Part shown: positions 1 through 39,651 of the stretch, piece by piece | Position numbering within the stretch: the first letter of the stretch is position 1 | How the letters are laid out: the number at the start of each line of letters is the position of its first letter | Assembly (NCBI GenBank): GCA_947589135.1 | Contig: CANPZT010000001.1 | Location: 1-39,651 of the forward strand | DNA length: 39,651 nucleotides | DNA from: an uncultured Clostridia bacterium | GTDB taxonomy: Bacteria; Bacillota; Clostridia; TANB77; CAG-508 | Direction of reading: 5' to 3' | Program-made: the position numbers and the translations under genes | Notes under the pieces: generated by a model | What the model was told of the DNA's origin: nothing | What the model saw: the letters and a program-made list of their open reading frames with translations, nothing else | Database searches by the model: none

Positions 1-66
1 CATTAAATCTTTCAAACTCTCTATATGTCAAGCCTTGCGGTTTTGGAATAACTTTAAAACGATAAA

Positions 67-105
67 GAGTCAAAGTCTGGTGCCTTACCGCTTGGCTACA
101 GCCCA
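67..105 (-). pseudogene. tRNA-Gln(UUG)-like 5' half (acceptor strand, D arm, anticodon arm) that loses tRNA similarity after the anticodon loop
   Basis: Reverse complement reads TGGGCTGTAGCCAAGCGGTAAGGCACCAGACTTTGACTC, a canonical Firmicute tRNA-Gln 5' half with a CTTTGAC anticodon loop. The remaining 66 nt to the window edge contain no T arm and no matching 3' acceptor strand. Confidence 0.5.
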
Positions 106-126
106 ATATTAAATTATATTATTAAA

Positions 127-204
127 TGGGGTGGAAGATGGGACTCGAACCCACGATCTCCAGTGCCACAAACTGGCGCGTTAACCAGCTACGCCACATC
201 CACC
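127..204 (-). tRNA. tRNA-His (anticodon GTG) with encoded G-1 and CCA
   Basis: Hand-folded cloverleaf. G-1 plus GTGGATG acceptor strand, D stem GCGT/ACGC, anticodon stem CCAGT/ACTGG with loop TTGTGGC, T stem GTGGG/CCCAT with loop TTCGAGT, discriminator C, then CCA. One T-T mismatch in the acceptor stem. Confidence 0.93.
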
Positions 205-236
205 ATCATTAAATGTGAGTTTTAAACACATTTAAT

Positions 237-266
237 ATTATAACTAATTTCCACCCTATTTGTCAA
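237..266 (-). promoter_or_regulatory. sigma-A type promoter for the tRNA-His transcript
   Basis: Minus strand reads TTGACA (266-261), an 18-nt spacer, then TATAAT (242-237), about 30 nt upstream of the tRNA 5' end. Confidence 0.55.
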
Positions 267-284
267 CTATTTTTTCATATTTTT

Positions 285-1076
285 TTACTCTGCTGAAAGA
301 CTACTTGGATCTATTCCATATTGTTTATACATCCATGTTGTATAATCAAAAGGTGTTAATGTTTCTGGTAATCCATAATCTGTTCCATATGTTTCTACTC
401 TTATAGATGTAATTTTAGGAGGATTTACTGGTGTACTTACTTCTGTATTTCCACTTTCTTCTGAATTATCAGCTGCTTTTACCTCTACTGCTTCTATATT
501 GTGAACAATATCCATTCCTTCTATTACTTTACCAAATGAAGTATAGTTTCCGTTTAATGATGAATTTGCTTTTGTCATTATAAAGAATTGTGAACTTCCT
601 GAATTATATGATTCTTCTGCTAATGTTGAAGAATATTGTGTATAGTCATTTCTTGCCATTCCTATTACACCTTCTTCAAATTTTAATTTGTTATTTACTC
701 CATTTGATACAAATTCCCCTTTAATAGAATACTCTGTATCTTCTCCATCATCTTTTAAATCTTTTATACTAGCAGAACCTTGTCCTGTTCCTTCTTTATC
801 TCCACCTTGTATCATGAAATCTTTTACTATTCTATGGAATGTTAATCCATCATAAAATCCACGATTTGAAAGTGCAACAAAATTTGCAACTGTTTGAGGT
901 GCTAACTCTGGATATAATTCAATTTTTATTGTTCCAAAATTTTCTACCTCCATTGTCGCAACTGGATTTTTCACTTCCATTGTTGCTTTTTTATAATATC
1001 CATATCCTATCCATGCTATTAATACTATTACCAAAATTAAAGCAATTATCCAAATTATATTTTTTACATTTTTCAT
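285..1076 (-). CDS. ppiB: peptidyl-prolyl cis-trans isomerase, cyclophilin type, with an N-terminal membrane anchor
   Basis: 263-aa ORF. Cyclophilin signatures FHRIVKDFMIQGGD and SSQFFI. N-terminal hydrophobic helix IIWIIALILVIVLIAWIGYGYY. RBS GAAAGGAAAAG upstream. Confidence 0.9.
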   Translation of the reverse strand: MKNVKNIIWIIALILVIVLIAWIGYGYYKKATMEVKNPVATMEVENFGTIKIELYPELAPQTVANFVALSNRGFYDGLTFHRIVKDFMIQGGDKEGTGQGSASIKDLKDDGEDTEYSIKGEFVSNGVNNKLKFEEGVIGMARNDYTQYSSTLAEESYNSGSSQFFIMTKANSSLNGNYTSFGKVIEGMDIVHNIEAVEVKAADNSEESGNTEVSTPVNPPKITSIRVETYGTDYGLPETLTPFDYTTWMYKQYGIDPSSLSAE

Positions 1077-1107
1077 TTTTTCTTTTCCTTTCTTTTTTTA
1101 TTTTTCA

Positions 1108-1369
1108 ATGTCAAGAGAATCAAACCTTTTTGACATTATTTTACTACATTAATTACTTAAAATTATAAATAATAAATTTATGAAATTATGAATGTTTGTG
1201 AAATAATAATATAAATTCTTAAATTAACAAATGGGAGAATCTCAAACTTGCTTTGAGAGGGGCCTGTTTGTTAATTTTATAATTTGTTTATTATGTAACA
1301 TAACCGAATAATTCAAAAATTTATTATTTATAATTTACTTATGTCAAAAAGACTGATTTCTTTTGACAT
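1108..1369. repeat. long AT-rich palindromic intergenic element, copy A (terminal hairpin modules, 20-bp perfect arms, structured core)
   Basis: Terminal hairpins ATGTCAAGAG..TTTTTGACAT (1108-1136) and ATGTCAAAAAG..CTTTTGACAT (1341-1369) are inverted copies of each other. Perfect 20-bp inverted repeat at 1160-1179 / 1317-1336. Core hairpin at 1226-1272. Confidence 0.8.
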
Positions 1370-2448
1370 TAAATTAAATTATCAAAAATAAATTGTTCCT
1401 GCATTCTTCTTAGTGCTTGTTTTATAGCCTTTGCTCTTACTTCTCCTATTCCATCTACTTCATCTAGGTCTTCTATGTCTGCTGCTAGAATGTGTTGGAA
1501 TGATTTGAAAGAGTCTACTAAATTTTCTACAATGTTTGCTGGCATTCTTGGTATTTTGTTTAAAATACGATATCCTTTTGTATATACTGCAATTTCGTCG
1601 TAATCTTCAAATGTTTCATACCCCAATATTTTTGCTATTGTTGTTTCCTTTAATAATTCTTCATATTCTAATTCTTGTAAGTTTTCTATTACTTTTTCTG
1701 GGGTTCTTCTTTTTCTTCCTGGTACTATGTAATCTTTTATGATTAGTGTTTCTTCTTTTTCTAATCCTCCTATTAATTCTTCAAGTTGCATTTTTACTAA
1801 TCTTCCATCATTTCCTAATGCATCTGTTTGTCTTTGTATTTCTTCTACAATTCTCATAACCATTTCAGCTCTTTGAATTGCTACAATTACATTTTGCAGT
1901 GTTACGATATCATTAAATTCATATTCATTTAATATGTTTAATTTGTTATCAAATACTTTTTTATATCTTTCTAGTGTTTGTATTGCTTGATTTGCTTTAT
2001 TTAATAATGCTTCTGTTTCTTCTAATATGTATCTGTCATTTCCTTTAAACACTGTAATGATACTTCTTCTTTGCGAAATACTGATTACTAGCTCTCCTGT
2101 TTGTTTCGCAGTTCTTTCTGCTGTTCTGTGCCTTGTTCCTGTTTCTAATGTACTTATATCATGTGATGGTATTAATTGTGCATTTGCATATAAAATTTTC
2201 TTTAAATCTCCACTTAATACAATTGCTCCGTCCATTTTTGCTAGTTCATATAATTTTGCTGATGTATACTCTTCATTAATGGTAAATCCACCATCTACAA
2301 TTTGTTTTATTACATCATTGTTATCTGTAATTAATAGTAGTGCTCCTGTTCTTGCTCTTAAGATATTTTCTAGACCATCACGAATTGGAGTTCCCGGTGC
2401 AATTAATTTTAGGATTTCAGTTATATTGTCTTCTTTTCCTTTTCTCAA
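1369..2448 (-). CDS. disA: DNA integrity scanning protein DisA (diadenylate cyclase)
   Basis: 359 aa. DAC-domain motifs DGAIVLS and GTRHRTAERTAKQTG. C-terminal helix-hairpin-helix VDGIGEVRAKAI. Sits immediately downstream of radA, as is typical in Firmicutes. Confidence 0.93.
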   Translation of the reverse strand: MRKGKEDNITEILKLIAPGTPIRDGLENILRARTGALLLITDNNDVIKQIVDGGFTINEEYTSAKLYELAKMDGAIVLSGDLKKILYANAQLIPSHDISTLETGTRHRTAERTAKQTGELVISISQRRSIITVFKGNDRYILEETEALLNKANQAIQTLERYKKVFDNKLNILNEYEFNDIVTLQNVIVAIQRAEMVMRIVEEIQRQTDALGNDGRLVKMQLEELIGGLEKEETLIIKDYIVPGRKRRTPEKVIENLQELEYEELLKETTIAKILGYETFEDYDEIAVYTKGYRILNKIPRMPANIVENLVDSFKSFQHILAADIEDLDEVDGIGEVRAKAIKQALRRMQEQFIFDNLI

Positions 2449-2482
2449 AACAGTCTATCTCCCTTCCCTGAATGCAGTTTCA

Positions 2483-3847
2483 TTATTTTAAGCCTATTTT
2501 TTTGATTGCTTCATTTACATCTCTGACGCCTATTATATCTAATTTATAATTATCTTTCAAGTCTTTTTTGTTACTTTCTGGAATAATGCATGTTTTAAAT
2601 CCTAATTTTTCCGCTTCTTTTAGTCTTTTTTCTATCAAATTAATTCTTCTTACTTCTCCTGTTAATCCTACTTCACCCATAATTACCATATCTTTTGGAA
2701 TAGGTATATTTTTAAAACTTGACACTGTTACTATACAAATTCCTAAATCAATTGATGGTTCATTTACTTTCAGTCCTCCTACTACATTTAAGTATACATC
2801 TTGTGACCCTAACATAATTCCTGACTTTTTTTCTAATACAGCAATTAATAGCGATAATCTATTAAAATCAATTCCATTTGCTGTCCTTTTAGGGTATCCA
2901 AAAACTGTTTGTGCAGTTAATGCTTGTAATTCTACTAAAATTGGTCTTGTTCCTTCTATGCTTGAAACAATACATGAACCTGCTGGATTATCTTCTCTTT
3001 CTGATATAAGTACATCTGAAGGATTTGAAATTTCACACATTCCTTCTTCTCTCATTTCAAACATACCAATTTCATTTGTAGAACCAAATCTATTTTTTAC
3101 ACCTCTTAGAATTCTATACGAAAAATATCTTTCTCCTTCTAAATATAAAACAGTATCTACCATATGTTCTAAAACTCTTGGTCCTGCTATATTTCCCTCT
3201 TTAGTTACATGTCCTATAATTATTGTTGTAATTCCTCTTGATTTACATACTCTCATTACTTGTGATGTTATCTCTCTTACTTGACTTACACTGCCAGCAG
3301 CTGCCGTTATTTCATCAGAATACATTGTTTGTATAGAATCAATTATTACTAATTTTGGATTAATATCTATAATTGATTGATTTACAATGTCTATATCAGT
3401 TTCACCTAAAAATAAAATATCTTCATTATTAATTCCTAATCTATCTGCTCTTAATTTAATTTGCTCTGCTGACTCTTCACCAGAAACATATAAAACTTTT
3501 CCTTCACCTTTTACTTTATCACATATTTGTAAAATCAAAGTTGACTTTCCAATACCTGGCTCTCCTCCAAGTAAAATTAGTGAACCTTTAACTAATCCTC
3601 CACCTAATACTCTATCTAGTTCTAAAAAGCCAGTTGATGATTTTAAAGTCTCCTTTGCTTCATATGAATTTAATTTTTGTGGTATATTACTCTTTGTATC
3701 TTTAGCTTTTAAAGTACTATTTTTACTTTCTACCACTTTTTGTTCATAAAAAGTATTCCAACTATTACAAGCTGGACACTTACCAAGCCACTTAGTTGAT
3801 TCATTGCCACATTCACTACACACAAAAATTGTTTTACTCTTTGCCAT
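2483..3847 (-). CDS. radA: DNA repair protein RadA/Sms
   Basis: 454 aa. N-terminal zinc finger CSECGNESTKWLGKCPACNSWNT, Walker A GEPGIGKST, KNRFG motif and a Lon-like C-terminal domain. Confidence 0.95.
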   Translation of the reverse strand: MAKSKTIFVCSECGNESTKWLGKCPACNSWNTFYEQKVVESKNSTLKAKDTKSNIPQKLNSYEAKETLKSSTGFLELDRVLGGGLVKGSLILLGGEPGIGKSTLILQICDKVKGEGKVLYVSGEESAEQIKLRADRLGINNEDILFLGETDIDIVNQSIIDINPKLVIIDSIQTMYSDEITAAAGSVSQVREITSQVMRVCKSRGITTIIIGHVTKEGNIAGPRVLEHMVDTVLYLEGERYFSYRILRGVKNRFGSTNEIGMFEMREEGMCEISNPSDVLISEREDNPAGSCIVSSIEGTRPILVELQALTAQTVFGYPKRTANGIDFNRLSLLIAVLEKKSGIMLGSQDVYLNVVGGLKVNEPSIDLGICIVTVSSFKNIPIPKDMVIMGEVGLTGEVRRINLIEKRLKEAEKLGFKTCIIPESNKKDLKDNYKLDIIGVRDVNEAIKKIGLK

Positions 3848-4772
3848 TATTTATCACCTCTACAATATCTTCTGCTGTAATTTCAAAATATTTCATTAAT
3901 TCATTAGCTTTGCCAGATTTTCCAAAGGTGTCTTTGATTCCTAATCTAATTAATTTTGCCGGACACTTTTCAGTTAAAACTTCTGAAATAGCAGAACCTA
4001 GACCTCCTATTACATTGTGATCTTCTATTGAAATTAGTTTTTTAGTTTCTTTAGCTGATTTTATAATTATTTCTTCATCTATTGGTTTAATAGTGTGCAT
4101 ATCAATTACTCTGATGTTTATTCCTTGTTGTTCTAAAATTTCTTTTGATTTTAGTGCTTCTGCAACAGTCACTCCTGTTGCAAATACTGTTGCATCTGTT
4201 CCTTCTCCAATTTGAACTCCTTTTCCTATCTCAAATTTTGTATTTTCTTCATATATGATAGGAGTTTCCATTCTTGCTAATCTTACATACACCGGTCCTT
4301 GTATTTTTGCTATTTCTTTTATTATCCACTTTGTTTGTGTATCATCTGATGGAGAAATTACTGTCATATTTGGTAATGTTCTCATTAATGATAAATCTTC
4401 TAGCATTTGATGTGTTGCTCCATCTTCTCCAACAGTAACTCCACAATGAGTTGCACATATTTTTACATTCAAGTTTGGATAACAAATACTATTTCTAATT
4501 TGGTCATATGCTCTCCCTGCTGCAAATACAGCAAATGTACTAGCATATGGAATTTTTCCACACGTTGCGAATCCTGCAGCTGTTGCCATCATATTACTTT
4601 CTGCAATTCCCATATCAAAAAATCTATTAGGAAATTCTTTTGCAAATAAATCTGTTTTTGTTGCTCCTGCTAAGTCAGCATCTAACACTACTACATCTTT
4701 ATTTTGTTTTCCTAACTCTACTAAAGCTTCTCCATAGCTTTTTCTAGTAGCTACTTTTTTGTTTATATCCAT
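3834..4772 (-). CDS. transketolase, C-terminal (pyrimidine-binding) subunit
   Basis: 312 aa. The region FFDMGIAESNMMATAAGFA..HCGVTVGEDGATHQ is typical of split transketolase subunit B. Overlaps the radA start by 14 nt. Confidence 0.9.
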   Translation of the reverse strand: MDINKKVATRKSYGEALVELGKQNKDVVVLDADLAGATKTDLFAKEFPNRFFDMGIAESNMMATAAGFATCGKIPYASTFAVFAAGRAYDQIRNSICYPNLNVKICATHCGVTVGEDGATHQMLEDLSLMRTLPNMTVISPSDDTQTKWIIKEIAKIQGPVYVRLARMETPIIYEENTKFEIGKGVQIGEGTDATVFATGVTVAEALKSKEILEQQGINIRVIDMHTIKPIDEEIIIKSAKETKKLISIEDHNVIGGLGSAISEVLTEKCPAKLIRLGIKDTFGKSGKANELMKYFEITAEDIVEVINNGKE

Positions 4773-4835
4773 AAAAATTCATTCCTTTCTTGCTTTCTTA
4801 TCTTTTTATCATAAAAAACACACATAAAAATTTAA

Positions 4836-5462
4836 TTAATCTTCAATCAATTTATCTTTCATATTTTTTAAATTTTCCAACAATTTCAAAAAAGCTATTT
4901 CCCTATGCGTATGTCCTAATTCTTCATCTTTTAAATCATTCATTACTACTGTATAACCATTTGGTATGAATATTGGTCCAAAAGTTAATTTACCCATAGT
5001 TCCTGGTTTTGTAGCAATTTTTCCTTCAGTAATTCCTTTTTCTACTATATATTTTCCATTTGGTAATACCGCTGTTAAAACACATTCAAAATGGGCTGTT
5101 CTTTCTTTTTCTTCTACATCTTTCATTTCATCAAGTAATTGATTAATTGCAACTTCTTGTGGTGCATGGTCTCCTGCATATCTTGCTGTATGAACACCTG
5201 GCTTACCATTTAGTGCATCTACCATAAGTCCTGTGTCATCTGTTATTATTATTTCATTTATATTATTTTTTTCGCAATATTTTTTTATGGCTTTGGCCTT
5301 TATCATAGAATTTTCTTCTATTGTTTCTCCATTTTCTTCTATTTCTTCGTTAAAACCTATATCTTTTAGAGATAATATTTCTAAATTTACCGATTGTGTT
5401 TTAAAAAAGTTTTTTACTTGTTCTATTTTTTTTAAGTTTCCTGTTCCATATATTACTTTCAT
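4836..5462 (-). CDS. rdgB: RdgB/HAM1-family non-canonical purine NTP pyrophosphatase
   Basis: Motifs YGTGNLKKIE, TDDTGLMVDALNGKPGVHTARYAG and THREIAF. The ORF track starts at a TTG at 5498. The ATG at 5462 (MKVIYGTGN) fits the family N-terminus better. Confidence 0.85.
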   Translation of the reverse strand: MKVIYGTGNLKKIEQVKNFFKTQSVNLEILSLKDIGFNEEIEENGETIEENSMIKAKAIKKYCEKNNINEIIITDDTGLMVDALNGKPGVHTARYAGDHAPQEVAINQLLDEMKDVEEKERTAHFECVLTAVLPNGKYIVEKGITEGKIATKPGTMGKLTFGPIFIPNGYTVVMNDLKDEELGHTHREIAFLKLLENLKNMKDKLIED

Positions 5463-5502
5463 TTTTGCTTTTAATCCTTTCAAGTTACATTTTTTCAAAT
5501 AT

Positions 5503-6325
5503 TTAACCTATTAATTCTTTAATTGCCTGATTATATTGCTCTTCATTTGGAGCTTTTCCATGCCATCCTACTTGATTTTCCATAAATGATATTCCTTTTC
5601 CTTTTATAGTTTTTGCTATGATACAAGTTGGCTTTCCTTTTACATTTTTTGCTACTTCAAATGCTTTTATGATTTCTTCTATATCATGCCCATCTATGTT
5701 GATTATTTGAAATCCAAAACTTCTAAATTTTTCATCAATTGGATAAGAACTCATTACATCTTCTATTGTTCCATCTATCTGTAAATTATTATTATCAACA
5801 ATAACACAAAGATTATCTAGTTTGTATTTATTAGATGCCATCGCTGCTTCCCATATTTGTCCTTCTTCAATTTCTCCATCTCCTAGAACACAATATACTC
5901 TATAATCTTTTTTATCTAATTTACCGCTAATTGCTATTCCGATTTGCTACTGATAGTCCTTGTCCTAATGAACCTGATGTCATATCAACTCCTGGAACTT
6001 TGTTCATATCTGGGTGTCCTTGTAGGTTGCTTTTGATATTTCTAAATGTATTTAATTCGTTTGGGTCAAAATATCCTCTGTGTGCCAAACAACTATATAA
6101 TGCTGGTGAACAATGCCCTTTTGATAATACTAGCCTATCTCTGTCTTCCCATTTTGGATTTTTAGGATTAATATTCATTTCTTTAAAATATAATACTGTT
6201 AAAATATCAGCAATTGAAAGTGACCCTCCTGGATGTCCTGATTGTGCATTATATACTTGTTCTATAATTCCTTTTCTAATTTGTTTTGCTTTTTCTTTTA
6301 AGAAATTTATATCTTCACTTTCCAT
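5503..6325 (-). CDS. transketolase, N-terminal (TPP-binding) subunit. Frame is interrupted at in-frame CGG 5941-5939 and is contiguous only with a +1 shift.
   Basis: ORF fragments 5927..6325 (GHPGGSLS, SKGH, GSLGQGLSVAN then R-N-S-N-stop) and 5503..5841. The +1 frame is open from 5940 and reads GIAISGKLDKKDYRVYCVLGDGEIEEGQIWEAA (TPP motif). Confidence 0.85.
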
Positions 6326-6467
6326 TGTTTTGCTCCTTTCATATTTTTGTTTATTCTATTATTACTTTTATTTTGTCTATTTTGATATGTTTTTATTATA
6401 TCTTTGATATTTATATTTGTCTATATTCTCACATCAAATTTTATATAAACTTTATTATAATTTTTGT

Positions 6468-6656
6468 CATCAAGATGAAATTAAATAAATTGTAAAAATA
6501 TAGCGAATTGAAAGTAATTTGAATTAGAAATTCTCTATCAATTTTATGGAAAGAGTTCAAGCTTGTCTTGGAAGGGTGCCATAAAATTGATTTAGAATTT
6601 CTTTGAAAATTAGCTTGAACGAGCATTTTTACAATTTATTTAATTTCATCTTGATG
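6468..6656. repeat. palindromic structured intergenic element, copy B
   Basis: Perfect 32-bp inverted repeat at 6468-6499 / 6625-6656. It encloses an interior that is near-identical to the one at 20944-21061. The inner long stem is GAAATTCTCTATCAATTTTATGG / CCATAAAATTGATTTAGAATTTC. Confidence 0.85.
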
Positions 6657-6732
6657 TTAATGATTATTAATTATCAAATTTTATAATATTACATAAAAAT
6701 CCTTTTTAGTTTTTCAAAAGCAGAATATTTAA

Positions 6733-6761
6733 TTGTCTTTTATTATACAATATATTATAAT
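6733..6761 (+). promoter_or_regulatory. putative sigma-A promoter of pepV
   Basis: TTGTCT (6733-6738), a 17-nt spacer, TATAAT (6756-6761), then RBS AGAAAGGA and the ATG at 6783. Confidence 0.45.
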
Positions 6762-6782
6762 ACTTTAGAAAGGACTGGTTAT

Positions 6783-8189
6783 ATGTTTGAAAAATATATT
6801 GAAAATAAGAAAGAAGAAATCATAAAAGAAACACAAAAATTAATTCAAATTCCAAGTGTTATTTCAAAATCTAACAATTCTTCTAAGCCATTTGGCGAGA
6901 ATATAAACAAAGCTTTAGAATATGCACTTGATTTAGGAAAAAGATTAGGCTTTAGAACAAAAAACATAGATGGGTATTGTGGATATATAGAATTTGGTGA
7001 AGGAGAAAAATTAGTTGGTATTATTGGACATCTTGATGTTGTACCAGAAGGAGAAAATTGGACCTATCCTCCATTTAGTGCCACAATCGCAAACAATAAC
7101 ATCTATGGTAGGGGTGCAATTGACGACAAAGGACCTGTAATTAGTTCTTTATATGCTATGAAAACAGTAATGGAAAATTGTAAGGTAAATAAGCGAGTAC
7201 GACTTATTTTAGGATTAAATGAAGAAAATGATTGGAAATGCATTGAGTATTACAAACAACATGAAGAAATTCCTACTATTGGCTTTAGTCCAGATGCTGA
7301 TTTTCCATGCATTTATGCAGAAAAATCTATTTTAACATCTTATTTACAAATGAATTATTCTAATTTTTTAAACAAACCAATTATTATAAATAATATTGAT
7401 TGCAATAATAATGCCTTAAATGTTGTTCCTAAAATTTGTAGTTGTATTTTAGAAATTGATATAAATAAAATTTCAATGTCAGATTTTATTAGTAATATTA
7501 AAAAAATAAAAGATAAATATGATTATGAAATTGATATTTATAAAATTGATGATAAACATGTAAAATTAACTTCTTATGGAATTCAAGCACATAGTGCACA
7601 TCCTGATTTAGGTATAAATGCTATTTCTAGATTAATAGTTATTCTTGATGAAATTTTTAAATCTTATAAAATAGAAATTGAGTTGTTTGACTTTTTTACA
7701 AAATTCATCAATATCCAATATTATGGAGAAAATTTAGGAATTAATTTTGAAGATGAATCTGGAAAACTAACTTTAAATGTTGGAAACTTTTCTTTAGATA
7801 ATTCTGTTTTAAAAATAGGAATAAATTTAAGAATTCCAATTCATACTCCTATTGTTGATATCGGAAATAGTTTTTTAAAGGCTTTAGCACCTTACATTAA
7901 TGTAGATTTTGAAACGAAAAGTCATATGCCTTTTTTGTATATTTCTAAAGATAATTATTTAATAAAGACTTTATGCAAAATTTATAATGAAGAAACAAAT
8001 TCTAATTTAGAACCAATTGCAATTGGTGGTGCAACTTTTGCACGCGCTTTTCCAAATTGTGTTTCCTTTGGAGCAAATCTACCAGGTCACAAAGATATGT
8101 GCCATCAAACAGATGAGTTCATTTCTATTGATTCTTTACTATTGTCTTGTAAAATTTATGCACGAGCTATATATGAACTTAGTAAATAA
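6783..8189 (+). CDS. pepV: M20-family dipeptidase (PepV/Sapep-like)
   Basis: 468 aa. Metal-binding motifs GHLDVVP, RGAIDDKGP and LNEENDW. This is the only convincing plus-strand gene. Confidence 0.88.
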   Translation: MFEKYIENKKEEIIKETQKLIQIPSVISKSNNSSKPFGENINKALEYALDLGKRLGFRTKNIDGYCGYIEFGEGEKLVGIIGHLDVVPEGENWTYPPFSATIANNNIYGRGAIDDKGPVISSLYAMKTVMENCKVNKRVRLILGLNEENDWKCIEYYKQHEEIPTIGFSPDADFPCIYAEKSILTSYLQMNYSNFLNKPIIINNIDCNNNALNVVPKICSCILEIDINKISMSDFISNIKKIKDKYDYEIDIYKIDDKHVKLTSYGIQAHSAHPDLGINAISRLIVILDEIFKSYKIEIELFDFFTKFINIQYYGENLGINFEDESGKLTLNVGNFSLDNSVLKIGINLRIPIHTPIVDIGNSFLKALAPYINVDFETKSHMPFLYISKDNYLIKTLCKIYNEETNSNLEPIAIGGATFARAFPNCVSFGANLPGHKDMCHQTDEFISIDSLLLSCKIYARAIYELSK

Positions 8190-8232
8190 TACTAAACTTA
8201 TAATATTTTATTAATTAATAAATTTTTAATAT

Positions 8233-8293
8233 AAAAATACATCTCAAAATATCGAACTTTTTGCTTGATATTTAATATTTGAGATGTATTTTT
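8233..8293. terminator. bidirectional rho-independent terminator between convergent pepV and obg
   Basis: Stem of about 17 bp, AAAATACATCTCAAAATAT / ATATTTGAGATGTATTTT, flanked by an A-run upstream and a T-run downstream. Confidence 0.7.
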
Positions 8294-8340
8294 CTTATTA
8301 TAATTTTTTATTTTCTATTTTTATTAAATTTTTGAATAAG

Positions 8341-18477: not shown

Positions 18478-20763
18478 TTAATATCTTCTATATCCTATAT
18501 TTAAGTCTACATCCCCTGAAATTCCAGATACAGTTCCTGTACTTGTATATTGCCACATATCATATTCATATTTGAAATTAGTTGGTTTTGATGCACTTCC
18601 TGTATAATGTGCTAACCATATTTCATATTGAGAAATGCGTGAATATTCTAAATTATTATAATACCAATCTCTACTAGCATACACCATTGGAGTATATCCT
18701 TTTGATTGTATTGCATTACAAAATGCTATAATTGTATCTGTCCTTGTCTTTTTGTCCAATTTATCAGCTCTTCCTGTTGCTCCATTTAATGCTGTTTCTG
18801 AATCAACAGCTACTGGATATGTAATTTTATAATTTTTTAATAAGCTTGCTACATAGTTTGCTTCTTCTACTGCCTCTGATACATTTACTGCTGCTGGGAA
18901 GAAATATATTCCAACATTAATTCCTGCTGCCTGTGCTCCTTCAATATTCTTTTTAAAATAACTATCTGTATATAATCCTCCTGATGTTGCTCCTCTATAT
19001 CCACATCTTATCATTGCAAAATCAACACCAGATGCCTTTACTTGTTTCCAATTAATATTGCTTCCATTCCACTCGCTTACATCTATTCCTTTATATTGTC
19101 TTTTATATTTTGAAACAATTCTAATTCTAATTCCCTCTATTCTTTTACATTGTCCTACTGTTCCTGCAGTTTCTCCATCTATATACCACTGACTCCATCC
19201 ATAGTCTTGAATATGTACCTGATATTCTACTGTATATGCATCTAATCCTTGTAACTTAATTTGTAAAGCTTCTATTCTTCTACTCATTCCTTGTGTCCCT
19301 GCAAGTTGTCCATCTGATACCCAACCTTGCCATCCAACATCTTGTACATGTGCTCTATATAAGACTTTTGCATCTGTTGGCACATCTTCTAGTTGTATTT
19401 TAATTGCTTCTATTCTTTTGCATTGTCCTTGAGTTCCTGAAATAAATCCTTCTGCCGTTGTTTCTTGCCATCCAATATCTTGCACATGTGATTGATATTT
19501 TACTTCTGGCTCTTTCTTTTCTGATCCTGATTTTATAATTCTAATTTGAATTGCTTCTATAGCTCTACATTGACCAGTTGTACCTGCTATTTCTCCATTT
19601 TTCTTCCATTTTTGCCATCCATATCCTGAAACATGAGCTCTATATTCTACACTATATCCTGATATATTTTCTATATTTATTTTTATTGCTTCTATTGCTT
19701 TTGCTCTTCCTTGTGTACCTGCTAAAGCGCCATTTTCTACCCAATTCTGCCATCCTATATCTTGTACATGTGCTTGATATGTAATTTTACTTCCTGATGG
19801 AACTTCATTTAAGTTAATCTTTATTCCTTCCATATTTTTAGATTTTCCTGTTGTTCCTGCCATACTTTCGCCAACTTTATCTTGCCATCCTATATCTTGT
19901 ACATGTGCTTGATATTGCACTTCTGGTTCTTGTAATACTTCCGCTTTTTTAGTTATTTTTACTTGAATAGATTCTATTCTTAAATTTTCTCCTACTGTAC
20001 CTGCTATCTCTCCATCTTTTCTCCATTTTTGCCATCCTTGGCCTTGTATATATGCTCTATATTCTACACTATAATCTGATATATTAACTAAACGAATCTT
20101 TATAGATTCAATTTTTTTAGCTTTACCTTCTGTTCCAGATAATGCTCCATTTGATACCCAAGCTTGCCATCCTATATCTTCAACATGAGCTTGATATTCA
20201 ATCTTTGCATTTGAGGCTGCATTCAATAAACTAATATTTAATGCTTCTAAACTTTTTCCACTACCAGCTGTCCCTATTGTTGTTCCATCTTGTACATATG
20301 AAGTCCATCCTTGATCTGAAATATGTGCTCTATACTGAACTCCTAATGTTGCTGATACGCTAGTTAGCATTATTCCTGTATTTATTGATTCTATTTCTGT
20401 ATCTTCTACTAATGTATTTGTAGTATTTTGATTAGTTGAATTTTGCACATTATTCATTGTATTTGTATTATTCTTTGTACTATTTGTTGAATTTGTATTA
20501 CTATTTGTGTTATTTGTATTATTGTTATTTATATTATTGCTATTTTTATTAGTATTATCTGTATTAATGTTATTTTTTGTGTTATTCATTGTATTAGTAT
20601 TATTTTGTGTACTATTTGTTAAATTTGTATTAGTACTATTTTGTACGCTATTTGTTGCATTTGTATTAACATTTTCTGCATTACTACTAAAAGCTACCAT
20701 AGACACTATATTACAAATAAAAATAATTAATATTGCACTTGTTAAAAACTTAAATTTGTTCAT
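18478..20763 (-). CDS. secreted cell-wall hydrolase: signal peptide, Asn/Thr-rich linker, nine ChW repeats, C-terminal GH25 muramidase domain
   Basis: C-terminus YKGIDVSEWNGSNINWKQVKASGVDFAMIRCGYRG is GH25-like. Nine H(V/I)QDxGW units. Probable start is the ATG at 20763 (MNKFKFL), with GAAAGGAAGGA upstream. Confidence 0.88.
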   Translation of the reverse strand: MNKFKFLTSAILIIFICNIVSMVAFSSNAENVNTNATNSVQNSTNTNLTNSTQNNTNTMNNTKNNINTDNTNKNSNNINNNNTNNTNSNTNSTNSTKNNTNTMNNVQNSTNQNTTNTLVEDTEIESINTGIMLTSVSATLGVQYRAHISDQGWTSYVQDGTTIGTAGSGKSLEALNISLLNAASNAKIEYQAHVEDIGWQAWVSNGALSGTEGKAKKIESIKIRLVNISDYSVEYRAYIQGQGWQKWRKDGEIAGTVGENLRIESIQVKITKKAEVLQEPEVQYQAHVQDIGWQDKVGESMAGTTGKSKNMEGIKINLNEVPSGSKITYQAHVQDIGWQNWVENGALAGTQGRAKAIEAIKINIENISGYSVEYRAHVSGYGWQKWKKNGEIAGTTGQCRAIEAIQIRIIKSGSEKKEPEVKYQSHVQDIGWQETTAEGFISGTQGQCKRIEAIKIQLEDVPTDAKVLYRAHVQDVGWQGWVSDGQLAGTQGMSRRIEALQIKLQGLDAYTVEYQVHIQDYGWSQWYIDGETAGTVGQCKRIEGIRIRIVSKYKRQYKGIDVSEWNGSNINWKQVKASGVDFAMIRCGYRGATSGGLYTDSYFKKNIEGAQAAGINVGIYFFPAAVNVSEAVEEANYVASLLKNYKITYPVAVDSETALNGATGRADKLDKKTRTDTIIAFCNAIQSKGYTPMVYASRDWYYNNLEYSRISQYEIWLAHYTGSASKPTNFKYEYDMWQYTSTGTVSGISGDVDLNIGYRRY
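19115..20345 (-). repeat. array of nine ChW-domain coding repeats
   Basis: The same repeat unit as in the CotH gene, in alternating long and short subtypes. Confidence 0.8.
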
Positions 20764-20918
20764 TTTTATAATCCTTCCTTTCAAAAATACAAATATTATT
20801 TAAATCCTTTTTTAATGTCTTTTCTTATTTATTTTATCTTTTTCTACATACTTTGTCAATAAATTTTATACAGTCAATTATTGGAATTACAACTATTTTA
20901 ATATATATAAATTTCAAG

Positions 20919-21086
20919 AATGTTATAATAAAAATAAAAGTTTTGATTGAAAGTAATTAAGATAGAAATGGTTAATCAATTTTATGGAAATAGTTCAAGT
21001 TCAACTTGAAAGGGCGCCATAAAATTGATTTAACATTTCTTCTAAAATTAGCTTGAACGATAAACTTTTATTTTTATTATAACATT
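20919..21086. repeat. palindromic structured intergenic element, copy D
   Basis: Perfect 25-bp inverted repeat at 20919-20943 / 21062-21086. The interior is near-identical to copy B (ATTGAAAGTAATT..ATCAATTTTATGGAAATAGTTCAAG..GGGCGCCATAAAATTGATTTA..AAAATTAGCTTGAACGA). Confidence 0.85.
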
Positions 21087-21109
21087 TTTGAAATAATTAC
21101 AAATCCATA

Positions 21110-22054
21110 TTATTTGTCAAAATTTATTTTTTTATCAATAACATATTGAGGTCTTCCTTTTGCTTCGTCATAAATTCTTCCTATATATTCAGAAATAACC
21201 CATAATGATAATAATTGTACACCTGCAAAAAATGTAATTGCTACCATAATAGATGTCCAGCCTGCTGATAAATTATTTAATTTAAATATATAAGAAATTA
21301 AAGCATAAATTAGTATTACAATAGAAACAATAATTGAAAATATTCCTAAAGCTCCTACTAATTTGATTGGTTTATTAGAAAAACTAATAATTCCGTCAGA
21401 TGCCAATTTTAACATCTTTTTTAACGGATATTTTGTTTCTCCTGCAAATCTCTCTTGCCTTTCGTATTCATAAGCATATTGCTTATAACCAACCCAACTA
21501 AATAAACCTCTTAAAAATTTATTATGTTCTGGTAAGCTATTAATTGTATCTACTACTTTTTTATCAACTAAACGGAAATCTCCTGTATCTTTTGGAATTT
21601 CAACATCTGATAATGCATTTAAAGTATTGTAAAACATTTTAGCTGTTAATAATTTAAAAGCTGATTCCCCTTTTCTAGTTTTCCTTTTTCCATAAATAAC
21701 CTCATTACCTTCTTCCCACTTTTTAAGCATATCTGGAATTAGTTCAGGTGGATCTTGTAAATCTGCATCTATAATTACAATAGCATCTCCTGTTACTTCT
21801 TGTAATCCTGCTGTAACAGCTGCTTGATGTCCAAAATTTCTAGAAAAAGATATTATTTTTACTTGTTTATCATTTTCCGCAATTTGTTCTAATATTTCTA
21901 ATGTTTTATCTTTACTTCCATCATTTATAAAAATAATTTCATAATTATAGTTTTCTAATTTATCTAAACATTCTTTTACTCTTTTGTAACATTCTTTTGC
22001 TACCTTTTCTTCATAATACATTGGTATAACAAGTGATACTTTTTTGTTTTCCAT
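21110..22054 (-). CDS. GT2 polyprenyl-phosphate glycosyltransferase (GtrB/CsbB-like) with two C-terminal TM helices
   Basis: 314 aa. SLVIPMYYEE, NDGSKD and IDADLQDPPE (DxD). The C-terminal hydrophobic pair is typical of Und-P-sugar synthases. Confidence 0.85.
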   Translation of the reverse strand: MENKKVSLVIPMYYEEKVAKECYKRVKECLDKLENYNYEIIFINDGSKDKTLEILEQIAENDKQVKIISFSRNFGHQAAVTAGLQEVTGDAIVIIDADLQDPPELIPDMLKKWEEGNEVIYGKRKTRKGESAFKLLTAKMFYNTLNALSDVEIPKDTGDFRLVDKKVVDTINSLPEHNKFLRGLFSWVGYKQYAYEYERQERFAGETKYPLKKMLKLASDGIISFSNKPIKLVGALGIFSIIVSIVILIYALISYIFKLNNLSAGWTSIMVAITFFAGVQLLSLWVISEYIGRIYDEAKGRPQYVIDKKINFDK

Positions 22055-22056
22055 TC

Positions 22057-23643
22057 TTATCTCCTCTTTACTTTTTTTATTTGATTTTCTATATTTTTTA
22101 TTATATTTGCAACTCCATATGTTCCTACTAATATAAACATTGGTATATAATTATATAAATATCTAGATCTTCCTTCAAACAAAACTATAAATAGTATAAT
22201 ACCAATAATTGAAAATTTCAATACATATATTTCTTTTTTTGTATCCTTATAAGTTGCAATAATTCCTACTAATAAAGCAATCCATGCTATCTGCATTATA
22301 TTTGCTGTAATGTATTGGTATTTATTAGAATTAAGATTAAAAAATCCTTGTAATGCTTTTCCAATAGCACTTTTATTATAAGGATCTGTTACAAAAAAAG
22401 TTCCCTCTGCTCCATAATAAAAAGTTCCATCTGATAAAATCCAATTCATTTTATTATATATAAAATTTAAATATCCTAATATTCCAAATTTTTGTAATCT
22501 CTGCTTAATTATCTCTATATTATAATTTTGTTTTTCCTTTTTTCCTTCTATTTTCTTAGTATTAGCAACATCTTCTCCATTATATGCGCCATACATAATA
22601 TTATTTTTTCCTTTGTTATTCATTTCTTCAATTTCAGCTTCTTGCATACCCATCATTAAGAAATGAGTTACTGGTATAACATTTTTCTCAAATTGTTCTT
22701 CACTAACATATTTTCCAAAATTTTTATATCTAAAATATTGATATGTTTCCATTGTTATTCCATATCCTAAGGCAAAAATTAACATTATAATTATTGCATT
22801 TTTTAAATTTTTTTTATTTTTTAATGACTTTATAGAAATATTTATTAATTCTACTAAAATAATTGCTATTGCCATTATAATACAAGTAGGTTTTATGAAA
22901 TATCCTACTACTATTAATACTGCTTCTATAAAAAGATATAAAAATTTTATCTTCTTATTTTCTTTTGATTTTAAATAAAAATAGTATATAGCTATTGGAA
23001 TCCATAGGCTAATTGTATCTGTATAAGGAACAATTATATGTGGAGAAAATAATATTAATGGAATAATAAATAAAAATACCAAATATGTTATTTTATTTCC
23101 AAAAATTTTTTTACTAGTTAAAATTGTGAAAACAACTGCCAAATCAATCATTATAATATTAAATATAACTGCAATCCAATAAATATTTTGTAATTCTATA
23201 ACATTAAAATAACCAACTAAAACATATAAATATTTAAATATCATTAATATTGCAATATTATTAGGATACATTGAAAAATAGTTTATATCTGGTTGCTCTC
23301 CTTTATACATACAAAAAGCATTATCAATTACTCCTCCGCAATCCCATCCACAATGTGCATATACTAAACCTGCTATTATAATTTGAATTAAAAATATAAT
23401 AATTGCTAATATAATCTTATAATCATTTTTTATCTCCATTATTTTAAAATATTTTTTTGATATATAGTAAAATAAATATATCATCATATATACTAATATA
23501 GTTCCGATCAACATAACTGGAACTATATAATTGATTTGTATTGTTTTATTAAAAAATATTGCATTAATTACTATAATAAGAAATAAAATTAAAAATGCTA
23601 TTCTAAATATTTTTAAAATTAATTTTTCTTTATTCCTTTCCAT
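22057..23643 (-). CDS. polytopic membrane protein, probable GT-C type (GtrC/YfhO-like) extracytoplasmic glycosyltransferase
   Basis: 528 aa with more than 10 hydrophobic segments. Sits between the GtrB-like and GtrA-like genes. The function is inferred from context only. Confidence 0.55.
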   Translation of the reverse strand: MERNKEKLILKIFRIAFLILFLIIVINAIFFNKTIQINYIVPVMLIGTILVYMMIYLFYYISKKYFKIMEIKNDYKIILAIIIFLIQIIIAGLVYAHCGWDCGGVIDNAFCMYKGEQPDINYFSMYPNNIAILMIFKYLYVLVGYFNVIELQNIYWIAVIFNIIMIDLAVVFTILTSKKIFGNKITYLVFLFIIPLILFSPHIIVPYTDTISLWIPIAIYYFYLKSKENKKIKFLYLFIEAVLIVVGYFIKPTCIIMAIAIILVELINISIKSLKNKKNLKNAIIIMLIFALGYGITMETYQYFRYKNFGKYVSEEQFEKNVIPVTHFLMMGMQEAEIEEMNNKGKNNIMYGAYNGEDVANTKKIEGKKEKQNYNIEIIKQRLQKFGILGYLNFIYNKMNWILSDGTFYYGAEGTFFVTDPYNKSAIGKALQGFFNLNSNKYQYITANIMQIAWIALLVGIIATYKDTKKEIYVLKFSIIGIILFIVLFEGRSRYLYNYIPMFILVGTYGVANIIKNIENQIKKVKRR

Positions 23644-23647
23644 TTTT

Positions 23648-24082
23648 TCATTCCTTTACTTCTTCACTATTCTTTCTAAAAATCACTAATTTACTTAGTA
23701 AATAATTCATAACAATTACCATAATTTGAGTAACAATTTTAGCAATAGTATCATTAATATTAAATACTTTTATCATCACAGCAAATGTTCCTATATCGCA
23801 ACAAATTCCTGAAAAAACTCTTGCTAAGAAAAAAGATACCATTTCTATTACAATATTTTTAAATCCTCCTTTTTTACTTTCAAAAACAAAAATTCTATTA
23901 GTCACATAAGCAAATAACACAGATATAAACCATGCAATTATATTGCTTATAACTTCATCAATTGTCAATAATTTGGTTGATGCAAAATAAACAATAAAAT
24001 TAACAACAGTAGTAAGTCCTCCAAATATTATATAATTTATAATTTCTTTATACCTTAAATATAGTTGTTTTATTTTTTTCAT
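23648..24082 (-). CDS. GtrA-family small membrane protein (lipid-linked sugar translocation)
   Basis: 144 aa with four hydrophobic helices. N-terminus NYIIFGGLTTVVNFIVYF is typical of GtrA-like proteins. Confidence 0.8.
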   Translation of the reverse strand: MKKIKQLYLRYKEIINYIIFGGLTTVVNFIVYFASTKLLTIDEVISNIIAWFISVLFAYVTNRIFVFESKKGGFKNIVIEMVSFFLARVFSGICCDIGTFAVMIKVFNINDTIAKIVTQIMVIVMNYLLSKLVIFRKNSEEVKE

Positions 24083-24156
24083 TTTAATCTCCTTTTTTGA
24101 AGGCTATATTGATTTATAATAATATGTACAATATTTTATTTTTTCATAGCTTTATT

Positions 24157-25398
24157 TTAATTTTTTTTATCCTTTTTATAACATATATAGAAATTTACAA
24201 TTAGAATTATTAATAATACTAGATTTATTAAAACATTCGACATACTTGCTCCTAACATATTATATTTTTCTACTAAAATTTTTGGCAAAATTAGAGCAAA
24301 AATTGATGTTATAATGTATCCTATTGTTGCTATTGTTTGCCTTCTCATAGTTGTTAAAACATATAAAAATAATACTGTTAGAGCATATAATCCACCTGAT
24401 AATACAAGCAAACATAAGTCTATTCGATATTCATTTAGTTGTACTCCATAAATAAAACTTAATATTTGCGTACCTATTGTAAAGCATACAATTTCTACTA
24501 ATATCATAACAATTAATATTAATCCACTTATTTTAGCAATAACTTTTTTCATTTGTTTATATTGCTTTTTGTTCCAAATATCACCTAATACTTTTAACAT
24601 TGGTTTTATAATAAATAAGCTTGCTAAGTTTATAGTAAATGCTGGTAAATAAATGATGTTATAATATGTTTGCATTTCATATGTACTTACAATATCAATT
24701 GCATATTTTACTGCATTTGTAATATATAAACTTAAAATAGTTGACAAAAATACAGGGAAACATTCTTTTAACATATTAATAATTACATCTTTTGTAAATA
24801 TTATTTTATCTTGATTAAATTTTTTAATTAATCTAATGTCAAATAATAAAAAAATCAATAAGTTAGTCAAAAACAAAATAGTACATGAAACAATAATATT
24901 TTTTGTTATTATATCAGCTATTAAAAACATTATCATTGCAATCCCATTTCTAATAACTACTGATTTTCCACCTAAATCTAGCCTTCCATTAACTTGAAAT
25001 TCTCCTTGATATGTTTCACTTAAATTATCAATCACTCTAAATAATATAAGCAATATTGTTATTGATAATTTTGTTGTATCATACCCACTAATTATTACAA
25101 ACGCAATTCCTATTGCTAGCATGATTGAAACTACTACAATTCTAAGTGCAATATATTCTACAAATTTATAGTTTCGTTTGCTATCTGTTACTTGATAAAT
25201 ACGAATTCCATAATCTCCTATTGCATTTAATATAACTGATGTTGTAAATGAAATTGAAAACATTCCTGCCATTTCAGTTCCATTTATTCTCGTACAAAAT
25301 AATAATAATACTGCATTTAACATTGATGCCACTATGCTTGCAATACTATTCCATAAAAATTCTGATTTTCTTACCATTTTTACTACCAATTCCTCCAA
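24157..25398 (-). CDS. Wzx/MOP-type polysaccharide flippase (GacK-like position)
   Basis: 413 aa with about 12 TM segments. The composition and size match oligosaccharide flippases. Confidence 0.7.
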   Translation of the reverse strand: MEELVVKMVRKSEFLWNSIASIVASMLNAVLLLFCTRINGTEMAGMFSISFTTSVILNAIGDYGIRIYQVTDSKRNYKFVEYIALRIVVVSIMLAIGIAFVIISGYDTTKLSITILLILFRVIDNLSETYQGEFQVNGRLDLGGKSVVIRNGIAMIMFLIADIITKNIIVSCTILFLTNLLIFLLFDIRLIKKFNQDKIIFTKDVIINMLKECFPVFLSTILSLYITNAVKYAIDIVSTYEMQTYYNIIYLPAFTINLASLFIIKPMLKVLGDIWNKKQYKQMKKVIAKISGLILIVMILVEIVCFTIGTQILSFIYGVQLNEYRIDLCLLVLSGGLYALTVLFLYVLTTMRRQTIATIGYIITSIFALILPKILVEKYNMLGASMSNVLINLVLLIILIVNFYICYKKDKKN

Positions 25399-25500
25399 TT
25401 TATAAATTTGGATAGTTAAATTTAAATGTCTTTTTTACTATTATATGTTAATAATATAATTGCAACTTTTTTGTCTTTAACATAATTATCTTTTATATAG

Positions 25501-26538
25501 CTACCACTTTATATCTATTTTCAATTTATCAATCATAAAACGATAAACATTAATATACACCATTGGCATATGCCACTTATATAGTTTTGAAATTCCCCAA
25601 AGTCCTACATGAGTAAATCCTTTTTTTAAAGAATATCCTAATTTTAAATAAGGAGATTTTTTCCATGTAGAAAAATTTTCATCTAAATAATTAATTGTTT
25701 CTTTCATCATCTGTTTAATATTAATTGATTTATCATAAGAAGCTCTATACATTACTGATGTTCCAAGATGAATAAATGCCATTAAGTCTAAAATATATTT
25801 CATTTCTTCATATTTATTTTCTTTGATATATAATTTCTTTAACTCTAGCAAGTATTTTTTAAAATTTTCAACATCTTGTTTATTAACATTATGAATTTGA
25901 GAATCGTACCTTAAAAAGTAATGATACAATATATCTGGAACAAATGCTACCTTTTTAATTTTTGTGTAACTACTAGTTAAAAATATCATATCATTAAATC
26001 CTCTAAAATTAAGGAATCGTAAATCTTTTACTTTTTCTAGTTTATAAATCTTATTCCATGGTGCAGGATTAATAAATAGCATAAAATCATCTTCATTATT
26101 AATTTCTTTTACACTATTTCCAAAGTTTGTCATATTTGTTGATACTACTTTTCCTGTATCTAAATCAATTCTTTCAAATCCACACACTGCTAAATCAGCA
26201 TTATTTTCTTTTGCTGCATTATATAGTTTTTCTGCCCAATTTGGTTCTACAAAATCATCTGTATCCACAAATGTAACATATTCTCCACATGCTCTTTCTA
26301 ATCCATAATTTCTTGTAGTAAATTCTCCTCCATTTTTTTTATGAAAAGCCTTTACTTTGTTTGGATATTTTTTTGCATATTCATCGATAATTTGTGGAGC
26401 TGAATCTGTTGATCCATCATCTACACATAGAATTTCTATTTCTTGTAATGTTTGGTTTACTAAGGCATCTAGGCACCTTGGTAAATAATTCTCTAAATTA
26501 TAAACTGCTGCTATAATTGATAATTTATATTGGCTCAT
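25501..26538 (-). CDS. family 2 glycosyltransferase
   Basis: 345 aa. LSIIAAVYNLENYLPRCLDALVNQT, VDDGSTD and FVDTDD (DxD). Confidence 0.85.
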   Translation of the reverse strand: MSQYKLSIIAAVYNLENYLPRCLDALVNQTLQEIEILCVDDGSTDSAPQIIDEYAKKYPNKVKAFHKKNGGEFTTRNYGLERACGEYVTFVDTDDFVEPNWAEKLYNAAKENNADLAVCGFERIDLDTGKVVSTNMTNFGNSVKEINNEDDFMLFINPAPWNKIYKLEKVKDLRFLNFRGFNDMIFLTSSYTKIKKVAFVPDILYHYFLRYDSQIHNVNKQDVENFKKYLLELKKLYIKENKYEEMKYILDLMAFIHLGTSVMYRASYDKSINIKQMMKETINYLDENFSTWKKSPYLKLGYSLKKGFTHVGLWGISKLYKWHMPMVYINVYRFMIDKLKIDIKW

Positions 26539-26550
26539 TTCCTTCCTCCA

Positions 26551-26606
26551 ATTTAAAGGGTTGTCCCATTTTTTCCTTTTAGAAGGGATTTAAAAGAACG
26601 TCCCCT
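26551..26606 (-). promoter_or_regulatory. two direct copies of a 19-nt motif (WGGGRAC..YTTTAAAT) between the DUF2304 gene and the next GT2 RBS
   Basis: Minus strand has AGGGGACGTTCTTTTAAAT (26606-26588) and ATGGGACAACCCTTTAAAT (26569-26551). The same motif forms the arms of the 9712-9849 palindrome and recurs at 39621-39639. Confidence 0.5.
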
Positions 26607-26940
26607 ATTCCCTTTCTTTCTCTTTTAGGGCAATGTAATGATTTAAATCTTTGATTTTTTCATTAAGTGTTGTTATTCTTATATTTTCTATGAATAATTG
26701 TATTAATAAAAATCCTATTATTATTAGATATACAAAATTCACTGGTGCCATAAAACCTAACTTTTCAGAAATCCACTCTATTACATTTGAAAATATACTC
26801 ATCAAAATTAATATTATACTTCCTATCATCCAAATTACTGAATTTTCTACTTTCAACTTTGATTGTTTTATTTTTGTAATACATAATATAAAAGAAATTA
26901 AAGATCCTATTATTAATATTATTCTCAGTGTAGTTGTCAT
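26605..26940 (-). CDS. DUF2304-like small membrane protein (GacJ/WpsB-like partner of the adjacent GT2)
   Basis: 111 aa with three or four TM helices plus a charged tail. Lies immediately downstream of a 230-aa GT2, the conserved GacI/GacJ arrangement. Confidence 0.7.
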   Translation of the reverse strand: MTTTLRIILIIGSLISFILCITKIKQSKLKVENSVIWMIGSIILILMSIFSNVIEWISEKLGFMAPVNFVYLIIIGFLLIQLFIENIRITTLNEKIKDLNHYIALKEKERE

Positions 26941-26961
26941 TTTTATATTCCTCCTTTTTTC

Positions 26962-27654
26962 CTATATTTTATTTTTTCTTGTTATTGCTCTAATAAATAA
27001 AATTGAGAAAAACATCTGAATCATATATTCTACAGATTTTAATGGTTTTAAATAACTTTCTCCGAATTCTCTTTCTCTCATTTCTACTTGTACTTCTTTA
27101 ATTTTCATTTTTTTCTTTAACATATAAACTAATGTATCAGGCTCTGGTGTTAAACTTGGATTTTTGACAAAGTATTCAATTGCTCTTTTATCATAAGCAC
27201 GCATTCCTGATGTTGGATCTTTTATTTTTTTACCTGTCGTTATTCTAATTGCTAATGTTAATAATATACTTCCTAACATTCTCATACTTTTTGGTTTCTT
27301 TTTATCTACGAATCTTGACCCAATTGCAATATTACAATTTCCCTCTTCAATTTCTTTTACTAAGTCTTTTAAATATATTGCTTCATGCTGTCCATCTCCA
27401 TCAAATTGAATTGCAATATCATAATCATTTTGATATGCATATTTCATACCAACTTGTATTCCACTTGTTAGTCCATAATTGATTGGTAATGATAAAATAT
27501 TAAATTTATTTTTTTCACATACTTCTTTCGTTTTATCTTTTGAACAATCATTAATAATTAAATAATCGTAATTTGTATTTTCTTTTAAATCCTTTATTGT
27601 TTTTTCAATATTTAATTCTTCATTATAAGCTGGTACAATTATTAAAACTTTCAC
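26962..27654 (-). CDS. GT2 Und-P sugar transferase (GacI/WpsA-like)
   Basis: 230 aa. VLIIVPAYNEE, INDCSKD and FDGDGQH. Confidence 0.8.
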   Translation of the reverse strand: MKVLIIVPAYNEELNIEKTIKDLKENTNYDYLIINDCSKDKTKEVCEKNKFNILSLPINYGLTSGIQVGMKYAYQNDYDIAIQFDGDGQHEAIYLKDLVKEIEEGNCNIAIGSRFVDKKKPKSMRMLGSILLTLAIRITTGKKIKDPTSGMRAYDKRAIEYFVKNPSLTPEPDTLVYMLKKKMKIKEVQVEMREREFGESYLKPLKSVEYMIQMFFSILFIRAITRKNKI

Positions 27655-27663
27655 TTTTTTCTC

Positions 27664-29385
27664 CTATCTAAATGCTACTAGCATTAAAATTAAATTAATT
27701 ATTACAAATATTGTAGATATATTAGCAATTTGTACTTTTTCTGTTCCTTCATCTTTTGTTTGATGATTATTATTTAATATAATTAATATCAATGGCAAAA
27801 TTGGTATTATATATCTTGCTTGATATCCATCTATGGTTAGTTTTCCTACTTCTGTATATGTTAAATATAGCATTAAACTTGTACTCCCAAATACTAATAG
27901 AAAAGTTATTACAGATATTATTTTTTTACTAAATTTTAAAGTTACACTATTATCAGAAATTGCTACATATAACAAAAATAAGAATTGTAAAAACATAATT
28001 GCTGTAGCAAACTTTCCAAAAAATATTGCTGGATTTAATACTAAGTACCAATTAAAATTGCACAATGAATTTACTATATGATTAACACTAACTATTATTA
28101 TATTAGTAGGATTTTCTTTTAGAAAATTTATCTGCCCAGTTATACTTGTATTTCCTCCTCTTGGATCACTTTCAGCTATATTTGATCCAAAAAATATTTT
28201 TAGTCCAATTAAAGCTATTACTACCAGTATAATCATTATTACAATTGGCATACTTTTTTTATTATTTTTTATAATTTTTAATATAGGTAATAAAAATATC
28301 AGAAAACCTACTCCTATATAAGCAAAATTTTTAATACATAATACTAATGCAAATATTCCTATTAGAATTAATATTTGTTTTAATTTTATTTCTTCTGGTT
28401 TACTTTGATATAATTTAAAACAATATGCAATAAAAATTCCTATAATACCTATTGCTATGCCATCAACTGAATATGCTCCTGCTAATAGTAATGAAAATGG
28501 TAACATATATATGGTATAAAATGTTTTTTCTTTAAATGGTAGTAATTTTAAAATTATAATTAATAATATAGCATAAAAAATTAGATTTGTCATTCTTCCA
28601 GCTATATATAAATCAGCTACACTTCCTTTAGTTATCTTTGCAATCTCAATACCTATAGCACTTGGTATATACATAACAAAATTATATACTGCAGGTAAAG
28701 AATTTATATCTTGCAAATTCGTGTTTTCTTCTAATCTTGATTCATATGGTATTGCAAAGAGTTTAATTGAATTTTCTAATGGAGAAAGAAATGGAATTTC
28801 ATCAAACTCTTTTTGTGTAAGTGGTTTTTCTACATAATTAAAATTTCCTGCTGCTAAATTAAATGCTGACATAAAATGCTTTTTCTCATCTAATGAACCA
28901 TGAAAACGAGTTGTACAAGAAAACAATATACCCAAAGTAATTGTCATTACAATTACATTTTTAATATAATCTTTAGATATATATATAATAGCTACTATTC
29001 CCATTAATAAAGATATAATTACTATAGAAAATTGGTATAACTCATATTTTCTTATAATTAAAAATGCTATTATTAGTATTATAAAAGGTATATATATTCC
29101 AATTGTAATTTTTTTACTTTTCAATTTTAATGATTCTCTTGCATTATCTAAAAATTTAGAAATACTAAATCTATATCCAATCCAAAAAATAATATATATT
29201 ATTACTCTAAATAAAGAAAAATAATATGGTATTTTTTCTCCTTGAAATAAAATATAATTTGTAAAACCCCAATTGCAAAATCCAAACTCATATATAAACA
29301 TACTTATAGCATATATACAAATCGTTATTATATTAATTATTCTGTTTTGATTATTTGTCTTTTCTATACTCTGTTTTTTTTCCAA
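27664..29385 (-). CDS. large polytopic membrane protein, candidate GT-C glycosyltransferase (GacL-like position)
   Basis: 573 aa with many TM segments. No soluble-domain motif that I can name. The function is inferred from context. Confidence 0.5.
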   Translation of the reverse strand: MEKKQSIEKTNNQNRIINIITICIYAISMFIYEFGFCNWGFTNYILFQGEKIPYYFSLFRVIIYIIFWIGYRFSISKFLDNARESLKLKSKKITIGIYIPFIILIIAFLIIRKYELYQFSIVIISLLMGIVAIIYISKDYIKNVIVMTITLGILFSCTTRFHGSLDEKKHFMSAFNLAAGNFNYVEKPLTQKEFDEIPFLSPLENSIKLFAIPYESRLEENTNLQDINSLPAVYNFVMYIPSAIGIEIAKITKGSVADLYIAGRMTNLIFYAILLIIILKLLPFKEKTFYTIYMLPFSLLLAGAYSVDGIAIGIIGIFIAYCFKLYQSKPEEIKLKQILILIGIFALVLCIKNFAYIGVGFLIFLLPILKIIKNNKKSMPIVIMIILVVIALIGLKIFFGSNIAESDPRGGNTSITGQINFLKENPTNIIIVSVNHIVNSLCNFNWYLVLNPAIFFGKFATAIMFLQFLFLLYVAISDNSVTLKFSKKIISVITFLLVFGSTSLMLYLTYTEVGKLTIDGYQARYIIPILPLILIILNNNHQTKDEGTEKVQIANISTIFVIINLILMLVAFR

Positions 29386-29412
29386 ACTAATATCCTTCCA
29401 TTTATAATTTTT

Positions 29413-31515
29413 TTAATTTATTTGATAAATAAACTGATTTTTTTCTTTTACTATATATTTATCTGTTATATGGAATTCTTCTTTTATTTTTTCTGTAAGT
29501 TCTGTATTTGTAAAATAGTATTTTACATTTAAATCTTTTAAATTTTCATATGTTAGTTTTGCTTCATATGAATCTTGTGATAATAACTTAAATTCTGTTT
29601 TATCACTTAGTATAATATTAATATGAGCAAATCTATTATATACTTGATTATATGTTCCATCTGGATCTACAATTTTTAACCAATCAAAATTTGGATAATT
29701 ATTAACACCACTTAAACATTTTACTCCATTCGCAATTAAATATTGTCCATTCAAATTATGTCTTCCCATCCAAATTGCATCATCATCTTCTGATTTTATT
29801 AGTCTGATTTCTTTTGCTATTTCTGTATCATTAATAACTTTTATACCTAATACAATTGGATTTATAGTTATTCCTGCTACAATTGAAATAATACACATTA
29901 TATAACACCATTTCTTCTTTTCTCCTCTAATTAAGAAATATGTTATTGAATACATCACAACTGCTAAAACTTCTAATTTAATTGTAGTAAAGAATTCAGC
30001 ATATTGTGTTGTTTTTGCTAAATTTATTGATATTACTGCTACAATCAAAGCTATAATTGCAGATTGCACTTTTGTTAAAGGTGATTTATTCTCAAATTTC
30101 TTTAATAACATAATTACTAAAATAACACCTAATAATCCTGTTACCATGTTGGTTCTTTCCGTTGTTGAAAAATACATAAATGTTATTCTTGCAATTAATT
30201 TTCCAACACCTATAAATTGCCATATTAAGAAAAAAGCATATAGAACAATAAGAGCAATTAGTAAACCTTTATTATCTTCTTTGTCATCTTTTGAGCTTGT
30301 TATATAAGCAATAATTAATACTATTAATCCTATAAATGGATAAATATATGATGATAATTCACATGGATTTGCAATTTTATTTGTATACGGAGAAAATAAA
30401 CATATAAAGTAAGAGACAAATCTATCTATTGTATAATCTCCTCCTGTTTCAAATCGACTTCCTGGATAAACTGTTCCCATCATTACTTTTATGTCTTCCC
30501 ATGATATAAAAACAAATCTAGCAATTAATCCAATTATAGCAAAAATTGTTCCAAGCATTATAATATAATCTGATTTTTTTAATTCTTTTCTATGTTTAAT
30601 AAAATCATTTATCATAAAAATTGCCATAACAAATGCAAATGGCACTTGAAATGCCGGATATAATGTAAACGCAAAACCTGGAACTGTTATAATCATTCCC
30701 AATGCAATGAGTAACTTTTTCCATAATTTCCAATCTAAATGCTCCATATAATAACTAAATAAAATTATTACTGCTCCTCCTAGAATATATGCTTCTATAA
30801 CAGCTGTACTCAACCACCACATCATAGTTGGTGCTAATGCTAAAATTATTGCACCAGCCCATGATAAAACCGTGTCTTTCTTACTAATTTTTATAGCTAA
30901 CTCTAATGAAACCATTAATAATGCTATTATTCTTAGACACCACCAAAATGAAAATCCGTATTCTGCTCCAAATAATAAATATCCCCAATTAAAAGGTTTA
31001 GCAATTGATGTAATATCCCAAACTGGTGATGCTGTTATTATCATATTGATATTTCCTTGACCAATATTTTCATTATAAATCTTTAGCCCTTCTTCATTTT
31101 GTGTTTGTCCTAAATTAATCATAGACGTAACAAGCCATTCATCTGAACGAATTGATCTTGCTTGTCCAAATAGAGTACATTTTGCTTCTGGTTCTCCTAA
31201 AAAGGAACACCACATATCTATTGAAGAAAAATTGATTTTAAAAATAACTAGTAAAAATAAGGCAATACCTGCAATAATGTATCTATATTTTAATAATATA
31301 TTAGATATTTTTCTGATTTTTTTGCTATATTTATTTAATATCCAATAAATAAATATTAAAAAATATACTCCATAAATGAATCCTATTCTAATAATTGTTG
31401 CCTTATTAAATTCTATTTTGTTAAAAATTAATAATTCTAATATAATTGGTATTATTAGTAAAATAATTGCTTTCATAATTTTACTATTCCATACTTTTTT
31501 TACTGTCTCTTTCAT
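29413..31515 (-). CDS. large polytopic membrane protein with a C-terminal extracytoplasmic domain, function unknown
   Basis: 700 aa. About 14 hydrophobic segments, then a roughly 170-aa soluble tail (EIRLIKSEDDDAIWMGRHNLNGQYLIANGVKCLSGVNNYPNFDW..). Confidence 0.5.
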   Translation of the reverse strand: MKETVKKVWNSKIMKAIILLIIPIILELLIFNKIEFNKATIIRIGFIYGVYFLIFIYWILNKYSKKIRKISNILLKYRYIIAGIALFLLVIFKINFSSIDMWCSFLGEPEAKCTLFGQARSIRSDEWLVTSMINLGQTQNEEGLKIYNENIGQGNINMIITASPVWDITSIAKPFNWGYLLFGAEYGFSFWWCLRIIALLMVSLELAIKISKKDTVLSWAGAIILALAPTMMWWLSTAVIEAYILGGAVIILFSYYMEHLDWKLWKKLLIALGMIITVPGFAFTLYPAFQVPFAFVMAIFMINDFIKHRKELKKSDYIIMLGTIFAIIGLIARFVFISWEDIKVMMGTVYPGSRFETGGDYTIDRFVSYFICLFSPYTNKIANPCELSSYIYPFIGLIVLIIAYITSSKDDKEDNKGLLIALIVLYAFFLIWQFIGVGKLIARITFMYFSTTERTNMVTGLLGVILVIMLLKKFENKSPLTKVQSAIIALIVAVISINLAKTTQYAEFFTTIKLEVLAVVMYSITYFLIRGEKKKWCYIMCIISIVAGITINPIVLGIKVINDTEIAKEIRLIKSEDDDAIWMGRHNLNGQYLIANGVKCLSGVNNYPNFDWLKIVDPDGTYNQVYNRFAHINIILSDKTEFKLLSQDSYEAKLTYENLKDLNVKYYFTNTELTEKIKEEFHITDKYIVKEKNQFIYQIN

Positions 31516-31578
31516 ATTTTAGAATTCCTTTCACGAAAATTTTATATAATAAAAATAATATAGAAAAAACATAAAAGA

Positions 31579-33465
31579 TTACTTATATAAAACTTTCTCC
31601 TGCTTTATTTCATATTGGTCTGAATCTATTCTCAAATTTATATTATAATAAGGATCTCCTTTTTCTTTGTACTCTCCCCATTTTTTATAAAACAAATCAA
31701 TTTCGCCTTTAAAGCGTGCTTGTTTTTCAGGAGTATCTTCTGCTCCTCTTGATTTAGATTCATAATGCATAAGTTCTACAAATGGATTATAGATAATCAA
31801 TTTTCCTGATTTTATAATTTTTAAACATAAATCAACATCATTAAATGCTACAGCAAATTTTTCATCCATATATCCAACTTCTTCATATGTAGAACGCTTT
31901 GCCATTATGCAAGCAGCTGTAACAGCACTTAAATTTTGAATATGGCTTTCTCTTGCAAAATAACCATGCGTATTCTTATATATTCCCTTGAATACATGAC
32001 CTGCAACACCATATACTCCAATAATTGCACCAGCATGTTGAATAGTTCCATCTGGATAATACATTTTAACTCCTACTGCCCCAACATCTTCTCTCTGATT
32101 CATTCCAACCATTTTTTCTATCCAATCTGGTGTTATCAGTTCTGTATCATTATTTAATTGGATTATGTACTCTCCATCTGTGTTTTTTATTCCATAATTT
32201 ATAATTTTAGAATAATTGTAACCCTTTTCTGGATAATATAATACTTTTACCTTTTCTTCTTTTTCTAATTCTTTATAGTAATTAAAAATAGATTCTTCTG
32301 TACTATTATTTTCAATAACAACAATTTCATAATTTTGATATGTTGTTAATTTCAAAACTGATTCAATACAAGTTTTCAATGTTTTAGCTTCATTATAATT
32401 TGGTATCAGTATTGTAACTTTTGGATTTCCTTTTACCTTATAATCTATTTTATAAGTTCCAAGTGTTGCTCCATGTGTTACTTCTCCTTCTAATCCCACT
32501 CTTTTTAAATGGTCTTGTAATACTGGAATTCCTGCTTCAAAAGCATATGGTTTTGCATCTCCTCCTGCTTTAGCTGTTGATAACTCGTGAACTCTCCAAT
32601 GGTATAAAATCTTTGGAATGTGTTTTATATTTTTTGCAATTTCAGCCATTCTAATAATAATATCATAGTCTTGTGCTCCATCATATTTGCTTCTTTCTCC
32701 TCCAAGCTTTTCCATTAAGTCTTTTCTAAATACACTAAAATGGCAAATATAATTATTTGATCTCAATGTATCAATTGCAAAATCTGGTTTGAAATGTGGG
32801 TCAAATCTTGGTTTATCAGTTGTTGTTATTTTGTCTTCGTCTGTATATATAAACTCTATATCTGGATCTTCATTAATTGCTTTTACTATTTCATATAAAC
32901 AATTTACTGGTAATAAATCATCATGGTCTAAAAGTGCAATATAGTCTCCTGTTGCACGTTTTAATGCTTCATTTGTGTTTCCTGCAATTCCCAAATTATT
33001 TCCTGTATAATTATATTTTATTCTATTATCTTTTTTACAAATTTTTTCTATTTCTTCGTTCTTATCAGGGCTTCCATCTTCTAAGCAAAGTTCCCAATTT
33101 GAATAAGTTTGATTTATTAAATATTCTACTAATTCTTCAAAAAAGTTTGTTGGAGTTTTATACATTGGAACTAATATGCTAATTTTAGGATTTAGTTTAA
33201 ATTTGGTGTTACGTTGCTTTTCTAATTCTTCTTTACTTGGGTCATTTAGCTTCATCCATATCTCATAAGGAGTATTTGTTGTTCCATTTTGTACATTATT
33301 AGTAATAATTTTCCATGTTTTCTTTAATCCATTATTTTTTAAAGACCATATAAATTTTTTAATATTACTTGGCTTTAATCCATGAATTATTCTATTTAAT
33401 TTTCTTAAAAATTGTCTTACCTTTCCCCCTTCTGGAAAAAGCTTATCTCTTAACCTAACACTCAT
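31579..33465 (-). CDS. bifunctional glycosyltransferase with two GT2 modules (rhamnan-polymerising type)
   Basis: 628 aa. Module 1 has ISILVPMYKTP..EDGSPD..LLDHDD. Module 2 has VTILIPNYNEAKT..ENNSTE..QLNNDTE. Confidence 0.8.
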   Translation of the reverse strand: MSVRLRDKLFPEGGKVRQFLRKLNRIIHGLKPSNIKKFIWSLKNNGLKKTWKIITNNVQNGTTNTPYEIWMKLNDPSKEELEKQRNTKFKLNPKISILVPMYKTPTNFFEELVEYLINQTYSNWELCLEDGSPDKNEEIEKICKKDNRIKYNYTGNNLGIAGNTNEALKRATGDYIALLDHDDLLPVNCLYEIVKAINEDPDIEFIYTDEDKITTTDKPRFDPHFKPDFAIDTLRSNNYICHFSVFRKDLMEKLGGERSKYDGAQDYDIIIRMAEIAKNIKHIPKILYHWRVHELSTAKAGGDAKPYAFEAGIPVLQDHLKRVGLEGEVTHGATLGTYKIDYKVKGNPKVTILIPNYNEAKTLKTCIESVLKLTTYQNYEIVVIENNSTEESIFNYYKELEKEEKVKVLYYPEKGYNYSKIINYGIKNTDGEYIIQLNNDTELITPDWIEKMVGMNQREDVGAVGVKMYYPDGTIQHAGAIIGVYGVAGHVFKGIYKNTHGYFARESHIQNLSAVTAACIMAKRSTYEEVGYMDEKFAVAFNDVDLCLKIIKSGKLIIYNPFVELMHYESKSRGAEDTPEKQARFKGEIDLFYKKWGEYKEKGDPYYNINLRIDSDQYEIKQEKVLYK

Positions 33466-33497
33466 TTATTTTTTTCCTTTCTATATAATTTCTTAAT

Positions 33498-35225
33498 CTA
33501 TTTATTTTTTCCTAACTCTATGATTTTTCTCAATGGCTTTGTAATTTTCCATGATTTTGAATTATAAACGTAGTTTAGTTGATTTCTTAAATCTTGTATT
33601 TCTAAATCTTTCTGCATTATTAATCCTTCTTTTTGTTCATTATCAATTTTTAATAAATTCATTTCATGATTATGTGTTAATTTTTCTCTTTTTAAATCTA
33701 ACATTGTTTTTCCTTGTGTATGAATTTTCCAAGTAATCTCATCTCTAATATTTTCTTGTATTTTATTATCTAATTCTTGAAATAATTCTGCTGCCTGTTC
33801 ATCAATCTCTAAAATTTCATATAATTCATTTTCTGATATATATTTTTTAATTCTATCAAAATATTTAATTGCCCTATATAAAATAAAATCAATAGGAATA
33901 TTTTCTTCCATCCATTCTTGGTCATAAAAGTAAAATTGTTCATCAATATAAAAACAATTTTGAAAAACCAAATCCCATAGTCCGTATTTAACAAATACCA
34001 TATTTTCTATATTTTCCTTTTGGTATTCAATTTTATATTTATCAAATACATTATCGTCTAAATCTGATTTTTCTAATTTGTCTATCAATTCTTGTTTAAA
34101 CTTTTTTATTAAATCAATTGCATCTATCTTCTGATTTTGTTTAATCAAATCCATTATAACTTTGTCTAATGTTTTTTCTTTTGAATATTGACTAATAATT
34201 TTTTCTTCATCATAACTATCTAAAGTTTTTAAATTTGATTGGTTTAAAATATCTATGTTTTTCTTAATATTTTCAATGTGCTCAATACTATTTTTATTGC
34301 CTGGATATTTATATACAAAATCTTTTCCCATAATAGTCTTTATCCTATATTGTGGTTTTCTCATATTTGAAAAAGCAACCAATCGAATTTCATTTTCTTC
34401 GTATTCATTATTAAATATTTCAATTAAAAAAGAATTTACAAATGTTTTTGAACTATTTATATCTTCTTTTAATAGTTCTTTATATACCTTATTTTGTTCA
34501 TAAAATTTTATTGTATTTTCTTTATTATAAACAATATTTCTGGAAACATTGTTTTTTGATAGTGGCTTTTCATCTGTATAAATTACATTTGTTAATTTAT
34601 AGTCTGTCATTGGATAATATACTTTTTTATTTTCAAATCCTACTTCTTTAATTTGTTTTTCTAATTCATCTAAACGATATATTTTTTTGTCCACGATATT
34701 TGTAATTTCTTCTCCATTGTCATCAATAGTAGAAAAATATTTCATTCCTAACCTATTATCTGTTGCAAGTAGAATTTTTCCTTCTGGAGTTAAATAATTA
34801 CGAATTTCTTGTAAAATTTCTTTTGGTGAGTCAGTGATATTTTCTATTCCAATTAGAGTAATATAATCAAATTTTTCATTTATTTCTTCTATATCTGAAA
34901 CAACAATTAAGTTTTTTTCTTGCTCATGCCTTTTTAAAATAGCTTTTCTTTTTTCTTCTGAAGCTTCTATAGAAACTACTTTACTTGCTTTTTGACACAA
35001 AGCTCCTGTAATTTGCCCCATATCTGCCCCTATTTCTAAAATTTTGCTATTCTCTTTAAATGGGTACCAATTAATAATATTTTCTCTAATGTCTGATAAA
35101 GCTAGTATTATTTCTAATCTACTATCATTTTCTATTATTTTAGAATATTCCTCTTTTGGGTTTTGATTTATATACTCTATAATTTCTTTTTCAGTTTCAG
35201 TTAGTTGTTTTTCTTTTATCTTCAC
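33498..35225 (-). CDS. SAM-dependent methyltransferase domain protein with a long C-terminal helical/coiled-coil region (WbdD-like chain-terminator candidate)
   Basis: 575 aa. Motif I is ILEIGADMGQITGAL. The C-terminus has heptad-like LKREKL..LEIQDLRNQLNYVYNSKSWKITKPLRKI. Confidence 0.65.
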   Translation of the reverse strand: MKIKEKQLTETEKEIIEYINQNPKEEYSKIIENDSRLEIILALSDIRENIINWYPFKENSKILEIGADMGQITGALCQKASKVVSIEASEEKRKAILKRHEQEKNLIVVSDIEEINEKFDYITLIGIENITDSPKEILQEIRNYLTPEGKILLATDNRLGMKYFSTIDDNGEEITNIVDKKIYRLDELEKQIKEVGFENKKVYYPMTDYKLTNVIYTDEKPLSKNNVSRNIVYNKENTIKFYEQNKVYKELLKEDINSSKTFVNSFLIEIFNNEYEENEIRLVAFSNMRKPQYRIKTIMGKDFVYKYPGNKNSIEHIENIKKNIDILNQSNLKTLDSYDEEKIISQYSKEKTLDKVIMDLIKQNQKIDAIDLIKKFKQELIDKLEKSDLDDNVFDKYKIEYQKENIENMVFVKYGLWDLVFQNCFYIDEQFYFYDQEWMEENIPIDFILYRAIKYFDRIKKYISENELYEILEIDEQAAELFQELDNKIQENIRDEITWKIHTQGKTMLDLKREKLTHNHEMNLLKIDNEQKEGLIMQKDLEIQDLRNQLNYVYNSKSWKITKPLRKIIELGKNK

Positions 35226-35244
35226 TGATATTCCTCCTATATTT

Positions 35245-36600
35245 TTACCTATCTATTTTATTAATTGTTATTTTTGAATCTAATATAACAAGTCCAACAT
35301 ACTCTTTAGTAGATAATACCTCTATTAATAGCGCATCATATTTTCTATTTAATACTTCTAATTCTCCTTGTGCATTAAAGTGAGTACAACTAAATGATAA
35401 TGTGTATTTTCCTGGTGCAATAGGTAATTTTTGTTTAAACTCTACAATTACTTCATCGTCTTTTTCATATTCTCCTGTATAAACTTTTTCTATTAATGTA
35501 TTTGTCCCACAAATATCATTTCCTTGAAAATCTTTTATTGTTACTGTAAAAATTGGGTCTTTTACTTTTTTATGAAATTTTATTTTTGATTTTAAAATAA
35601 TTTCTTTATCATTTTCTAACATCTGTAAATATTGATTATTTTCATCAAATATTCCATAATCAATTACTTCTGCTTCTTTATTTCCATATTCCACAATATT
35701 TGGATTTTGTGTAAAATGTTCTTTCCATGTTTCTTCTGGGTTTGTGTTGTTTTTACTTGTAATTATTTCATCTTCTTTTTGATATTCTTCATGTTGTTCC
35801 ATTAACTTTTGATTTTCTTCTATTTCTTCTATATCTGCTTTTTCATCAATTCCTACAATGATTTTTTTGTATTTTTCAACTCCTTCTTTTACACTACCTT
35901 CAAATATCTTTTTACCAGAATCAATAATAATTGTTCTTGTACAATTTTTTAAGATATCTGCTACACTATGTGTTACAAAAAGAATAGTTTTTCCACTTTC
36001 TTTAAATTGTTGAAATTTCTTAAAACATTTTAATTGAAACGCCATATCCCCTACTGATAAAACTTCATCCACAATTAATATATCTGGCTCTACATTAATA
36101 GCACAGGCAAAAGCTAGTCTTGCAAACATTCCAGAAGAATATGTTTTAACTGGCTGATATAAATGTTCTCCAATGTCGGCAAATTCAATAATCTCTTGTT
36201 TTTTCTCTTCTATTTGCTCTTTTGTTAATCCCATTACTTGTCCGTGTTGATAGATGTTTTCTATTCCTGTTAAATCCATATTAAACGCTGTTCCTAATTC
36301 TAACAAAGAACTGATTTTTCCATTTATCTTTATAGTTCCACTTGTTGGAGTTACAACACCTGTTATCATTTTTAATAATGTTGACTTTCCTGCTCCATTT
36401 TTTCCAAGAACTCCTAAAATTTCACCTTTTTTTACTTTTAAATTAAAGTTTTCCATTGCTTTGAAATTATGGTGTTTTTTTGCTACTGGAATTATTGTTT
36501 CTACTAGTCTATCCATTTTTTTGTCAAACATTTTATAGTCTTTTCCTAAATTTTCTATTTCTATTACGTATTCTTCTTGTTTTTCTGCTTGTTCTTTCAT
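35245..36600 (-). CDS. wzt: polysaccharide ABC exporter ATP-binding protein (Wzt/TagH type) with a C-terminal extension of about 150 aa
   Basis: 451 aa. Walker A GKNGAGKST, signature YSSGM and Walker B ILIVDEVLSVGD. These are followed by an acidic linker and a beta-rich C-terminal domain. Confidence 0.88.
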   Translation of the reverse strand: MKEQAEKQEEYVIEIENLGKDYKMFDKKMDRLVETIIPVAKKHHNFKAMENFNLKVKKGEILGVLGKNGAGKSTLLKMITGVVTPTSGTIKINGKISSLLELGTAFNMDLTGIENIYQHGQVMGLTKEQIEEKKQEIIEFADIGEHLYQPVKTYSSGMFARLAFACAINVEPDILIVDEVLSVGDMAFQLKCFKKFQQFKESGKTILFVTHSVADILKNCTRTIIIDSGKKIFEGSVKEGVEKYKKIIVGIDEKADIEEIEENQKLMEQHEEYQKEDEIITSKNNTNPEETWKEHFTQNPNIVEYGNKEAEVIDYGIFDENNQYLQMLENDKEIILKSKIKFHKKVKDPIFTVTIKDFQGNDICGTNTLIEKVYTGEYEKDDEVIVEFKQKLPIAPGKYTLSFSCTHFNAQGELEVLNRKYDALLIEVLSTKEYVGLVILDSKITINKIDR

Positions 36601-36601
36601 T

Positions 36602-36645
36602 TTGCTATTCCCTCCTTGCTATTTCCTTTTTGCTATTTTACTTTT
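36602..36645. repeat. three tandem 14-nt repeats (TTGCTATTnCnTnn) covering the wzt RBS and leader
   Basis: TTGCTATT occurs at 36602, 36616 and 36630. On the minus strand, AATAGCAA occurs three times, with GGAGG in the proximal unit. Confidence 0.6.
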
Positions 36646-36705
36646 TTGTCAAGAATTTTTATATTGATTGTTTTAAACAAATTTTTTGTTGGTTACAATT
36701 TTATA

Positions 36706-37611
36706 CTATTTTAAATCTAATATTATATCCCCATCTTTTTCAATATAATGTTCTTTCACTCCCAATTCATCCATCCATTTTCTTGTCTCTACTGTTTTCC
36801 AGTTTCCCGTATTGTAACCAGTTCCTGGATCGTTATCCCATAACCATTGTGGAGTTGGCCATAAACAGATTTTTGGTTGAACCGCTTCATAAACTTCCTT
36901 TCCTGCTCCATTTTGTCCGTGGTGTGCCATTTGCACAATATCAGCTTTTAATTTATCTTTTTGTGTTTCAAGTAATTTTTTTCCACTTTCTATCCCTGTA
37001 TCTGCTAAAAATAATATGCTTGTATTATCTATATTCATTTTTATTACCATACTAGAATTGTTTATTGGGTTATCTGTAATTTCTGGGTTACAAGTTCCTA
37101 ATATCTCACAATTTATATTGTCTATATCAATTATTTGATTCTTGCTTACATGTTTTATTTTATTTTTTATCTTTTCATTTTCTATTGTTTTAAAGAATTC
37201 TTCTATTTCTGGAAGCCTTTCTCCTGCATATTGCTTATACCAGTCTAGTTCATTTAATGTAACATATATATCATTAATTTCAATATCAGTTGTTTCCACT
37301 ATTTCCATAAAAGCTTGCACATGATCCATATGCGGATGTGTTAAAAACCATACATCTACTCTCCCACCTAACTCTTCAATGTGATTTATAAGATTTGGTG
37401 CATCTTCTTTTAGCCCTCCATCTATTATAATTACTTTATCATTTTTAGTCTTTAATATATAACCCATCATTTGTCTTGAAGAATTATCTTTTAGTTGTAT
37501 TAATTCTGTATTTCTTTGATTTGTAACTATATTAATAATTGCAGTTACTGCTATTAAACATATTAATATAATTGCTACTTTTTTTATTTGTATTCTATTT
37601 TTTTCTTTCAC
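36706..37611 (-). CDS. membrane-anchored MBL-fold metallo-hydrolase
   Basis: 301 aa. N-terminal TM segment VAIILICLIAVTAIINIV, HxHxDH motif LTHPHMDHV and a later MAHHG. Confidence 0.8.
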   Translation of the reverse strand: MKEKNRIQIKKVAIILICLIAVTAIINIVTNQRNTELIQLKDNSSRQMMGYILKTKNDKVIIIDGGLKEDAPNLINHIEELGGRVDVWFLTHPHMDHVQAFMEIVETTDIEINDIYVTLNELDWYKQYAGERLPEIEEFFKTIENEKIKNKIKHVSKNQIIDIDNINCEILGTCNPEITDNPINNSSMVIKMNIDNTSILFLADTGIESGKKLLETQKDKLKADIVQMAHHGQNGAGKEVYEAVQPKICLWPTPQWLWDNDPGTGYNTGNWKTVETRKWMDELGVKEHYIEKDGDIILDLK

Positions 37612-37613
37612 TA

Positions 37614-39651: not shown

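Follow-up and report, generated by a model that had tools for sequence, protein, structure and literature searches.

A previously undescribed family of palindromic hairpin insertions in AT-rich genomes of uncultured gut Clostridia

The 39,651-nt stretch of DNA analysed here (the window, in what follows), from an uncultured Clostridia bacterium, contains two long palindromes, copy A next to disA and copy C inside the rml operon. They raise the question of whether they are ordinary hairpins of an AT-rich chromosome or pieces of a repeat that inserts into it and, if the latter, which part of the repeat evolution preserves. The original prediction, made from the sequence alone, assigned both to one modular family of palindromic repeats, together with two further elements of the window, B and D. 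We evaluated this in the genome containing the window (G000, a 1.27-Mb assembly with 26% GC) and in those of its relatives, designated by other G numbers.

Copy A is a nested palindrome of 262 nt (positions 1108-1369), placed between the start of the cyclophilin gene (1076) and the stop codon of disA (1369-1371, minus strand). As predicted, it abuts this codon, and in fact overlaps it by one base, the final base of the palindrome being the first one of the stop. Its right terminal hairpin is the inverted form of the left one, loop included, and the two pair with each other in the predicted fold of the region (268 nt), which is a single long hairpin with z = -8.65 for the + strand and -8.21 for the - strand (0 of 200 shuffles equal). 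Copy C (13776-13959) is located between rmlA and rfbC, which, like disA, radA and the cyclophilin gene, were confirmed by Pfam. It shares with copy A the terminal hairpins and the arms, at the positions anticipated, and contains only the right interior, with neither left interior nor centre (Table 1). The anticipated spurious N-terminal extension of rfbC could likewise be confirmed, because the open reading frame (13162..13806) overruns the true start, which, judging by homology with the MGKFKK of six relatives, is the TTG at 13752-13750.

Table 1. Positions in the window of the parts of copies A and C and of the centres of elements B and D
Feature	Position	Strand	Description
Copy A left terminal hairpin	1108-1136	.	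ATGTCAAGAG-loop-CTTTTTGACAT; inverted counterpart of 1341-1369
Copy A left spacer	1137-1159	.	little conserved, little symmetry
Copy A left arm	1160-1181	.	copy-specific; complementary to 1315-1336
Copy A conserved asymmetric core, ~150 nt	1174-1323	+	irregular long hairpin that pairs better on the + strand
Copy A near-invariant central hairpin	1222-1276	+	covariance-model match 1220-1279, 85.7 bits
Copy A central hairpin, P1	1222-1235 with 1263-1276	+	14-bp stem
Copy A central hairpin, 4x4 purine internal loop	AGAA 1236-1239 with GGGG 1259-1262	+	
Copy A central hairpin, P2	1240-1246 with 1252-1258	+	7-bp stem
Copy A central hairpin, loop CTTGC	1247-1251	+	
Copy A right arm	1315-1336	.	pairs with left arm 1160-1181
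Copy A right terminal hairpin	1341-1369	.	ATGTCAAAAAG-loop-CTTTTGACAT
Copy C left terminal hairpin	13776-13808 (hairpin 13779-13805)	.	AGTTGTCATAAG..CTTTTTGACAACT; within the spurious 5' extension of the rfbC ORF
Copy C left arm	13837-13863	.	deletion junction 13863|13864 directly after
Copy C retained right interior	13864-13893	+	AATTTGTTTATAATGTAGCATAGCTGAAGA...
Copy C right arm	13894-13920	.	96% complementary to left arm
Copy C right terminal hairpin	13932-13959	.	TTGTCAAAAAGCCC..TTTTAACAA; 7 nt from the rmlA stop codon (13967-13969)
Element B centre	6535-6594	+	covariance model, full length, 33.6 bits, E 4e-6; diverged relative of the central hairpin
Element D centre	20973-21032	+	covariance model, full length, 31.7 bits, E 1.3e-5; diverged relative of the central hairpin

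A genome-wide census, which the original prediction had proposed, showed that copies A and C belong to a multi-copy repeat. The 16-mer at the centre of copy A, ATGGGAGAATCTCAAA, occurs ten times in G000 with at most one mismatch, and nhmmer searches with the core, which in copy A is 89% identical to the genome consensus, retrieved nine full copies (E 1e-37 to 1e-44) as well as a copy truncated at a contig end, one right half and copy C itself. All the copies are intergenic, and a variant at C4:27810-27990 combines the same centre with different arms. We also observed that contig C51 terminates within a copy, at an assembly break. With a covariance model of the central hairpin we counted 10 copies in G000 and 33, 17, 13 and 18 in G001, G006, G010 and G014, respectively; of the other 36 genomes, 35 yielded none and G019 a single weak match. 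Among 40 relatives, the family thus appears in only four other species of the genus, and it is absent from most of the species searched; in a tree of three proteins, the species containing it fall in one crown clade, to which G012, G011 and G007, without the family, also belong. Scanning of species genomes for the exact pattern retrieved the centre from at least 31 assemblies, all of them uncultured Clostridia, Eubacteriales or Bacillota from the guts of rabbit, chicken, mouse and others. Nothing similar was found in the plasmid and phage collections searched, and we discarded an origin from either. Rfam identified only a tRNA in the window, and its best matches to copy A had E values of at least 2.7 and scores of 11-16 bits, compared with cut-offs of 35-60. 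Copies A and C are genuine members of a previously undescribed family of non-coding hairpin insertions in AT-rich uncultured gut Clostridia.

We considered whether there is a distinct entity at all, because a genome with 26% GC abounds in AT-rich inverted repeats (the window has 795 pairs) and both copies could be ordinary terminators plus chance palindromes, or a small protein-coding gene, given that a frame through the centre is open in the copies of G001 and G010. This is scarcely credible in view of the E values between copies (1e-37 to 1e-44), the fold z-score of -8.6 and an empty terminator scan. As for coding, the frame is closed in G000, and in several copies it is broken by 1-nt indels in the loop that leave pairing intact, so we rejected a small peptide.

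Comparison with syntenic relatives identified empty sites at both loci. The spacer between disA and the cyclophilin gene measures 13-125 nt in 13 genomes of the same genus, versus 292 nt in G000, and that between rmlA and rfbC measures 12-45 nt in six relatives, versus 214 nt in G000; terminal hairpins of this kind were found in none of these 13 and six empty sites. The whole unit is, therefore, an insertion. Together with the copy number and the patchy distribution across species, these sites support the placement of A and C in one modular palindromic repeat family, and the family is neither confined to the copies of the window nor a simple conserved terminator. We also discarded that the arms are the stems of hairpins already existing at the target, because no such hairpins are present at the disA and rml empty sites or downstream of guaB, and because the orthologous copies of different species have unrelated arms.

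Partial copies in the nearest relatives allowed us to follow the decay of the element. At the disA site, the closest genome (G057, 96% identical) retains only the left terminal hairpin and 14 nt, the lost portion being flanked by ACATTAA direct repeats, and in G203 (92%) what remains is precisely the left half, extending to the loop CTTGCT; G065 (87%) shows there a GC-richer hairpin, GTGCCAAAAGGGGCGGGTCTTTTTGGCA (GTGCCAAAAGGGGCGGGTC...), followed by another type of repeat. The remnants in G057 and G203 indicate that the insertion at disA predates the split of G000, G057 and G203 and postdates their separation from G006, G007 and G011. At the rmlA-rfbC site of copy C, the near relative Lapin-013__bin5 contains a full element, ca. 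97% identical, from which copy C differs by one clean deletion of 94 nt between AAT microhomologies, at 13863|13864, that removed the left interior and the central hairpin. Copy C is, hence, a deletion derivative of a full orthologous element rather than the alternative combination of modules that had been proposed. Copies decay through internal or half-palindrome deletions, of which copy C is one case.

The comparison with empty sites bears also on whether these are classic MITEs, that is, deletion derivatives of a DDE-type IS that would be mobilized in trans through conserved terminal inverted repeats and would generate a fixed target-site duplication. They are small, non-coding, intergenic, multi-copy, palindromic overall and patchily distributed among species, and a subset of minimal copies shares the short end motifs AAGCCARG...CYTGGCTT. 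However, no target-site duplication was found at disA and rml in comparison with the empty sites, nor in the flanks of ca. 110 copies; the ends vary between copies and are the least conserved part of the element; and no IS shares its ends among the large repeats of G000, none of which is an IS or a transposase, as they correspond to surface proteins, a penicillin-binding protein and the like. Since plasmids and phages, in the collections searched, also contain nothing similar, we regard this origin as improbable.

The anatomy of the family was drawn from 127 copies, namely an initial set of 66 plus an independent set of 61 from 26 further assemblies, and it has three layers: a conserved core with an apical hairpin, copy-specific arms that match each other, and optional outer inverted modules. 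The apical (central) hairpin is near-invariant across species and consists of stems of 14 and 7 bp, separated by a 4x4 purine internal loop and capped by the loop CUUGC. When 28 distinct sequences were aligned, 97.6% of the cells were paired and 11 pairs had changed on both sides, values that none of 500 shuffles reached, with both-side changes in 10 of the 14 pairs of the closing stem, P1. The hairpin also survives 1-nt loop indels and, in one case, a base pair inserted symmetrically, all of which would break any reading frame. The core, of ca. 125-150 nt, is 59-83% self-complementary and 77-93% identical between copies, and its asymmetries and mismatches are themselves conserved. Conservation is thus highest at the centre and lowest at the ends, and it falls to 60-78% identity between copies in the arm zone (62-95 nt from the loop), while within each copy the zone at 66-80 nt is 98-100% complementary in the alignments, which corroborates the covariation of the arms that had been predicted. 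An ssoA-like CS-6 motif, TAGCGT, is present in the cores of G000; as a shared feature of the family it was discarded, because it is not conserved in other genomes.

Elements B and D were searched with the covariance model, built from A-type centres only and with a short calibration, so that its E-values are rough. It matched both at full length and on the + strand (Table 1), the next match being a simple hairpin with E 6e-4, which indicates that the centres of A, B and D are related and agrees with the view of the A hairpin as a diverged version of the B/D core. The claimed resemblance of the A and C arms to those of D, by contrast, did not hold, as it amounts to 71% over AT-rich stretches and is no better than many chance pairs in the window.

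Occupied loci persist across species. We identified five cross-species pairs of orthologous loci with shared flanking genes, four of them involving G000 (C2/G006, C12/G014, C23/G010 and C38/G010), plus three pairs between G001 and G014, and the core has the same orientation in all eight, or in nine of nine comparisons when the pair formed by copy C and L277 is included. At one shared locus, two species have arms and outer parts that defy alignment, each being similar to the other copies in the genome it comes from. Of the three G001/G014 pairs, one shows ordinary, unmirrored changes and in two whole segments, including indels, have changed on both arms together. This segment-wise, concerted change favours copying between arms, or replacement by other copies, over stepwise compensation. 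The idea of a single family evolving by arm-to-arm compensation can, accordingly, be kept in part: the centres are related and the arms co-vary, but changes of whole segments in concert do not demonstrate selection on pairing as the cause.

Pairing is strand-specific. Folded as RNA, the + strand is the more stable one in 65 of the 66 copies of the initial set (mean -58.3 versus -48.3 kcal/mol) and in 58 of the 61 independent copies, or 123 of 127 overall. Likewise, in paired columns, G·U occurs in 107 cells at 16 sites, whereas A·C is limited to 11 cells at nine sites, each in one or two copies; in the independent set, G·T exceeded A·C in 55 copies and was below it in two. Only a single strand, then, preserves its base pairing, and it does so under selection. 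A mutational strand bias was judged an unlikely cause of the excess of G·T, by the reasoning that C-to-T changes on the exposed sense strand would produce A·C on the + strand, contrary to the observation.

The elements land directly after stop codons, even within operons. In the wider set (81 copies), a median of 1-2 nt separates the end of the palindrome from the stop codon of a neighbour that points inwards; the distance is at most 10 nt in 62 of 84 cases, and in 40 the stop lies inside the palindrome end. In tandem gene contexts, the + strand is antisense to the genes in 33 cases and sense in 12 (p = 0.002), and the GC skew of the flanks, read on the + strand of the element, is negative in 58 and positive in 21 (p = 4e-5). 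The orientation bias amounts to 14 of 16 in G000, counting B and D, and is lacking in G001 (10:10) and G014 (6:6).

The latter two genomes contain the copies with the longest arms, and perfect inverted-repeat arms around an asymmetric core are what could be expected of an invertible switch or flipping palindrome, in which the core would invert between the arms and its orientation would be either informative or scrambled. Nevertheless, the orientation is the same in the eight orthologous pairs and in the pair of copy C and L277, so flipping has no case in nine comparisons. The arms, moreover, differ from copy to copy and hence offer no single site for a recombinase, no linked recombinase gene lies nearby, and frequent flipping would erase the overall bias of 58:21. 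We consider inversion very improbable.

A serious rival, although we deem it unlikely, is that the conserved core is a structured RNA, either an antisense small RNA gene or a cis-acting element of 3' ends involved in processing, stability or termination, the palindromic behaviour of the DNA being then secondary to selection on RNA. Consistent with it are the near-invariance of the central hairpin in at least 31 assemblies, its strong covariation, the tolerance of G·U and not of A·C together with the better folding of the + strand in 123 of 127 copies, and the loop indels and symmetric base-pair insertion that preserve the hairpin and break reading frames. The maintenance of loci and orientation across species, and the position directly after stop codons, would also fit an element of the 3' UTR. 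However, in roughly three of every four tandem contexts (33:12) the strand that pairs well runs antisense to the operon, which implies that the mRNA of the host carries the poorer strand. Promoter-like sites around copy A were no commoner than in shuffles in a consensus scan, no canonical terminator was found there, and a promoter or terminator role is accordingly not supported; Rfam gave no match to copy A even at E up to 10. The family is also absent from most species of the genus and has been deleted in near relatives without replacement. By eye, we noted TTGACA within the terminal hairpins and, inside the core, a TTGAGA-19-TA(G/T)AAT motif.

The outer modules point to a possible link of the family to RAYT-like genes. 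In copies of G001 and G014, the core and arms lie within a much larger palindrome, whose outer parts are AGGGGACGTTCC..ATCCCTAAAATTCGGGAT..GGGGACGGACC and TTTTGGGGACGCGTCCAAAAAGGG; those of G006 are a related version, and the three genomes share a box-hairpin-box plan with inverted GGGGACG modules. At the C2 locus, a GGGGACG doublet is present with the core in G006 and G000 and without it in G001 and G014, and the site is occupied by one small hairpin in G010 and by a plain one in G002. Intermediate forms connect GGGACGTGTCAAAA to the TGTCAAAAAG hairpins: one G001 copy contains TTTAGACAGATGTCAAAAAAC, where its G014 orthologue has GGGGACGCGTCCAAAAAGGG, other assemblies contain GTGTCAAAAGGGACTTGTC and TAGGGACGTGTCAAAACG, and the hairpin of G065 also links the boxes to the TGTCAAAAAG type. 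Judging from these series, the TGTCAAAAAG..CTTTTTGACA terminal hairpins of the window would be AT-decayed boxes of the GGGGACG type.

Genes of 255-290 aa with the Pfam domain Y1_Tnp are present in 14 of 26 genomes. RAYT-like genes were found in all five genomes of the first sample that contain the family, and Y1 genes also in six genomes of the genus without it. Six RAYT-like loci of the relatives have inverted GGGGACG motifs on both sides, and in five of them the bracket spans the gene, an arrangement that has been termed "REPtron" (PMC6006769). The flanking repeats that we read in G006, G007, G014 and G005 are box-hairpin-box units, GGGGACGTTTCC..GGACATTTTTGTCC..GGGGAC, and those of G006, G007 and G014 share the GGGGACG class of the outer modules without being identical to them. 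The RAYT-like genes of G006, G007 and G014 include orthologues linked to radA. In G000, the sole RAYT-like gene (C131:2070-2885) scores 40.8 bits with Pfam Y1_Tnp, against a cut-off of 23, and 65.3 bits with NCBIfam REP_Tyr_transpos, under the cut-off of 80; it is flanked neither by TGTCAAAAAG hairpins nor by the core, but by a third repeat, GTTGCCATTTAAACCCGGAAC, with 52 sites across the genome. The same genome also contains ca. 20 hairpins of the type TGAGACAATGGGGACAGTC.

Occurrence of the family and of Y1 genes can be dissociated, as G007 contains four such genes and no copy of the family, and G010 and several other genomes contain copies without recognisable REP boxes. No Y1 gene lies beside any covariance-model match in the genomes scanned and, since the large repeats of G000 are ordinary genes, an autonomous partner was discarded; two copies separated by 880 nt flank an ordinary uracil-DNA glycosylase gene. 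The transposase or RAYT gene that the original prediction suggested looking for was, therefore, not found in linkage with the central hairpin, and a resemblance to the repeats around RAYT-like genes is confined to the outer modules.

Small intergenic palindromic repeats or MITEs of bacteria include ERIC/IRU, Correia (NEMIS), bcr1, RUP and BOX, which are imperfect palindromes of 100-300 bp located between genes or inside operons, co-transcribed as hairpins and with deletion derivatives, BOX being modular. To our knowledge, none of them shows sequence similarity to the present family. Correia, RUP and bcr1 elements are delimited by defined terminal inverted repeats, generate target duplications (TA, TTTAT) and are linked to known IS families; neither the defined ends, nor a target duplication, nor an IS link were found here. 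The ends of IS200/IS605 elements and their PATE/MITE derivatives, moved by single-stranded "peel and paste" with Y1 HUH enzymes, are comparable in that strand-specific imperfect hairpins are the likely recognised structure, in the absence of target duplication and in a chromosomal orientation bias. In contrast, their hairpins are short and subterminal, the elements as a whole are no global palindromes, and in our family no tnpA or tnpB is linked and the biased strand is apparently the opposite of the lagging-strand template.

The closest resemblance is to REPINs (hairpin-forming REP doublets), with their RAYT transposases, and to the BIMEs known from Enterobacteria and Pseudomonas (Bertels & Rainey 2011, PMC3116915; PMC3337134; Quentin et al. 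2018, PMC6006769): extragenic, non-coding palindromes of inverted modules that fold into a long hairpin, occur after genes in tens of copies per genome, cause no target duplication, persist vertically at orthologous sites and form species-specific sequence populations. As in BIMEs, the modules combine in mosaic, nested arrays and, as in REPIN/RAYT systems, RAYT-like genes are flanked in the relatives by inverted repeats of the outer-module box type. There are also clear differences. What is conserved here is an asymmetric centre of 125-150 nt, and not REP ends with a variable spacer; the core never adjoins a Y1 gene; the outer boxes are decayed in G000, where the only RAYT-like gene is flanked by the other repeat, GTTGCCATTTAAACCCGGAAC; copy numbers are lower (10-33); and the host lineage is Clostridia. 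Bertels et al. (2017, 10.1101/119735) report a strong association with REP sequences for RAYT groups 2 and 3 alone, and the Clostridia group is neither of these. Published accounts of REPINs mention long-term vertical persistence and single-copy RAYTs, and both REPtron arrangements and Y1 subclasses with long C-terminal domains have been described (Quentin et al. 2018, PMC6006769).

Taken together, we favour, with a probability of roughly 0.6, that the family of copies A and C consists of mobile elements that are palindromic, non-coding and non-autonomous, with a mosaic, REPIN/BIME-like build. The element would be handled as a folded single strand, most likely as ssDNA recognised by an HUH-type enzyme such as the RAYT-like proteins, which through the outer boxes would be the only visible candidates. 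Its two arms might be kept identical by copying at the level of DNA, either by template switching within the palindrome or by replacement by other copies, selection for individual base pairs presumably playing no part in it. The host is probably affected as well, for instance through mRNAs that would carry a large hairpin in their 3' portion. Against the REPIN-like reading, no enzyme is tied to the element, and the copies without REP boxes imply that core and arms must spread in some other way or that these copies are fossils. The model of an ssDNA substrate, in turn, has to contend with a better-pairing strand opposite the main coding strand since, if genes run with replication, the favoured strand is not the lagging-strand template that IS200/IS605-type enzymes use.

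An invariant, strand-specific centre, with free self-matching arms and decaying end boxes, indicates that selection acts on something other than transposase sites. A bolder proposal, which we hold to be quite unlikely, is that the core hairpin would be the functional component proper of a new kind of replicator or of a signal adopted by the host, that is, a strand-specific ssDNA structure under purifying selection at fixed loci that outlasts its carrier boxes inside REPIN-like shells; it may serve as recognition site for some HUH-type enzyme, or for priming or promoter activity in the manner of sso/Frpo hairpins. If true, this would be a "cargo-carrying REPIN", in which evolution preserves the cargo rather than the ends, settled exactly at stop codons.

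Elements of the REP/REPIN type have been well studied almost only in Proteobacteria, and the present family extends a comparable mosaic system to a large genus of uncultured gut Clostridia with AT-rich genomes. Its insertions are relevant for annotation, as they yield false N-terminal extensions, as in rfbC, overlap with stop codons or provide them, interrupt operons and cause breaks in assemblies. Furthermore, its loci offer dated examples of the birth, persistence and decay of palindromes, the latter as a half-palindrome, a solo hairpin and a deletion of the centre, which could be used for studies of palindrome stability in bacteria.

In four relatives of G000, the draft genome that carries the window, a RAYT-like gene (Y1 HUH transposase type) of 255-290 aa occupies a conserved position before radA, ca. 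2 kb upstream of disA. The corresponding place in the window is occupied by a transketolase subunit gene (3837-4772), and therefore the disA-upstream RAYT-like gene has been lost from G000 or relocated. Pfam comparisons also showed that the N-terminal transketolase domain (Transketolase_N) is divided between two ORFs of the window, which may reflect a CGG-linked frame break.

Location of repeats, RAYT-like genes and transketolase ORFs
Feature	Location	Detail
GTTGCCATTTAAACCCGGAAC sites, two	window 8340-8390	3' of M20 peptidase gene
TGAGACAATGGGGACGGTCTTTAAATGTCTCA hairpins, two, inverted	window 9712-9849	spaced 60 nt
GTTGCCATTTAAACCCGGAAC repeats	G000 C131:1783-2915	both sides of RAYT-like Y1 gene
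RAYT-like gene	G006:C21:22076-22408	upstream of disA
RAYT-like gene	G007:C4:73722-74054	upstream of disA
RAYT-like gene	G010:C90:4131-4460	upstream of disA
RAYT-like gene	G014:C58:9506-9787	upstream of disA
ORF	window 5506-5841	Transketolase_N positions 170-271
ORF	window 5930-6325	Transketolase_N positions 4-121

Two incomplete copies of the palindromic element lie at contig ends of G000. Contig C51 stops precisely within the loop of one copy (C51:8720-8852), indicating that the element palindromes break the assembly; copy numbers of the element from draft MAGs are lower bounds. C105:1-140 contains a right-half copy, whose left side is fused to unrelated, GC-richer sequence that includes GCGTAAGCGACCAAACGGAGCATAGCGAAGTGCGATTTGGAGCAAC and reaches the contig start. 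A similar string is present downstream of guaB in the relative G002. The sequence fused to the half copy in C105 could represent a terminus of a further mobile element that has entered the palindrome at its centre.

The repeat table of the window is dominated by the many 135-nt (45-aa) tandem repeats of two large genes (15860-17842 and 18478-20784). The window also contains a second palindromic repeat, an inverted pair of TGAGACAATGGGGACGGTCTTTAAATGTCTCA hairpins similar in shape to a REPIN, an inverted REP doublet. Hairpins of this type number ca. 20 in G000, with four as doublets ca. 110 nt apart, and their box matches the GGGGACG repeats flanking RAYT-like genes in relatives.

A third repeat, GTTGCCATTTAAACCCGGAAC, has 52 sites in G000, mostly as inverted doublets, and also surrounds the only RAYT-like Y1 gene of this genome (C131:2070-2885). 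This arrangement resembles a REPtron, in which inverted REP repeats bracket a RAYT gene and, to our knowledge, there are few records of REPtron-like arrangements for Clostridia.

Follow-up and report, generated by a model that had tools for sequence, protein, structure and literature searches.

Copies B and D, two palindromic elements in one contig of an uncultured Clostridia bacterium, are probably non-autonomous, noncoding, invertible repeats of the MITE type, each built around a centre that is under selection on one strand. The family to which they belong populates the intergenic DNA of a low-GC, small-genome clade of gut Clostridia. The DNA that we analysed is a stretch of 39,651 nt (the window) with a G+C content of 26.7%. 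B and D had been singled out in an initial annotation as structured elements with a near-identical interior and perfect closing repeats of 32 nt and 25 nt, respectively, and both the coordinates and this anatomy are borne out. The two elements and their arms are as follows.

Copy B, whole palindromic element: 6468..6656, + strand, 189 bp, with an imperfect extension of the palindrome to 6457-6667.
Left arm of B: 6468..6499, no strand assigned, inverted repeat, 32 nt perfect.
Right arm of B: 6625..6656, no strand assigned, inverted repeat, 32 nt perfect.
Copy D, whole element: 20911..21094, + strand, with arms at 20911-20943 and 21062-21094 and the centre at 20938-21068.

When extended outward, the arms of B reach 43 nt at 91% complementarity (6457-6499 with 6625-6667), and those of D can be read either as 25 nt of perfect repeat or as 33 nt at 97%. 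The centres of B and D, which share about 118 to 130 nt, are identical at 99 of 118 positions (84%), whereas their arms align only at the level of AT-rich background and are unrelated in sequence. Predicted folding energies are -78.2 kcal/mol for B (z = -12.0) and -69.8 kcal/mol for D (z = -13.5), and in neither case does any dinucleotide shuffle equal the real sequence (0/200 for each). The apical hairpin retains its pairing in both copies despite the different loops (CTTGT in B versus TTCAA in D), as had been annotated. The further claim that differences within the long inner stem are compensated on the opposite side holds in part: of the differences in the stem AGAAATTCT/AGAATTTCT, one in D is a compensated pair (G-C for U-A) and another is an uncompensated G.A. 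The placement of B between divergent promoters is likewise supported, since the best promoter-like sites are at 6423..6395 on the - strand for tkt and at 6733-6761 on the + strand for pepV, and B overlaps neither.

B and D are members of a large family. When one genome per species was scanned with an exact pattern, at least 119 stretches matched; at least 90 of these are true copies, located in 87 loci from 58 species-level Clostridia MAG assemblies, and the rest of the matches are chance occurrences in other phyla. The hosts of the true copies are MAGs classified as uncultured Clostridia, Clostridium sp., and Eubacteriales, from human, rabbit, ruminant, and mouse gut. The elements are 170 to 470 bp in size and have arms of 25 to 70+ bp. 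From 78 distinct copies we made an alignment (A3) and built a covariance model (R1), which detects about 10 more copies that the pattern had missed within the 8-kb loci. Based on these extra copies, we estimate a density of about one copy per 60 kb.

The repeat family is apparently undescribed. The sole match to Rfam 15 at gathering thresholds is tRNA-His, and a permissive scan of positions 6400-6720 gives chance-level matches to MIR7125 (E = 0.16) and U6 (E = 6.4), so that comparison with Rfam, which the initial annotation had suggested, yields no matching family at either stringency. BLAST against plasmids and phages detects no family member. A pattern scan of viral contigs also finds no member (its 8 matches are unrelated coding sequence), and a full-text literature search with strings of the core sequence returned nothing relevant. 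With it, an abundant repeat is added to what is known of a little-studied group of uncultured gut Clostridia.

Read 5' to 3' on the + strand of the window, the members of the family share one order of parts. The 5' half consists of a variable arm, a basal junction (CGAAT... in several subtypes), and the stem AGAAATTCT. These are followed by a short variable stem, TTTTATGG, the loop AAAGAG, a variable hairpin, and the loop AGGGTG. The 3' half then consists of CCATAAAA, AGAATTTCT, a 3' junction that reads ...AGCTTGAACGAG or ...GTAATGAGCCGAG, and the other arm. The corresponding parts of B are listed here.

Conserved asymmetric centre of B: 6499..6630, + strand, R1 covariance score of 124.4 bits on the + strand versus 38.1 bits on the - strand.
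ATA bulge of B: 6500-6502, + strand, part of the centre.
Basal junction of B: GCGAATTGAAAGTAATT.. (6503-6525) with ..AAAATTAGCTTGAACGAGC (6606-6624), + strand.
Centre stems of B: 6526-6534 with 6594-6602, and 6537-6549 with 6579-6591, + strand.
Apical domain of B: 6550..6578, + strand, a purine-rich 6x6 internal loop around a hairpin.
Internal loop of B: AAAGAG at 6550-6555 opposite AGGGTG at 6573-6578, + strand.
Apical hairpin of B: TTCAAG-CTTGT-CTTGGA at 6556-6572, + strand, with a U.G pair between 6557 and 6571.

The centre is conserved well beyond B and D, and the pairing of its inner stems survives double changes, in agreement with the earlier view of a structured, nonrandom element. Across 23 pairs in A3, 98.6% of the cells are standard pairs. 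Double changes are found at 12 of the pairs and in 110 cells, a level that 0 of 500 shuffles match, and controls in which the pairing was slid are 40 to 55% paired. The invariance of TTTTATGGAAA and GCCATAAAA in A3 is a consequence of the search pattern; copies found independently of that pattern have substitutions at these positions, some of them compensated.

The two strands of the centre are not equivalent. A U.G pair occupies columns 65/85 in 58 of the 78 copies, and the other strand would read C.A at this position. Among the other pairs of the centre, G.U is found 17 times versus 7 times for A.C. Every internal loop is purine-rich on both sides when read on the + strand. The loop base X of GGAAA[X] (6553 in B) covaries with the G or A of the U.G/U-A pair (6571 in B), such that G occurs with G in 58 copies and A or U occurs with A in 20, with 0 exceptions and in several subfamilies. 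Consistent with these features, R1 reaches about 120 bits on one strand and about 38 bits on the other. Since asymmetric sequences are kept across many species although the centre is a quasipalindrome and so is open to symmetrizing, we infer that the centre is under selection that is both sequence specific and strand specific. In the most likely case, a trans-acting factor recognizes the centre as a single strand in folded form, which could be single-stranded DNA or a read-through RNA. The centre might serve, for example, as a cis signal for spread or upkeep of the element, or as a small RNA module.

A pseudoknot or alternative fold had also been proposed for the centre. The 9-nt complementarity on which it was based (GTTCAAGCT/AGCTTGAAC) is present in B, but it is not conserved family-wide. 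As for a conserved pseudoknot GUUCA/UGRRY, the 5-nt UGRRY partner recurs in 43 of 78 copies versus about 15 expected, and this candidate is unsupported.

Comparison of orthologous sites indicates that the centre can invert. At the tkt-pepV site, the 189-bp element is present in inverted orientation in loci L146-L149, L154, and L155. When B is flipped, it aligns to the L146 element without gaps and is identical at 179 of 189 positions, versus 147 of 189 positions with gaps in the direct orientation, and the flanks of the two elements are ~94% identical and colinear. Relative to pepV, the R1 match is on the + strand in the window and on the - strand in all six related loci (about five contigs), which mutually agree on orientation. 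These loci are from four ENA samples and a partial contig of one Logan run, and their PepV is 91 to 92% identical. The ATA bulge is in the left arm of B and in the right arm of its flipped orthologues. The bulge and the junctions thus flip together with the centre, which places the exchange points in the outer arms. A second flipped orthologous pair consists of L104 (OV788638.1) and L109, and D is unflipped relative to its orthologue in L156. The clean orthologous comparisons thus number three, two of them flipped and one unflipped, and all are between genomes in short-read assemblies. The arms of B are shorter than the final k-mer, so the orientation of B should be resolved in these assemblies. 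MAG assembly is affected more generally by such elements, in that orientation is ambiguous for arms longer than the k-mer.

Sequence change is slower in the centre than in the arms and the flanks. Between copies, arm identity drops to background once centre identity is below ~85%, while the centre stays at 80 to 90%. Within copies, pairing holds at 97.6% of the 2478 arm positions examined in 68 copies, and the arm mismatches, 16 G.T versus 21 A.C, show no wobble preference. Where arms differ between orthologues, the differences are mirrored on the opposite arm in 3 of 3 cases for B (versus L146) and in 1 of 3 for L104/L109, and for D, 1 of 2 is mirrored fully and 1 partly. The mirrored differences and the absence of a G.U bias among the mismatches indicate that the arms are held complementary at the DNA level. 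In the initial annotation, the compensated arms were taken as the signature of a selected nucleic acid structure. This does not stand for the arms, because the centre inverts, the changes are mirrored, and A.C is as frequent as G.T; recombination between inverted repeats or template switching yields the same pattern, and arm compensation is therefore not evidence for a selected RNA.

Template switching is known to improve the symmetry of quasipalindromes (PMC7202029). The mirrored changes in the arms, their unbiased mismatches, and the inverted spacer of our elements all fit quasipalindrome correction or flip-flop recombination. Such correction or recombination is, however, a general DNA mechanism rather than an element family, and it leaves the conservation of the asymmetric centre unexplained. 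We propose that intramolecular recombination, or template switching during replication, between the two arms would flip the centre and that the same exchange would transfer changes between the arms. Arm sequences would thereby drift fast between copies yet stay near-perfectly complementary within each copy, and their apparent compensation would be a by-product of DNA mechanics. The centre would resist symmetrizing, as its purine-rich loops, its fixed U.G pair, and its base-triple-like covariation on one strand suggest. The family may thus serve as a natural example of "compensatory" changes in hairpin arms that arise from recombination or template switching at the DNA level, and as a caution for covariation-based discovery of ncRNAs within palindromic repeats.

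Evidence that these elements are mobile comes from several kinds of comparison. One MAG carries the same element twice, at L008 and at L102. B is found only in the window and in the lineage with PepV that is 91 to 92% identical, and it is absent where PepV identity is ≤83% (L174-L177 and L120-L123). D is present, in the same orientation, in L156 and is absent from L157-L162, while L165, L166, and L168 have another palindrome at the site instead. Ordered by identity of the GT2 protein, D is present in CANQWL01 (95%), absent at 93%, and replaced by a different palindrome at 92%. For B and D, mobility is suggested by this presence and absence between relatives, which loss could also explain.

Other copies lie within shells that have recognizable ends. 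Shells with GTTAC...GTAAC ends are bounded by 8-bp target-site duplications, which match at 8/8 positions in L013 (ATAGAATG) and L106 (ATCTTGAT) and at 7/8 positions in L004, L064, and L117. Shells with TTAAGTTTCGG ends are bounded by 9-bp duplications, as in L094 (TAAGTATTT) and L045 (GATTTAATA). Subsets of copies have the common ends GTTACNGGTTAATGGTTT, TTAAGTTTCGGTTTTTT, or ACTGTCAACCTAAA; the arms of B and D are unrelated to each other and have none of these ends. One type of centre thus occurs inside two kinds of shell that differ in their ends and in the length of their duplications, and the shells also occur empty (L007 and L049) or with unrelated centres (L082 and L112). When all copies are tested together, the distribution of target-site duplications is indistinguishable from that of the control, because the ends of palindromes are hard to place in AT-rich DNA, and only the shell-bounded copies are informative. 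No duplication is readable in the AT-rich flanks of B or D. The element-free spacer of L174 is too diverged for placing the boundaries of B.

The initial annotation had named, as the reading opposed to its own, an ordinary MITE with target-site duplications that is mobilized by a nearby transposase. Within the family, mobility and, in shell-bounded copies, duplications are indeed found. B itself has no readable duplication, however, and a nearby transposase was not found. Within the ~1 Mb searched, there is no autonomous IS or transposase with matching ends, no transposase-like family recurs in the 87 loci, and matching end pairs enclose only short noncoding DNA. A simple MITE model does not explain the conserved centre, the free ends, or the two types of shell. 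The combination of a conserved asymmetric centre with free arms, its occurrence in multiple shells, and its flipping at orthologous sites raises the questions of what reads the centre and whether its orientation affects neighbouring genes. A bolder reading, which we consider rather unlikely, is that the centre represents a new class of single-stranded structure (RNA or single-stranded DNA) with a three-dimensional fold of its own, that it rides in, or actively targets, the apex of palindromic shells belonging to several unrelated mobile elements, and that flipping is a recombination-driven, invertase-independent switch of orientation next to cell-surface and metabolic genes.

Almost all copies (89 of 90) are intergenic. 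Their orientation relative to both flanking genes is near random: 30 are (-,-), 20 are (+,+), 12 are convergent, and 10 are divergent. The genes of the window are housekeeping genes and cell wall genes (rhamnose, glycosyltransferase, and Wzt), and D follows the stop codon of a GT2 gene and precedes the next gene's promoter.

This context bears on whether the family consists of structured ncRNA genes in multiple copies, with the centre acting as an RNA in trans or in cis and the arms forming a closing helix that serves RNase III processing or stability and that is kept by selection on the RNA. We think this unlikely, even though the strong fold, the covarying inner stems, the strand-specific U.G pair and G.U excess, the conserved purine-rich loops, and the tertiary-like covariation all speak in its favor, as do the strand-specific model scores and the slower evolution of the centre compared with the arms and flanks. 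The arm mismatches, with 16 G.U versus 21 A.C, argue against it, and so do the flipping of the centre relative to neighbouring genes and promoters and the near-random gene orientation. In the arms, no -10-like box recurs at a set distance and no positional peak is seen, no terminator was found, and promoter-like sites in the B and D regions occur no more often than in shuffled sequence. The polymorphic presence, the target-site duplications, and the copies that have lost one half resemble a mobile repeat, and Rfam offers no match. As regards the centre, an ncRNA is compatible with our preferred reading of invertible, MITE-like repeats, and the two are not exclusive.

The inversion at orthologous sites could also be programmed, with the centre acting as a phase-variation switch that is flipped by an invertase encoded elsewhere and that alters expression of tkt/pepV or of cell wall genes. 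In keeping with this, a segment of ~130 bp flanked by inverted repeats occurs either way round at orthologous sites, the centre has orientation-specific content, and several copies in the window are in or near cell-surface polysaccharide and lysin genes, a neighbourhood typical of invertons (PMC11892184). We nonetheless regard it as quite doubtful. The exchange occurs in the variable outer arms, and these are nonhomologous between copies and have no shared recombinase motif, so a sequence-specific enzyme could not recognize them across copies. The window contains no recombinase or transposase gene, and none recurs near copies; all-against-all clustering of ORFs over the 87 loci gave housekeeping families only and no recurrent neighbour protein. 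A conserved promoter is absent from both the centre and the arms. Finally, the related contigs from the four ENA samples and the Logan run are all in a single orientation, which indicates that switching is not fast.

It is very improbable that the elements are a bidirectional terminator or mRNA-stabilizing hairpin that has been duplicated around the genome: copies do sit between genes, D lies between the GT2 stop codon and the next promoter, and in type-1 copies the closing GC pairs are preceded by an A-run and followed by a T-run (GAAAAAAGC...GCATTTTTG), but a scan of the B and D regions gave no terminator-like site (a short G+C-rich hairpin followed by a U-tract), the hairpin base beside the T-run is a weak, non-Watson-Crick junction, the position of B between two divergent promoters leaves a terminator unneeded there, and other subtypes have no T-run.

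Reading the elements as invertible, MITE-like repeats invites comparison with known systems. MITEs fold as long stem-loops, and bcr1 of the Bacillus cereus group has compensatory changes (PMC3184786). Like the bacterial MITEs bcr1, ERIC, and RUP, our elements are small, noncoding, multicopy, and intergenic, form a long stem-loop, and are polymorphic in their presence, and some copies of the family are bounded by conserved terminal inverted repeats and target-site duplications. A canonical MITE has conserved ends and a free centre. Here, in contrast, at least 58 species share a conserved centre, arm sequences differ between copies even within one genome, one centre is found in both 8-bp and 9-bp shells, the shells also occur empty or with other centres, and a partner transposase was not found in the 87 loci.

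The Correia elements of Neisseria (CREE/NEMIS) have terminal repeats of 26 bp that are conserved, duplicate a TA, and carry defined promoters and an IHF site, features described in part in PMC10969869. Inversion of Correia elements is also reported there, citing Elbeyioglu et al. 2017. Correia elements resemble the family studied here in being palindromic, MITE-like, and gene adjacent, with an invertible interior and possible hairpin transcripts. They differ in that they belong to another phylum and have no sequence similarity to our elements, in which the end, TA, IHF, and promoter features of Correia elements are not seen and the arms are variable, at 25 to 70+ bp.

Invertons (PMC11892184) are segments of 100 to 200 bp that occur in either orientation between inverted repeats and are often close to cell-surface genes. 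The RecV switches of C. difficile and the Mpi sites of Bacteroides are comparable to our elements in that a segment flanked by inverted repeats occurs in both orientations. The repeats of invertons share motifs that are recognized by the invertase, and the interior usually carries a promoter. In the family described here, by contrast, the repeats are unrelated between copies, crossover occurs within them, and there is no linked invertase or conserved promoter.

REP/REPIN-RAYT systems and the IS200/IS605-derived PATE are, like our family, hairpin-forming intergenic repeats. REP/REPIN and PATE repeats are single-stranded DNA substrates of HUH enzymes, and REPIN hairpins keep their pairing through correlated changes; REP units are 20 to 40 nt long and are sequence conserved within a genome. 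The initial annotation had raised the possibility that an HUH/RAYT-type or IS200/IS605-type transposase acts on B and D. Unlike in those systems, no RAYT or TnpA gene, or other gene of this type, is near any copy in the 87 loci. The REP/REPIN-RAYT and IS200/IS605 families are not known to make target-site duplications of the kind seen here, and the 8-bp and 9-bp duplications of the shells point to a DDE-type insertion.

Several other candidate features were considered and rejected. A fixed inward promoter in the arms is not supported, given that there is no positional peak. A small peptide of 11 to 12 codons (ATGGAAAGAGTT...CCATAA) was rejected because the hairpin length varies by non-multiples of three, so that the reading frame of this short ORF is lost. 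A K-turn was rejected by eye since the G.A next to the C-stem is missing on the non-bulged strand, and CsrA-type GGA motifs are unconserved in type-1 copies. The Rfam scans gave no match to a known ribozyme or riboswitch. The idea that the asymmetric internal loops arose from nested target-site duplications was not consistently supported.

In all, the 39.6-kb window contains three copies that are detected by the model and one half-deleted relic. R1 scores 124 bits for B, 101 bits for D, and 53 bits for copy A, all on the + strand, versus 34 to 38 bits on the opposite strand. Copy A and the relic, copy C, are located as follows.

Centre of copy A: 1184..1315, + strand, R1 score of 53.2 bits, E = 3.4e-10, a distant superfamily member whose palindrome spans about 1104-1373.
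Inserted block with copy C (13816-13920): 13807..13966, no strand assigned, between rmlA-like and rmlC-like genes.

Copy C is an A-like element without the 5' junction and the apex, and it is flanked by two small GTTGTCA..TGACAAC hairpins. The corresponding site is empty in L018 (OV788638.1, with 83 to 88% amino acid identity to the window genes), where the rml spacer is 17 nt versus 160 nt in the window. The orthologue of copy A in L154 and L155 consists of the left half only and stops at the apex loop. Two half-deletions therefore have the apex as their end point, copy C and the L154 orthologue of A. Hairpin-apex deletions are a second way in which such elements affect MAG assembly.

In at least three lineages, the spacer that precedes pepV holds a member of the palindromic, MITE-like repeat family to which copies B and D belong (window 6468-6656, which is copy B; L006, one of the comparison loci from related gut Clostridia, at 1537-1664; and L137 at ~1700-1900), and the pepV spacer of closer relatives is without a family member. 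The subtypes of these elements differ among the lineages, and the L137 element has a type-2 junction and a different apex, GAGGAAGCGGGAATAGCGAGAGGCTC. This pattern indicates either that the same spacer may have been colonised repeatedly or that an old insertion may have been followed by module swapping.

The intergenic slots that B and D fill are also taken, in other relatives, by members of a second palindromic family that is unrelated to the first and is represented in the window:

9712-9849: second palindromic element, with TGAGACAATGGGGACGGTCTTTAAATGTCTCA, 39-nt arms and a 60-nt spacer

In this family each arm is a small hairpin in itself with the loop GGGGWCGGTYC, and the window element is flanked by obg and the gene of a class I tRNA synthetase (Trp/Tyr-type). 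Further members were found at the site of D (L165, L166 and L168), at ~1330-1390 of L174, and in L011, L021 and L105.

Within the B/D family, half-element deletions stop at the hairpin apex (window 13807-13966 and 1104-1373; L154 at 1103-1262). Copy C is an element like the distant family member A that lacks the 5' half and the apex, while the orthologue of A in L154 and L155 consists of the left half only and runs to the apex loop. Judged from these endpoints, the deletions suggest breakage at the hairpin tip. Small ATGTCAAAA..TTTTGACAT hairpins with TTGACA flank both A and C. In L008 (4400-4500) and L102, two loci of one MAG, a ~97-nt non-coding insertion interrupts a family member in its 5' junction and has an 8-bp duplication matching at 7 of 8 positions (TTGAAAAA / TTGGAAAA), which indicates that family elements serve as targets for other small insertions.

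Reading frames are broken, or appear to be, at two places in the window:

5842-5945, - strand: split N-terminal transketolase gene (tkt), also in L146-L149, L154 and L155
9391-9700, - strand: upstream part of obg, N-terminal part apparently in a different frame

In tkt, a +1 frameshift near AATCGGAAT breaks the gene into ORFs of 132 aa and 112 aa, and the frame downstream of it gives the expected ...GIAISGKLDKKDYRVYCVLGDGE. A split into 132 and 110 aa is also called in the independent assemblies of the related lineage that carries B inverted at the same site, and the L174 gene is unbroken (273 aa). The split is either a genuine lineage-specific pseudogene or frameshift, or else an error common to the assemblies. 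The Obg ORF (8422-9390) begins within the GTP1_OBG domain (profile positions 102-155), and the N-terminal part apparently lies in another frame that reaches back to a start codon around 9697. A second frameshift, here in an essential gene, is thus possible and hints at assembly consensus errors.

The remaining features are as follows:

127-203, - strand: tRNA-His (GTG), the only match to Rfam and ARAGORN over the window
15860-20784: genes of a CotH-ChW protein and a ChW-GH25 lysin, both large surface proteins with ChW repeats
20415-20671: AT-rich coding repeat with a 15-nt period, close to the lysin gene's 5' end

Most direct-repeat families reported in the window come from the CotH-ChW and ChW-GH25 lysin genes, with units of ~135-138 nt.
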